32,000 nt of DNA from Methanoculleus sp. (GTDB taxonomy: Archaea; Halobacteriota; Methanomicrobia; Methanomicrobiales; Methanoculleaceae). Below the pieces are notes generated by a model, which was given only the letters and a program-made list of their open reading frames with translations, did no database searches and was not told the origin of the DNA. Positions within the stretch are counted from its first letter, which is position 1, and each line of letters opens with the position of its first letter. The stretch spans positions 1-32,000 of the forward strand of contig JASGMC010000010.1 in the NCBI GenBank assembly GCA_030156625.1, read 5' to 3'. The position numbers were made by a program, and so were the translations under genes. Of this stretch, positions 1 to 32,000 are shown piece by piece.

Positions 1-135
1 GACGGGCCGTAGGGCCGGAGCTCGAGCATCGCAGGTGTGGATTGCGACGGGCCGTAGGGCCGGAGCTCGAGCATCGCAGGTGTGGATTGCGACGGGCCGG
101 AGCATGTGCACCCCAGGTGCAGAACCGCATTTCTT
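1..135. repeat. Tandem hairpin-type (REP-like) repeat: two identical 45-bp units (1-45, 46-90) plus a diverged third unit; cut by the window edge
   Basis: gacgggccgtagggccggagctcgagcatcgcaggtgtggattgc occurs twice back to back. The third unit contains the perfect hairpin tgcacc-cca-ggtgca. The core GGAGCNNGAGCAYCGCAGGTG recurs at 18715-18810. Confidence 0.85.
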
Positions 136-597
136 TCAGGCTTCCTGTCGACCGGCAGGCAGGTTTCTGCGACGCAGGGCCTCGTTCACACCGTCCGCTG
201 CGGTCCGGCAGCATGGCGATCCTCCCCTGCCTCCGGCCGGACGAACCGATACCGGATCCTCGCTTCTCCCGCACATCCGGGAAACCTTAAATCCATCTAC
301 CGCCATTATACTGCTCGTGGACGGTACTGTTTTCGGGGACGTGCCCGTGGACGACGAACCTGCCGTAGATGACGATACGGGGGCTGCCGTGTCGATATTT
401 TTTCCACTCCACAACGGCCGCGCTGCCGCGCCACGGATTACTGATTCCGTGAATCTGTTAAGTGATATTCCACGCAAAACCCACAAACGGCAGGGAGTGC
501 ATCGGGAGCCACAGAGTCGTCGAATAAGAGATAGGCCGATTGACCGGGCAGTACCCGATCGGAGGTTCACACCCTCCGGAAGTATGCGGATCAGATC

Positions 598-1566
598 ATG
601 AAAAAGATCGTTGTGCACGTCCGGGAAGACGGGCATGAAAAGATAGAAGAGGTCCTCGAAGGCCTCCATTATACGATATCGCTCGTTCAGGACATCTACG
701 AGATCACCATATATACGCCGGATGAGAACCTCGACGACCTGATCGAGAAGATCCAGGCAGTACTGGACCTGCGGTACAACGAGAACATGATCGAGGTATC
801 GACGCCGGAGTTCGTCATCTCGTCGCTCCTGAAACGTGCCGAGAAGAAGGTCGAAAAAAAGGAAGAGAAGACGCCTGTCGAGAAACTGCTCGACACGGTT
901 AAGGGTTACGGGGAACTCGATCTCGAAAAACTGTCGTTGACCTCCATCGCCGGGCTGGTAGCCCTCTCCGGCCTGCTCCTCGATAACCAGACGATCATCA
1001 TCGGGGCGATGCTCCTCTCCCCGATCATGGGCCCGATCTACGGGCTCGCCGTCTATGCCGCTCTTGGCAGGATCCAGAACGCCCTGCGGTGCCTCGGCGT
1101 GCTGGCGGCGCTGCTCCTGAGTGTCTTCGTCCTCTCCGCAGCCGCCACTTTTCTCATCAATATAGTCATGCCGCTCGCATTGACCGACGAGATCGCCATA
1201 CGCCTCGTGGTGAACCCCATCTACACGCTGATGGCGGTGCTCCTCGGGTTCGCAGCGGTGGTGGCGTTCAACCGGGGTACTTCGGAGGTGATTGCCGGCG
1301 TCGCCATCGCTGCGGCCATCATCCCGCCGACGGTAGTGACCGGCCTCGTCCTGGTGCTCCAGCCCATGAGCCTCTTCTCGTCCGCGCTGCTGGTGGCCGG
1401 GCAGATCGTCGGGCTGATAGCGGGCGCGCTCGTCGCCGTGACCCTGCTGAAGATCGAACCGCGGGATACCCGCGGTCAGACCATCGCAAAACGATACCTG
1501 AAATGGTCGGTCGTTCTGATCGTGCTGCTCTTCGCCCTGCTCCTCTGGCTCACAGCGCTCATGTAG
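598..1566 (+). CDS. DUF389 / TIGR00341-family integral membrane protein
   Basis: 322-aa ORF with a soluble N-terminal domain followed by multiple TM helices. The stretch LLDNQTIIIGAMLLSPIMGPIYG is characteristic of DUF389. Confidence 0.75.
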   Translation: MKKIVVHVREDGHEKIEEVLEGLHYTISLVQDIYEITIYTPDENLDDLIEKIQAVLDLRYNENMIEVSTPEFVISSLLKRAEKKVEKKEEKTPVEKLLDTVKGYGELDLEKLSLTSIAGLVALSGLLLDNQTIIIGAMLLSPIMGPIYGLAVYAALGRIQNALRCLGVLAALLLSVFVLSAAATFLINIVMPLALTDEIAIRLVVNPIYTLMAVLLGFAAVVAFNRGTSEVIAGVAIAAAIIPPTVVTGLVLVLQPMSLFSSALLVAGQIVGLIAGALVAVTLLKIEPRDTRGQTIAKRYLKWSVVLIVLLFALLLWLTALM

Positions 1567-1588
1567 ATGTAGCGGCGATGCCGCGGCG

Positions 1589-2239
1589 TCACTTTACTTC
1601 CACCCGCTCGCCGGTGACCATGTAGCAGACCTGCTCGGCGATATCGCAGGCGTGATCGGCACAGCGCTCCAGGTAGCGTGCGATCATCACGTAGTCGATA
1701 CACCGGGGGATGTTGCGCGGGTCCTCCATCATGTGCGTGAGGCTCTCCCGGAAGATGGTGTACCTGAGGTTGTCCACGACGTCGTCCCTGTGCGACATAC
1801 CCGCGATAGGTTCGATCCCCTCGATCCAGTAGGCTTTGAGGGCATCGGCGATCATGGCGCTGACAAGATCCTCCATGTGCGGCAGGCTCATCAGGTTCCC
1901 GAGATGCGGTTCCCCGGAAAGCTCTTCCGCAAGCTGCGCGATATCTTTCCCGTACCGGCCGATGCGGTAGAGCGCGAAGTTCATCCGGAGCGCACAGACG
2001 ATGGATCGGAGATCGCGTGCCATGGGCTGGTAGAGCGCGATGAGGCGGAGCGCCGCCTCTTCGATAGCATGGCTTTTATCAGCGAGCTCCACCCTCCGGG
2101 CATACACGCGCGCGGCAAGCCCGGGATCCCGGTTCTGCAGGGCGATCATCGAGTCGGAGAGCATGCCGGAGGCGAACGCCCCCTGCTCCCGGACCAGGTC
2201 CTTGAGGGCTTTGAGTTCCTCGTGAAATTTGTCCGTCAT
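1589..2239 (-). CDS. phoU: Phosphate transport system regulator PhoU
   Basis: 216 aa, two PhoU repeats. It lies immediately downstream of pstB on the same strand. C-terminal ERCADHACDIAE-type helix. Confidence 0.9.
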   Translation of the reverse strand: MTDKFHEELKALKDLVREQGAFASGMLSDSMIALQNRDPGLAARVYARRVELADKSHAIEEAALRLIALYQPMARDLRSIVCALRMNFALYRIGRYGKDIAQLAEELSGEPHLGNLMSLPHMEDLVSAMIADALKAYWIEGIEPIAGMSHRDDVVDNLRYTIFRESLTHMMEDPRNIPRCIDYVMIARYLERCADHACDIAEQVCYMVTGERVEVK

Positions 2240-2246
2240 GGATATC

Positions 2247-3011
<765 letters not shown>

Positions 3012-3017
3012 TGTGGG

Positions 3018-5117
3018 TCACCACTGAATTGATCTCTGGTAACGTGTCCGGATGACAATCGCGACCAGATAGATGGCCGCCACCAGCACGAGAAGCACCA
3101 GTGCCGTTCCGTACTGGTTCTCTCGTGCCCCGGGGACGTTGGTCGCCAGGATGAAGAGGTGGTAGGGAAGCGCCATCACCGGTTCCGTCACCGATGTGGG
3201 GAGGAACCGCCGGGAGAATACGACTGCGGTGAAGAGTATCGGCGCAGTCTCCCCGGCGGCCCGCCCGATGCCGAGGATCGTTCCGGTCAGGATTCCCGGC
3301 ACCGCCGGCGGGAGCACGACCTGCCGTATGGTCTGCCAGGGCGTCGCACCGAGAGCGAGGCTTCCCTCCCTGACGCTGTCCGGCACGCTCTTCAACGCCT
3401 CTTCGGTCGTCCGGATGATGGTGGGGAGGATCATCAGCCCCAGCGTGATCTGACCGGCAAGGAGAGACACCCCGAGATTAAGGTAGAGCACCAGGAACGC
3501 AAACCCGAAGAGGCCGAAGACGATGGACGGCGTGCCGCCCAGGAGGTCGACGCCGGCCCTGATGATCTCGGTGATGCGCCCTTCCCGGGTGTACTCGTGC
3601 AGGTAGATGGCGGCGCCGACGCCGATTGGGAGGGCGAAGAGGATGGCACCCCCGACCAGGTAGAGGGTCCCGAGGATGGCCGGGCCGATGCCTCCCGCCC
3701 GGCCGAGGTTGCTCGGCGAAGCGGTCAGGAACTCCCAGGAGAGCGCCGGTGCACCGTTGTAGACGATATCGAAGAGGATGACCCCGAGGACGAAGAGCAC
3801 GATGCCGGCGGCCGCATACAGGAACCCGAACGCGATCTTCTGTCCGGTCTTTGCAGAGACCCTGCGCCGGACGTATACCGCCCCGAACAGGGCAACGGCG
3901 ACGGCGGCGGCAACCAGAATATCCGTAGCCGCCGTAAGGGTCCCGAGCGCGCCGATGCCGAGAACAGCGTAGGCGTAAGGCTTTATCGTGCCGCACCCCC
4001 TCTTCCGGGCCACACGGGCCGCTGTCGCCGTGTGCTGCTCGCTGACCCGCGCGAGGATGCCCCGCGCAAAAAGGTTGACCGCGAGGGTGATCACGAGAAG
4101 TACGACCGCGACCCCGAAGAGCGCGTGGTAGTGAGCGCTGCCGACGGCGACCTCGCCCATCTCGATACCCAGCGTCCCGGTGAGCGTCCTGACCGGAGAT
4201 AGGACGTTCCAGAGCGGTTCGGGCACGACTCCCGCGTTGCCGGCGACCATGATCACCGCCATCGTCTCGCCGATCGCCCGTCCCATCCCGAGGATGATCG
4301 CGGCGGTGATGCCGGAGAGGGCTCCCGGGACCACGACCCCGGCGATCGTCTGCCAGTGCGTCGCCCCGAGCGCCAGGGACCCCTCCCGGTATCCGCGGGG
4401 CACGGCGCCGATCGCATCCTCCGAGACGCTGACGATCGTCGGGAGGGCCATGATACCGAGCAGGATGGAGGCGGCAAGCCAGGTCTCCCCGGACGCGACA
4501 TTAAAAGAGACGCGGATCCAGTCGGTCAGGATGACGAGACCGAAGAACCCGTAGACCACGGAGGGTATCCCCGCCAGGAGCTCGACGGCGGGTTTCATGA
4601 CCGCGCGAGCCCCGGGCGGCGCAAGTTCGGCGATGAAGACGGCGACCGCGATCCCGAGCGGGACGGCAAGAGCCATCGCACCGAGCGTAACGAGGAGCGT
4701 GCCGACGATCAGCGGGAAGATGCCGTATGCGGGAGCCGCTCCCGTCGGGTTCCAGACGTCGCCGGCAAGGAAGTTTGAGACGCCGACCTGCTCGAAGATC
4801 GGGTAACCGTTCTGGATCAGGAAGAAGAGGATGAAGAAGAGGGCAACGACGGCGAAGATGGCCGTGCAGAACCAGAATGCCCGGATAGCCTCCTCACGGA
4901 TCTGCCGGGTCCTCTTCCAGAGGCGAAAAAAGCCGTCCATGACCGGCTCCCCGGGCACCTGCGCGGTCCCCGACGGGGTATGAACGACAGGGCGATCGGA
5001 TCCCATCTCTCCGGTGAGCGGCGTGCTCCCGCCCTGCAGAGGGTTCGTGGTGCCTGCCCGGGCTTCAGCTTCTTCCTGGTGCGACCGTTCCCCGGGTGCT
5101 GCGCCGATCCGGGCCAT
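3018..5117 (-). CDS. pstCA: Fused phosphate ABC transporter permease (PstC-like N half, PstA-like C half)
   Basis: Single 699-aa ORF with two MetI-type permease halves, each carrying an EAA-like loop (GSLALGATHWQT and GSLALGATPWQT). The first ~59 aa are non-membrane, so the start is ambiguous among ATGs at 5117, 5006 and 4940. Confidence 0.85.
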   Translation of the reverse strand: MARIGAAPGERSHQEEAEARAGTTNPLQGGSTPLTGEMGSDRPVVHTPSGTAQVPGEPVMDGFFRLWKRTRQIREEAIRAFWFCTAIFAVVALFFILFFLIQNGYPIFEQVGVSNFLAGDVWNPTGAAPAYGIFPLIVGTLLVTLGAMALAVPLGIAVAVFIAELAPPGARAVMKPAVELLAGIPSVVYGFFGLVILTDWIRVSFNVASGETWLAASILLGIMALPTIVSVSEDAIGAVPRGYREGSLALGATHWQTIAGVVVPGALSGITAAIILGMGRAIGETMAVIMVAGNAGVVPEPLWNVLSPVRTLTGTLGIEMGEVAVGSAHYHALFGVAVVLLVITLAVNLFARGILARVSEQHTATAARVARKRGCGTIKPYAYAVLGIGALGTLTAATDILVAAAVAVALFGAVYVRRRVSAKTGQKIAFGFLYAAAGIVLFVLGVILFDIVYNGAPALSWEFLTASPSNLGRAGGIGPAILGTLYLVGGAILFALPIGVGAAIYLHEYTREGRITEIIRAGVDLLGGTPSIVFGLFGFAFLVLYLNLGVSLLAGQITLGLMILPTIIRTTEEALKSVPDSVREGSLALGATPWQTIRQVVLPPAVPGILTGTILGIGRAAGETAPILFTAVVFSRRFLPTSVTEPVMALPYHLFILATNVPGARENQYGTALVLLVLVAAIYLVAIVIRTRYQRSIQW

Positions 5118-5255
5118 ATGCTTATTGCGTGAGTATATCGGGCGGATAGGCGTTCCCGAAGGAGACTATATGAGTATATTTATTCACCATAAACTCCGGT
5201 GGTGTATATACAACACAGAATGCATATATCCTACCGGCACCAACGCGTACTATCC
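5118..5255. promoter_or_regulatory. Divergent AT-rich promoter/operator region between pstCA and the AbrB-PhoU regulator gene
   Basis: Four TATAT-containing boxes. TGAGTATAT is repeated at 5130-5138 and 5171-5179. gtgtatatac lies near 5202-5211. The box catatatc (5223-5230) lies ~26-33 nt upstream of the ATG at 5256. Confidence 0.5.
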
Positions 5256-6263
5256 ATGGAGATCAGAAAAGTTCAGATCACCGGAGGCTCGTCGTACATC
5301 GTATCCCTGCCAAAACAGTGGATAAAGTCCGCGAATATCCAGAAAAACGACCCTGTAGGGCTGGTTGTGCAGCCCGACGGTTCGCTCCTGGTCACCCCGA
5401 AGATCAGCGGGGAGTCGGTCCAGAGGGTTAGAGTCTTCGAGGTCGGTGCCGCGACGGATCGCACCTACCTGCTCCGCCTCCTCGTCGGAGCGTACATCGC
5501 CGGGTTCACGGCTATCCGCCTTGAGTCGAAAGAAAGGCTGCCGCCGTTCGTACTGCAACTGGTCCGGGAGTTCACGCAGATGGCTATCGGGCAGGAAGTG
5601 GTCGGCGAGACGGACTCCTCGATAACGATCAAGGATCTCCTCAACCCCGTGGAGATGCCGTTCGATAACACCATCAAAAGGATGCATCTCTTAGCACGGA
5701 GCATGCAGCAGGACGCGATGGCCGCGATAAGGGGGCATGATGCAACTCTTGCCGGAGACGTCGTCATGCGGGACACGGAAGTGGACCGGCTGCACTGGCT
5801 GGTTGCGCGGCAGGATAACCTCATCATGAGCGACGCCACGCTCTCGCGCCGGATGGGCATCCCGGTAAACCAGGCGGCGTACTACTTCCAGGTCAGCCGG
5901 ATCATCGAACGGATAGCCGACCACGCCACCCGGGTGGCGCATAACGCCCTCGCCCTGATCGACCGCGAGGTCGAGGCGGCGACGCTCGACCTCATGGACG
6001 AGGCGAGCGCACTTGCCCTGCAGATCTTCTCCTGGAGCATGGAAGCGTTCCATACGGGAGACACCAGGAAGGCGAACGCAACGCTGCAGAGGGTGCGCGA
6101 CCTTGAGGAGAATACCCGGGAGATCGATACCCGGGTGCTCCGGTTCGAGGCGGTGGTGGCGATCCCGATGAGACAGATCGCAGACAGCATCCGGCGGATC
6201 GGAGAATATTCCGGCGACATCTCCGAGAGCATCATCAACTATACCGTCGGGCTGGAAGCCTGA
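5256..6263 (+). CDS. Phosphate-uptake regulator-like protein: N-terminal AbrB/SpoVT DNA-binding domain fused to PhoU repeats
   Basis: MEIRKVQITGGSSYIVSLPKQWIK is an AbrB/SpoVT swapped-hairpin motif. The rest has PhoU-type helical repeats (RIIERIADHATRVA, RRIGEYSGDISE). The start was moved to the ATG at 5256 inside the track ORF 5199..6263. Confidence 0.8.
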   Translation: MEIRKVQITGGSSYIVSLPKQWIKSANIQKNDPVGLVVQPDGSLLVTPKISGESVQRVRVFEVGAATDRTYLLRLLVGAYIAGFTAIRLESKERLPPFVLQLVREFTQMAIGQEVVGETDSSITIKDLLNPVEMPFDNTIKRMHLLARSMQQDAMAAIRGHDATLAGDVVMRDTEVDRLHWLVARQDNLIMSDATLSRRMGIPVNQAAYYFQVSRIIERIADHATRVAHNALALIDREVEAATLDLMDEASALALQIFSWSMEAFHTGDTRKANATLQRVRDLEENTREIDTRVLRFEAVVAIPMRQIADSIRRIGEYSGDISESIINYTVGLEA

Positions 6264-6347
6264 GGCGGCTTTCCGGCCGCGCGATCCCTTTTTTCGAAGA
6301 GAGAGCAAACCGATCGATTACGCGCAATCTTCCCTGCCGGCGGTACC

Positions 6348-7598
6348 ATGGGCACATTCATCCCACTCGTCGTCCTCGCCATCGTCTTCCTCCTGATCGC
6401 GGTCCGAAAGATCGGGAACGTCAACTTCCGCATCTGGCAGGTGATGCTCCTCGGCGCGCTCGCGGTCCTCGCGACAGGATCGATCACGCCGCTCGATGCG
6501 CTCGCGTCCATCAACCTCGACGTGATGCTCTTCCTCTTCTTCATGTTCGTGATCGGGGAGGCGCTCGCGGCGAGCGGCTATCTCTACCACCTCTCATTTC
6601 GCCTCTTTTCCCGGGCGGAGTCGGTCCGGCACCTGATCTTTCTCATCCTCGTCGGCGCAGGCTTGCTCTCGGCGCTCCTGATGAACGACACGCTCGCCGT
6701 CGTCGGCACCCCGCTGATGCTCTACTTCGCCCGGCGGCACGGCATCTCCCCGAAACTCCTGCTCCTAGCGCTTGCGTTCGCCGTCACGACGGGAAGCGTC
6801 GCAAGCCCCATCGGGAACCCGCAGAACCTTCTCATCGCGCTCTCGGGGAGTATCGAGAACCCGTTCATCACGTTCCCGCTCTACCTCGCCGTCCCGACGG
6901 CGATCTCGCTCCTGCTCGCCTACGTCTTCCTCTGCCGGGCGTTTCCGGGCGAACTCCACCCCACACCGCTGGTCCACCGCGAGGAGGAGATCTGCGACCC
7001 CGGCCTCGCGGCGCTCGCGCGCCTCTCGCTCATCCTGCTCGTCCTCCTGATCGGGGCCAGGGTCGCCGCGGTCATGCTCGCCCCGGAGATCGACATCCGG
7101 CTGACCTGGATCGCGGTCGTTGCGGCCATACCCATCCTCGTCGGGAGCGGGCGGCGGTTCGAGATCCTCCGCCGGATCGACTGGCCGACACTGGTCTTCT
7201 TCGCCAGCCTCTTCGTCCTCATGGCGAGCGTCTGGCAGTCAGGGTTCTTCCAGCCGCTCATCGAAGGGAGTTCCCTCGATCTCGCCACCGTTCCGGTCAT
7301 CGTCGCAACAGGCGTCGTCGTCTCCCAGTTCGTCTCGAACGTCCCCTTCGTCGCCCTCTCCCTCCCCGCCCTCTCGCACCTCGGGACATCCGCCGTCGAC
7401 ATGATGGCGCTTGCGGCCGGCAGCACCATCGCCGGGAACATGCTGATCCTCGGGGCGGCAAGCAACGTCATCGTCATCCAGGGTGCGGAGAGGGACGGCG
7501 AGACGCTGACGTTTGGCGAGTTCGCGCGGGTCGGCGTCCCGCTCACCCTCGCCCAGACGGCGGTGTACGTGGTCTTCCTCTCGCTCATCCCGGCGTGA
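6348..7598 (+). CDS. ArsB/NhaD-superfamily anion permease (YbiR/CitMHS-like)
   Basis: 416 aa, polytopic. Motifs SALLMNDT and SPIGNPQNLLI are typical of this permease superfamily. Confidence 0.7.
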   Translation: MGTFIPLVVLAIVFLLIAVRKIGNVNFRIWQVMLLGALAVLATGSITPLDALASINLDVMLFLFFMFVIGEALAASGYLYHLSFRLFSRAESVRHLIFLILVGAGLLSALLMNDTLAVVGTPLMLYFARRHGISPKLLLLALAFAVTTGSVASPIGNPQNLLIALSGSIENPFITFPLYLAVPTAISLLLAYVFLCRAFPGELHPTPLVHREEEICDPGLAALARLSLILLVLLIGARVAAVMLAPEIDIRLTWIAVVAAIPILVGSGRRFEILRRIDWPTLVFFASLFVLMASVWQSGFFQPLIEGSSLDLATVPVIVATGVVVSQFVSNVPFVALSLPALSHLGTSAVDMMALAAGSTIAGNMLILGAASNVIVIQGAERDGETLTFGEFARVGVPLTLAQTAVYVVFLSLIPA

Positions 7599-7604
7599 GG
7601 CGGG

Positions 7605-8492
7605 TCAGGGCCGGCAGGACTCCATCGACCCCGGAGCCGCCCCGAGATCCAGGTAGATCGAGCCGAATTTGACCGATGCGACGGCGGCCGGGTCGAAGGG
7701 CGGGGCAAAGACCTCGAGCCGGCGCCCTCCGGGGTGCAGGTCTTCGACGATGCCGAGGGCGAGGACGAAGTTCTCGGCGTCGTTCAAGGAGACCAGCCTT
7801 CCGGCGACCCCGCGTTGGTTCCTCATGTCGGGCACCCGGCCCTGGAGCCCGAGCCCCCGGAGCAGGACTTCCTGCGATCGCGCGTCGGCAAAATAGAATG
7901 CGAAACGCTCTTCGCGGTAGCACCGCCGCCCGGTTGCGGTCCGGGCGACGGCCGCAGGGGATACGGGGACCCGGTGGATCGCAATCTCCGGGTGCCGGGC
8001 GAAGTTCGCGAGCAGCCGCTCCAGCTCACGCCCGCGCTGGAGGGCGACGATGCGGGTGGGGCGGAGGAGGTCGATCATCTGGAACTGAAACTCGGTGCCC
8101 ACCCCGCCGGCGACGAGCCCGGGCGAGTCGATGACGGTGGCGCGGGCCGAACATTCGGCGGCTTTCTCGACGAGGCGCTTTGCTCCCGTGAGCGTCTGGA
8201 TAAAGTGGCCCCCGGGGGAGGTCGAGCCGACGAACCGAAGATACGGCTCCGGCGTGCCGGGGTACAGGGCCATCCCCTCGGTCGTCGGCGGGCCGAGCCG
8301 GGACTGCCCGGTGTCGCAGTCGACGTATGCCGTCCTCGTGCGTGCGGCCGCCTCGTCGACGAGGTAGCGGCAGAGCGTCGTCTTTCCGCTGTCCGTCCCC
8401 CCGACGACGTAGACGCTTTCCGGGGCATCCGACCCCGGGAACGCCGCGACGAGATCGTCCCATCCTTCCCCGATGCTGATCAAGCCAGGCAA
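7605..8492 (-). CDS. Clp1/Grc3-family P-loop protein (COG1341-type polynucleotide 5'-hydroxyl kinase-like)
   Basis: VYVVGGTDSGKTTL P-loop followed by VDCDTGQSRLGPPT, the family-typical D-x-D-x-GQ...PP pattern. Confidence 0.65.
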   Translation of the reverse strand: MPGLISIGEGWDDLVAAFPGSDAPESVYVVGGTDSGKTTLCRYLVDEAAARTRTAYVDCDTGQSRLGPPTTEGMALYPGTPEPYLRFVGSTSPGGHFIQTLTGAKRLVEKAAECSARATVIDSPGLVAGGVGTEFQFQMIDLLRPTRIVALQRGRELERLLANFARHPEIAIHRVPVSPAAVARTATGRRCYREERFAFYFADARSQEVLLRGLGLQGRVPDMRNQRGVAGRLVSLNDAENFVLALGIVEDLHPGGRRLEVFAPPFDPAAVASVKFGSIYLDLGAAPGSMESCRP

Positions 8493-8608
8493 GCCTCCTC
8501 TCAGGGATGTTGCAGCCCATGGTTATAGTGCTTGACGCAACGCTCCTCCCGGGGGGGCTGCACTACCCGGGAGAGCCTTTATCAGGAGTGTATCCCTACT
8601 CGCAGCGC

Positions 8609-9130
8609 ATGAACAGAACGGCAGCAACCACCGGGCCGGTGCCTGCAGCCATAGGCAGGGTGTTTCCCACCCTCATGGCCACGTCGATCACCGGCAGGGT
8701 CGTCACCCTCCCGGGCGACGCGGAGGGCGACGTCTCGCTCATCGTCCTCGTCTTCCTGGAATCCGCCAGTCCGATGACGGATTCCTGGAGCGGCCCCTTT
8801 GCCGGGGCGTTCACTGAAAATCCCCGGGTGACGACCTACCTCGTTACGGTCGTCGGCGACAGCCTCATCGGCAGATCCCTTGCCGACCGCATCCGGCAGG
8901 GCCTCGCGGGCGGCGTCCCTCCCGCGAAGCACGATCTGGTTCTGACGGTGCCGGCAGATATCGAGGGGTGCCGGCGGGCCTACGGAATAGACGATCCGTC
9001 GCTCGCCTACATCTACCTCCTGGACGGGCGCGGCATCATCCGCTGGATGGAGAAGGGGACCACCACACCGGAGGGGCTCGGCAGCCTGATCGATACGGCC
9101 CACACGATGCTCGGACCGCTCATGGAGTGA
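8609..9130 (+). CDS. Hypothetical protein
   Basis: ORF with high-GC third-position codon bias. The start was placed at the internal ATG 8609 (MNRTAATTGP). No motif was recognised with confidence. Confidence 0.45.
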   Translation: MNRTAATTGPVPAAIGRVFPTLMATSITGRVVTLPGDAEGDVSLIVLVFLESASPMTDSWSGPFAGAFTENPRVTTYLVTVVGDSLIGRSLADRIRQGLAGGVPPAKHDLVLTVPADIEGCRRAYGIDDPSLAYIYLLDGRGIIRWMEKGTTTPEGLGSLIDTAHTMLGPLME

Positions 9131-9131
9131 C

Positions 9132-10076
9132 TCACGGCAGCGCACGGCGGCGGACCGGCAAAACGGCGGCGATAAAGGCGAGCAGGGGACCGATCACGAG
9201 CGCCGCCATGGCGATGCGCTCCCCGGCTCCGACATGCTTACGGAAGGCCACCAGGAGCGCCCAGACCCCGAGAAGAACGGGGATGAGCGCGAAGACAAGG
9301 GTCAGGAGGAGAGCGGCTCCAACGTCCGTTCCCGCGGCCGCGATGACCATCTGCATCAGGGTCATGGCACCGCTCCCGATGTAGAGGAGGCCGGCAACTG
9401 CTCCGGAGAGGGCGAAGGGGGAGAGGGGGCGGCGGCGCCGGAGCAGCAGGCCGGCGCCTATCGCGAGGACGGCGATCATCGGTGCGAAGATCAGGAGGGG
9501 GGGCTGTCCTTCGTGGCGGTGGATGGCGACGACGTCGATCGGGACCCGGATCCACTCTCCCATGGTGTAGGACTCGACGTAGCCGAGCGCGAGAGCGTAG
9601 TTTCCGCCCTCTCCCGGGGTGTAGACCGCAAGGGTATAGTCGCCGGTTTCGGGTGCCGGCGTATCGATCCGGGCGAGGGGATAGAGTTTCAACGGCGTGA
9701 ACGGTTCGTACTCCGGCTGTTCGGAGAGGGTCCCGGCACCGCTGTCGCGCCGATGCCCTCCGGGACAGCGACATAGGACGGGACGGTTCCCGAGTCCTCG
9801 ATGCCCGGCCCCGCGAGCACCATCCCGGGCACGAACCCCCCCGCACGCGGGACCTGGGCGATCTCAGGTCCTTGACGACGCCCGGGCGACCACGAACCCC
9901 CCCGCACGCGGGACCTGGAGCGTCGCGTATATCCGCTCTCCTTCCTCCATCCGGAACCGGTAGTACCGGGCGGCGGGGCCGTCCCGGACAAAGAGGGGGA
10001 CGTGAGCGAGGGCGGGCGTCACGGCGAGAAGCACGGCAAGAAGGACGGCGGCCGCCGTGCGGCGTCGGGGAGCCAT
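9132..10076 (-). pseudogene. Disrupted gene for a secreted, C-terminally membrane-anchored protein (signal peptide, extracellular domain, 3-4 TM helices)
   Basis: The product is spread over three frame segments: 10076-9864 (signal peptide, HVPLF...LQVPRAGGFV), 9991-9689 (QVPRAGGFVPGMVLAGPG...) and 9740-9132 (...TLSEQPEYEPFTPLKLYPLARID... plus TM helices). The first shift coincides with a 61-bp tandem duplication. The second lies near 9735-9745. Confidence 0.7.
9829..9917. repeat. Direct duplication with 61-bp offset inside the disrupted gene
   Basis: acgaacccccccgcacgcgggacctgg occurs at 9831-9857 and 9892-9918 (approximate ends). Each copy holds a C7 run. Both copies encode QVPRAGGFV on the minus strand. 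Confidence 0.85.
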
Positions 10077-10128
10077 AGCCGTCCCATGTCTTTGCGGTTC
10101 ATCATGGTTCCGCGCCCGGCAAAATGGA

Positions 10129-10605
10129 TTAGAGGTTTTTCAGGGCAACGATATCGGTCACACCGGTAAGTTTCCAGATATTCGAGCGCTCTTCGGAGGC
10201 GATCGCCTCGAGCGGCTCTTCGGGCTTGTGGCCAAGTGCGGCAAGGATATTCTGTGAGAGGTTATGCGCCCTGATCATGCTCACAAACTTCTCCCGGATG
10301 ATCTTCTTCTCGATAGCATCCTCGAGCTGTACCAGGTACCCCTGCATGGTCACGAAGGTGTAGCAGGAGAGGTCACCTGAATACTTCTCGATCTCAACGG
10401 AAACGTAAGGGTGCTGCCGGAAGAGGTCGTTCTTCCTGCCGTATTTGGTCGCCAGGAAGTAGAGAAACTTTCCGTCGAAGACGTACAGGAACGGGGCGAT
10501 ATACGGGTATTTACCTCCCTGGAATGCAATACGGCTGACAAACCCCTCCGCTATGAGTTTATCGTACTCTTCTTTATCCATACTCGGGATCTTCACGATC
10601 TCCAT
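10129..10605 (-). CDS. Pyridoxamine 5'-phosphate oxidase-fold (FMN-binding split-barrel) family protein
   Basis: 158 aa. GFVSRIAF...PYIAPFLYVFDGKFLYFLATKYGRK matches the PNPOx-like family pattern. Confidence 0.7.
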   Translation of the reverse strand: MEIVKIPSMDKEEYDKLIAEGFVSRIAFQGGKYPYIAPFLYVFDGKFLYFLATKYGRKNDLFRQHPYVSVEIEKYSGDLSCYTFVTMQGYLVQLEDAIEKKIIREKFVSMIRAHNLSQNILAALGHKPEEPLEAIASEERSNIWKLTGVTDIVALKNL

Positions 10606-10930
10606 CGGGCATCCTCCTATGCCGGTAACCTGTAAGAGTTCATATAAGTTTCCACGCGAAGGCGTAACTCCTCCTGATAAAGAGTTAATGCCCGACGATT
10701 GCGGGCCTGATACCCGTTATCTCTGTTTTAACGGCAGAAAATCGAGGGAGGAGGAGGCGCCCGCAGGCCTGCCGTTTCAGGAGGGGGTTTGAAGAATTTT
10801 TGCCGGCGGTTTCTGGTTCCGGCCTCCAGGGAGGGGATTCGTGCTGGCCGGATGTGCCGACCTATGGATGGCGGATATCCGCCGGTGCGGGAAACGGTTT
10901 TGTCGGAGAGGTCTTTTTTTCAAACAGACA

Positions 10931-10950
10931 ATATAATAATATTTATATTC
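10931..10950 (+). promoter_or_regulatory. TATA-box-like element upstream of the 10967 gene
   Basis: atataataatatttatattc lies 17-36 nt upstream of the ATG in an otherwise GC-rich genome. Confidence 0.4.
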
Positions 10951-10966
10951 ATCAATTGAAAGAAAA

Positions 10967-12388
10967 ATGCGCATGAGCAAACACCGTGAAACTGCTCTAA
11001 TTCTCTTGGGAATTGCCGTCTGCGCGGAATTCCTCCTCACCGCACCGGCCGTTGCCGGCTCCGGCCAGGGGCTCATGGCACTGGAGTCGGGAGAACTGTT
11101 GTCGTTCTCACTCGACGAGCTTTCGGCGGCGGAGAACGAATCTGAGCCATCCGGCGTTTCGACACCCCCGGGCGAGGTGAATGCTTCCGAAGCATTCCCG
11201 GTACTTCCGAATGAGAGTGTTACCCCGAATACAGCCCCGTTACCCCCGGAAGCAGAGAACGCTTCCGATGTATTCCCGGTACTTCCGGATGAAGGGAACA
11301 CCTCCGATGCGGTCCCGGTATTCCCGGACGAGGAGAATGCCTCCGGTGAAGTCCCCGTCCCGACCGGGCCCGGTGTCCCCGATTCAAAGCAGGTGGTGCC
11401 TGGCGGTCCGATCCCTGCGGTCGATGCACCTCAGTACGGAACCGACGGCTACGACGACGAACGGCTGATAGGGCTGATCAGCACCGCCAGCATTCGCCTG
11501 ATGAAACTCTCGATGGAGCATGCCTATGCCCTCTACCAGCAGGATGCGGATGCCGCCGCCGTAGCGGCGGACGAGCTGCACGCGTTCTCTGTCAGGCTCC
11601 TCCGCGAGGTGCAGCCGCTCCAGGTCTCTCCGGAACGCCAGCCCGTCAAGGACGAGTTCGTCAGGTCGCTCGAGGCCTACTCTGCGGCAAGCGAGACGCT
11701 TCTCCACCCGACAGATGCCGATGGAGATGCCGTTCCGGCGGCCTTCAGGGATCTGGCCACGGCATCCGAAGGGCTCGAAACGGTTAACCGGCAGGCTGGC
11801 GAGGCGCAGCCGGCCCCCGGCACCCGCATGTCCGCGATAAGCGCCGGGACACCTGCCGCCTCGGCCGCCACAGGGCCGGTCCTGGTCGCACCGCCGGAGA
11901 AGGTGCTCCCTCTCCTGGACCGCTACACCTACGACGACCCGTCAGGCGAGAACATGGTCTCTCTGCTCGCGGAGTCCACCCGGACCGCAACGGAGTACCA
12001 GGAGGTCCCCATCAATGCGTCGACGCCGAAAGTCGAGGCGGGTGAAGGGCGCATGTTCCTCCTCGTTGCCGTCAAGTCGACCAACCTCGGGCACAGGGGA
12101 GACTCCGATCTCTACACCATCGAGACTCCCGGCCGGGACGCGTTCGTTCTCGAATGCCAGGGAACGACGTTTGCGCCCATGGAGGTCCCGCCCTTCACCA
12201 CGCTCGGGGAGTCGTTTGATCGAAAGACGCTCGAGCGGTACGAGTCGCTGAAAGGCTACCTTTACTTCGACGTCCCTGCAACTCTCGATGTCTCCGGGGC
12301 GACTCTCAGGGCGGATCTCGGGGATGCCGGGATGCCCGCCTGGGAACTCGGAAAGAAACTCGGCGAAGAGTCGGGGGATGCGGTATAA
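10967..12388 (+). CDS. Secreted protein with sequon-rich tandem-repeat linker and C-terminal DUF4352-like Ig-fold domain
   Basis: Signal/TM segment LILLGIAVCAEFLLTAPAVA. 13-aa repeats follow. The C-terminus (MFLLVAVKSTNLGHRGD...LKGYLYFDVPATLD) resembles DUF4352. Confidence 0.7.
   Translation: MRMSKHRETALILLGIAVCAEFLLTAPAVAGSGQGLMALESGELLSFSLDELSAAENESEPSGVSTPPGEVNASEAFPVLPNESVTPNTAPLPPEAENASDVFPVLPDEGNTSDAVPVFPDEENASGEVPVPTGPGVPDSKQVVPGGPIPAVDAPQYGTDGYDDERLIGLISTASIRLMKLSMEHAYALYQQDADAAAVAADELHAFSVRLLREVQPLQVSPERQPVKDEFVRSLEAYSAASETLLHPTDADGDAVPAAFRDLATASEGLETVNRQAGEAQPAPGTRMSAISAGTPAASAATGPVLVAPPEKVLPLLDRYTYDDPSGENMVSLLAESTRTATEYQEVPINASTPKVEAGEGRMFLLVAVKSTNLGHRGDSDLYTIETPGRDAFVLECQGTTFAPMEVPPFTTLGESFDRKTLERYESLKGYLYFDVPATLDVSGATLRADLGDAGMPAWELGKKLGEESGDAV
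11180..11375 (+). repeat. About five imperfect 39-bp (13-aa) tandem repeats inside the CDS
   Basis: Units start at 11180, (11219, diverged), 11258, 11297 and 11336. Consensus N-x-S-[DE]-x-[FV]-P-V-x-P-[DN]-E. Each carries an N-x-S/T sequon. Confidence 0.8.
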
Positions 12389-12401
12389 CCCGCACCGTCC
12401 C

Positions 12402-12408
12402 TTTTTTT
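12402..12408. terminator. Oligo-T tract between convergent genes (candidate archaeal terminator)
   Basis: A T7 run sits between stop codons at 12388 (+) and 12420 (-). Confidence 0.4.
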
Positions 12409-12419
12409 CATCTCTTCGA

Positions 12420-12917
12420 TCAGAGCGAGAGCAGTTCCACGTCCCGGGTCACCGTATCCAGCACGGCGATGGTCGGCCGGCCGGTCAGGTAACCGCAGGC
12501 TTCCCCGGGGTTGACGACCAGCGTCGACCCGAGTTTCCGGACCTCCGCCCTGTGGGTATGGCCGTGGACCACGATGTCGAAGGCCTTTCGCCCTACGAGC
12601 GCCTGCAGGAGTTCACGGTCGTCACCGTGCAGCAGTCCGATCGTCATGCCGCCCGCCGTGACGGCGGCAAAGCCTCCCCGCAGGCTGAGCAGGTCGTGCT
12701 CGGCAAACCGTGCCGAAAGGAGACTGTGGTCGCCGTCGTTGTTCCCGAGAACACCGATCATGGGTGATTGGAGATTCGCAAGCCGGGGGATGACGAACGG
12801 CGAGACATAATCCCCGGCATGGAGTACCAGGTCCACCCGTTCCCTGTTCAGCTGCTCTACGGCCGTATTCACCATTCCAAGGTTGTCATGTGTGTCCGAG
12901 AGGATCCCGATGCGCAT
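12420..12917 (-). CDS. MJ0936/YfcE-family metallophosphoesterase
   Basis: MRIGILSDTHDN, HAGD, GNND and VVHGHTH metal-binding motifs. The ATG at 12917 is preferred over the upstream GTG at 12941. Confidence 0.85.
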   Translation of the reverse strand: MRIGILSDTHDNLGMVNTAVEQLNRERVDLVLHAGDYVSPFVIPRLANLQSPMIGVLGNNDGDHSLLSARFAEHDLLSLRGGFAAVTAGGMTIGLLHGDDRELLQALVGRKAFDIVVHGHTHRAEVRKLGSTLVVNPGEACGYLTGRPTIAVLDTVTRDVELLSL

Positions 12918-13221
12918 GTATGCATTCCTGACCGCCGTCACGATATATATGGCTGTTCATCGTCCCGGCGATCCGGGAAAACAGCGGGGAACTCCGGGAG
13001 GCACATTCCTCTCCATGTCAACCGGCACGCGCCTTTACCCACACCGCCCCGGAATTCCTGAATTTTCCACCATACTCCCACTTTTTAAACAGGAAAATCT
13101 TTATCTGGCTGATATCTGATACAGGAATAGGAGCGTGCTTCCGGGGATGCACCGGGTCCGGTGCCCTGCCCGGGCCGGGCGCACCGGGAGCGCGGAAACA
13201 ATGGATTCGTGGAGGTACAGC

Positions 13222-13392
13222 ATGTGGGCATACGTCAAACGGTCTGACGGCAGAACAGAGGAGCGGGAGTTTCCTGCCGGGGTTTCAATCGAGATCGGCG
13301 ACATCCTCGAAGACGGCTCGATCGTCGTCGATGTTCCGTACCCTGACGACATCGACGACGATGCGGAAGCCCCGGTACTCTACGACGACTGA
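13222..13392 (+). CDS. Small acidic hypothetical protein (56 aa)
   Basis: The ATG at 13222 is preceded by GGAGGT 6 nt upstream. The C-terminus is strongly acidic. No homology was recognised. Confidence 0.3.
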   Translation: MWAYVKRSDGRTEEREFPAGVSIEIGDILEDGSIVVDVPYPDDIDDDAEAPVLYDD

Positions 13393-13443
13393 ACGTCGCA
13401 CGGTTGAGAGCGGCGGGCGGCAGAAGAGCGTGCCGCGCTCGTT

Positions 13444-14676
13444 TTATCGCTGGAACCAGCCTGCGGCACGCCGCATCGGCTGGACGTTCGCTCCTTCCAT
13501 CTCGCCGAGAGCAAACGCGAACCTCGCCCGGATGGTCGGCGGAAGGTCGCTCTCCGGTATCGATATGAACCCGTACTCTCCATAAAAATCGACGAGGTTC
13601 CGGACCGAGTGCATGTACAGGGTGTCGTGCTGGCACGCCTCGACGAGTGCGTCCATCGCCCTCCGGGCATACCCCCGGCCCCGGAACCGGGCCGGGGTGA
13701 AGACGCCGTCGACCTCGTAGCCGTCCGGATGCCGGCGGCATCGGGCGACGGAGACGAGGGTGCCGTCCGCAAAGACTCCGAATATCCGGTCAGTCTCCGG
13801 GTCCGCCGTCAACTCGTGATAGTCGAGCCAGATCTCCTCGGCGAGCCCGAACTCCTCGCTTCGCAGTTCCCTGGCCTCGATCTGCAGGTTGATCAGGACC
13901 GCCAGCACCAGCATCGGCTGTTTTACGCACCCTGCGACGGCACTCGTGACGCTCCCGAGCGGGGCGCTTCCCGGGGCGTCGCGCTTCCCGATGCGCGGGA
14001 TGACGACCGTGGAGGCGTCGATCTCGTCTCCTACGGCACAAATGGTGCGCGCCGGGTCCCCGGCCCGTACCAGGACCCCAATCTCCCGCCCTGTGGACGC
14101 GAGGCCGTTACGGAGAGCGGCGAGCCGGTCGCCTGTCTCCTGCTCCTCCTCTTCGCGTCCGGGTTCGACGACGTGCAGGAGCACCGCCGTCCCGGTCCCG
14201 GCAGGGTCTTCCAGGGCTGCTCGGACTTCAGGAGCCGGGGCCGCGAGATCGGTCGGCACCAGAACCCGTGCAAAGAGCGGCTGCCTGCCTTCTCCCGACT
14301 GCGGGACAATCAGGACGTGTATCCGCGCATCCCGGAGCACGGTGGCCGCAACGTTCCCGGAGAAGAGGTTCCGGAGCAGGCCCGGGTCCCTGACCCCCAT
14401 CGCGATCAGGCTTACACCCATCCCGGCGGCGGCCCTGAGTATCCTCTCCGGGACAGGCGTCCCGTCGTCTTCCGCCAGCACCACCTCGACGGGGTATCCC
14501 TGTCGCTGCACCCGCTCCTGCATCTGCCGGAGCACGTCATCGGCGGACGAGGAACCGGCCGCTGTCCGGGCATGGACGAGGACGACCTCGCGGACGCCCG
14601 GAACCTCACCGACCCGCTCCGCCATGGCAGCGGAGGCCTCAGAGAGGTCTGTCGGGATGAGCACCTTTGTAAACAT
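13444..14676 (-). CDS. Tandem universal stress protein (USP) domains fused to a C-terminal GNAT acetyltransferase
   Basis: Two USP starts (MFTKVLIPTDLSE and FARVLVPTDLAAP). C-terminal GNAT motif A region: FRGRGYARRAMDALVEAC...FYGEYGF. Confidence 0.8.
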   Translation of the reverse strand: MFTKVLIPTDLSEASAAMAERVGEVPGVREVVLVHARTAAGSSSADDVLRQMQERVQRQGYPVEVVLAEDDGTPVPERILRAAAGMGVSLIAMGVRDPGLLRNLFSGNVAATVLRDARIHVLIVPQSGEGRQPLFARVLVPTDLAAPAPEVRAALEDPAGTGTAVLLHVVEPGREEEEQETGDRLAALRNGLASTGREIGVLVRAGDPARTICAVGDEIDASTVVIPRIGKRDAPGSAPLGSVTSAVAGCVKQPMLVLAVLINLQIEARELRSEEFGLAEEIWLDYHELTADPETDRIFGVFADGTLVSVARCRRHPDGYEVDGVFTPARFRGRGYARRAMDALVEACQHDTLYMHSVRNLVDFYGEYGFISIPESDLPPTIRARFAFALGEMEGANVQPMRRAAGWFQR

Positions 14677-14685
14677 GGTTTCACC

Positions 14686-15876
14686 TCATATTATCCGGTA
14701 TCCGCCGGGGGGCACATGTATCACGAACCTTGCACCCCTGCCGGGCGTCCCGGTCTCGCGGATCGTCATGCCTGTGATGGAGAGGATCTCCCGGACGAGG
14801 AAGAGCCCGAGCCCCCCGTCGACGCCGACGCCGTATGCAAAGATACTCTCTTTCTCTGTTTCGGGAACACCTTCACCGTCGTCTTCGACGCAGATCGAGA
14901 GCCCGTCGTCCCGGATCCGGTAGGTGATGACGACCTTTGAAGCTGTCTTTCCGTGGCGGGCGGTGTTTTCGATCAGGTTCGCAAAGACCCGGTCGAGCAT
15001 CGGGTCGGCAAAGACCTCGAGCCGTTCCACCCAGGGCCGGACCGATATCCCGGGGAGCAGCAGGCCCGATGTCGTTTCCCGGATCACCTCCTGCAGCGGC
15101 TGCCAGTCCGGCGGCCGGAGGCCGAGGTCCTGGTAGTCCCGGGTGATCTCTGCGCGGCGCTGCACGAGCCGGGCATCTTCTTCCAGGCTCTCCAGGTGCC
15201 GGCGGATGGCGGGGTCGTCGAACTGGTGCATTCCTGCGGCGATCCGCTCGAGGAGGGCGGATACCGCTGCCGCGAGGTCGTTCCGGGTGAGTCGTCCCAG
15301 CATGTTCAGTTTGGCGTTTGTCCGGCGGAGCGCGTCCTCGGCGTTCTTCCGGCCGGTGATGTCAATGAGCGTGAGGACGATCCGCCCGTCGGGGAGCCGG
15401 CCACCCGACGCGAGCACCTGGACAGCGGCTCCGTCGGCGCGGCGGAGAGACGTCTCATACTCGTAAACGGCGCCATTTCGGTCGATCTCCGCCTTGAACG
15501 TCTCCCAGGCACCGGGATTGTCAAGGAATACGGTGACGGGCTCTCCGATCAGGTCCTTCGTCGTGGAGCCGAGGAGAACGGCACCCACGTAGTTTGCCTC
15601 TTCGATGCGCGGGCCGGCCTCGCCCGGTACAACGACGAACGTTCCCGCCTCCGAGTTGTCGAAAACCCCCCGGTAGCGCTCTTCCTGCTCCCGCAGGCGG
15701 AGAGAGAGGAGCGATACGATGCCGCCGATGGCGGCGAAGACCACCGCCCGCGAGAGAGCCGAAACGGCCAACCCGGCGTCTCCCCCGGTGAAGGGCAGGG
15801 CCATCGCCAGGTAGCCGAGGGCGAGAGCGATCGAGAAGGCGATGCCGCGGCGGGGGAACCAGTAGGCGGCAAGCAC
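14686..15876 (-). CDS. Membrane-associated PAS-domain sensor histidine kinase
   Basis: N-terminal TM helices and a PAS-like segment (YRGVFDNSEAGTFVV...). HATPase_c motifs NLIENTARHG, DDGEGVP and GGLGLFLVREI. The annotated start is a GTG. Confidence 0.85.
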   Translation of the reverse strand: MLAAYWFPRRGIAFSIALALGYLAMALPFTGGDAGLAVSALSRAVVFAAIGGIVSLLSLRLREQEERYRGVFDNSEAGTFVVVPGEAGPRIEEANYVGAVLLGSTTKDLIGEPVTVFLDNPGAWETFKAEIDRNGAVYEYETSLRRADGAAVQVLASGGRLPDGRIVLTLIDITGRKNAEDALRRTNAKLNMLGRLTRNDLAAAVSALLERIAAGMHQFDDPAIRRHLESLEEDARLVQRRAEITRDYQDLGLRPPDWQPLQEVIRETTSGLLLPGISVRPWVERLEVFADPMLDRVFANLIENTARHGKTASKVVITYRIRDDGLSICVEDDGEGVPETEKESIFAYGVGVDGGLGLFLVREILSITGMTIRETGTPGRGARFVIHVPPGGYRII

Positions 15877-16272
15877 GATCGGCAGGTACAGCAGGTGCGG
15901 GAGGACGCTGGTGATACCGGCAAGAAGCGCGGCGGCGTTCGCGGCGAAGGCGACGAGGACTGATGCCGCGAGCAGGAGGGGGCGGGTATCCCTCCGTGCA
16001 GGCCGGCGCCGCCCGGAGATCAGGCTGCTCGCCCCCGAATATGGTTATGAAACGCAGCCGGACCTCTGAATATCCAGACGGGGGACATTGCTCCACGACA
16101 TGCTCTCTGCATGATCTCCACAAGGCGCTTTGGCTTTTAGGCTTTAAAATGGATCTGATCGGCGGGCCGCCGGGACAGGGCGCGCCGGCCTTCTCTCCAC
16201 GGAGACGGGGGCATGCAAAAGGCATATGCCATTCGTTCCGTCATTACTGATCAGGATAATCAGGGAACAACC

Positions 16273-17865
16273 ATGAAGATCTCACTCCTCCAGGTGAACA
16301 CGGTCGTCGGCGACCTCGCCGGCAACGCCGACCGGATAGCGGCAGGCGTCGCGGGGGCATCCCGTCACCGGCCGGACCTGATCGTCGCCCCGGAACTCTC
16401 TCTGACCGGCTGCCCCCCGGGGGACCTGCTGCTCAATAAGGGGTTTATAGCGCGGAGCCTCGCCGTCCTGGGAGACCTGGCCGCAAACCTCGCCGATGCG
16501 CCGCCGGTGCTCGTCGGTTTCGCCGAGCCGAACCGCTCCGGAACCGGCCGGCCGCTCTTCAACGCAGCCGCCCTCCTCCGGGACGGTGCGGTAGGGAAAA
16601 CGTTCCGGAAAGCCCCCATCTCCGATGGTATCCTCGATGAAACTCGCTACTTCGAGCCGGCGGCCGAAAGCCCCGGGCTCCTCCGCATCGGCGAAAGGAC
16701 GGTCGGGGTCACCATCAGCGAGGAGGTCCGGTTCGGCGGGCCGATGCCGGACGTGGTCGTGAACCTCTCCGCATCGCCGTTTGCCGCTGGCAGGCAGCGC
16801 CTGCGCGAGGAGGCGCTCTCCCGGTTCGCGAGGGAGCACGGGGTCGCAATCGCCGCGGCAAACCTCGTCGGCGGGAACGACGACCTGGTCTTTGACGGCC
16901 GGAGTGTTGCCTTTTTTGCCGACGGAACTCTCATCGCCCGCGGTGCGGCCTTTGCCGAAGACGTCGTGACCGTCGACCTCGCCCACCCCGCCCCGCAGGC
17001 GGTCGCACCCGACGACCAGGCACCCGAGTCCGAGATCTGGCGGGCGCTGGTGCTCGGGACCCGCGACTACGTCCACAAGTGCGGGTTTACATCCGTCCAT
17101 CTCGGCCTCTCCGGCGGGATCGACTCCTCGCTCGTGGCCGCCGTCGCTGTCCGGGCGCTCGGGCCGGAGAACGTCCTCGGGATGCTCCTCCCCTCCCCCC
17201 ACACCTCCGCCGAGAGCGCCGAGGACGCCCGAGAACTTGCAAAGAACCTCGGTATCCGGGTGGAGTGCGTCCCGATCGCTCCGATGATGGAGGCGTTCGA
17301 CGGAGCCCTCGCGGGAGTCTTCGCGGGGCTTGCCCCCGACATCACCGAGGAGAACCTGCAGGCCAGGATCCGCGCGACCGTCCTGATGGCCCTCGCGAAC
17401 AAGTTCGGCTCCATGCTCCTCTCGACCGGGAACAAGTCGGAAGCCGCGGTCGGCTACTGCACCCTCTACGGGGATGCGGCGGGGGGGCTTTCCGTGATCG
17501 CCGACGTCCCGAAGGGGATGGTCTACCGGATTGCCCGGTGGCTGAACGCGAAGGATCCCGTCATCCCCAAGAGGGTGCTAAAAAAGCCCCCTTCCGCAGA
17601 GCTCCGGCCCGACCAGACCGACCAGGAGATCCTCCCCCCCTACGACCTCCTCGACGCGATCCTCCATCGCTACATCGACTGCTTCGAGTCGGCGGACGAG
17701 ATCATCGCCGCCGGGTATCCTGCAGAGACCGTCAGGAAGGTCCTCCGGATGGTCGGGCAGGCGGAGTTCAAGCGCCGGCAGGCCCCGCCCGGGATCAGGG
17801 TGACCGATCGGGCGTTCGGGACGGACTGGCACATGCCGATCGCCGCGAAGCACTGGTGGCGTTGA
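16273..17865 (+). CDS. nadE: Glutamine-dependent NAD+ synthetase (CN-hydrolase domain plus NAD synthetase domain)
   Basis: N-terminal nitrilase-like domain (MKISLLQVN..., APELSLTG) and the PP-loop SGGIDSS. Start placed at ATG 16273. Confidence 0.9.
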   Translation: MKISLLQVNTVVGDLAGNADRIAAGVAGASRHRPDLIVAPELSLTGCPPGDLLLNKGFIARSLAVLGDLAANLADAPPVLVGFAEPNRSGTGRPLFNAAALLRDGAVGKTFRKAPISDGILDETRYFEPAAESPGLLRIGERTVGVTISEEVRFGGPMPDVVVNLSASPFAAGRQRLREEALSRFAREHGVAIAAANLVGGNDDLVFDGRSVAFFADGTLIARGAAFAEDVVTVDLAHPAPQAVAPDDQAPESEIWRALVLGTRDYVHKCGFTSVHLGLSGGIDSSLVAAVAVRALGPENVLGMLLPSPHTSAESAEDARELAKNLGIRVECVPIAPMMEAFDGALAGVFAGLAPDITEENLQARIRATVLMALANKFGSMLLSTGNKSEAAVGYCTLYGDAAGGLSVIADVPKGMVYRIARWLNAKDPVIPKRVLKKPPSAELRPDQTDQEILPPYDLLDAILHRYIDCFESADEIIAAGYPAETVRKVLRMVGQAEFKRRQAPPGIRVTDRAFGTDWHMPIAAKHWWR

Positions 17866-18545
17866 TGGCGGCGCCCCTCACCGACGATCTGCTCGATATC
17901 TACGGCGCCCTCTCCGCGGCGTTCGGCCACCAGCACTGGTGGCCTGCAGAGACGCCCTTCGAGACGATGGTCGGCGCCATCCTCACCCAGAACGTCTCCT
18001 GGACAAACGCGGCCCGGGCCGTCCGTAACCTGCAGGACGCCGGGATGCTCGACCCGCACCTGCTCGCCGGGGCCGATACCGCCGACATCGCCCGCCTGAT
18101 CGTCCCTTCACGGTTCTACAACCAGAAGGCGGAGCGGATCCGGGAATACGCCCGGGTCTACGCTGCCGAGTTTCGGGCGGACACGGCGGCGATGGCGGAC
18201 GTGGAGACCGGCGCCCTGCGCGAGCGCCTGCTCGCCCTCCGCGGCCTCGGGAAGGAGACGGCGGACACCATCCTGCTGTATGCCTGCGAAAAGCCGGTCT
18301 TCGTCGTCGATGCCTACACCCGGCGGATATTCTCGCGCTACGGCCTCCTCCCCGAAGGGGCGTCCTACGACCGGACGCAGCGGCTCTTTGCCGACAACCT
18401 CGAAGAGGACGTGGAACTCTTCAACGACTACCACGCCCAGATCGTGCGCCTGGGAAACGCCGTCTGCAAAAAGTCGCCGCTCTGCGATCGCTGCCCCATC
18501 CGGGAGGTTCGCGGGGCGCTCCGGTGCGCCGGGGGGCGGGGATGA
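17865..18545 (+). CDS. Endonuclease III-related HhH-GPD family protein with a 4Fe-4S cluster loop
   Basis: HQHWWPAETPFE...ILTQNVSW, the HhH segment LRGLGKETADTILLY, and the Cys cluster CKKSPLCDRCPI...C. The ATG overlaps the nadE stop (TGATG). Confidence 0.8.
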   Translation: MAAPLTDDLLDIYGALSAAFGHQHWWPAETPFETMVGAILTQNVSWTNAARAVRNLQDAGMLDPHLLAGADTADIARLIVPSRFYNQKAERIREYARVYAAEFRADTAAMADVETGALRERLLALRGLGKETADTILLYACEKPVFVVDAYTRRIFSRYGLLPEGASYDRTQRLFADNLEEDVELFNDYHAQIVRLGNAVCKKSPLCDRCPIREVRGALRCAGGRG

Positions 18546-18699
18546 AGCATATAAGGTATCTCTGGGGCGCGAAGGGAAGTGACCAACAACCACACGAACT
18601 TCGCGTTTTCGCGCGAGATCTCGTTGTCTACTGACGATTCACACGAAGTGCAACTGCCCGGAGGATAGAAACTTGAGAAGCCACAGGCTTCAAGCCGCG

Positions 18700-18815
18700 A
18701 CGGGCCGAAGGGCTGGAGCGTGAGCACCGCAGGTGCGACGTTCCTCCGGAACGGAGCTTGAGCACCGCAAGGTGCGGGGGCAGGCGGAGTTCGAGCACCG
18801 TCAGGTGCGCAGTTC
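18700..18815. repeat. Three tandem REP-like hairpin units related to the repeat at 1-135
   Basis: Cores start at 18715, 18753 and 18786: ggagcgtgagcaccgcaggtgc, ggagcttgagcaccgcaaggtgc and ggagttcgagcaccgtcaggtgc. Each has a GCACC...GGTGC stem. The leader gacgggccgaagggc matches gacgggccgtagggc at position 1. Confidence 0.8.
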
Positions 18816-18869
18816 AGTGGAAAGCCGTGCCCCTGGGGCCGCCAGCGCCGGGAGAAAACCGATACCCGC

Positions 18870-19049
18870 TCATTTCTTCCGGTAGATGTTCAGCCCGATC
18901 CTGATCTCCTCGTGCCCCGGCACCGCAACGTTGCCCTCGGTGGAGGCGATCGTGATCGATTTTCCGCTCTTCGATGCGCCGAACTCTTTTTCGAGATCCA
19001 CGCGTATGGTGAGGACGCTTCCCTCAACCGTCATGTCGACGTTCTTCAT
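18870..19049 (-). CDS. Small hypothetical protein (59 aa)
   Basis: MKNVDMTVEGSVLTIRVDLEKEFGASKSGKSITIASTEGNVAVPGHEEIRIGLNIYRKK. Compact beta-rich sequence with good codon bias. Start placed at the internal ATG 19049. Confidence 0.5.
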   Translation of the reverse strand: MKNVDMTVEGSVLTIRVDLEKEFGASKSGKSITIASTEGNVAVPGHEEIRIGLNIYRKK

Positions 19050-19162
19050 ACCCACCTGTACGCATCTCCGGGAAATATGCACACCGGTGCGGATACAGCG
19101 GAACAACAAACCCTATCCCGCCCCCCACCCAACCGTACCACTACATCAGGTCTTGTGGCGCA

Positions 19163-19645
19163 ATGGATACCAAACACAGCGTTCTGGAGAAATACTTCGG
19201 GTATACGTCATTCCTCCCCCACCAGGAAGAGATCATCGATTCCGTGCTCGCGGGGACGGACGTCCTCGCCGTCATGGCGACCGGGGGCGGCAAGTCCCTC
19301 TGCTACCAGCTCCCGGCCCTCGTCTTCGGCGGGCTTACGGTCGTCGTCTCGCCGCTCATCGCCCTGATGAAGGACCAGGTCGACGGCTTGCGGGCAAACG
19401 GCATTCCGGCGGCGACGATCAACAGTTCGCTCGGGCAGGGGGAGCGGAGGATCATCGAGCGGGTGATCCTCGAAGGCCGCATCCGGGTCCTCTACGTCTC
19501 GCCGGAACGGGCCGTGCAGCCGTTCTTCCTCTCGCTCCTTGCACAGGCGGATGTCCGGCTCATTGCCATCGACGAGGCGCACTGTATCTCCATGTGGGGG
19601 CACAAGGCACAGCCAACTGTGCTATCTCACATCGATCCGTTATAA
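19163..19645 (+). pseudogene. recQ: recQ 5' fragment (helicase motifs I to II), truncated by an insertion after codon WGH
   Basis: FLPHQEEII, Walker A MATGGGKSLCYQLPAL, motif Ia VVVSPLIALMKDQV and motif II DEAHCISMWGH. RecQ similarity ends at 19605; 13 unrelated codons then run to a stop. Confidence 0.9.
19594..19605. repeat. Left copy of the 12-bp direct repeat GTGGGGGCACAA at the recQ/insert junction
   Basis: Exact 12-mer, identical to 28505-28516. Confidence 0.9.
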
Positions 19646-19734
19646 ACCGCGCAGGGCAAAAAAGTAGTCGCATACCCGGGGTTGTAGCGGAAATATGAGG
19701 TCTCCGGTTCACCGACAACGGAGCAGACGGGATG

Positions 19735-19980
19735 AGGGACGACATCCCGCCCGACGAGCTCAACCGGGCGCCCGAGCCCGGGCTGAACTTTGGCTTCCCC
19801 TACTGCCACGCCAGCACCATTTCCGACGCCGAGTTCGGGGCCGGGTCCCATCCCTGCAGGGATTCTACGGGAGGTGCTCGCACCTACCCGGCGGCAATGG
19901 AAGGCTATTCGGTCTCGCCAGCGGTGGACGATCCCGGGCGGAGGGGGAGAAGGTCATCCGGCCGGTGAAGCGGTGGTGGT
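19735..19980 (+). pseudogene. Remnant of a PQQ-dependent sugar (glucose/sorbosone) dehydrogenase C-terminus, frameshifted
   Basis: One frame reads DELNRAPEPGLNFGFPYCH (compare DELN...G.NYGWP). Another frame reads GFYGR..LPGGNGRLFGLASGG...GEKVIRPV (compare G..FY.G..FP....FVA.HGSWNR...G.KV.RV). There is no N-terminal part. Confidence 0.4.
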
Positions 19981-20358
19981 GAGGGGACAATCCCATCTGT
20001 CCCGTGGTAAGGCAAAAAACGGCGAGGTCCAGGAATGCTCTGCATAACCGCGGGTGTACCGGAGAGTAAGATCCGTTCGCGTGTAACGTTCCGGTGCCTC
20101 GGCAGTTCGATGCCGACCGCCCCATTCCATGGCGGGAGTGCTGGCAGGAGTGCCGCGACCCGGGAATGGCGCTACTGATCACGCGAGAATGGATTATTCT
20201 CGGTGTAATTTGTTTTTCCAGTACCATTGGTATTCTTCAGTGCGATTAATCAGTAGATGTATATATCAGACCATGGAGATCATACTTCCTTGGTCGAACA
20301 GCCGCGAGAGCATTCGTAGGGTGCCCGATCGATAATTCACGAATTCAATGAGAAGTGA

Positions 20359-20397
20359 GTGATGTTCGTCCGCTGTCGAGGGTGGGACGAACATCAC
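20359..20397. promoter_or_regulatory. Perfect 13-bp inverted repeat (stem-loop or operator candidate) upstream of the large surface-protein gene
   Basis: gtgatgttcgtcc (20359-20371), a 13-nt loop, then ggacgaacatcac (20385-20397). It lies 86 nt upstream of ATG 20483. Confidence 0.5.
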
Positions 20398-20482
20398 GAC
20401 AGCCCGCAGGCAAAGCACGTTGGCTCTCTTCATGCTTAAGGATGTCCTTGTTTTTGCCTCCGGTTCGAAGGGAGATTACCAA

Positions 20483-23400
20483 ATGAGCACGAAACGTATG
20501 GAGAGAGTCTTTCCTCTTCTCATGACGGTGCTGATGATAGCCACGGCGTTCATTCCTGCCGTGAGCGCCGCAGAACCGAATACATCGAATGTGGATACCA
20601 CGTCCTGGATAAATACCTCCGCGGAGATTGAGAGTGCCGGAGAACCCGGTGCGGATACCTCACCGGCGACAGACAGCACCCGCGTGGTCACCGGTTCCGG
20701 CAAGATCCGGCTCAAAACCTACGACCCGGAGACCAGGACCATCCGGATCACGGATGAGGGCAGATCCGCCGCCGATGGAGACCTTGAGATCCGGCTGGTG
20801 AACACCACACCGGATCTCGGCACCTTCACCGAGATCTTCGAGATCACCGCGCACAGCACGATCGCCCTCGACGAATCAGAGGACTTCCGGGCCACATGGG
20901 CGCTCCACAACGGGGAGGAAAACGTCACCCGGGCCGAGTGGTTCGTCTGGGAGAACCGGTTGCATACCGTCAAGATCCCGATCATTGAGTACCGGAACGT
21001 CACCCTTGAGATTAATACATCTGAAAATCGTACTTTTGAGAATGTTACCCGTGGAGAAACTCTTCCTGAAACCGCCACGGTCCGGGAACCTTATATCGCC
21101 GGCACCGAGACCCGGGAGCGGTACTGGTATGAGTGGGTGCCGTTTGACCCGGCGGGGCAGACGCTCAACGCCGAAGAGGCGCGGACCTTCAAGGTCGTCT
21201 ACACCAAGCCCGCCGAGATCGGGCAGGTCGATATCAACACCGCCCCGGTCTTCCGGGGCGTCGCGTGCCCGGAGATGACCTGGTGGAGCACTGCCTGGAC
21301 CGCGCGGGTGCCGATCACAATCATCAACCCGCCAGCGGTCGATAACTACTCTCACTGTGAGGTCGTCTCGTTCCTTCCCGGCATGCAGAGCGACTTCGAT
21401 GACGTCCGGTTCGCGACCGACGACGGCACCGTTCTCGACTACTGGAAGGAGTCCTATACTGCATCCGACTCGGCCGTCATCTGGGTCAATCTCCCCGCCG
21501 GTGTGACCTTGATCTGGATGTACTACGGGAATGCGGCAGCCACCGATACCGGCAGCAGAGATAACGCTTACATCCTCTACGACGACTTCAACGGCCCGGA
21601 TCTCGATACGACGATCTGGACGGACACACATCCCGACGGCCATTACATCTCCAATGGTTGGATATACGATGTCCGAACTCAGGAAACCGGCATTCGTGGC
21701 GTTCTGGTATCCAATGATAATGTGATCGCCAACGGCGAGCCGGTGATCGTAGAGATGCATATCCACGCCGATGGCCTCGCCAGTCCCGGCTACTGCTCCG
21801 GGTATCTTCCTATCTTTATTGACCACATCGACCACGACTCCGCGATCCGGAACGGTCTGCTCTGGTACAAGCAATCGTCAAACTGGTGCCGGTACGTCCT
21901 TGTGAACGGTGTTGCATCATGGCGGCCGGGAGCATCGCGTGGCCTCGCGGTTGGCGGCGACTACTACAACACCTGGATCATCACACCGTCCAGTCAGACC
22001 CATACTGTCAGTGGGAGCGCCTCCTACACCGATGTATTTGCTGGCACGACCGGAATCTCAAACCATCGGATGGTCATTCTGGGCGGCGATAACTCGGTTT
22101 CCGGCCGAGTCATGCGGATGGACTGGATCCGGGCGCGGAAGTACGTCGAAACCGAACCGACATTCGCCTACGGTACACCGGAGTTCGAACCGCCAGTGGC
22201 GAACTTCACGGCCTCGCCAATCACAGGCGCCGCCCCGCTCACCGTCCAGTTCACCGACACATCGACCGGCAGCCCGACCTCCTGGGCGTGGGACTTCACA
22301 AACGACGGATCATGGGACAGTTATGCGCAGAATCCGTCCTACACCTACAACAACCCCGGCACGTACTCGGTCAAACTCAGGGCCACGAACGCCGACGGGG
22401 ACGATGAGGAGGTCAAGACCGATGTCATCACGGTGACTGCACCGATCTACTATGTCTATGCTGAAGCGGGAGATAGTGGAACATCAGTATACAACATGGC
22501 AAAAGGATTCTGGGAGACGATCAAAGACGCCCAAAGCGGATGGACCACGTGGAGAGACTGGCGTAACGAAGATGACATTATTAAAAGCGATTCCTCTCGG
22601 GAAGGCCACTGGAGGAAAACAGCGGCAAATCCTCCAGGCCATGCGGATCAATGGGTCGAAAGAGCGGATTTTGCATACTTTACGGGTCATGGGTTTCCCA
22701 ATGGTTTCCTTTTTGAGGAGCCAGATGAAGATTCCAATTTAACCGAAGCACACGCGCAAAACATATCGCTGGGGTCCGGGCGCACCAAATGGGTTGTACT
22801 TGATTCATGCTCAAGTCTCAATGAAAGCAGCCAGACAAACTGGCATGCGTCCTTTAATGGACTGCGGATGCTGCTGGGCTGGGATTCGCCAACAACTCCG
22901 ACGAATATACCTATCGGTCGCGGAGAGATGTTTGCAAAACTAATGATGGGGCAATATCCAGATCCTACCGCTTCCGAACTCTCAATATTCGAAGCTTGGA
23001 CATGGGCAGCAGTGTATACGTGGGAAGGTTACTCCCCTGGAGAGGACATATATACTGCGATCATATACGACACAAATTGCTTGAATGATATGCTCCCCGG
23101 ATGGGGCGGGTATTCAACCTCTCCAAGCGGTTTCCTCGAATATAACAAGACACTTGTAAAAAATGTGAATGAGGGAAAAGATGTTGAAAAATCGACTATG
23201 CTGGATTCAACTAATGGCAGATATTCGATACATACTTCTGTGCCCACTACATCAGGTAAACTCATGACGTATATATCTGAAAAACCAGAGTATACGGAGG
23301 AGTGGGTAAGTTCGCTGGCAAGGAACCTCGGAATGTCCGGGAAGAAAAGAGAATCGGAAAAGGCATATTACGCTGATGAAACCGAAGAAGATGAGTTCTA

Positions 23401-23998
23401 TTTCGTCGTGCAAAAGGATGCCAAAATCATTGCATTTAAAAAATATCATCAGCAATCGGGAGAACCCCTTTCAGCCGAAACAGCGACTGAATCAGTACAT
23501 GAGTTCTTGGAAAATGCCGGCCTCATGTTCCCCGATGCAACAGACGCCAATATCGGCTATAATACCGGTGAAAGTATTTCTCCTTCGGGAGAACGTGTCC
23601 AAACTTGGAAACAGATCGTAGTAACTTTCCCCCGCGAACTGAACGGCCTGAGGGTATGGGATTCACAAATCCTTGCCGATGTGGATCCACAAGGTAATGT
23701 CGTCAGATTATTTATCAGCTGGCCGGATTATAAGCCACATAAAGAGGTGTCACTGAAGACACCTGAACAAGCCTTTGAAGAGTTCCAGAAGGAATTCGCC
23801 AGCATTCATGGGGAAAAAGCGGAAAAAGTTATCGTAACCGATGTTTCGCTCGGGTATTCCTCATTGCCGATCTCTGGAACACAACGGTGCCTTCAGCCGA
23901 CATACGTCTTCGAGGGGTCCGTTCAACGGGGAAGTTTGACCGATGAGTTCGAACCTATCATTATTGAAGCAAGCGGTGAAGGGGTTGATATTGCATGA
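20483..23998 (+). CDS. Large secreted mosaic surface protein: signal peptide, unknown N-domain, DUF2341, ConA/LamG-like, PKD, domain A (putative Cys-peptidase-like), module B
   Basis: GGAG lies 8 nt upstream of ATG 20483. Signal peptide: MSTKRMERVFPLLMTVLMIATAFIPAVSA. DUF2341-like: WWSTAWTARVPITI...FDDVRFATDDGTVLDYW...VIWVNLP...MYYGN. PKD: APLTVQFTDTSTGSPTSWAWDF...YTYNNPGTYSVKLRATN. Domain A: FTGHG (His codon 22688-22690) and VVLDSCSSLNES (Cys codon 22808-22810). The C-terminal ~260 aa are paralogous to the next gene. Confidence 0.85.
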   Translation: MSTKRMERVFPLLMTVLMIATAFIPAVSAAEPNTSNVDTTSWINTSAEIESAGEPGADTSPATDSTRVVTGSGKIRLKTYDPETRTIRITDEGRSAADGDLEIRLVNTTPDLGTFTEIFEITAHSTIALDESEDFRATWALHNGEENVTRAEWFVWENRLHTVKIPIIEYRNVTLEINTSENRTFENVTRGETLPETATVREPYIAGTETRERYWYEWVPFDPAGQTLNAEEARTFKVVYTKPAEIGQVDINTAPVFRGVACPEMTWWSTAWTARVPITIINPPAVDNYSHCEVVSFLPGMQSDFDDVRFATDDGTVLDYWKESYTASDSAVIWVNLPAGVTLIWMYYGNAAATDTGSRDNAYILYDDFNGPDLDTTIWTDTHPDGHYISNGWIYDVRTQETGIRGVLVSNDNVIANGEPVIVEMHIHADGLASPGYCSGYLPIFIDHIDHDSAIRNGLLWYKQSSNWCRYVLVNGVASWRPGASRGLAVGGDYYNTWIITPSSQTHTVSGSASYTDVFAGTTGISNHRMVILGGDNSVSGRVMRMDWIRARKYVETEPTFAYGTPEFEPPVANFTASPITGAAPLTVQFTDTSTGSPTSWAWDFTNDGSWDSYAQNPSYTYNNPGTYSVKLRATNADGDDEEVKTDVITVTAPIYYVYAEAGDSGTSVYNMAKGFWETIKDAQSGWTTWRDWRNEDDIIKSDSSREGHWRKTAANPPGHADQWVERADFAYFTGHGFPNGFLFEEPDEDSNLTEAHAQNISLGSGRTKWVVLDSCSSLNESSQTNWHASFNGLRMLLGWDSPTTPTNIPIGRGEMFAKLMMGQYPDPTASELSIFEAWTWAAVYTWEGYSPGEDIYTAIIYDTNCLNDMLPGWGGYSTSPSGFLEYNKTLVKNVNEGKDVEKSTMLDSTNGRYSIHTSVPTTSGKLMTYISEKPEYTEEWVSSLARNLGMSGKKRESEKAYYADETEEDEFYFVVQKDAKIIAFKKYHQQSGEPLSAETATESVHEFLENAGLMFPDATDANIGYNTGESISPSGERVQTWKQIVVTFPRELNGLRVWDSQILADVDPQGNVVRLFISWPDYKPHKEVSLKTPEQAFEEFQKEFASIHGEKAEKVIVTDVSLGYSSLPISGTQRCLQPTYVFEGSVQRGSLTDEFEPIIIEASGEGVDIA

Positions 23999-25047
23999 CC
24001 GGAAAAGATGAGAACTGTCGGAAGATGAGAGCACCTGTGGTAAAAGGTTCGATATCAACATTTTTTGTCCTCTGTCTTCTGCTTACCACCTTTATCGTTT
24101 CAGCAGGATGCACATCGCAGACCTCATCGGCAGTCCCTTTGCCGGACGTCACGCCTCACGATAATTCCCAAGAATACAGAGATCTCAATCCAGAGGAGAA
24201 TAACACCCTGGAGAACAGCAGCTCGCACGATCCGCGGTTTTTTAACGCAAGAGAGGGCATGTATTCGATAAATGCTTCGTTCCCCGATGTTTCCAAGAAA
24301 ATCATGGTGTACACCCCCGAAAAACCGGAGTATACAAAGGAATGGGTGAGTTCGCTGGCAAAGAAATTCGGAATGTCCGGGAAGGTAAGGGAGTCGGAAA
24401 AAGCATATTACGCCGATGAAGCCGAAACAGATGACTATTATTTCGTTGTGCTGAAGGATGATCGAAGTATCAGCTTTAAAAGTTATCATCAGCAGTCAGG
24501 AGACCCTCCTTCACCCGAAAACGCAACAAAATCGGTGAAGGAATTCCTGGAAAGCGCCGGCCTCGCGTTCCCCGGTGCAACAGAAGCCGGGATCAACTAT
24601 GATACCGGGGGAAGTATTTCGTCTTCAGGGGAGTATGTCCAGAACTTTAAACAGATCGTAGTAACGTTCAACCGTGAGTTGAACGGCATCAGCGTATTGG
24701 GTTCGAGTATCATGGCCCGTGTAGATGCGCAGGGAAATATTATCGAATTATTTTTCCACTGGCCGGACTACAAGCCTTACAAGGAAGTTTCGCTGAAATC
24801 CCCCGAACAGGCCTTTGCCGAGTACTTGGAGTACCAGAAAGATTCGCTGTATATCACAGGAGCCCCGATGAAGCCGGAGAAAGTAGTGGTAACCAGGGTC
24901 TCACTGTTTTACCGATCAACGGGGAAATATGTCGAACCGATATATGTATTCCAGGGATACGGGCAGCAGGGGGAAGTGACACAGCCCTTCGCCTCGGTGT
25001 ATGTCGTGGCAACGGATGAGGGATTGGAAAGATGGCTTGTGTACTGA
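23995..25047 (+). CDS. Stand-alone module-B lipoprotein (paralog of the C-terminus of the preceding protein)
   Basis: Its start overlaps the upstream stop (ATGA at 23995-23998); ATG 24025 is an alternative. Lipobox FIVSAGC. Residues ~90-350 align with the last ~260 aa of the 1192-aa ORF. Some stretches show high nucleotide identity by eye (24321-24470 vs 23279-23430). Confidence 0.8.
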   Translation: MTGKDENCRKMRAPVVKGSISTFFVLCLLLTTFIVSAGCTSQTSSAVPLPDVTPHDNSQEYRDLNPEENNTLENSSSHDPRFFNAREGMYSINASFPDVSKKIMVYTPEKPEYTKEWVSSLAKKFGMSGKVRESEKAYYADEAETDDYYFVVLKDDRSISFKSYHQQSGDPPSPENATKSVKEFLESAGLAFPGATEAGINYDTGGSISSSGEYVQNFKQIVVTFNRELNGISVLGSSIMARVDAQGNIIELFFHWPDYKPYKEVSLKSPEQAFAEYLEYQKDSLYITGAPMKPEKVVVTRVSLFYRSTGKYVEPIYVFQGYGQQGEVTQPFASVYVVATDEGLERWLVY

Positions 25048-25382
25048 AAGAGCGTTCCGATGAACTCAAAAGAGCACCGGAAAGGGTTGACAAGTTCATT
25101 CGCTACGGGGAACCGATATACTACATGCACAAGATTCCCGTACACGCCGGATACAGAGGCAGTTATCTCCAAGCCAGTTGAAAGAACCGGGTATTCAAGG
25201 GACGAATTCTTTGCTGGCAAGTCCCCGGTACCTGCGGGGGAAAGCGTGCGGATGTACCCATCCGTCACCTTTCCCGATGGCGGTTTTCTTGAGCGCAAAG
25301 CGACGTTCACCACCGTCCTGAGCCGTTCCGTACCGGTACGATATCGGGCTGATCGACTGGACGACCGAGGAGCGGATCCACG

Positions 25383-26840
25383 ATGGAGACAGAACCGACA
25401 GCGAGAACGAGATCAGGACCTGCTGGCACACAGATTCGGCGACACCAGCACCAGCACCAGCACCAGCACCAACACCGCCCGCACCCGACACACATCTACA
25501 GCAGCGCCGGCACCTACACGGTAACGCTGAACGTCAGCGATGCTTGTGGGTACGATATCAGCAGCCAGACCCTTATCACCGTCACCTCGGACCAGACCGT
25601 AATGAATCCGGCCCTCTCCTTTGCATCGCCAGACACCCTGATCCTGCGCGAAGGGAAGAATTTCGTCTCGACGCCCTGCTACCTCACATCCGGACACGAT
25701 ACAGCGGGTACGGTCTTCCCGGACTTCGGTACCGATGTCCGGGGATACAGGTTCGAAAACGGCCGGACGGTAATCCTGACGGCGCAGGATGAAATTCGGT
25801 CGCTTGAAGGATACATAATCTACTCGGACGGGTACCACGAGATTTCCCTTCAGTTCGAAGATCCCCAGGTACATCCGACAGTTACAAAAGACCTCGACGA
25901 AGGCTGGAATCTCGTCGGCTTCTATGGTTTGAGCCAGGAATGTGCACGGGACACGCTCATTTCCCTCAGGAACGTGTGGTCGGAGGCAAAGGGCTGGGAT
26001 GCCGGGTCGCAGGAATACGAGACCTCCTTTATCAGGGATTCGACCGGCGATACCAGCGACCAGCGCCTGATGTTTCCGGGGAAGGCTTACCTGGTGTACA
26101 TGACGGAAGAGGGAACTCTGTTCCGCTCGTACTACCTGACGTATTCCTTCTGCGCCGAATGGGTGGGCGACTATCACGGCATGCAGACTCCTCTCTTCAG
26201 CGCCGAGGAAGAGGCCGAAGGCTTCTACGACACGCTTGAAGGGTCGAGTTCATGGACCGGCCAGTTCATCAACGGCAACGACGCCGCGATGGAACGGCAC
26301 TGGAAGGACCCGGCCTTCGGCGGGATTGATTCGAACCACATCGACAACGCACACCTGGCCTTCTTCGTAGGCCACGGGTGGGAGGGCGGGTTCGTCTTCG
26401 GGACCGCCGCCGACGATTACGAGCTGAACTACAGCGAGGCGCGCTGGGGCAACACGAAGACCGACTGGATTATTCTCGGATCGTGCAGCACCCTGAATGA
26501 ATCCACGCGGGAGCACTTGGAGGATGCCTTCGAGGGGCTCCATTCCATATGCGGCTTCGATACCATCGGAGGCACTCACCCGGATATGGGGTGGTATTTC
26601 GCCCAGCAACTGATGGATGGTGAAACCATCTGGGACGCATGGTCTGCGGCGACAGATCAGTACGTGTTCCCGAACGATGGCAGTCTACGGTCAGCGGTTC
26701 TCGCCGCGGACATTGACGGTGACTTGAGCACGCATGATTGTCTTGATGACCATATTTACGGTTACGGATCGTCGATTAATCCGCCCGGTGATCCACCGGC
26801 ATTTCAATACGTGACAAAGCCATGTATACGGGAGATTTAA
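25383..26840 (+). CDS. Second domain-A protein (PKD C-terminal half, unknown beta-rich region, domain A); probably 5'-degraded, with no signal peptide in frame
   Basis: HIYSSAGTYTVTLNVSD is the end of a PKD domain. Domain A: FFVGHG (His codon 26373-26375) and WIILGSCSTLNES (Cys codon 26484-26486). The matching PKD segment FGDTSTS lies upstream in a different frame. Confidence 0.6.
   Translation: METEPTARTRSGPAGTQIRRHQHQHQHQHQHRPHPTHIYSSAGTYTVTLNVSDACGYDISSQTLITVTSDQTVMNPALSFASPDTLILREGKNFVSTPCYLTSGHDTAGTVFPDFGTDVRGYRFENGRTVILTAQDEIRSLEGYIIYSDGYHEISLQFEDPQVHPTVTKDLDEGWNLVGFYGLSQECARDTLISLRNVWSEAKGWDAGSQEYETSFIRDSTGDTSDQRLMFPGKAYLVYMTEEGTLFRSYYLTYSFCAEWVGDYHGMQTPLFSAEEEAEGFYDTLEGSSSWTGQFINGNDAAMERHWKDPAFGGIDSNHIDNAHLAFFVGHGWEGGFVFGTAADDYELNYSEARWGNTKTDWIILGSCSTLNESTREHLEDAFEGLHSICGFDTIGGTHPDMGWYFAQQLMDGETIWDAWSAATDQYVFPNDGSLRSAVLAADIDGDLSTHDCLDDHIYGYGSSINPPGDPPAFQYVTKPCIREI
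25443..25476. repeat. Hexanucleotide microsatellite (CACCAG)4-CACCAA-CACC
   Basis: Read directly. It encodes HQHQ.., TSTS.. or PAPA.. depending on frame. Confidence 0.9.
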
Positions 26841-27791
26841 ATGACAACAAAACAAGTTGTAATCGGAATTGCTGCCCTCTTGCTAATTATTGCCGGGACA
26901 GCACTGGTGCCAGCGGTGTCTCCGCAGGATGATGAAGGTTCAAACAGGGGAATCGAGATCGTCGGACCATACGGCGTGCAAAGTGTCTCTGAGATCGCTC
27001 TCGGTACCGCCCTCACGCGGTACCCCGAACAGGCAATGGTCTACAGGACGGTCGATACCATCGTATCGAAGGACGACGCGCTGAAGATAGCGGAGAAATT
27101 TGGAGTGATCGGACCACTTGAGGAAGATACACTGTCGTATTACATCAAAGACGATCCCTATACGTTTGATATTGAGAAGGAAGGCGGTTGTCTATCCTAT
27201 ACATGGGAAGGGCGGTGGAACGAAGGCGAAGGATACCGGGATTTCCCAGAACACCTCCCGACCGACGAGGAGTGCCGGAAGATCGCCGAAACGTTCCTCG
27301 CCTCTCAATGCTCTCATACCCGAGGGAGCTGTGTATTCTGGTGTTGCACATGGGAAGGGGATTTTTTCGAACCGCTCGGGAGGGACACCCATCGTCACGT
27401 ACGAAGATCGTGACGTCCTCTTCTCCGACACCCTGAGCGGCCTTCCCGTGGCCGGAAGCGGGATCCGGGTCACCATCGGCGGGGGCGGTGACATCCTTGA
27501 GGTCACCAAACGCTGGCGCGACGCCGAACCTTACAAGGAGTTCTCTATCCTCTCCCCAGAGGAAGCGGTTGAGGAGCTCAAACAGACCGGGGTCGTCACC
27601 GCGGTGAGTTCACCGAAGAAGGCGGTCGTCGACGAGGCCAAGCTCTGCTACTATGCAACCCCGCCGGCACCGAGCAGCCGTACCTCAAACCGACCTACTA
27701 CTTCCGCGGCACCGTAGAGGGAGAAAAGGAGGCCGGGACCTTCTACCAGTACGTTCCGGCGGTCCCGGAACTCGGGAAGGGGTTGTACTGA
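26841..27791 (+). pseudogene. Third module-B gene with an N-terminal TM anchor, interrupted by two opposite frameshifts
   Basis: TAAATG junction with the upstream gene, and GGAGA 6 nt upstream. Module-B similarity runs in frame 0 to ~27305, frame +1 to ~27670 (LNALIPEGAVY...ILEVTKRWRDAEPYKEFSILSPEEAVEEL), then frame 0 again (EQPYLKPTYYFRGT... stop 27789-27791). Confidence 0.7.
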
Positions 27792-27819
27792 TCCCCTCTC
27801 TCCGTTTTGCAAGACGCTG

Positions 27820-28011
27820 ATGCCCATGATGAACCAGATCGCAACCGGACTCGTCATTCTCGTGCTGCTCGTTGCCGGGACGGCACTGATACCGGTGGAA
27901 TATCCGCCGGACGATGAAGGCACAAGCGGGGGAATAGTGCTGTCGAAGACAAAAATCGGGATAATCCTGGTGGTCGCCATTGCGCTCTCTGCAACCATCT
28001 TCATGGAGTGA
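27820..28011 (+). CDS. Small two-TM protein, or N-terminal relic of a fourth module-B gene
   Basis: AGTALIPVEYPPDDEGTSGGIV parallels AGTALVPAVSPQDDEGSNRGIEIV at the N-terminus of the 26841 gene. Only 63 aa. Confidence 0.4.
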   Translation: MPMMNQIATGLVILVLLVAGTALIPVEYPPDDEGTSGGIVLSKTKIGIILVVAIALSATIFME

Positions 28012-28319
28012 GAGAGTTCAAGGATTTCTTCACGCGTCAGCGACATTTTCCTTGAATAACAAATATTTGCTCATTATATGTAGATCTATTCTTAATCTGC
28101 TCTCTAATTCTTGATTAAGGAACAATTGATACCCAGGTTAAAAAATTATGCCATAGTTGAACAGTTACCATCGGTTATCATAAGCGGGTCAGATATTTAT
28201 CAGAATGGGTCGACAGGACAGCATCTGGTCGTTATCAGTTACTATGATGCAGATTTTCCCATGGTTATCGCAGATACTTATGTGTAACTCCCATTTAGTT
28301 CGCGATATGATTGACGATG

Positions 28320-28504
28320 GAGAACGAGATAATTCGCGCCGGTTCAATGTTCACCGACACCTCCGATGCCTCGCCAACGAAATGTTACTGGACTTCGGTG
28401 ACGGTACGAACTCGACCATGCAGAACACAACGCATACTTACGAATCGCCCGGTAGTTACAACGTCACGTCCCGTACGTGGAACGACCACGGGAGCGATAC
28501 GGTG
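28320..28504 (+). pseudogene. PKD-domain remnant with a 1-nt frameshift, cut off by the right insert junction
   Basis: Frame 0 reads MFTDTSDASPTKCYW, then frame +2 reads DFGDGTNSTMQNTTHTYESPGSYNVTSRTWNDHGSDTVVG. tactggacttcggtgacggt lacks one G relative to tac tgg gac ttc ggt gac ggt. Confidence 0.7.
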
Positions 28505-28872
28505 GTGGGGGCACAACTTCCGGCCGGAGCCGGGCGGTGCTCGCGGGCAATCTTGTGGTGCCGCTCACCGAGCCGCGTCCGGAGGGCATCGTCGCGCCGG
28601 AGACCGGGGAGGACTACGACGAGGCGCTCTTCCTCCGGCTCCGCCGCCTCCGGAAGGTCGTTGCCGACCTCGATCGCGTGCCGCCGTTCGTCGTCTTCCA
28701 CGACCGGAGCCTCAAGGAGATGGCGAAGATCTACCCGGGCACCGGCGTCGCCCTTCTCCGGGTCTACGGGGTCAGCGAGGCGAAGCTGAAGCGTTATGGC
28801 AGGAGGTTCCTCGACGCCATCGATAAGCATTGCGCCGAACAGGGGATCGGACCGGAGCAACGGAGCGGGTGA
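28505..28872 (+). pseudogene. recQ: recQ 3' remnant: right 12-bp repeat plus WGHNFRPE (motif II continuation), then an internal deletion joining out of frame to the C-terminal/HRDC region
   Basis: 28506-28529 reads W G H N F R P E. From ~28534, in the +1 frame: AVLAGNLVVPLTE...YDEALFLRLRRLRKVVADLDRVPPFVVFHDRSLKEMAKIYP...VYGVSEAKLKRYGRRFLDAI, which is an HRDC domain. Confidence 0.85.
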
Positions 28873-28983
28873 CCCCGGCGGGAGGAACCGGGTCACAGAT
28901 CTGTAGCACCGCCGCCGCAACTACAGTTTTCTGACAAATCACTATATAAATCTGTAGTTCAGAGATTGTATTGGTGAAAAGCG

Positions 28984-29388
28984 ATGGTTGCACTTACTGA
29001 AGAGATGAAGGCAGCGTTTAGCACGATGAAGGCCTTCCCGGTCGCCACGGCCTCGAAGGACGGGTGGCCGAACGTGGTGCCGATCGGGTTCGTGGAACTC
29101 GTCGACGACGAGACGATCTGGATCGCGGACAACTTCATGAAGAAGACGCTTGCAAACGTCCGGGAGAACCCGAAGGTCTCCATCTACGTCTGGGGACCCG
29201 AGACGAAGGGCTGCTTCCAGGTCAAGGGCGACGTCGAGGTCAGGTCCGAAGGCCCGGAGTTCGAGAAGATGCAGCTCACCGTCCGGTCGAAGATGGCGAA
29301 GGCGCCGGCGAAGAACCTCCTCGTCATGAAGATCCGGGAGGTCTACGAGTGCTCTCCCGGGCCGAAGGCCGGGGAGAAGATCCTTTAA
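28984..29388 (+). CDS. Pyridoxamine 5'-phosphate oxidase-fold FMN-binding protein
   Basis: 134 aa. FPVATASKDGWPNVVPIGF...IWIADNFMKKTLANVRENPKVSI matches the split-barrel flavoprotein pattern. Confidence 0.75.
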   Translation: MVALTEEMKAAFSTMKAFPVATASKDGWPNVVPIGFVELVDDETIWIADNFMKKTLANVRENPKVSIYVWGPETKGCFQVKGDVEVRSEGPEFEKMQLTVRSKMAKAPAKNLLVMKIREVYECSPGPKAGEKIL

Positions 29389-30006
29389 AAACATTTTTGA
29401 TGGCCTCTGCCGGGGTTGTTTCCCCGGCCCCGTGCAGGAGAGGGGGTGAGCATCGGGAGGGTGTGATCCTCTCACTGCTTCTTCCCTCTGGCCGGTCGCG
29501 ACTCGTACAACGGTAATCACATTCTTTTTCCCTTCGGGAAGCCGTGACCCGAAGCCCTTCAATCTGCCCGGACTCCGTTCCCCTCATATCTTTGATGTTC
29601 TGCAGGGACTTCTTAGAGTATCCGCCCATAATGCCGGTCGTTAATGGGAGGCGTAGTTCTCAATGGACGGGGATGGGGAAAAGAAAAAGATCAAAATGCT
29701 GTCATTGTCGGAGATATTCTCTGGTTGATCGAGTTTGCGGTGACCTCTTCCGCCAATCCCCCTCCATTTTTGAACATGGCTCAGCCCACCGCCGTGGGGT
29801 GAACACGTACGTGTCCGTGTCGGCGGATGCAACAGAGGGCCGGGAAATATTCAGGCGCACAAATAAAAATGAATATTACCGTATTCCTTCTTCGGCCGGC
29901 AAGTACGAAGCACCCCCCGTCAGCCGACAACCGCCACCGTCCAGGTGGCCTCATCCGATCACATACTCGGGTGCATCTGCTGCCAGAGCACACAGGAGGT
30001 ATTGGA

Positions 30007-30798
30007 ATGCTGAACAAAACATGCATTGGCATGGCCATTCTCGTCGTCCTCTGCATCGGCCTGGTCGGCTGTGCGAGCGCACAGGAGGGCATCCCGACGC
30101 CGGACGGATTCGAGAAGACCCTGGTCTACATGGGTGCGGGCAAGTACGACCCGTCGGTCCCGCCGGAGGAGGGGAACCTCACCGAGTGGTACCACATGGA
30201 GGTCATGAACCGGACGGACGCCGAGATCGCTGAAGAACAGCAGGCGGCCGACGCCTACTTCGAAGAAACGTTCGGTCCCGGCCTGCCGCCAGCAATGGCC
30301 TTCGGGTTCGACCCGCGCAACGAGTACCGCGCCTACTACGTCTCCAACGAATCTGCCCCCTCGGAAGGCTGGGTCGTCCGTGACGGCGGGTTCATGGTCA
30401 TGATCCCCGAAGGCGGCATGAACCTGACCGGCACCTGGGGCGGTGAGAACGGCACGTTCGTGCCGGGCGGATCCTTCCTGGTCATCGGCGACTACAACAT
30501 CCTGATGAGCGAGGGGAACGAAACCGCGAACATGACCGACAACGCTACCGGCAACGCGACCGCTGAAGAGACGATGATCATCCACTACCAGTCCGCCGAA
30601 CCGATCATCCCGAGCCAGGAACTGGACGGCGCTTTCTTCTTCCGTTGCACCCTCATCAGTGACGAGTTCGGCGAGGGGATTGCCCAGGGCGTGAGCGCTC
30701 CGCAGATGGAGGACAACGTCACCCAGGCGAACATCCGCAACGTCCTGACCTTCCCGGCGTTCGGTCCGTCGATCGACCATACTGCGGGAACGGCCTGA
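30007..30798 (+). CDS. Secreted lipoprotein, sequon-rich, function unknown
   Basis: GGAGGT lies 9 nt upstream of ATG 30007. Signal plus lipobox: MLNKTCIGMAILVVLCIGLVGC. About ten N-x-S/T sequons. Confidence 0.7.
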   Translation: MLNKTCIGMAILVVLCIGLVGCASAQEGIPTPDGFEKTLVYMGAGKYDPSVPPEEGNLTEWYHMEVMNRTDAEIAEEQQAADAYFEETFGPGLPPAMAFGFDPRNEYRAYYVSNESAPSEGWVVRDGGFMVMIPEGGMNLTGTWGGENGTFVPGGSFLVIGDYNILMSEGNETANMTDNATGNATAEETMIIHYQSAEPIIPSQELDGAFFFRCTLISDEFGEGIAQGVSAPQMEDNVTQANIRNVLTFPAFGPSIDHTAGTA

Positions 30799-30808
30799 GA
30801 CGGGCTTT

Positions 30809-30841
30809 CGGCCGGTCTGCCGGCCGATCCCCCCTCTTTTT
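30809..30841. terminator. GC hairpin plus T-run between convergent genes
   Basis: cggccgg-tctg-ccggccg (30809-30826), followed by a C-rich tract and T5 (30837-30841). Confidence 0.45.
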
Positions 30842-32000
30842 AGAACCGGCGCGGATCGGTCTCCACATCGACTACGACCGGCACGTTCATCCGGACAGCC
30901 TCCCTGATGACCGGGCCGAGCGCTTCGGGCGTATCCACCCGGATACCCGTGGCCCCGCAGGCCTCTGCATACTCGACGAAATTGGGGTTGAGCAGATCCG
31001 TCCCGAAGTTCGGGTACTCCTCCATCATCTGCTCGACCTGGATCATCGCGAGCTGCCGGTTGTTCAGCACGACGACCACCATCGGCAGATCGTACTTCAC
31101 CGCCGTGACGAGATCGGCCATCGCCATGGAGAACCCGCCGTCGCCGGTGATGCAGACCGCCGTCCTCTCCGGGTAGGCGAGCTTCGCCGCGATCGCAGCC
31201 GGGAACCCGAACCCCATCGTCGCGAGGTAGCCCGACATGACCATCCGCTGCCGCTTCATCCGGAAGTTCCGGCCGAACCACCAGCAGTTCTCCCCGACGT
31301 CGACGGAGATGACCGCGTCGTCCGGCAGGGTCTCCGAGAGCACCTTCATGATGTACGGCGGACGGAGCGGCACCGCCGCAGCATCCGCCTCCCCGTCGCG
31401 CTGACGGTCCCATTCCTCTTTCAGCGCCCCGATCTGCCGGAGCGCCGCCGGGTCGTCCCGTCCCCGGATGCGTTCCAGCAGTTTTGGAAGCACGTACCGG
31501 CAGTTCCCCTGCAGCATCACTCCCTCAGGACCCTTCCCGAGTTTCTCCGGATCGACGTCTACCTGGACGAGGGGCACGTTCTCCGGGACACCGGTCAGTT
31601 TCGAGAACCCGACACCGAGGGTGATGAGCAGGTCCGCCCCGTCCGCGAGCTTCCTGGCCGACGGGGCACCGACATCGCCAAGGATACTCAGGAACCACGG
31701 TTCTGTCTCTGGAACAATGCCTTTTGCCCGGAACGTCGTCAGAATCGGCGCTTTGATCTTCTCGGCGAGAGCGACGACACCCCCGGCCGCGTCGTAGGCG
31801 CCCCATCCGGCAAGGATGGCCGGCCGCTCCGCCGCGTCGATCCGATCGGCCGCCCGCCGGAGGTCGGCATCGACCGGAAGGATATCGAGGGACGGCAGGC
31901 AGGACTCGCGGGTGCAAAACCCCGATGCGAGCGTTTCTTTCTGGATGTTGTTCGGAACCGAGAGCTGGGCGACGCCCCGCCGGAGAAACGCGTACTTCAG
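30840..32000 (-). CDS. Thiamine-pyrophosphate-dependent enzyme of the acetolactate synthase/pyruvate oxidase family (5' end outside the window)
   Basis: TPP-binding motif GDGGFSMAMADLVTAVKYDLPMVVVVLNN. My manual translation upstream of the track start (a GTG at 31577) stays open and reads ...TTFRAKGIVPETEPWFLSILGDVGAPSARKLADGADLLITLGVGFS, which is the central domain of this family. Confidence 0.85.
   Translation of the reverse strand: MKYAFLRRGVAQLSVPNNIQKETLASGFCTRESCLPSLDILPVDADLRRAADRIDAAERPAILAGWGAYDAAGGVVALAEKIKAPILTTFRAKGIVPETEPWFLSILGDVGAPSARKLADGADLLITLGVGFSKLTGVPENVPLVQVDVDPEKLGKGPEGVMLQGNCRYVLPKLLERIRGRDDPAALRQIGALKEEWDRQRDGEADAAAVPLRPPYIMKVLSETLPDDAVISVDVGENCWWFGRNFRMKRQRMVMSGYLATMGFGFPAAIAAKLAYPERTAVCITGDGGFSMAMADLVTAVKYDLPMVVVVLNNRQLAMIQVEQMMEEYPNFGTDLLNPNFVEYAEACGATGIRVDTPEALGPVIREAVRMNVPVVVDVETDPRRF

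Follow-up and report, generated by a model that had tools for sequence, protein, structure and literature searches.

The recQ gene of a Methanoculleus sp. (GCA_030156625.1, JASGMC010000010.1:1-32000; this whole stretch of 32,000 nt is referred to below as the window) is split by an 8.9-kb insert between two copies of a perfect 12-bp direct repeat. The arrangement is probably a fossil: a circular element, plasmid- or virus-like, would once have integrated site-specifically, in Campbell fashion, at an attB inside recQ. The repeat is favored as an att core because the insert opens with a 34-nt remnant of the integrase-proximal arm of a Methanoculleus mobile-element family, an arm that abuts recQ at that very nucleotide in other strains. 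The process is a known one, seen here in decayed form at a target that is new, recQ; as an att-flanked integrated element, the window copy is degenerate at best.

Structure of the interrupted recQ gene

The 12-mer GTGGGGGCACAA occurs exactly twice, in register, at the two ends of the insert (Table 1), and nowhere else in the 32 kb (chance expectation 0.03; two or more copies in 0 of 100 shuffles). Both this bracketing repeat and the higher AT content of the insert had been claimed in a first-pass annotation of the sequence, and the GC profile bears out the latter (0.43-0.60 within the insert versus 0.62-0.69 in the flanks). The left open reading frame (19163-19645) runs, as annotated, to ...DEAHCISMWGH and then into 13 unrelated codons and a stop. 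The N-terminal remnant is ~89% identical at the nucleotide level to recQ of the related loci L082 and L083, and the gene order around the window recQ matches that of L088; in a scan of genome contigs for the RecQ N-terminus, the relatives among the matches listed were all at 63% identity or less.

To the right of the repeat, recQ does resume as W-G-H-N-F-R-P-E, as previously read, but after NFRPE it jumps 1016 nt and changes frame into the HRDC tail, a second lesion, 13 nt beyond the right repeat, that the first-pass annotation overlooked. By reference to the intact genes of L088 and L082, the nucleotides missing between 28529 and 28530 encode the Helicase_C, Zn-binding and RQC domains, and the deletion is joined at a CCGGAG microhomology; the 13 nt between repeat and deletion contain a 10-bp palindrome, TCCGGCCGGA, and the C-terminal remnant is 86% identical at the nucleotide level to L082 positions 1585-1933. 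The loss of the recQ core would be an event separate from the insertion, mediated by the CCGGAG microhomology, and may have preceded or followed it. Since 1016 nt have been deleted, recQ cannot be restored in the window strain. In relatives, the DEAD, Helicase_C, RecQ_Zn_bind, RQC and HRDC domains are contiguous in a RecQ of 598-604 aa, and an intact protein of this length is the norm across Methanoculleus; the functional layout is absent from the window, where DEAD and HRDC alone of the five domains are kept. M. chikugoensis has an HRDC-only protein (P0320).

The split structure is not a misassembly, because four independent assemblies reproduce it: the Logan assembly of SRR23823810 is 100% identical to the window across both junctions, those of SRR19237654 and SRR34857968 are 100% identical to it at the left junction, and a second MAG (GCA_030156165.1), 99.4% identical to the window, has both 12-mers. 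Misassembly is ruled out at the assembly level, as far as that is possible without reads. Several related assemblies have N-gaps or breaks exactly at this position, as might be expected if one junction or both were chimeric, but these are better explained by a mixture of occupied and empty alleles, and a repeat of 12 nt is not long enough to mislead common assemblers; with the junctions recovered from different sequencing runs, the probability of a chimera is negligible.

Table 1. Features of the interrupted recQ locus (window coordinates).
Feature	Position	Strand	Remarks
recQ N-terminal remnant, 147 codons + 2 nt, helicase motifs I-II, ends ...DEAHCISMWGH	19163..19605	+	Pfam DEAD 2.4e-22
Left direct-repeat copy, GTGGGGGCACAA	19594..19605	+	attL core in the best reading; last 5 nt CACAA correspond to family-wide CATAA
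Insert, 8899 nt, lower GC	19606..28504	+	sizeable ORFs all on + strand
Putative remnant of integrase-proximal att arm, 34 nt	19606..19639	+	27/34 match to GGCACTGTCAACTGTTAGATCCCACATCAATCCG of Methanoculleus mobile-element family
Palindrome GCACAG-CCAA-CTGTGC inside arm remnant	19607..19622	+	family consensus GCACTG-TCAA-CTGTTA
Secreted protein, 1192 aa (1171 aa from ATG 20483), DUF2341 + PKD + DUF6345	20420..23998	+	C-terminal domain paralogous to next gene
Secreted protein, 350 aa	23995..25047	+	paralogue (74% nt) of C-terminal domain of 20420..23998 gene product; repeat D1
485-aa protein, partial PKD + DUF6345	25383..26840	+	Pfam
Pseudogene, third paralogue of 350-aa family, two frameshifts	26841..27800	+	
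PKD-domain pseudogene fragment	28311..28504	+	frameshift near 28385; truncated at junction
Right direct-repeat copy, 12 bp	28505..28516	+	attR core in the best reading
13 nt of recQ, CTTCCGGCCGGAG, codons for NFRPE	28517..28529	+	ends in CCGGAG microhomology of deletion junction
recQ C-terminal remnant, HRDC domain	28530..28872	+	Pfam HRDC 2e-18; out of frame with NFRPE codons

Gene content of the insert

The earlier statement that the locus has no integrase, transposase or terminal inverted repeats held in Pfam, inverted-repeat and homology searches of the window; no Rep or Xis gene was detected by the Pfam scan, nor any integrase by tblastn with the family integrases described below. The nearest non-self homologues of the 1192-aa protein are 55-68% identical to it in the N-terminal half only, so distant that no donor of the insert was identified. 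A (CACCAG)n microsatellite (25443-25476) lies near the start of the 485-aa ORF. A candidate PQQ-dehydrogenase fragment at 19700-19970 was discarded, having no Pfam support. The right end of the insert truncates a PKD reading frame at the junction, as first described, and after repair of the frameshift the fragment (28311-28504) matches positions 25-76 of the 85 in PKD_4. The proposal that this frame continues as GTANCAIS at the left end is not plausible, as the profile match goes no further than the junction and the fragment has a frameshift of its own.

A mobile-element family shares the left junction

The 34-nt arm remnant has a single occurrence in the window, and its agreement with the family sequence at fixed register has a chance probability of 4e-11. 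In full, the family sequence is 45 nt long, CATAA|GGCACTGTCAACTGTTAGATCCCACATCAATCCGGGGGCG, and is present in 12 bioreactor-metagenome contigs, invariably as CATAA|GGCAC...; the arm follows CATAA both in recQ and in two contexts outside it. The window arm is only 79% identical to this otherwise invariant arm (7/34 changes). The palindrome that had been pointed out at the left boundary is indeed there, but it is not conserved in the family arm, which is itself 100% conserved. Searches of the arm for a tRNA or an Rfam family found neither.

In L095, a tyrosine-recombinase-like gene lies 2.1 kb inside the element. In nine other contigs, the 45-nt sequence is situated 28 nt from the 3' end of an integrase gene 86-95% identical to that of L095, with genes for a prim-pol/helicase Rep (4e-22 to the HAV2 primase/polymerase), a Zot-like ATPase and an HTH_17 protein on its opposite side, and in L100 an HTH_17/Xis-like gene abuts it. 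The site in these contigs is attP-like, because element DNA lies on both flanks. It lies in some 270 nt of nearly constant sequence, whereas the integrase genes diverge by up to 20%. The attP-like contigs share just CATAA (5-6 nt) with recQ, versus 12 nt in the window repeat.

The assignment of the relatives' gene as a putative integrase is based on sub-threshold profile matches: the L095 product matches Pfam Phage_integrase (PF00589) at 1.9e-4 and 21.7 bits, below the family cutoff of 27.1, and the integrase matches phrog_1 integrase at 6e-6 and phrog_216 at 5e-3 to 9e-3, with no match in a PDB sequence search. The protein is divergent, weakly similar to the family profiles and limited to a catalytic domain of ~200 aa, in which the motifs R..K..HxxR..HY and TGMR...K...GHDIRTLLRHY can be read by eye. 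A search of IMG/VR with the element family gave no match, and phage and plasmid collections yielded distant matches only. Comparison of the insert with the element contigs revealed no DNA or protein similarity beyond the 34 nt, and the right end of the insert, an AT-rich PKD pseudogene, does not resemble the left arms of the attP-like contigs.

Empty and occupied recQ sites in relatives

If positions 19606-28504 are an insertion, as the first-pass annotation proposed, an intact recQ should contain the 12-mer once, and recQ of L082, L088 and L081 has an empty site with a single copy of GTGGGGGCATAACTTCCGG, in which GTGGGGGCATAA differs from the window repeat by one synonymous C/T. L095 and L083 have the family arm attached to recQ at precisely the nucleotide of the window junction. 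L083 and L095 differ at 14/223 nt on the recQ side and 4/370 nt on the element side (p = 7e-4), and recQ of L090 is contiguous though its allele is the same as that of L095 (1/211 nt different). Occupancy of the recQ site is therefore polymorphic: empty L090 and occupied L095 share one recQ allele, and the L083 and L095 flanks have diverged more than the element. No attR was recovered for any family member, in the case of L095-type insertions among the loci compared and truncated RecQ cluster members, and no attP turned up for the window's own element. The L104 sequence is too short to include a junction.

The dN/dS of the N-terminal recQ remnant is 0.14 (16 nonsynonymous changes observed versus ~96 expected under neutrality). 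An explanation of the junction common to L083 and the window as an ancient shared pseudogene was rejected on account of this ratio and of three lineages that are equidistant, without clade support. The ratio was also considered as proof of recent insertion in the window lineage, an argument withdrawn because recombination with other alleles could equally keep the fragment "selected-looking"; SNPs in the flanks relative to L084 are patchy, which shows such recombination.

Origin of the insert

In the favored reading, attB would be located at the W-G-H-N codons, just past helicase motif II, and the tyrosine integrase of the element would recombine attP with recQ at ...GTGGGGGCA(C/T)AA|, leaving the common core as a direct repeat (attL on the left, attR on the right) with the integrase-proximal arm just inside attL. 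The integrase and replication modules would since have been lost, and the remaining lower-GC cargo would consist of surface-protein genes, several of them frameshifted. Presumably an integrase catalyzed the event, and the attP of the window element presumably held all 12 nt; the circular or attP form would then read ...ACGGTG-GTGGGGGCACAA-GGCACAGCC, and an empty recQ site in the window population would read ATGTGGGGGCACAACTTCCGG from the N-terminal remnant. For the relatives, the integrase model predicts an L095-type attR of the form [element]-(C/G)CATAA-CTTCCGGCC(G/T)GAG and, for context-1-type elements, ...GGCGATATTTTCCATAA|CTTCCGG. What speaks against integration is that the window contains none of the integrase, Rep and Xis genes, and that a truncated PKD pseudogene makes an odd attP arm; on the same side weigh the divergence of the arm from the family sequence, the dissimilarity of the insert to the element contigs outside the 34 nt, the 5-6 nt common to recQ and the attP-like contigs, the failure to recover an attR or the element's own attP, and the sub-threshold matches of the integrase. 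As for the att-core and Campbell model put forward in the first-pass annotation, its att core is strongly backed by the arm and the common junction, but a site-specific tyrosine recombinase accounts for the event better than the chance 12-bp microhomology envisaged there.

With a low though appreciable probability, no integrase took part: foreign DNA, circular or linear, that contained GTGGGGGCACAA by chance would have crossed over by illegitimate recombination at the 12-bp microhomology in recQ, the 34-nt arm being merely part of the incoming DNA, or, within that same low probability, an aberrantly excised derivative of a recQ-resident element, with 7 nt of the left recQ flank, would have re-entered an intact recQ. 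Microhomology joining does operate at this locus, since a decayed PKD gene is cut at the right end and the neighboring deletion used a 6-nt microhomology; the short identity of the attP-like contigs with recQ also fits, and aberrant excision would account for the recQ-specific GTGGGGG in the repeat. For a random event, however, a junction exactly at the nucleotide used by integrase-bearing relatives, beside a conserved arm, is unexpected, and a search for a donor with a native 12-mer found none. It is rather improbable that the insert is a still-mobilizable, integrase-less att-flanked cassette (satellite or cis-mobilizable) that borrows the integrase of autonomous family members. The att-like cores at both ends, the recognizable arm at attL and the three long intact ORFs would suit such a cassette, as would the near-identity of the insert in two strains with differing flanks (1 SNP and one microsatellite indel relative to L084, versus ~1% in the flanks). 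Yet the block identical between the window strain and L084 (19391-28566) reaches past the att cores and takes in the 1016-nt deletion, so that inheritance or exchange of a piece of chromosome, and not movement via the att sites, accounts for it; moreover, the arm has changed where the family site is otherwise invariant, and no second location was found when one was looked for.

A perfect short direct repeat around an insert could also be a target-site duplication: a transposase or casposase would have made a staggered cut of 12 nt, and the element would have decayed later. This model, the other one offered in the first-pass annotation, is very improbable: the window has no terminal inverted repeats and no transposase, Cas1 or PolB, the constant CATAA before the arm in recQ and in the two non-recQ contexts fits a shared recombination core and not a target-derived duplication, and beside the site family members have genes for a tyrosine integrase and an Xis-like protein. 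An IS element or transposon was accordingly set aside for the missing transposase and terminal inverted repeats, and a casposon because Pfam scans of the large insert ORFs found no Cas1 or family B polymerase, no inverted end repeats were present and the repeat is 12 bp, not 14-15. The IS200/IS605 type, suggested by an insertion point 3' of CATAA, was abandoned when integrase and Xis-like genes turned up in relatives; there is no TnpA/TnpB, the boundary palindrome is not conserved, and the flanking duplication is unlike IS200/IS605.

Comparison with known integrated elements

The att repeats of archaeal integrated elements are 8 bp at the shortest, with a thaumarchaeal median of 17 bp (PMC6563490). 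The 12-bp repeat thus falls within the reported range. Archaeal att sites inside coding genes are known, but few and untested (PMC8371274), and protein-gene targets are mostly 3'-distal, with the gene restored (thaumarchaeal survey PMC6563490; review PMC8371274), whereas the recQ site falls within the catalytic core and its use destroys the gene. Like archaeal tyrosine-recombinase integrated elements, the locus has a direct repeat flanking foreign DNA, relatives with an empty site and, in family members, an integrase beside the arm; unlike them, the window copy has no integrase, and that of its relatives is weak against family profiles. The target duplications of casposons in archaeal genes are 14-15 bp long (PMC4046053; PMC6563490). 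The window resembles casposons and IS elements in its short perfect direct repeat around an insertion in a coding gene, but differs in having no inverted repeats, casposase or transposase and in a core that is constant across contexts.

Bacterial elements offer other parallels. The CIMEs of Streptococcus thermophilus ICESt1/3 are integrase-less, att-flanked remnants of integrative elements, and the window likewise has att-derived repeats at both ends, a missing recombination module and retained cargo; unlike in CIMEs, its att sites are of doubtful function (diverged arm, truncated right end), and helper-dependent mobility is hypothetical here. In "active lysogeny", prophages or islands interrupt genes, as do skin in sigK, phi10403S in comK and SpyCIM1 in mutL. 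The family element similarly resides inside a functional gene, here one of genome maintenance, and occupied and empty alleles coexist in populations; regulated, reversible excision is conjectural here, however, and the window recQ is beyond restoration. Aberrant excision of the lambda type yields specialized transducing derivatives and would, purely by inference in this case, explain both an element end inside an unrelated gene and an att region with host-flank bases.

Implications for Methanoculleus and its mobile elements

It is possible, if doubtful, that the W-G-H-N codons of recQ are the dedicated docking site of an uncatalogued plasmid- or virus-like family of Methanoculleus, whose occupancy switches RecQ off and on in digester populations, with the window as the long-term outcome. 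The family would carry a prim-pol Rep, a Zot-like ATPase, a small tyrosine integrase and large PKD or membrane proteins, and would disable, reversibly and under its own control, a helicase that keeps illegitimate recombination down; the scrambled insert without an integrase and the microhomology deletion close by would be what such a knockout leads to in the long term. The window itself, with a dead recQ and a degraded island, is mainly of use as a strain marker. It would be unusual for an integration site to fall within the catalytic core of a genome-maintenance helicase, as the gene is then abolished by occupancy instead of being spared. A mobile-element family of anaerobic-digester methanogens has been uncovered, with a sharply defined candidate attP/attB pair. 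Should occupancy prove reversible, archaea would have their own version of the "active lysogeny" of bacteria, here acting on a gene that controls recombination.

Disruption of recQ

The 12-mer GTGGGGGCACAA is present in exactly two copies in the window (0.03 expected by chance; two copies in none of 100 shuffles), the perfect direct repeat of the first-pass annotation. The left recQ ORF, as previously read, proceeds to DEAHCISMWGH and then through 13 codons unrelated to RecQ. The accompanying statement that recQ continues at the right copy holds for the frame, which reads WGHNFRPE, but only 13 nt of recQ (CTTCCGGCCGGAG) lie beyond the 12-mer before a deletion of exactly 1016 nt, measured against the contiguous recQ of two relatives (L082 and L088), and the HRDC tail is in a different frame. 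The deletion takes out the Helicase_C, Zn-binding and RQC domains, and CCGGAG is common to both breakpoints. With the insertion and this loss of core domains, the recQ of the window is dead twice over. A perfect 10-bp palindrome adjoining the att core on its right side, imperfect in L082, overlaps the CCGGAG microhomology and could have a role in recombinase binding or in the deletion. Upstream of recQ are two imperfect 35-nt direct repeats, for which Rfam gave no match.

No assembly artefact underlies the structure, since its junctions recur independently of the window, which derives from a Methanoculleus MAG (P0001 = MDK2889796.1): the Logan assembly of SRR23823810 is 100% identical over 19457-28827, both junctions included, those of SRR19237654 and SRR34857968 are 100% identical through the left junction, and both 12-mers are present in a second MAG (GCA_030156165.1), 99.4% identical over 19119-32000. 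This contradicts the chimera that had been considered.

The Methanoculleus norm is an intact RecQ of 598-604 aa. In L082, L088 and a third relative, L081 (recQ-N about 89%, 89% and 75% identical to the window, respectively), the gene order is NAD synthase, HhH-GPD, recQ, (Exo_endo_phos), PNPOx, and each has ATGTGGGGGCATAACTTCCGG once, the uninterrupted recQ with one 12-mer copy that had been predicted for relatives; none of these orthologues lacks the 12-mer. The recQ-N of L082 has a 55-nt insertion at about 375-430 that repeats a VILEG-coding stretch and shifts the frame, which may be either an inactivating lesion of another kind or an assembly error. The recQ-PNPOx gap is a second variable island beside recQ: it contains nothing in the window, an Exo_endo_phos gene in L088 and in the comparison locus L104, and 7 kb in L082, with Exo_endo_phos among its genes.

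Features of the window and of comparison loci
Sequence	Positions	Feature	Details
Window	18697-18769	Two 35-nt direct repeats	74% identical, 38 nt between; intergenic, HhH-GPD gene/small ORF 5' of recQ
Window	19163-19645	recQ N-terminal RecA-like domain	Pfam DEAD 2.4e-22
Window	19594-19605; 28505-28516	12-mer copies
Window	19606-28504	Insert	8899 nt
Window	28519-28528	Palindrome	TCCGGCCGGA
Window	28530-28872	recQ C-terminal tail, HRDC	Pfam HRDC 2e-18
Window	28873-28888	recQ-PNPOx gap
Window	19391-28566	Block identical in L084
Window	20420-27800	Recurrent cassette
Window	23216-23515; 24256-24555	Paralogous cassette segments	74% nt identity
Window	25443-25476	(CACCAG)n microsatellite	Start of PKD/DUF6345 gene
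L091	750-7590	Recurrent cassette
L088	10441-10566	N-gap at recQ WGH codons	Duplicated 23 nt on both sides
L090	567-576	N-gap at recQ WGH codons	10-N scaffold gap
L089	3198	Contig end at recQ WGH codons	10 nt short of site
L088	12034-13002	recQ-PNPOx gap	Exo_endo_phos gene
L082	1933-8960	recQ-PNPOx gap	1475-aa CarboxypepD_reg/SdrD_B surface protein, Exo_endo_phos, HTH regulator
L095	37-4026	Large Helicase_C + MZB (MrfA Zn-binding) helicase
L093	2150-2221	tRNA-Gln(TTG)
L096	4391-4462	tRNA-Gln(TTG)

An element family at the recQ site

The left junction of the window, together with the 34 nt inside it, is shared by an 868-nt contig (L083), which then diverges. A degenerate pattern from these 34 nt, run against a metagenome contig collection, hit 12 contigs, of which L102 is a chance match; the other eleven and L083 carry a 100% identical 45-mer, CATAA followed by GGCACTGTCAACTGTTAGATCCCACATCAATCCGGGGGCG, and the window version of this arm agrees with it at 27 of 34 positions (p = 4e-11). 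To its left the 45-mer has recQ in L095 and L083, the fusion nucleotide being that of the window, an AT-rich region 3' of a 917-1004-aa ORF in nine contigs (context 1), and in L100 (context 2) a flank unlike either.

From recQ-N and the 45-mer onwards, L095 encodes a CAP-domain protein, a PEGA-domain secreted protein, a tyrosine-recombinase-like protein (Pfam Phage_integrase 1.9e-4, below cutoff; phrog_1 'integrase' 6e-6; motifs TGMR...K...GHDIRTLLRHY) and a helicase of >1300 aa. In context 1, all nine contigs have an integrase, 86-95% identical to the one in L095, with its stop codon 28 nt short of the 45-mer; on the opposite side of the 45-mer are genes for a Rep-like protein akin to archaeal virus and plasmid primase-polymerases (HAV2 primase/polymerase, 4e-22; also pORA1), a Zot-like P-loop ATPase and an HTH_17 protein; in L100 an HTH_17 (excisionase-type) gene directly adjoins the site. 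With an integrase on one side and Rep, Zot-like and HTH_17 genes on the other, both sides of the 45-mer are mobile-element DNA, the arrangement expected of a putative attP. Non-coding sequence around the att site is nearly invariant over about 270 nt, against differences of up to 20% between the integrase genes of the same contigs. IMG/VR gave no match to the family, and no deposited phage or plasmid is a close relative.

Besides the prim-pol/helicase Rep, Zot-like ATPase, HTH_17 proteins and tyrosine integrase (about 200 aa), the family, with contigs of at least 15.5 kb (L093, L096 and L101 of context 1, and L100), encodes small membrane proteins, a protein of 1045-1072 aa and one of at least 1178 aa. 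The last is cut by the contig end; reading by eye picked out in it a PKD-like WDFGD motif and, at the C-terminal end, a hydrophobic stretch resembling a membrane anchor. Two of these contigs have a tRNA-Gln(TTG) gene at a distance of about 5.3 kb from the att site; it has no sequence in common with the att region and may be cargo or mark a chromosomal boundary. The large helicase of L095 may be a defence-type gene, given the DUF559/Vsr-like endonuclease look, by eye, of its C-terminal end.

Between L083 and L095 there are differences at 14 of 223 positions in recQ and at 4 of 370 in the element (Fisher p = 7e-4), none of the latter within the first 337 element positions. The recQ-N allele of L090 is that of the occupied L095 (1 of 211 positions different), yet it runs on into recQ across a scaffold gap. 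Three independent related assemblies break exactly at the recQ WGH codons (see table), which suggests that the samples contained mixed occupied and empty alleles. These comparisons are evidence for active use of the recQ site. The occupied allele of L095 reads GGGGCCATAA (oriented 213-219), the other recQ alleles GGGGGCATAA; its C, also found in the context-1 attP (TTTTCCATAA), may be a trace left by strand exchange; the overlap region would then be at (C/G)CATAA.

Content and inheritance of the insert

The insert is AT-richer than its flanks, as had been noted for its central part (GC 0.43-0.60 versus 0.62-0.69), and a Pfam scan and repeat search of the window found in it no integrase, transposase or terminal inverted repeats, also in line with the earlier reading. 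Its cargo is a secreted-protein cluster with one DUF2341-PKD-DUF6345 protein, one PKD-DUF6345 protein and a 350-aa family in three paralogous copies, of which the last is broken by two frameshifts. Next come the stub of a signal peptide and a PKD fragment with a frameshift. The right end does cut a PKD-domain frame: the repaired domain of this truncated pseudogene matches PKD_4 positions 25-76 of 85 and ends at the junction. The proposed continuation of this ORF at the left end as GTANCAIS is not supported, GTANCAIS not being PKD-like.

A similar cassette, a large DUF2341-(PKD/Big_2)-DUF6345 secreted protein followed by several 310-350-aa paralogues, recurs in L091, in an ordinary chromosomal context. 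One paralogue weakly matches FTP (propeptide domain), and the large protein has a C-terminal domain paralogous to the small proteins. Conserved GHG...DSCSS-type motifs of DUF6345, read by eye, are reminiscent of a His/Cys peptidase. The comparison locus L084 has two more microsatellite units than the window (489 versus 485 aa), and the PKD domain upstream of the microsatellite is apparently in a different frame.

Between the window and L083, recQ-N has a dN/dS of 0.14 (16 nonsynonymous changes observed, about 96 expected if neutral), and the synonymous:nonsynonymous ratio is about 3:1 on all three terminal branches; a window-L083 clade had no support with L081 as outgroup. The recQ disruptions could therefore be recent and independent. 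Between the window and L084, however, the insert differs by 1 SNP and one microsatellite indel and the 830 nt of recQ remnants by 8 SNPs (p = 2e-8), and the flank differences are clustered, which points to homologous recombination of the flanks with other alleles; as such exchange would likewise keep recQ-N looking selected, it offers an alternative to recent disruption. Since the block identical in both contains both junctions and the 1016-nt deletion, the arrangement was transmitted as one chromosomal block, not re-inserted via att sites.

Origin of the insertion

The left junction would be an attL, with recQ, core and integrase-proximal arm in that order, matched at the right junction by the second 12-mer as attR core; the final five bases of the 12-mer (CACAA) correspond to the family-wide CATAA. 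The 'att core' half of the first-pass annotation's interpretation is essentially right, as the arm is joined to recQ at the same nucleotide in L095 and L083. Judged by comparison with these contigs, the insert is best called a degenerate occupant of the recQ site, because no integrase, Rep or Xis was found in the window copy, even with family integrases as queries, and DNA and protein comparison found nothing beyond the arm in common with the element contigs. Weak points of this reading are that the attP-like contigs share 5-6 nt with recQ, not 12, that the window arm has 7 changes in an otherwise invariant site, and that the right end is the truncated PKD pseudogene; no attR was recovered from any relative among the fetched loci and truncated RecQ cluster members. 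Speculatively, these points could be reconciled if an aberrantly excised derivative carrying GTGGGGG of the left recQ flank had re-entered an intact recQ. The main rival, microhomology recombination independent of any integrase, would do without an attP-recQ match, and must be set against the shared fusion nucleotide; we consider it unlikely.

A 12-bp att repeat is ordinary among archaeal integrated elements (PMC6563490), and integration into coding genes is known (PMC6563490, PMC8371274). The window is alike in both respects, but its site is unusual in lying inside the catalytic core and inactivating the gene.

The locus is a decayed integration scar with a separate deletion, of a kind already known. 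E. coli RecQ reportedly suppresses illegitimate recombination (Hanada et al. 1997), so that the scrambled state of this recQ locus is suggestive of a possible link. The more interesting outcome is the element family and its docking site in recQ.

What the first reader, a model, noticed from the sequence alone, without database searches (positions are those of the whole stretch)
22450..26840. Conserved domain A with a GHG ... S-C-S-x-L-N-E-S pattern: candidate novel clan-CD-like cysteine peptidase domain in two island proteins
Two otherwise different proteins share a ~200-aa domain. The first reads HWRK...ADFAYFTGHGFPNGFLF...(40 aa His to Cys)...TKWVVLDSCSSLNESS...FNGLRMLLGWD. The second reads HWKD...AHLAFFVGHGWEGGFVF...(37 aa)...TDWIILGSCSTLNEST...FEGLHSICGFD. 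A hydrophobic strand ending in His-Gly is followed ~40 residues later by a hydrophobic strand ending in Cys. That is the catalytic-dyad topology of caspase-fold (clan CD) peptidases; legumain, gingipain and caspases have comparable His-Cys spacings. I do not recognise this as any named family. Both copies sit in secreted or PKD-bearing contexts.
Basis: inference. Interest (0 to 1): 0.85.

Follow-up and report, generated by a model that had tools for sequence, protein, structure and literature searches.

The report
Caspase-fold domain with PepSY-like partner
Two surface proteins of a methane-producing archaeon share a domain of unknown function (Pfam DUF6345) that is predicted to fold like a caspase and keeps the caspase-type His and Cys; it is regularly fused or adjacent to a second, propeptide-like module that probably controls it.

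Summary
The domain does have a name: Pfam DUF6345 (PF19872), uncharacterised.

- An AlphaFold2 model (pLDDT 93.9) has only caspase-fold peptidases among its 50 best PDB matches (SAVED-CHAT, caspases, CED-3, Dronc, C11).
- His and Cys are each kept in 151 of 152 diverse homologues.
- One homologue reaches the Pfam Peptidase_C14 cut-off.

The new point is a partner. DUF6345 comes with a ~270-aa module I call X. In the window X is the C-terminus of ORF1, all of ORF2, and the frameshifted ORF4. X is fused in 49 of 150 family representatives and encoded next door in 7 of 7 sampled stand-alone loci, in archaea and bacteria. X is predicted to be a run of PepSY/FTP-like domains, as in YpeB, YycI and metalloprotease propeptides.

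Best reading: a new clan-CD-like cysteine peptidase family held in check by a PepSY-type chaperone-inhibitor, acting in cis or in trans. Activity and the role of X are untested.

The parts
20483..23998 (+). ORF1: secreted multidomain protein. Order: signal peptide, unknown N-terminal region, DUF2341, PKD, DUF6345, X module.
   Evidence: ORF list. The mechanical start is TTG 20420. ATG 20483 opens MSTKRMERVFPLLMTVLMIATAFIPAVSAAE, a Sec-type signal (read from sequence). Pfam domains.
21392..22435 (+). DUF2341 (ORF1 aa 325-401), an intervening region, and a PKD domain (aa 591-672)
   Evidence: Pfam DUF2341 E 8e-17; PKD_4 E 2.3e-14
22445..23173 (+). DUF6345 caspase-fold domain of ORF1 (about aa 676-918)
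   Evidence: Pfam PF19872 E 3e-22; profile match covering aa 679-918; aligned with ORF3 at E 2e-16
22688..22690 (+). Codon of the candidate catalytic His757 (motif FTGHG) of ORF1
   Evidence: Position counted. The column holds His in 151 of 152 homologues.
22808..22810 (+). Codon of the candidate catalytic Cys797 (motif LDSC) of ORF1
   Evidence: Position counted. The column holds Cys in 151 of 152 homologues.
23180..23995 (+). X module fused to the C-terminus of ORF1 (aa ~921-1192): tandem PepSY/FTP-like domains
   Evidence: 56% identical to ORF2 (E 4e-105). X profile E 1.5e-89. AF2 model shows three helix-plus-sheet units. Foldseek matches 5coz, YycI, YycH, YpeB and M36/M4 propeptide chains.
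23995..25047 (+). ORF2: stand-alone X protein (350 aa) with a hydrophobic N-terminus and a lipobox-like VSAGC
   Evidence: It is 100% identical to a Methanoculleus sp. MAG protein (P0161). No Pfam family passes. Sub-threshold DUF4901 in 9 of 18 and FTP in 7 of 18 X-family members. The lipobox is read from the sequence (inference).
25383..26840 (+). ORF3: PKD remnant, an unknown middle region with GWN motifs, and DUF6345. No signal peptide; the N-terminus is probably truncated.
   Evidence: Pfam PKD covers only profile positions 44-70 of 80, at aa 30-56. Three-frame view.
26142..26834 (+). DUF6345 caspase-fold domain of ORF3 (aa 254-484)
   Evidence: Pfam PF19872 E 5e-47. AF2 pLDDT 93.9. The Foldseek top 50 are all clan CD.
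26373..26375 (+). Codon of the candidate catalytic His331 (motif FVGHG) of ORF3
   Evidence: In the model it lies two residues after strand 86-90.
26484..26486 (+). Codon of the candidate catalytic Cys368 (motif LGSC) of ORF3
   Evidence: In the model it lies two residues after strand 123-127.
26841..27791 (+). ORF4: X-family gene starting directly after the ORF3 stop. Its middle segment (about 27307-27660) is out of frame, so it is a pseudogene or an assembly error.
   Evidence: tblastn with the four Methanofollis X proteins gives three pieces in frames a/b/a, 54-71% identical. The C-terminus YVPAVPELGKGLY* is in the first frame.
27820..28011 (+). Remnant of a further X copy (63 aa; only the N-terminal membrane anchor is recognisable)
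   Evidence: MPMMNQIATGLVILVLLVAGTALIPVEYPPDDEG resembles the N-termini of the Methanofollis X proteins

Best explanation
The shared domain is Pfam DUF6345, an uncharacterised family with a caspase-hemoglobinase (clan-CD-like) fold. It most likely works as a cysteine peptidase. The His of the G-H-G motif and the Cys of the (A/S)-C motif each sit at the C-terminal end of a hydrophobic beta-strand and would form the catalytic dyad; the Gly after the His would contribute to the oxyanion hole, as in caspases. The domain does not act alone. It is regularly coupled to a ~270-residue partner module (X) built of tandem PepSY/FTP-like domains, either fused N- or C-terminally or encoded by the next gene. 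By analogy with M4/M36 protease propeptides and with YpeB-SleB, X most likely binds the peptidase as a chaperone and inhibitor, like a prodomain in cis or in trans, until it is cleaved or released. In this Methanoculleus island the system is extracellular. ORF1 is a secreted protein made of adhesin-like domains, the peptidase and X. ORF2 is a membrane-tethered X. ORF3 to ORF5 are a second, decaying copy of the module. Shown computationally: homology, predicted fold, His/Cys conservation, and the pairing with X. Inferred: peptidase activity, the role of X, and the location.
For: Family: Pfam DUF6345 E 3e-22 and 5e-47; 1457 representative proteins at E<=1e-3.
Fold: AF2 pLDDT 93.9. The Foldseek PDB top 50 are all clan-CD peptidases; the best is the CHAT protease of 8tl0 at E 1e-8, followed by caspases, CED-3, Dronc and C11.
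Dyad: His 151/152 and Cys 151/152; the consensus is FxGHG ... WIxLDAC. hhalign puts them on His121 and Cys163 of caspase-3.
Sequence bridge: Peptidase_C14 matches 6 of 38 members; P0032 scores 22.3 bits against a cut-off of 21.4, over residues 9-117, which include both motifs.
Partner fused: an X profile finds X in 49 of 150 family representatives, 35 N-terminal and 14 C-terminal to DUF6345.
Partner adjacent: an X gene lies next to the DUF6345 gene in 7 of 7 sampled stand-alone loci. These are Methanofollis aquaemaris (four tandem copies), an Archaeoglobus veneficus-type contig, and five metagenome contigs including bacterial-type cytoplasmic pairs. The link also holds when starting from an X protein.
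X fold: AF2 pLDDT 82.9. Foldseek matches 5coz, YycI 2o3o, YycH, YpeB C-terminal PepSY domains 5boi, chain B of fungalysin 4k90 and chain A of vibriolysin MCP-02 3nqz. Sub-threshold Pfam DUF4901 in 9/18 and FTP in 7/18.
Precedent: the PepSY domains of YpeB are proposed chaperone-inhibitors of the operon partner SleB (bioRxiv 10.64898/2026.06.01.729290).
Against: There are no experimental data for any DUF6345 protein. The only paper mentioning the family is a proteome table.
Structural similarity is moderate: TM 0.35-0.50, rmsd 4-8 A. The models are predictions and I could not inspect coordinates to measure the His-Cys distance.
The window proteins themselves match no clan-CD Pfam family. Profile searches of PDB sequences found nothing. 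The hhalign probability is only 1.4%.
The role of X rests on analogy. Four near-identical tandem X genes behind one peptidase gene in Methanofollis are not what a simple 1:1 inhibitor predicts.
PepSY-like domains also occur in non-inhibitory regulators (YycH/YycI).
ORF3 and ORF4 look degenerate, so only ORF1 and ORF2 may be functional here.
Confidence: 0.6

Rival explanations
1. The domain is an active caspase-fold enzyme, but X is its substrate or cargo rather than its inhibitor. DUF6345 would process, mature or transpeptidate X-family surface proteins, as legumain or GPI8-type clan-CD enzymes do, or as bacterial caspase-like proteases cleave the neighbouring gasdermin.
For: One peptidase gene is followed by four tandem X genes in Methanofollis, and there are several X copies in the window. 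X proteins carry membrane anchors or a lipobox-like motif and a conserved C-terminal PAxPELG motif. Clan CD includes transamidases (established knowledge).
Against: X is covalently fused to the enzyme in a third of the representatives, in both orientations. That is typical of prodomains and regulatory modules. The fold of X is that of known chaperone/inhibitor modules. The bacterial pairs lack signal peptides, so surface anchoring cannot be the general role.
Confidence: 0.2
2. The domain is a non-catalytic caspase-fold scaffold (a pseudo-protease) that serves as a binding module in surface proteins.
For: No activity has ever been shown. The domain sits among adhesin-type domains (PKD, DUF2341). 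Inactive caspase-fold homologues exist, for example Raptor_N (knowledge).
Against: His and Cys are kept in 151 of 152 sequences that are otherwise only 25-45% identical to the window domain, together with the flanking Gly residues. Pseudo-enzymes normally lose such residues.
Confidence: 0.1
3. It is a thiol-dependent hydrolase or transferase acting on a non-peptide substrate, such as a cell-envelope glycan-peptide link or an acyl group, on a caspase-like scaffold.
For: The X-like partner YpeB regulates a peptidoglycan lytic enzyme, not a protease. The context is extracellular envelope.
Against: To my knowledge (not tested here), characterised His-Cys enzymes of this fold act on peptide bonds, as peptidases or transpeptidases. 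The nearest sequence and structure matches are peptidases.
Confidence: 0.1

Closest known systems
Clan CD cysteine peptidases: caspases/metacaspases (C14), CHAT proteases, clostripain-like C11
   Same: Predicted alpha/beta caspase-hemoglobinase fold. His precedes Cys in the sequence, each after a hydrophobic strand, within H-G and (A/S)-C motifs. The spacing of 37-40 residues compares with 42 in caspase-3. These are the best structural matches.
   Different: The window proteins are not detected by any of the Pfam models for those families. There is no long inter-subunit linker after the Cys: about 20 residues separate it from the next strand. There are extra invariant Trp residues and a conserved G-L-H motif. 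The obligate partner module is different. Substrate specificity is unknown.
Pfam DUF6345 (PF19872)
   Same: Both window domains are members by the curated threshold.
   Different: Nothing differs. The family has no assigned function. The library of papers holds a single mention, a Tannerella forsythia vesicle proteome table. I could not check whether Pfam already lists it in the Peptidase_CD clan.
FTP/PepSY propeptides of M4 (thermolysin/vibriolysin) and M36 (fungalysin) metallopeptidases
   Same: The X module is predicted to have the same small helix-plus-sheet domains in tandem. It matches chain B of 4k90 and chain A of 3nqz, which to my knowledge are the propeptide chains. It can be fused N-terminally to the catalytic domain.
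   Different: The catalytic partner is a caspase-fold Cys enzyme, not a zinc metallopeptidase. X can also be C-terminal or a separate, membrane-anchored protein. X passes no Pfam FTP or PepSY threshold.
YpeB-SleB operon of Bacillus
   Same: An enzyme gene sits in one operon with a protein that has an N-terminal membrane anchor and three PepSY-type domains. YpeB is proposed to be a chaperone-inhibitor akin to protease prodomains. X matches the YpeB C-terminal domain 5boi at E 9.5e-6.
   Different: SleB is a lytic transglycosylase, not a peptidase. There is no sequence-level homology to X.
YycH/YycI regulators of the WalK kinase
   Same: After the uncharacterised 5coz, these are the best-scoring structural matches of X (2o3o E 3.6e-7; 9a5d_B). 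They are membrane-anchored and extracellular.
   Different: They regulate a histidine kinase. No kinase gene is associated with the DUF6345-X pairs seen here.

Membership tests
Pfam DUF6345 (PF19872) | Score at or above the curated gathering cut-off (26.9 bits) of the family HMM | tested here: met
   ORF1 79.6 bits, ORF3 160.6 bits; all 38 and all 60 aligned homologues also match
Clan CD (caspase-hemoglobinase fold peptidases) | Caspase-type alpha/beta fold with a central mostly parallel sheet | tested here: met
   AF2 model pLDDT 93.9. The 50 best Foldseek PDB matches are all clan-CD peptidases, probability ~1.0, TM 0.35-0.50. This rests on a predicted structure, not a solved one.
Clan CD (caspase-hemoglobinase fold peptidases) | Catalytic His (H-G) then Cys ((A/S)-C), each following a block of hydrophobic residues, both conserved | tested here: met
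   His 151/152 and Cys 151/152; consensus AYFxGHG and WIxLDAC. The residues follow strands 86-90 and 123-127. hhalign aligns them to caspase-3 His121 and Cys163.
Clan CD (caspase-hemoglobinase fold peptidases) | Demonstrated Cys-dependent peptidase activity with P1-directed specificity | not testable with these tools
Peptidase_C14 (caspase/metacaspase, PF00656) | Score at or above the gathering cut-off (21.4 bits) | tested here: not met
   The window proteins give no match. Six of 38 relatives match weakly; only P0032 reaches 22.3 bits. The family is related to C14 but is not a member of it.
CHAT, Peptidase_C11, C13, C25 (Pfam) | Match to the family HMM | tested here: not met
   No CHAT, C11 or C13 match at E<=10. 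C25 matches only 3 of 38 relatives at E>=0.011. The resemblance to CHAT and C11 is structural only.
PepSY / FTP propeptide-type domains (for module X) | Match to Pfam PepSY, FTP or DUF4901 at the curated threshold | tested here: not met
   Only sub-threshold hits: DUF4901 in 9/18 (best E 4.8e-4), FTP in 7/18 (best 2.4e-3), YycI in 2/18; PepSY itself is not listed. FTP does pass E<=1e-3 in 2 of 60 full-length DUF6345 proteins.
PepSY / FTP propeptide-type domains (for module X) | Tandem small helix-plus-antiparallel-sheet domains resembling solved PepSY/FTP structures | tested here: met
   The AF2 model has helix-sheet units at 281-329, 340-433 and 436-504. Foldseek matches YycI, YycH, YpeB-C, 4k90_B and 3nqz_A at E 4e-7 to 8e-3.
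Known anti-phage defence proteases (PADLOC-DB) | Match to any PADLOC model | tested here: not met
   No match for DUF6345 or X proteins from the window, L003 or L004.

The most novel reading that the evidence does not exclude
DUF6345 plus X is a widespread, so far undescribed two-component zymogen system of archaea and bacteria. It would be a new clan-CD cysteine peptidase family whose folding and latency depend on a dedicated PepSY-type chaperone-inhibitor, supplied as an N-terminal or C-terminal prodomain or as a separate, often membrane-anchored protein. This would extend the PepSY/FTP propeptide principle from zinc metallopeptidases to caspase-fold enzymes.
Probability: 0.35. Interest if true: 0.75.

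Novelty: new variant of a known kind. Interest (0 to 1): 0.6.

Why it matters
Caspase-fold proteases of prokaryotes are attracting attention as switches in immunity and cell death, yet this family has no assigned function. It has about 1,450 cluster representatives across Methanomicrobia, Archaeoglobi, Bathyarchaeota, Chloroflexota, Proteobacteria and Bacteroidota. Recognising it as a His-Cys enzyme gives it a testable activity. The regular pairing with a PepSY-like module gives a concrete regulatory hypothesis and an obvious experiment: co-express the pair and ask whether X stabilises and inhibits the enzyme. It would also be the first case I know of in which PepSY/FTP-type modules control a cysteine peptidase. 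For archaeal biology, it points to a secreted protease on the surface of methanogens. If the reading is wrong, the cost is small: the family stays a DUF with a caspase-like fold.

Tried and rejected
Searches that found nothing:
- Sequence and profile searches of PDB chains with alignments A2 and A3 and with P0032 found nothing relevant. The link to clan CD therefore needs structure or sub-threshold Pfam matches.
- The word-indexed protein search with the ORF1 domain found no homologue. The exhaustive HMMER profile search was needed.
- PADLOC and NCBIfam hold no model for either partner, so I did not pursue a reading as a known defence system.
- A search of the paper library for PepSY together with 'clan CD' found nothing.

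I could not make a systematic survey of genome neighbourhoods, and sampled loci one at a time instead.
It returned only relatives of at most 64% identity, so the island boundaries could not be fixed against an uninterrupted near-identical genome.
- One script produced an empty table because of a closed pipe, and another failed on file names. Both were rerun.

Rejected readings:
- Chance similarity: E 2e-16 between the two ORFs, and both pass the Pfam threshold.
- A pseudo-enzyme scaffold: the dyad is nearly invariant.
Full report
**What is in the sequence.** The region holds a co-oriented run of genes on the + strand.
- ORF1: 20420-23998, 1192 aa. The likely true start is ATG 20483, which opens a typical signal peptide, MSTKRMERVFPLLMTVLMIATAFIPAVSA|AE.
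- ORF2: 23995-25047, 350 aa.
- ORF3: 25383-26840, 485 aa.
- ORF4: directly after the ORF3 stop, in pieces over 26841-27791.

BLASTP of ORF1 against ORF3 aligns residues 694-904 with 278-469 at 30% identity, E 2e-16.

**The domain has a name but no function.** Pfam assigns both copies to DUF6345 (PF19872): ORF1 E 3e-22, ORF3 E 5e-47, cut-off 26.9 bits. ORF1 also carries DUF2341 and a PKD domain. ORF3 begins inside a PKD domain. NCBIfam and PADLOC have no model for it. In the paper library DUF6345 appears once, as a line in a Tannerella forsythia vesicle proteome table.

The closest relatives are hypothetical proteins of Methanomicrobiales, for example Methanofollis aquaemaris RJ40_00500 at 80% identity. 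ORF2 is identical to a protein of a Methanoculleus sp. MAG, which identifies the host.

**Size and conservation of the family.** A profile of eight domains was scored against 1.84 billion representative proteins. It found 1457 proteins at E<=1e-3 and 852 at E<=1e-10. I extracted 152 near-full-length domains from the proteins retrieved so far and aligned them to the profile.
- The His of G-H-G is present in 151 and the Cys in 151.
- The flanking Gly residues, two Trp residues (150/152 each) and a G-L-H motif (His in 142, Arg in 9, including ORF1) are also conserved.
- The consensus around the two residues is AYFxGHG and WIxLDAC. This is the clan-CD signature: His-Gly and Ala-Cys, each after a hydrophobic block (established knowledge of clan CD).

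Named members come from Bathyarchaeota, Archaeoglobus veneficus, Chloroflexota and a betaproteobacterium. All are annotated as hypothetical or as DUF6345.

**Fold.** AlphaFold2 on a 38-sequence alignment gives a confident model of the ORF3 domain: pLDDT 93.9, pTM 0.90.
- Helices alternate with strands, with His92 two residues after strand 86-90 and Cys129 two residues after strand 123-127.
- Foldseek against the PDB returns clan-CD peptidases in all 50 top places: the CHAT protease of the SAVED-CHAT filament 8tl0 (E 1e-8, TM 0.5), caspases-1/3/4/7/8/11, CED-3, Dronc and the C11 peptidase 6n9j.
- TM-scores are moderate (0.35-0.50), so this is a distinct family, not a close relative of any of these.
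- hhalign of the family profile against caspase-3 gives only a weak local match (probability 1.4%). That match puts GHG on SHG (His121) and SC on QAC (Cys163).
- The Pfam caspase model Peptidase_C14 matches 6 of 38 family members below threshold. One, P0032, scores 22.3 bits, above the 21.4 cut-off. That match covers residues 9-117, from the first strand through both motifs.

**The partner module (X).**
- *In the window.* The C-terminal 270 residues of ORF1 are 56% identical to ORF2 (E 4e-105; 74% at the DNA level). ORF4 is a third, more distant copy. Its first and last parts are in one frame and its middle (about 27307-27660) is in another. A fourth copy is reduced to its membrane anchor (27820-28011).
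- *Adjacent genes elsewhere.* In M. aquaemaris the ORF3 orthologue is followed by four tandem X genes. On an Archaeoglobus veneficus-type contig, a 255-aa DUF6345 protein with a signal peptide is followed 14 nt later by a 309-aa X protein with a membrane anchor (E 1e-71). In a bacterial-type metagenome contig, a 226-aa DUF6345 protein and a 294-aa X protein, both without signal peptides, are 11 nt apart. With an iterated X profile, all seven distinct stand-alone DUF6345 loci that I sampled have an X gene next to them. Starting from an X protein also leads back to DUF6345.
- *Fusions.* Among the 150 best family representatives, 49 carry X in the same polypeptide: 35 N-terminal to the catalytic domain (for example the ~690-aa Bathyarchaeota proteins) and 14 C-terminal as in ORF1. 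Another 63 are short, domain-only proteins.

Fusion in both orientations, together with conserved adjacency across archaea and bacteria, is strong evidence for a direct functional link.

**What X is.** X passes no Pfam family. Sub-threshold hits cluster on DUF4901 (the YcdB/YcdC repeat, 9 of 18 members), FTP (the fungalysin/thermolysin propeptide, 7 of 18) and YycI. FTP passes E<=1e-3 in two full-length DUF6345 proteins.

The AF2 model of ORF1 residues 680-1192 (pLDDT 82.9) shows three helix-plus-sheet units. Its Foldseek matches are the uncharacterised 5coz, YycI (2o3o), YycH, the three-PepSY C-terminal domain of YpeB (5boi), chain B of fungalysin 4k90 and chain A of vibriolysin MCP-02 3nqz. 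To my knowledge the last two are the propeptide chains.

X is therefore a tandem PepSY/FTP-like module. Such modules act as intramolecular chaperones and inhibitors in M4/M36 protease precursors (established knowledge). [quoted passage not shown]

**Most likely mechanism.** DUF6345 is a clan-CD-like cysteine peptidase with a His-Cys dyad. X binds it, helps it fold and keeps it latent, either as a prodomain (fused forms) or as a separate, often membrane-tethered protein. Activation would follow cleavage or release of X.

In this archaeon the system is extracellular. ORF1 has a signal peptide and adhesin-type domains. ORF2 has a hydrophobic N-terminus with a lipobox-like VSAGC (read from the sequence; inference).

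My confidence, step by step:
- caspase-type fold: about 0.9
- catalytic peptidase: about 0.65
- X as chaperone-inhibitor: about 0.4

The main rival is that X is the substrate or cargo. The four tandem X genes in Methanofollis fit that better; the frequent fusions fit it worse. A non-catalytic scaffold is unlikely given the near-invariant dyad.

**Comparison with what is known, and novelty.** The domain is a member of Pfam DUF6345. It is not a member of C14, CHAT, C11, C13 or C25 by their models. It works like them as far as fold and dyad go. I could not check whether Pfam already lists PF19872 in the Peptidase_CD clan. If it does, the fold assignment is database knowledge and only the partner finding is new. 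I found no description of a caspase-fold enzyme coupled to PepSY-type modules. I rate it a new variant of a known kind.

**Context.** The genes lie in ~8.9 kb of lower-GC DNA that interrupts recQ. The right half of this island is decaying.

Noticed in passing
window 19163-19645 and 28558-28872: recQ is split. RecQ residues ~11-156 (DEAD domain) and ~520-620 (HRDC) lie 8.9 kb apart on the same strand. The helicase-C/Zn/RQC middle (~1.1 kb) is missing and is replaced by lower-GC DNA (46-58% against 62-68%) that carries the DUF6345/X genes. This looks like an insertion with a deletion, that is, an island.
   Followed up: partly
window 26841-27791: ORF4 (X family) starts at the base after the ORF3 stop, but its middle third (about 27307-27660) is in another frame, so there are two compensating frameshifts. 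It is either a pseudogene or an assembly error in the MAG.
   Followed up: partly
window 27820-28500: More debris lies here. One piece is a 63-aa remnant of a further X copy (27820-28011), with only the membrane anchor recognisable. After an AT-rich stretch comes a PKD-domain remnant spread over two frames (28205-28500), just before the recQ HRDC part.
   Followed up: partly
window 25040-25570: ORF3 has no signal peptide and begins within a PKD domain, right after a (CACCAG)n run (25443-25470) that reads HQHQHQHQHQ. In another frame the same DNA reads as a Thr/Pro/Ala-rich linker. The original N-terminus seems lost by a frameshift or deletion.
   Followed up: partly
L001 9780-10001 (Methanofollis aquaemaris CP036172) and L002: The ORF3 orthologue is preceded, in frame, by an ORF encoding a signal peptide (MKQETALWNSGVVLILLLSTAMLIPAAGAAA...). 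A single TGA (L001 9959) separates the two. The same TGA is present in an independent assembly (L002). It could be a pseudogene, a recoded stop, or a start downstream of the stop; this was not resolved.
   Followed up: partly
window 25600-26140 (ORF3 aa ~74-250); also P0002, P0004, P0008-P0010: Between the PKD remnant and DUF6345, ORF3 and its relatives carry a region that matches no Pfam family. It contains two L-x-x-G-W-N-x-(V/I)-(S/G) motifs, possibly a duplicated beta-rich domain of unknown function.
   Followed up: no
L004 3692-4578 and L005 245-1130: In the bacterial-type contigs, three and two small Phage_T4_gp19 (tail-tube-like) genes lie about 3.4 kb upstream of the DUF6345-X pair on the opposite strand. 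This may be coincidental.
   Followed up: no
window 20483-21390 (ORF1 aa ~22-324): The N-terminal ~300 residues of ORF1, before DUF2341, match no Pfam family and were not examined further.
   Followed up: no

Follow-up and report, generated by a model that had tools for sequence, protein, structure and literature searches.

A tandem PepSY/FTP-like module follows DUF6345 domains in Methanoculleus and in other archaea and bacteria

The window, the whole 32,000-nt stretch of Methanoculleus sp. DNA that was analyzed (GCA_030156625.1 JASGMC010000010.1:1-32000), carries two genes with a domain termed A here, which corresponds to Pfam DUF6345, and four copies of a second module, B (Table 1). The two ends of a recQ-like gene flank an island of lower GC content here. 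The first gene, A1B1, has its probable start at the ATG at 20483 (MSTKRMERVF...). After a signal peptide, Pfam searches of its product identified DUF2341 (aa 325 to 401; E value, 8e-17), PKD_4 (aa 591 to 672; E value, 2e-14), and DUF6345 (A1; aa 723 to 900; E value, 3e-22), to which the last ~267 aa, B1, are fused. The B2 ATG overlaps the A1B1 TGA (ATGA). At its N terminus B2 has a hydrophobic segment that runs into a lipobox-like VSAGC; a low-complexity linker leads from there to module B. The protein is 100% identical to hypothetical protein PWR21_432 of a Methanoculleus sp. MAG.

Table 1. Positions of the DUF6345 and module B features, counted from the first nucleotide of the window
Feature	Coordinates	Strand	Description
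A1B1 gene	20420..23998	+	ORF; 1192-aa secreted multidomain protein
A1	22475..23194	+	DUF6345 domain of fusion protein; local HMM E value, 2e-113
B1	23195..23995	+	Joined directly to A1 C terminus; local B HMM E value, 2e-130
B2 gene	23995..25047	+	ORF, 350 aa; module B at nt 24235-25044
A2 gene	25383..26840	+	485 aa as ORF stands; partial PKD and DUF6345; A domain at nt 26196-26828
B3 gene	26841..27791	+	TM-anchored stand-alone B gene; starts 1 nt past A2 stop
B4	27820..28011	+	63-aa ORF; N-terminal part of further tandem B3-type copy

The second unit is less well preserved. The DUF6345 domain of A2 spans aa 259 to 473 (E value, 5e-47), and the 5′ end of the gene is damaged: a signal peptide is absent, the ORF crosses a (CACCAG)n repeat, and an upstream part of the PKD domain lies in another frame. 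Orthologues of A2, 500 to 928 aa long, have signal peptides. B3 is split into three collinear pieces at 26841 to 27305 (frame 0), 27304 to 27666 (frame +1), and 27663 to 27791 (frame 0), which share 79, 75, and 82% identity, respectively, with the intact orthologue P0178 by tblastn; the source MAG annotation (P0208) covers only the first 190 aa. An earlier reading of this DNA, made from the sequence only, had described B3 as frameshifted. DNA alignments with orthologous sequences confirmed this and revealed two compensating indels rather than a single frameshift, a +1 insertion near 27307 to 27312 and a -1 deletion near 27667. As these jointly restore the frame, they could reflect faulty assembly; otherwise B3 is a pseudogene. 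B4 had been taken for an N-terminal relic, which applies to its first ~31 to 39 residues (a TM helix and a PPDDEG motif; 61% identity to P0176 over 31 aa by tblastn); the remainder of the ORF is unrelated, and the local B HMM found no B signal downstream of it. In the window, the A1B1-B2 pair is intact and the A2-B3-B4 unit is decaying.

All four B copies proposed by the sequence-only reading were recovered on the plus strand by BLASTP. B1 and B2 share 56% identity over 286 aa (E value, 1e-104), B2 and B3 29% over 240 aa (E value, 3e-23), B1 and B3 23% over 248 aa (E value, 2e-16), and B3 and B4 40% over 55 aa (E value, 8e-11), similarities that are far beyond chance. The signature motifs quoted for the module were found in B1 and B2. 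A recent duplication of these two copies, or gene conversion between them, had been suggested from their likeness by eye; this is ruled out by a dS of about 1.27 over the pair (dN/dS, 0.25) and by a DNA identity of 78 to 79% in the best stretch (23255 to 23480; pS, 0.43). By these estimates, B1 and B2 represent an old duplication under purifying selection, and the dN/dS value indicates that both copies have been maintained. dS is uneven along the pair, and the relatives P0004 and P0006 look mosaic by eye, which hints at older recombination.

The AF2 model of B2 (pLDDT, 84.5; pTM, 0.77) contains three alpha+beta units in tandem, each with an N-terminal helix packed on a three- to four-stranded antiparallel sheet, in place of the two subdomains first supposed. 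Foldseek searches of the PDB matched B2 to 5coz (E value, 1e-7), YycI (2o3o; E value, 5e-6), the YpeB C-domain (5boi; E value, 1e-4), the fungalysin propeptide (4k90_B; E value, 3e-4), and the vibriolysin propeptide (3nqz_A; E value, 0.03), and B1, modeled independently in the fused chain, repeated these matches and added YycH. Foldseek probability was 1.00 to the YpeB PepSY domains (5boi; E values, 1e-4 and 2e-5) and to YycI, with TM-scores of 0.4 to 0.55. TM-scores over all matches were modest (0.3 to 0.55), as the units are arranged differently. The B model shows the PepSY-like fold as defined for the structural superfamily, and the resemblance to PepSY-type domains noted earlier is thus borne out by Foldseek as well as by relatives that pass the Pfam FTP cut-off. 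Units 2 and 3 of the model correspond to the FTP-PepSY pair of thermolysin and fungalysin propeptides. Internal sequence repeats among the three units were not significant (hhalign probability, ≤19%), with only the leading S/T-x-E-E-A helix aligning. No polar residue of B is invariant; conservation falls on Gly, Pro, Ala, and aromatic positions, a pattern that fits a binding module.

No Pfam family matched the B copies of the window at threshold. PepSY (PF03413) gave no match at an E value of ≤1 in B1, B2, or B3 and none at ≤0.01 among 40 stand-alone or 20 long B relatives. The gathering cut-off of FTP (PF07504; 21 bits) was passed by the B modules of the fused relatives P0029 (29.4 bits), P0024 (25.3 bits), P0016 (23.0 bits), and P0023 (21.6 bits); B1, B2, and B3 lie below it, and 3 of the 40 stand-alone members matched at an E value of ≤0.01. 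DUF4901 (PF16244; cut-off, 27 bits) scored 13.9 bits in B1 and 13.1 bits in B3 and matched 8 of 40 members at ≤0.01 (best E value, 2.4e-5), and YycI (PF09648; cut-off, 29.7 bits) was matched only in relatives, which scored at most about 18 bits with either model. Profile searches of PDB sequences, with the B alignment or with B2 alone, identified no solved relative, and NCBIfam and PADLOC searches returned nothing relevant. Searches detected no metallopeptidase domain among the A-B proteins, and B lies C-terminal to DUF6345, which sets the module apart from M4/M36 propeptides. A profile search assigned at least 1294 clusters (50% identity), from methanogens and bacteria, to B. We regard these extracytoplasmic, tandem PepSY/FTP-like domains as a new family, one that Pfam does not model.

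Domain A, a putative peptidase in the earlier reading, is a real family, Pfam DUF6345 (PF19872): A2 and A1 scored 160.6 and 79.6 bits, respectively (gathering cut-off, 26.9 bits). A GHG motif and a Cys about 40 residues apart are invariant across 16 diverse A domains, each after a hydrophobic stretch; in A1 they read FAYFTGHG ... WVVLDSC. The model of A places both at strand ends, yet at a pLDDT of only around 50. In cysteine peptidases of clan CD (caspase, legumain, and gingipain type), which have a caspase-hemoglobinase fold, a catalytic His followed by Gly and then a catalytic Cys each end a hydrophobic beta-strand; A is at most a candidate member of this clan. From the invariant residues and the low-confidence strand pattern, A is probably a Cys/His hydrolase. 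No peptidase match for A was found in Pfam or in PDB sequences, and a profile search of the latter with the A alignment identified no solved relative. The single-chain model of A1B1 residues 686 to 1192 (mean pLDDT, 63; A part, about 50) was unusable for the A-B interface, and Foldseek returned only B-type matches from it and none for the A part. Literature searches found no papers on the function of DUF6345 or DUF4901, and DUF6345 was encountered only in a table of the Tannerella forsythia vesicle proteome.

To survey the neighborhood of the two families, fetched proteins and loci were compared; the peptide-pattern scans used narrow patterns and gave one locus from genome contigs and nine from metagenomes. 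Both A and B were present in 24 of the 164 fetched proteins, with A directly before B in 23 of the 24 and the order reversed in one cluster. Pfam scans of 10 long B proteins placed DUF6345 directly N-terminal of B in every case. Across about 14 independent loci, B is either fused to A (L006 and L010 to L013) or begins 1 to 140 nt past it. The adjacent arrangement was seen in Methanofollis aquaemaris CP036172 (A at 6777 to 8021 of L016, followed by four B genes, RJ40_00480 to RJ40_00495), in Methanoculleus (A followed by one, two, or five), in the distant members P0205, P0157, and P0207, and in a 74%-GC bacterium, and two to five tandem B genes are often found in A-B loci. The A-then-B order predicted by the sequence-only reading is therefore conserved in fusions and in adjacent genes, in archaea and in bacteria. 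That B stands "always directly after A" is true of most loci and not of all. Within the window itself the pattern is A-B-B, B2 and B4 each coming after another B copy; in Methanoculleus taiwanensis two B genes form a pair and DUF6345 is absent for 10 kb around, L004 has B without A in the same context, B lies between RCC1 proteins in L009, and PEGA-B and RCC1-B fusions were found. Nevertheless, the almost constant position of B after a DUF6345 domain suggests that it may be a built-in or membrane-anchored keeper of DUF6345.

Intact A proteins have signal peptides, and the N terminus of stand-alone B proteins bears a TM helix or a lipobox-like Cys. B2 is a putative lipoprotein with an imperfect lipobox, as Ser occupies position -3 (...TTFIVSAGC; pattern used, [LVI][ASTVI][GAS]C); in many B2-type relatives the hydrophobic segment closes with G-C or A-G-C. 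Stop and start codons of A and B genes overlap or abut.

There is precedent for PepSY domains that both chaperone and inhibit a partner, on one chain with it, as in M4, or from a shared operon, as in sleB-ypeB; the FTP-PepSY propeptides of M4/M36 act as intramolecular chaperone and inhibitor, and in a published model the PepSY domains of YpeB embrace, stabilize, and restrain the enzyme (PMC13556211). Like the propeptides of M4 (thermolysin, vibriolysin, LasB) and M36 (fungalysin), fused B is covalently joined to a secreted enzyme-like domain and is built of helix-plus-beta-sheet units, with units 2 and 3 resembling FTP and then PepSY. However, the propeptides are N-terminal to a zinc metallopeptidase, whereas B is C-terminal to DUF6345 (GHG...C), has an extra N-terminal unit, never matches PF03413, and is often a separate membrane-anchored gene, also in tandem arrays. 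YpeB is encoded after sleB as stand-alone B is directly after the A gene, and both have an N-terminal anchor and three PepSY-type units (structural match, 5boi). The partner of YpeB is a lytic transglycosylase, unlike that of B, and B lacks the helical-bundle domain, also occurs fused to its partner, and is found in archaea and non-sporulating bacteria; no sequence homology between YpeB and B was detectable in a profile search of PDB sequences. The best Foldseek E values to B (1e-7 to 5e-6) belong to YycI/YycH and 5coz (EUBREC_2869), which, with DUF4901 (the repeated domain of YcdB/YcdC), are membrane-anchored extracytoplasmic proteins of similar repeated units. YycH and YycI act on the histidine kinase WalK, whereas B has no linked kinase here; 5coz and DUF4901 are functionally uncharacterized.

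On balance, we favor B as a PepSY/FTP-like dedicated partner (chaperone, inhibitor, or tether) of secreted DUF6345, in the style of M4 propeptides and YpeB-SleB. We infer that B physically binds A and inhibits or chaperones it, as well as whatever catalysis A performs; the repeats, the class of fold, the anchors and signal peptides, and the conservation of fusion and synteny are observed. Both A and B would be exported to the cell surface, where B would bind A in cis, when fused to its C terminus, or in trans, when made as the lipid- or TM-anchored product of a translationally coupled downstream gene. B could then serve as a folding chaperone and/or inhibitor of A and would keep it at the membrane until release or processing, in parallel with M4/M36 propeptides and their protease and with YpeB and SleB. 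The overall interpretation offered from the sequence is thereby retained in part: family A, the PepSY/FTP-type fold, and the A-then-B order stand, and the recent duplication, the two subdomains, and the word "always" are given up.

The presence of YycI and YycH among the best structural matches could also indicate that B is a general extracytoplasmic scaffold or sensor, comparable to these two or to further PepSY-like envelope proteins, anchoring or organizing surface proteins or signaling to membrane partners, with DUF6345 just its commonest neighbor and not under its specific control. B without A in M. taiwanensis and L004 and B with RCC1 or PEGA partners would agree with this, as would the long B proteins P0143 and P0153, whose N-termini have no Pfam match and by eye are like cytoplasmic regulatory regions. 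It nonetheless appears unlikely, as the A-B link is too dominant and tight, with fusion in either order, overlapping codons, and a span from methanogens to the 74%-GC bacterium. Targeting of A to a substrate or to the envelope (S-layer, glycan, or wall polymer) by B, without any regulation of A, is very improbable: B does occupy the usual place of binding modules, C-terminal to a putative catalytic domain, lacks catalytic-looking invariant residues, and co-occurs with other surface-repeat domains, but separate membrane-anchored B genes or arrays right after A genes would be left unexplained, and the folds nearest to B belong to propeptides and to regulators that bind proteins rather than to carbohydrate-binding modules.

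A further possibility is suggested by the variability of the proteins that A terminates, whose N-termini include PKD, RCC1, Kelch, FG-GAP, and DUF2341. A could be a secreted toxin-like effector ending polymorphic surface proteins, with B as membrane-anchored immunity proteins and tandem diverged B arrays as immunity repertoires, as in polymorphic toxin/T6SS effector-immunity loci. Single A genes followed by two to five tandem B paralogues (65 to 84% identity), "orphan" B-only loci, RHS/YD-shell genes adjoining a B2 homologue in L001, and the lower-GC island between the two ends of the recQ-like gene are consistent with this. However, A and B are often fused covalently (24 of 164 proteins) and a toxin permanently joined to its immunity protein would be unusual, known toxin, immunity, and defense models were all without a match, and selection on the B copies is of the ordinary purifying kind (dN/dS, 0.25), with no evident diversifying selection. 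We therefore regard it as decidedly unlikely.

The reading of B as a dedicated PepSY/FTP-like partner of DUF6345 might be extended, speculatively and with little likelihood, to a widespread undescribed two-component surface system of archaea and bacteria in which a secreted Cys/His effector enzyme is restrained by cognate membrane-anchored PepSY-like proteins. B arrays would be an immunity or specificity repertoire, or B-B docking would tether A-B fusions to the membrane, and archaea would thus possess, carried on mobile islands, a counterpart of effector-immunity or zymogen-activation systems. The proposed role itself predicts that A and B form a complex, that the chain is processed at the A|B junction, and that His/Cys mutants have effects. 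It would give a first functional handle on two uncharacterized families, DUF6345 and B, the latter a large one (≥1294 clusters at 50% identity). The chaperone-inhibitor principle of PepSY/FTP domains would also reach methanogenic archaea, a new partner that is not a metallopeptidase, and an arrangement in which the module is C-terminal or acts in trans from a membrane anchor.

The A/B region comprises five genes, all on the same strand in the ORF listing. Judged by its Pfam matches in the 1192-aa protein (A1B1) and in A2, the domain A of the sequence-only reading is DUF6345. The four copies that it proposed for module B, a unit of ∼260 aa, are real, with BLASTP E values from 1e-104 to 8e-11: B1 and B2 share 56% identity over 286 aa (E 1e-104), B2 and B3 29% (3e-23), B1 and B3 23% (2e-16), and B3 and B4 40% over 55 aa (8e-11). 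The junctions are ATGA between A1B1 and B2 and TAAATG between A2 and B3.

Features of the A/B cluster and its edges in the window
Feature	Coordinates	Strand	Description
DEAD fragment	19163-19645	+	RecQ-like helicase N-terminal fragment (Pfam DEAD, E 2e-22)
A1B1	ORF 20420-23998	+	1192 aa; signal peptide, DUF2341, PKD, DUF6345 at aa 723-900 (Pfam E 3e-22)
A1	22475-23194	+	local HMM
B1	23195-23995	+	local HMM; abuts A1 directly
B2	ORF 23995-25047	+	350 aa; B module at 24235-25044 (local HMM)
A2	ORF 25383-26840	+	485 aa; DUF6345 at aa 259-473 (Pfam E 5e-47)
Hexanucleotide repeat	∼25440-25475		(CACCAG)n
B3	26841-27791	+	broken gene
B4	ORF 27820-28011	+	63 aa
PKD fragment	28390-28500 (ORF 28205-28789)		isolated (Pfam E 2e-9)
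HRDC fragment	28477-28872	+	HRDC domain (E 2e-18)

The A1B1 and B2 genes remain intact under purifying selection, with an unusually low GC content (0.46-0.49, compared with 0.62-0.69 in the flanks). Nei-Gojobori estimates for B1 against B2 were dS 1.27, dN 0.32, and dN/dS 0.25, and the stretch previously highlighted as nearly identical shares 78 to 79% DNA identity; these values contradict the recent duplication or gene conversion proposed for the pair. Synonymous divergence between them is uneven across 23255-23944 (pS 0.43-0.48 over the first half and 0.7-0.84 over the final third), and two relatives look mosaic by eye, P0004 with a B1-like front and B2-like back and P0006 with the opposite, which suggests past recombination between tandem paralogues.

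A2 lacks its 5′ end and signal peptide. The 5′ end of the ORF crosses the hexanucleotide repeat, which reads HQHQHQ, TSTSTS, or PAPAPA depending on the frame; within 25040-25520, a frame other than that of A2 carries the upstream part of its PKD domain and the segment MYPSVTFPDGGFLER, resembling the N-terminal region of the 928-aa orthologue, TYPTVTFPDDDSFER. From this segment and PKD part, A2 is 5′-truncated or frameshifted. B3 had been called frameshifted, and its frame is indeed broken, by two indels that are possibly assembly errors. It is collinear with intact 315- to 316-aa orthologues in three pieces, in frames 0, +1, and 0 (79, 75, and 82% identity to the relative P0178), and, against the orthologous DNA, carries a one-base insertion near 27307-27312 and a one-base deletion near 27667. 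Because the reading frame is open and well conserved over the 360 nt between the indels, the lesions either arose very recently or are assembly errors. Annotation of the source MAG covers just the first 190 aa of B3 (P0208). B4 matches B3-type proteins over their first 31 to 39 residues only and is the stump of a further tandem copy. Given the 5′ loss of A2, the interruption of B3, and the B4 stump, the second unit (A2, B3, and B4) is therefore decaying, provided that the indels are real.

The DEAD and HRDC fragments bracket the whole cluster; they share a strand and are correctly ordered, and GC content is 0.46-0.58 in the cluster versus 0.62-0.69 in the flanks. The cluster looks like an island in place of the middle of a recQ-type gene, and the isolated PKD fragment, lying between B4 and the HRDC fragment, is more debris at its right edge.

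An AlphaFold2 model of B2 residues 86-350, made from a 12-sequence alignment (pLDDT 84.5; pTM 0.77), has three units rather than the two subdomains first described, at model residues about 17-78, 89-182, and 185-253, each with one helix lying against an antiparallel sheet. In Foldseek searches of the PDB, five matches had E values below 1e-3: the uncharacterised 5coz (1e-7), two chains of YycI 2o3o (5e-6 and 9e-6), the YpeB C-domain with PepSY, 5boi (1e-4), and the fungalysin propeptide 4k90_B (3e-4); the vibriolysin propeptide 3nqz_A came next (0.03). B1, modelled independently within the fused construct, matched these structures as well, plus YycH. TM-scores were modest (0.3-0.55), and on these models the likeness resides in the repeated units, not in their mutual arrangement; hhalign did not detect the three units as mutual repeats. 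In several fused relatives the B module scored 21.6 to 29.4 bits against Pfam FTP (cut-off 21 bits), aligning over the hairpins of unit 2. Thus, units 2 and 3 mirror the FTP-PepSY pair of M4/M36 propeptides. Conserved columns hold Gly, Pro, Ala, and aromatic residues, with no invariant polar residue, a pattern that fits a binding module rather than an enzyme.

A word-seeded search with B2 found nine relatives only, all Methanomicrobiales-like and one a Kelch-PKD-DUF6345-B fusion. The profile built from these nine, scored against 1.84 billion cluster representatives, matched at least 1294 proteins at E≤1e-3, 456 at E≤1e-10, and 64 at E≤1e-30. Most of them have 300-340 aa and begin with a TM helix or with a hydrophobic stretch that ends in G-C. 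Named members, from Methanoculleus, Methanofollis, Methanoregulaceae, Chloroflexota, and Clostridia, are all annotated "hypothetical protein." At gathering score, B is covered by no Pfam family; stand-alone members touched DUF4901 in 8 of 40 cases (best E 2.4e-5) and FTP in 3 of 40. Literature searching turned up no functional study of either DUF6345 or DUF4901.

Failure of A and B to co-localise in other genomes had been set beforehand as grounds for refutation; they occur together there, as fusions and as adjacent genes. DUF6345 lay directly N-terminal of B in all ten long B proteins scanned, whose N-terminal remainder is variable (PKD, RCC1, FG-GAP). Both domains were present in 24 of 164 fetched proteins, the end of A abutting the start of B in 23 and the order being reversed in one cluster (P0154). 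Fused loci include L006 (Methanoregulaceae) and L010-L013. Elsewhere, at several loci, separate same-strand genes run A then B, 1-140 nt apart: a 414-aa A with four B genes in Methanofollis aquaemaris; a 928-aa PKD-A with one B, a 500-aa A with five, and a 509-aa A with two in Methanoculleus; and, among distant members, a 298-aa A with B (P0205), a 260-aa A with B (P0157), and A with two B (P0207). Intact A proteins carry signal peptides. Single DUF6345 genes precede four tandem B genes in M. aquaemaris (L016 8027-11929; RJ40_00480-00495) and five in Methanoculleus (L030 10001-14870). The B genes of these two arrays encode 313-318 aa each, and within-array identity of tandem copies is 65-84%. 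An A-centred look-up again placed B immediately after A on a 74%-GC bacterial contig. On that contig (L032 7457-9071), the DUF6345 gene ends in an arginine-rich, nonsense-looking C-terminus and the B module carries on in an overlapping frame (8280-9068). A single fused gene split by an assembly frameshift is the probable explanation.

The claim that B always directly follows A is too strong, common though the arrangement is in fusions and adjacent genes; B-only loci and RCC1 or PEGA partners also occur. In Methanoculleus taiwanensis, two B genes in a row follow genes for an Lhr helicase and a metallophosphatase, and DUF6345 is absent for 10 kb around them; L004 shares this context. This B-only order of Lhr-type helicase, metallophosphatase, and B is conserved in Methanoculleus (L017/L018 6134-12569; L004); the two M. 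taiwanensis genes share 27% identity, and L004 has one B gene before the contig end. B is flanked by two RCC1 proteins in L009, and PEGA-B and RCC1-B fusions exist. On a related metagenome contig (L001/L007 3294-7549), the genes after the B2 orthologue are two large RHS/YD-shell genes (DUF6531, TEN_YD-shell), accompanied by a transposase fragment, a polymorphic-toxin-like context.

Across 16 diverse A domains, one Trp, G-H-G, one Phe, one Cys, one Gly, and one Trp are invariant. The His and Cys are ∼40 residues apart, each preceded by a hydrophobic stretch (FAYFTGHG, WVVLDSC), and in the fused model both sit at β-strand ends, at a pLDDT of around 50. We take this pattern to recall clan CD cysteine peptidases, and A is hypothetically a peptidase; Pfam, the PDB-sequence search, and Foldseek gave no support for that assignment.

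The sequence-only observation of a repeated module is confirmed, and its reading of B as a PepSY-type partner of A is supported as far as fold and genomic linkage go, but not yet for function. B is best read as a PepSY/FTP-type partner of the exported DUF6345 domain. Beyond the observed fold class, topology signals, and conserved fusion and synteny, B would engage A within the same polypeptide (in cis) or from a separate membrane anchor (in trans), and may act as its folding chaperone and/or inhibitor as well as its tether. Precedents support these roles: M4/M36 propeptides embrace their protease with FTP plus PepSY, and YpeB, TM-anchored with three PepSY domains and encoded after sleB, is proposed to keep SleB stable and in check (PMC13556211). 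Rival explanations would make B a generic envelope scaffold or sensor, or a substrate-binding module, or cast A and B as an effector-immunity system with immunity arrays. B forms a new family of a known module type, and both its partner and its arrangement are new.

Follow-up and report, generated by a model that had tools for sequence, protein, structure and literature searches.

One gene on a Methanoculleus contig, predicted to encode a large surface protein, raises the question of whether a chain that reads as a mosaic of domains has one history or several, and what such a chain might do. The open reading frame at 20483-23998 of the window (the whole 32,000-nt stretch of DNA analysed) lies on the plus strand and encodes a 1171-aa product, P0001, which public assemblies also call. 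An earlier note, made from the letters and translations, had read it as a signal peptide, an unrecognised N-domain, DUF2341-like, LamG-like and PKD regions, a domain A and a module B, and had suggested a fusion of segments with different histories. We place the following parts in the gene and in the DNA behind it.

20483-20569, plus strand: Sec-type signal peptide, residues 1-29 (...PAVSA/AE, read from the translation)
20570-21382, plus strand: N-terminal domain, residues 30-300, sequon-rich and without a family match; first part of the resident N-module
21392-21622, plus strand: DUF2341, residues 304-380 (Pfam PF10102; score 62 bits, cut-off 23.4)
21623-22189, plus strand: continuation of the N-module, residues 381-569, highly conserved among homologues
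22190-22435, plus strand: PKD domain, residues 570-651, with resident GC-rich composition (Pfam and GC3)
22418-22463, plus strand: left recombination junction, where the PKD domain closes with its ITVTAP codons (GC3 change point and step in DNA identity)
22436-23179, plus strand: domain A, DUF6345, low-GC, imported (Pfam PF19872; caspase-like model)
23180-23998, plus strand: module B, residues 900-1171 and stop codon, low-GC, imported; three tandem PepSY/YycH-YycI-like alpha+beta units, as predicted
23995-25047, plus strand: P0002, a stand-alone module B with a lipobox-like signal (VSAGC), within the imported block
25213-25225, plus strand: right end of the low-GC imported block (GC change point at 25213; homology to locus L007 stops at about 25216-25225)
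25383-26840, plus strand: orf25383, the probably displaced older unit, with a (CACCAG)n microsatellite, the 3' half of a PKD domain, a 'mid' domain and a type-2 DUF6345
26841-27717, plus strand: type-2 module-B gene with a TM anchor, frameshifted (ORFs 26841-27413 and 27118-27717)

Pfam supported the DUF2341, PKD and domain A assignments of the earlier note; its LamG/ConA-like region gained no support from sequence. The N-terminal domain is as blank and as rich in sequons as described: residues 31-300 have zero Pfam matches at E <= 10, and N-x-S/T sequons number 9 against 2.7 +/- 1.4 in shuffles. This domain has a GC3 of 0.76 and is 55-91% identical to its counterparts in Methanoculleus-type proteins, and the N-terminus, including the signal region, is conserved among N-module homologues. 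DUF2341, found in all 16 aligned N-module homologues, begins at 21392, slightly downstream of the ~21281 first read. The PKD domain lies almost exactly where it had been put (~22190-22440); it scores 53.7 bits against 27 for PKD_4 (PF18911) and 45.5 against 23.5 for PKD (PF00801), a PDB profile search of the region led to the PKD domains of ColH, and its GC3 is 0.84. For residues 381-569 no sequence method recovered LamG: Pfam gave no match at E <= 1 in the protein or in 15 homologues, a PDB profile search gave nothing there, and hhalign against two Laminin_G_3 carriers returned a probability below 2%. Module B of P0001 had no Pfam family above threshold.

The compositional contrast that had been seen from about 22440 proved sharp. 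GC3 falls from 0.753 in codons 1-651 to 0.454 in codons 652-1171. The maximum-likelihood change point follows codon 651, at nt 22436 with a support interval of 22418-22463, and its log-likelihood ratio is 55.3; the highest value among 300 permutations was 7.5. Among the genome's ORFs (GC3 0.803 +/- 0.092) the 5' part is unremarkable (z = -0.55), whereas the 3' part (z = -3.8) lies below 99% of ORFs. GC3 is 0.47 in domain A and 0.56 in P0002, whose start overlaps the P0001 stop as ATGA and whose product is 58% identical to module B of P0001. Composition remains low until about nt 25215, with a right-hand GC change point at 25213, and the low-GC block therefore spans domain A, module B and P0002.

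The two halves of the gene also have different relatives. The 5' half is 94% identical at the nucleotide level to contig C25 of a same-genus genome, G004, which carries the N-module and in which we did not find the type-1 A-B cassette. The N-terminal ~570 residues are 55-68% identical to Methanoculleus-type DUF2341 proteins with unrelated C-termini, and 55-91% identical to Methanoculleus-type DUF2341 surface proteins such as WP_214020831.1 and P0008-P0015; residues 570-1168 are 46-51% identical to PKD-A-B proteins. At the DNA level the low-GC block is 81-90% identical to genes of lower-GC organisms, one of them a Methanomicrobiales MAG of ~45% GC. Against a locus of this MAG (L005, GC ~0.45) window positions 22341-23430 are 81% identical, and identity steps from ~55-60% to ~90% at about nt 22427, in the ITVTAP codons. 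The PKD domain of P0001 is only ~55% identical to that of the donor-like protein P0122, and domain A shares 79-88% aa identity with it; in the comparison with the donor-like gene, dS is 0.63 over A-B and saturated over the PKD domain. Further right, 23603-25002 is collinear with a second locus of the same MAG (L009), and 23962-25216 is 86% identical at the nucleotide level to L007/L008. Purifying selection across A-B and P0002 is indicated by dN/dS values of 0.17-0.30.

We conclude that P0001 is a recent in-frame chimera of a resident Methanoculleus N-module and ~2.8 kb of imported low-GC DNA. The GC3 break, the half-only homologues, the identity step against the MAG and the state of G004 all bear out the earlier suggestion of a fusion, and composition together with nucleotide identity shows the imported block to derive from a lower-GC lineage. 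A-B cassettes are low-GC islands in other high-GC hosts too (L003, L004), so this composition marks a mobile cassette and not one named donor; the donor-like sequences known so far reach only 81-86% identity, which means that the true donor has yet to be sampled. The architecture was rightly called unusual in that its full length is limited to one strain cluster (P0001, and P0300 with a single residue different). Its component joins do recur: the DUF2341 module is joined to the other DUF6345 subfamily in P0012, P0019 and G004, and 26 of 150 family representatives have A and B in one chain, in either order, with the two as adjacent genes elsewhere.

The DNA downstream of the block probably preserves what the insertion displaced. 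The type-2 DUF6345 of orf25383 (26157-26801; Pfam DUF6345 160.6 bits, plus a PKD tail) lies in a frame without a signal peptide; its nearest homologues (~509 aa, 66-69% identical) have their own, and are stand-alone genes, not N-module fusions. The two overlapping frames of the type-2 B gene match module B of P0016 and P0020, and the G004 orthologue is intact in a single frame. On contig C48 of G004, N-module residues 510-567 run in frame into a type-2 DUF6345 that is followed by the intact B gene, with 88.5% nucleotide identity to window 26133-27630. A further homologue, P0012 (locus L006), is collinear both with 20364-22182 and with 25892-26127. These alignments suggest that the N-module was probably attached to a type-2 DUF6345 with a TM-anchored B gene before the event, and that the insertion displaced this pair. 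Contigs C25 and C48 of G004 both end inside the repeated N-module, and we infer the link between them; G004 is without the PKD and 'mid' domains, so the exact ancestral architecture is uncertain. Two more relics lie farther downstream: the one at 27820-28011 is a B-like N-terminus, and the one at 28205-28516 comes from a PKD domain.

Could the chimera be one of assembly, two organisms misjoined at a conserved PKD domain? The source, a MAG of 130 contigs, has a completeness of 82%, and the left junction does fall in a conserved repeat-type domain. Yet the frame stays open through the junction, and the identical 3516-nt gene occurs on four separately assembled contigs, one from the MAG and the others from three SRA runs. 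Three of these (the MAG and two Logan run assemblies) span both junctions, and the fourth carries the left one and ends before the right. Identical chimeric DNA on four independently assembled contigs is not misassembly, and since the low-GC block has high-GC DNA on both sides an artefact would need two misjoins; we regard this explanation as extremely improbable. Only slightly more credible, and still very improbable, is an ordinary vertically inherited protein whose low 3' GC reflects a local mutational or expression-related bias. The low GC of A-B cassettes in other high-GC hosts, perhaps intrinsic to these genes, would fit it. Vertical inheritance is however contradicted by the change point, by nucleotide identity of 81-90% to a low-GC-genome gene that begins exactly at the GC3 break, and by the lack of full-length homologues outside the strain cluster; the cassette was likewise not found in the 37 same-genus genomes examined (type-1 A domain, 0/37), and of 200 genomes from the order a single one had its A domain.

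What the imported domains do is suggested by their predicted folds. Domain A is Pfam DUF6345 (PF19872; residues 702-879, 79.6 bits against a cut-off of 26.9), and an AF2 model of it alone has a pLDDT of 94.9. The top seven Foldseek matches in the PDB were SAVED-CHAT (four chains), separase, the C11 peptidase iotapain and caspase-4, with procaspase-7 tenth; E-values reached 1e-4, and TM-scores were modest (0.30-0.46). Clan CD is defined by a catalytic His, usually His-Gly, after beta3 and a Cys after beta4 (PMC4357240). In the model, H736-G737 follows the strand at 79-83 and C776 the strand at 119-123, making His736 (nt 22688-22690) and Cys776 (nt 22808-22810) a candidate dyad; across the family of 103 proteins the His is conserved in 98 of 99 aligned sequences, the Gly in 97 of 99 and the Cys in 97 of 97. 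By fold and by placement of His-Gly and Cys, domain A is thus predicted to belong with clan CD.

Module B resembles a different class of protein. In a joint A+B AF2 model it has a pLDDT of ~75-92; domain A reaches only 25-65 there, so no A-B interface can be read from it. Foldseek matched module B to 5coz (E 1.5e-9), YycI (2o3o; 2e-7), YycH (9e-6), the C-terminal domain of YpeB (5boi; 1.4e-5), the fungalysin propeptide (1.2e-4) and also the vibriolysin propeptide. Pfam PepSY (PF03413) gave no match to module B, and the FTP model scored 13.2 bits in P0001, below its cut-off of 21, but exceeded it in the homologues P0020 (23.2), P0123 (25.3), P0126 (23.0) and P0128 (29.4). The modelled repeats of a helix and an antiparallel beta-sheet predict a PepSY-type array. 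Up to five B paralogues follow a single DUF6345 gene in G016:C3.

We think it probable that chimera, displacement and a putative peptidase with a PepSY-like partner together make the best account of the locus. A resident N-module, consisting of a signal peptide, a glycosylation-prone N-domain, DUF2341 and a PKD spacer, would have received foreign DNA at about nt 22427-22436. The incoming block of ~2.8 kb, reaching to about nt 25215, would have brought domain A, its fused module B and the lipoprotein-like P0002, and would have pushed the older type-2 DUF6345/B pair downstream, where orf25383 would have lost its signal peptide and the B gene become frameshifted. Domain A, going by its model, may be a secreted clan-CD cysteine peptidase with a His736-Cys776 dyad that the N-module takes to an extracellular target. 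Module B may then inhibit or chaperone the peptidase within the same chain, or serve as its docking partner, and membrane-anchored stand-alone B proteins may bind the peptidase at the surface of the producing cell or hold it in check there.

Two other readings of function bear on this account. The locus may resemble those of polymorphic toxins and antagonism, with a delivery or adhesion N-module, exchangeable peptidase cassettes, surface-anchored protective B partners and orphans downstream. A conserved N-terminus with recombining C-terminal cassettes, by which such toxins are recognised, does appear in our alignments: the N-module is conserved and its C-termini vary, composition and identity break abruptly at the junction, and an older A2/B3 pair with relics seems to lie displaced downstream. 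The five-paralogue B array in G016:C3 and a P0002 homologue that adjoins RHS-repeat genes point the same way, and caspase-like domains have been described as releasing peptidases or toxins, with cassette recombination as a hallmark (Zhang et al., 2012; PMC3482391). The same survey never mentions PepSY-type immunity proteins, however, and B often lies in A's own chain, an arrangement that suits a propeptide better and is odd in an immunity protein; among the alternative C-termini of the N-module, many are structural repeats (TSP3, PEGA, Big_2) and not toxins, and the window is without a known secretion or delivery apparatus. We consider this reading unlikely. Distinctly unlikely, in our judgement, is that domain A is a self-processing, transpeptidase-like or non-catalytic binding domain and B a structural or anchoring one. 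Clan CD does take in transamidases and autoprocessing domains (PMC4357240), P0271 has Glu where His is expected, and YycH/YycI-type modules are regulators, not protease inhibitors; against this, His-Gly and Cys are kept in ~98% of the 103 members, which argues for catalysis, and protease propeptides (4k90_B, 3nqz_A) are the best-known examples of the FTP/PepSY-type fold.

The chimera with a putative peptidase and its PepSY-like partner, our preferred account, is a base-resolved and unusually clean case of lateral domain replacement in an archaeal surface-protein gene, with the junction, donor-like sequence, sister-genome state and probably displaced older domain all still visible. It gives DUF6345 and module B predicted roles, as a clan-CD peptidase with a His/Cys dyad and as its PepSY-like partner. 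From the way A and B are linked, in fusions, as neighbours and in arrays, one would predict a protease-regulator pair, and we found no paper that describes this pair, nor any on a clan-CD domain paired with a PepSY-like array. A bolder proposal, which we judge unlikely, is that DUF6345 and module B form an archaeal and bacterial extracellular effector-protector system, carried on mobile cassettes that displace one another in frame, as an archaeal counterpart of polymorphic toxin/immunity systems. Just as speculatively, a caspase-like peptidase would ride on exchangeable adhesin-like N-modules and be neutralised by fused, adjacent or arrayed PepSY-like proteins, and the window would show the locus just after a swap. 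If the displacement does reflect conflict between strains, it would open a way into antagonism or self-recognition among methanogens, in which such systems are poorly known.

Each part of the locus has known counterparts from which it also departs. As in CdiA-CT/CdiI and Rhs loci, a C-terminal cassette appears to have been swapped together with its own partner gene, with truncated older cassettes downstream; unlike these, the host is archaeal, secretion is apparently Sec-only and the partner is also fused to the effector-like domain; any toxin or immunity role would be putative. Domain A shares with clan CD (caspases C14, clostripain C11, separase C50, CHAT) its predicted fold and a near-invariant His-Gly followed ~40 residues later by Cys, but it matches only DUF6345 and no MEROPS-type Pfam family, and in contrast to known clan-CD peptidases it is predicted to be secreted, is preceded by a PKD domain and is coupled to a PepSY-like array. 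The three alpha+beta units of module B recall the PepSY/FTP propeptides of M4/M36 peptidases and the arrays of YycH, YycI and YpeB; unlike those propeptides, module B has a Cys-peptidase-like domain as its partner and not a metallopeptidase, and it usually follows that domain in the chain or is encoded by a gene of its own as a membrane-anchored protein, at times in tandem arrays. Archaeal DUF2341 proteins have been proposed as PilY-like adhesins (PMC4858521); in contrast to those of archaeal type IV pilus loci, P0001 lies in a window without pilus genes. With other Methanoculleus-type DUF2341 surface proteins (WP_214020831.1, P0008-P0015) it shares the N-terminal ~570 residues, but where those continue with Big_2, TSP3, PEGA and CarboxypepD_reg, P0001 continues with PKD, caspase-like and PepSY-like domains.

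Read across its length, P0001 is a chimeric surface protein in which an imported cassette continues a resident 5' part. Its domains and neighbouring genes in the window are:

20483-23998, + strand, open reading frame of P0001, 1171 aa
residues 304-380 of P0001, DUF2341 (Pfam)
residues 570-651 of P0001, PKD (Pfam)
residues 702-879 of P0001, DUF6345 (Pfam), referred to as domain A
C-terminal 272 residues of P0001, module B
23995-25047, + strand, gene of P0002, its ATG overlapping the P0001 stop, with a lipobox-like N-terminus
25383-26840, orf25383, a type-2 DUF6345 unit downstream of the imported block, with a (CACCAG)n microsatellite at its start, then the 3' half of a PKD

Pfam bore out the DUF2341 and PKD domains that the earlier note had proposed, and its unrecognised, sequon-rich N-domain also stood: residues 31-300 have no family match (E <= 10) and hold nine N-x-S/T sequons, where shuffles give 2.7 +/- 1.4. 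For the LamG/ConA-like label given there to residues 381-569, Pfam offered no support (E <= 10 on the region, and also in 15 homologues); a PDB profile search and hhalign against two Laminin_G_3-bearing proteins were likewise negative. Module B has no above-threshold Pfam match; P0002 is 58% identical to it.

The compositional break within P0001 is real and sharp. GC3 falls from 0.753 in codons 1-651 to 0.454 in codons 652-1171, and the best change point lies after codon 651, at nt 22436 (interval 22418-22463), with a log-likelihood ratio of 55.3 against a permutation maximum of 7.5. The low-GC stretch extends to a second change point, at nt 25213. Against a genome background of 0.803 +/- 0.092 (973 long ORFs), the 5' part of P0001 is ordinary (GC3 z = -0.55), and the 3' part lies below 99% of these ORFs; genome GC is 0.625, and only 1.2% of 1-kb windows have GC <= 0.47.

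The two halves also have separate relatives. Among 5.8 billion protein clusters, no full-length homologue was found beyond P0001 itself and P0300, a 1-residue variant. Residues 1 to ~570-594 are 55-68% identical to Methanoculleus-type DUF2341 proteins, which continue C-terminally as Big_2, TSP3, PEGA or CarboxypepD_reg repeats; residues 570-1168 are 46-51% identical to the PKD-A-B proteins P0016, P0020 and P0271. Nearest to the 3' half is P0122, from a 9.4-kb locus of ~45% GC in a Methanomicrobiales MAG. Amino-acid identity between P0001 and P0122 is ~55% in the PKD and 79-88% in domain A; DNA identity steps from ~55-60% to ~90% at the ITVTAP codons, ~nt 22427, and dS is 0.63 in A-B, with the PKD saturated. 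Another contig of this MAG (L009) aligns collinearly with P0002 and the preceding end of module B, and two further homologous loci (L007/L008) are 86% identical to window 23962-25216, a match that stops where GC climbs back. The identity step and these matches up to the GC rise therefore delimit an imported block at ~22427-25215, which encodes domain A, module B and P0002. The GC3 break, the separate relatives and the identity jump support the earlier note's view of P0001 as two compositions and a fusion of segments with different histories. The type-1 A-B cassette, carrying P0001's DUF6345 subfamily, is absent from the same-genus sister genome G004 and three other relatives, and type-1 DUF6345 was found in none of 37 same-genus genomes and in one of 200 genomes of the order. 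Across A-B and P0002, dN/dS of 0.17-0.30 indicates purifying selection.

Junctions were checked in independent assemblies. Four contigs from separate assemblies, one in MAG GCA_030156165.1 and three in the Logan assemblies of runs SRR23823810, SRR19237654 and SRR34857968, contain the exact 3516-nt gene. Three of the four include both junction segments, and the fourth stops short of the right junction; we therefore reject an assembly chimera. A uniform history of P0001 is likewise rejected.

Related cassettes occur in other settings. At L004:1287-5439, on a further Methanomicrobiales contig of high GC, an A-B cassette of low GC (0.45) sits between malate dehydrogenase and dihydroorotate dehydrogenase genes, which are adjacent in the window's own genome (C59:35789-37722); at L003 a similar low-GC cassette adjoins a malate dehydrogenase gene, on a contig that lacks the far flank. 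The A-B cassette is an island found at different loci in different hosts. In the region L007:213-9070, two RHS-repeat/YD-shell genes and a transposase fragment lie ~2 kb downstream of the gene of the closest P0002 homologue, P0275 (86% nucleotide identity).

Comparison with G004 bears on the state before insertion. Its contig C25 carries the upstream region and the N-module, the resident 5' part, at 94% nucleotide identity to the window; on contig C48, which has 88.5% identity to window 26133-27630, N-module residues 510-567 are fused in frame to a type-2 DUF6345, the other subfamily, and an intact gene for a TM-anchored B comes next. Since both contigs end within the repeated N-module, we can only infer that C25 joins C48. 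P0012 and P0019 likewise combine an N-module with type-2 DUF6345, and both the 5' half of P0001 and orf25383 have collinear counterparts in the P0012 gene. orf25383 itself has no signal peptide, which homologues at 66-69% identity do carry, and the B gene after it is frameshifted in the window and intact in G004.

These data are read most economically as an imported cassette that recombined at the end of the resident PKD, took over the N-module in frame and displaced an older peptidase-like unit. A simple split gene, with orf25383 as just the old C-terminus, is upheld only in part: the genes most similar to orf25383 stand alone and encode signal peptides, neither the PKD nor the 'mid' domain is present in G004, and of the second PKD, which follows (CACCAG)n in orf25383, the 3' half was detected and the 5' half was not.

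In orf25383, the (CACCAG)n hexanucleotide microsatellite (window 25443-25476) sits at the degraded 5' end and encodes HQ, TS or PA repeats depending on frame. The 'mid' domain (window 25593-26130; residues ~80-250) has no Pfam match, and copies at 31-41% identity recur genus-wide in dozens of proteins of 800-2500 aa; it is therefore a common uncharacterised surface-protein module. Farther downstream are more relics: at 27820-28011 a 63-aa ORF similar to the N-terminal, TM-anchored part of the type-2 B gene, and at 28205-28516 a PKD fragment (PKD_4, 37.7 bits). Between the window and G004, dN/dS is 0.71 at dS 0.07 for the N-module (20483-22192, against C25) and 0.16 at dS 0.21 for type-2 DUF6345; the N-module value suggests that selection there is relaxed or diversifying, or that N-module paralogues undergo gene conversion.

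The whole stretch of ~19594-28516 lies between two gene fragments, with a direct repeat at both ends:

19163-19645, DEAD-box helicase N-terminal fragment, flanking the island
28477-28872, HRDC fragment, flanking the island
19594-19605 and 28505-28516, perfect 12-bp direct repeat GTGGGGGCACAA

The equivalent of 19126-19674, with the DEAD fragment, is missing from G004 while both its flanks are present, so the history of the island is more complex than a simple insertion.

Domain A is predicted to have a caspase-like fold. A PDB sequence search with the A+B profile returned PKD matches only, and fold comparison was needed. Folded alone from a 28-sequence alignment, domain A gave a model of pLDDT 94.9, and its best PDB matches were SAVED-CHAT, separase, the C11 peptidase iotapain, caspase-4 and procaspase-7, all of clan CD. 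In this model His736-Gly737 follows one core strand and Cys776 the next, in agreement with the definition of clan CD (PMC4357240). The dyad is conserved in aligned sequences from 103 family proteins (His 98/99, Gly 97/99, Cys 97/97). In P0271, a JGI metagenome protein of 641 aa, Glu replaces the candidate catalytic His (YFSGEG) and the Cys is kept; the only such family member, it may be an inactive variant.

A joint A+B fold (16-sequence alignment) modelled module B well (pLDDT ~75-92) and domain A poorly (25-65), with an unreadable A-B interface. Fold matches of module B to YycI, YycH, the YpeB C-terminal domain and the fungalysin and vibriolysin propeptides point to a tandem PepSY-like array, and several homologues carry the FTP propeptide motif above the Pfam cut-off. 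Among 150 representatives (50% identity), A and B share a chain in 26, either one coming first; 47 have A only and 77 B only. Where they are separate genes, B directly follows A, sometimes in arrays of up to five B; A-B units are also joined to PKD repeats, RCC1-like propellers or the DUF2341 module. One type-2 DUF6345 gene precedes five tandem module-B paralogues at L037 (G016:C3:290403-295859), and G004 (C48) and G013 (C246) each have one A and two B genes; these B genes look like partner or 'immunity-like' genes. The window's own genome also has, at C46:5030-5938 (- strand), a third, lipoprotein-like kind of module-B-like gene (25% identical); it has no DUF6345 neighbour, and the genes on either side encode secreted proteins of unknown family.

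We infer a secreted-peptidase/PepSY-partner mechanism for P0001. The protein would be secreted and probably glycosylated, its adhesin-like N-module (a likeness to PilY adhesins has been proposed for DUF2341 proteins; PMC4858521) positioning a candidate clan-CD cysteine peptidase. The fused PepSY-like array may inhibit or chaperone the peptidase intramolecularly, or serve for docking; at the cell surface, the B proteins that stand alone and are anchored would bind the enzyme.

Taken singly, the parts of P0001 all belong to known kinds, namely DUF2341 surface proteins, PKD, the clan-CD fold and PepSY-like arrays. What is new is the modelled placement of DUF6345 in a caspase-like fold with a defined dyad, its systematic coupling to PepSY-like modules, and an in-frame cassette swap resolved to the base. 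In the literature we found DUF6345 mentioned in the proteome table of one paper only, and no paper on the pairing of PepSY with clan CD or on DUF6345-PepSY coupling. That the locus is a polymorphic-toxin-like system seems to us unlikely, because B is often fused to A, and toxicity and immunity are only putative; the likeness to such loci lies in the conserved N-terminus, in a C-terminal cassette that was imported together with a partner gene of its own, and in the older truncated cassettes downstream, and caspase-like domains are known components of polymorphic-toxin loci (PMC3482391).
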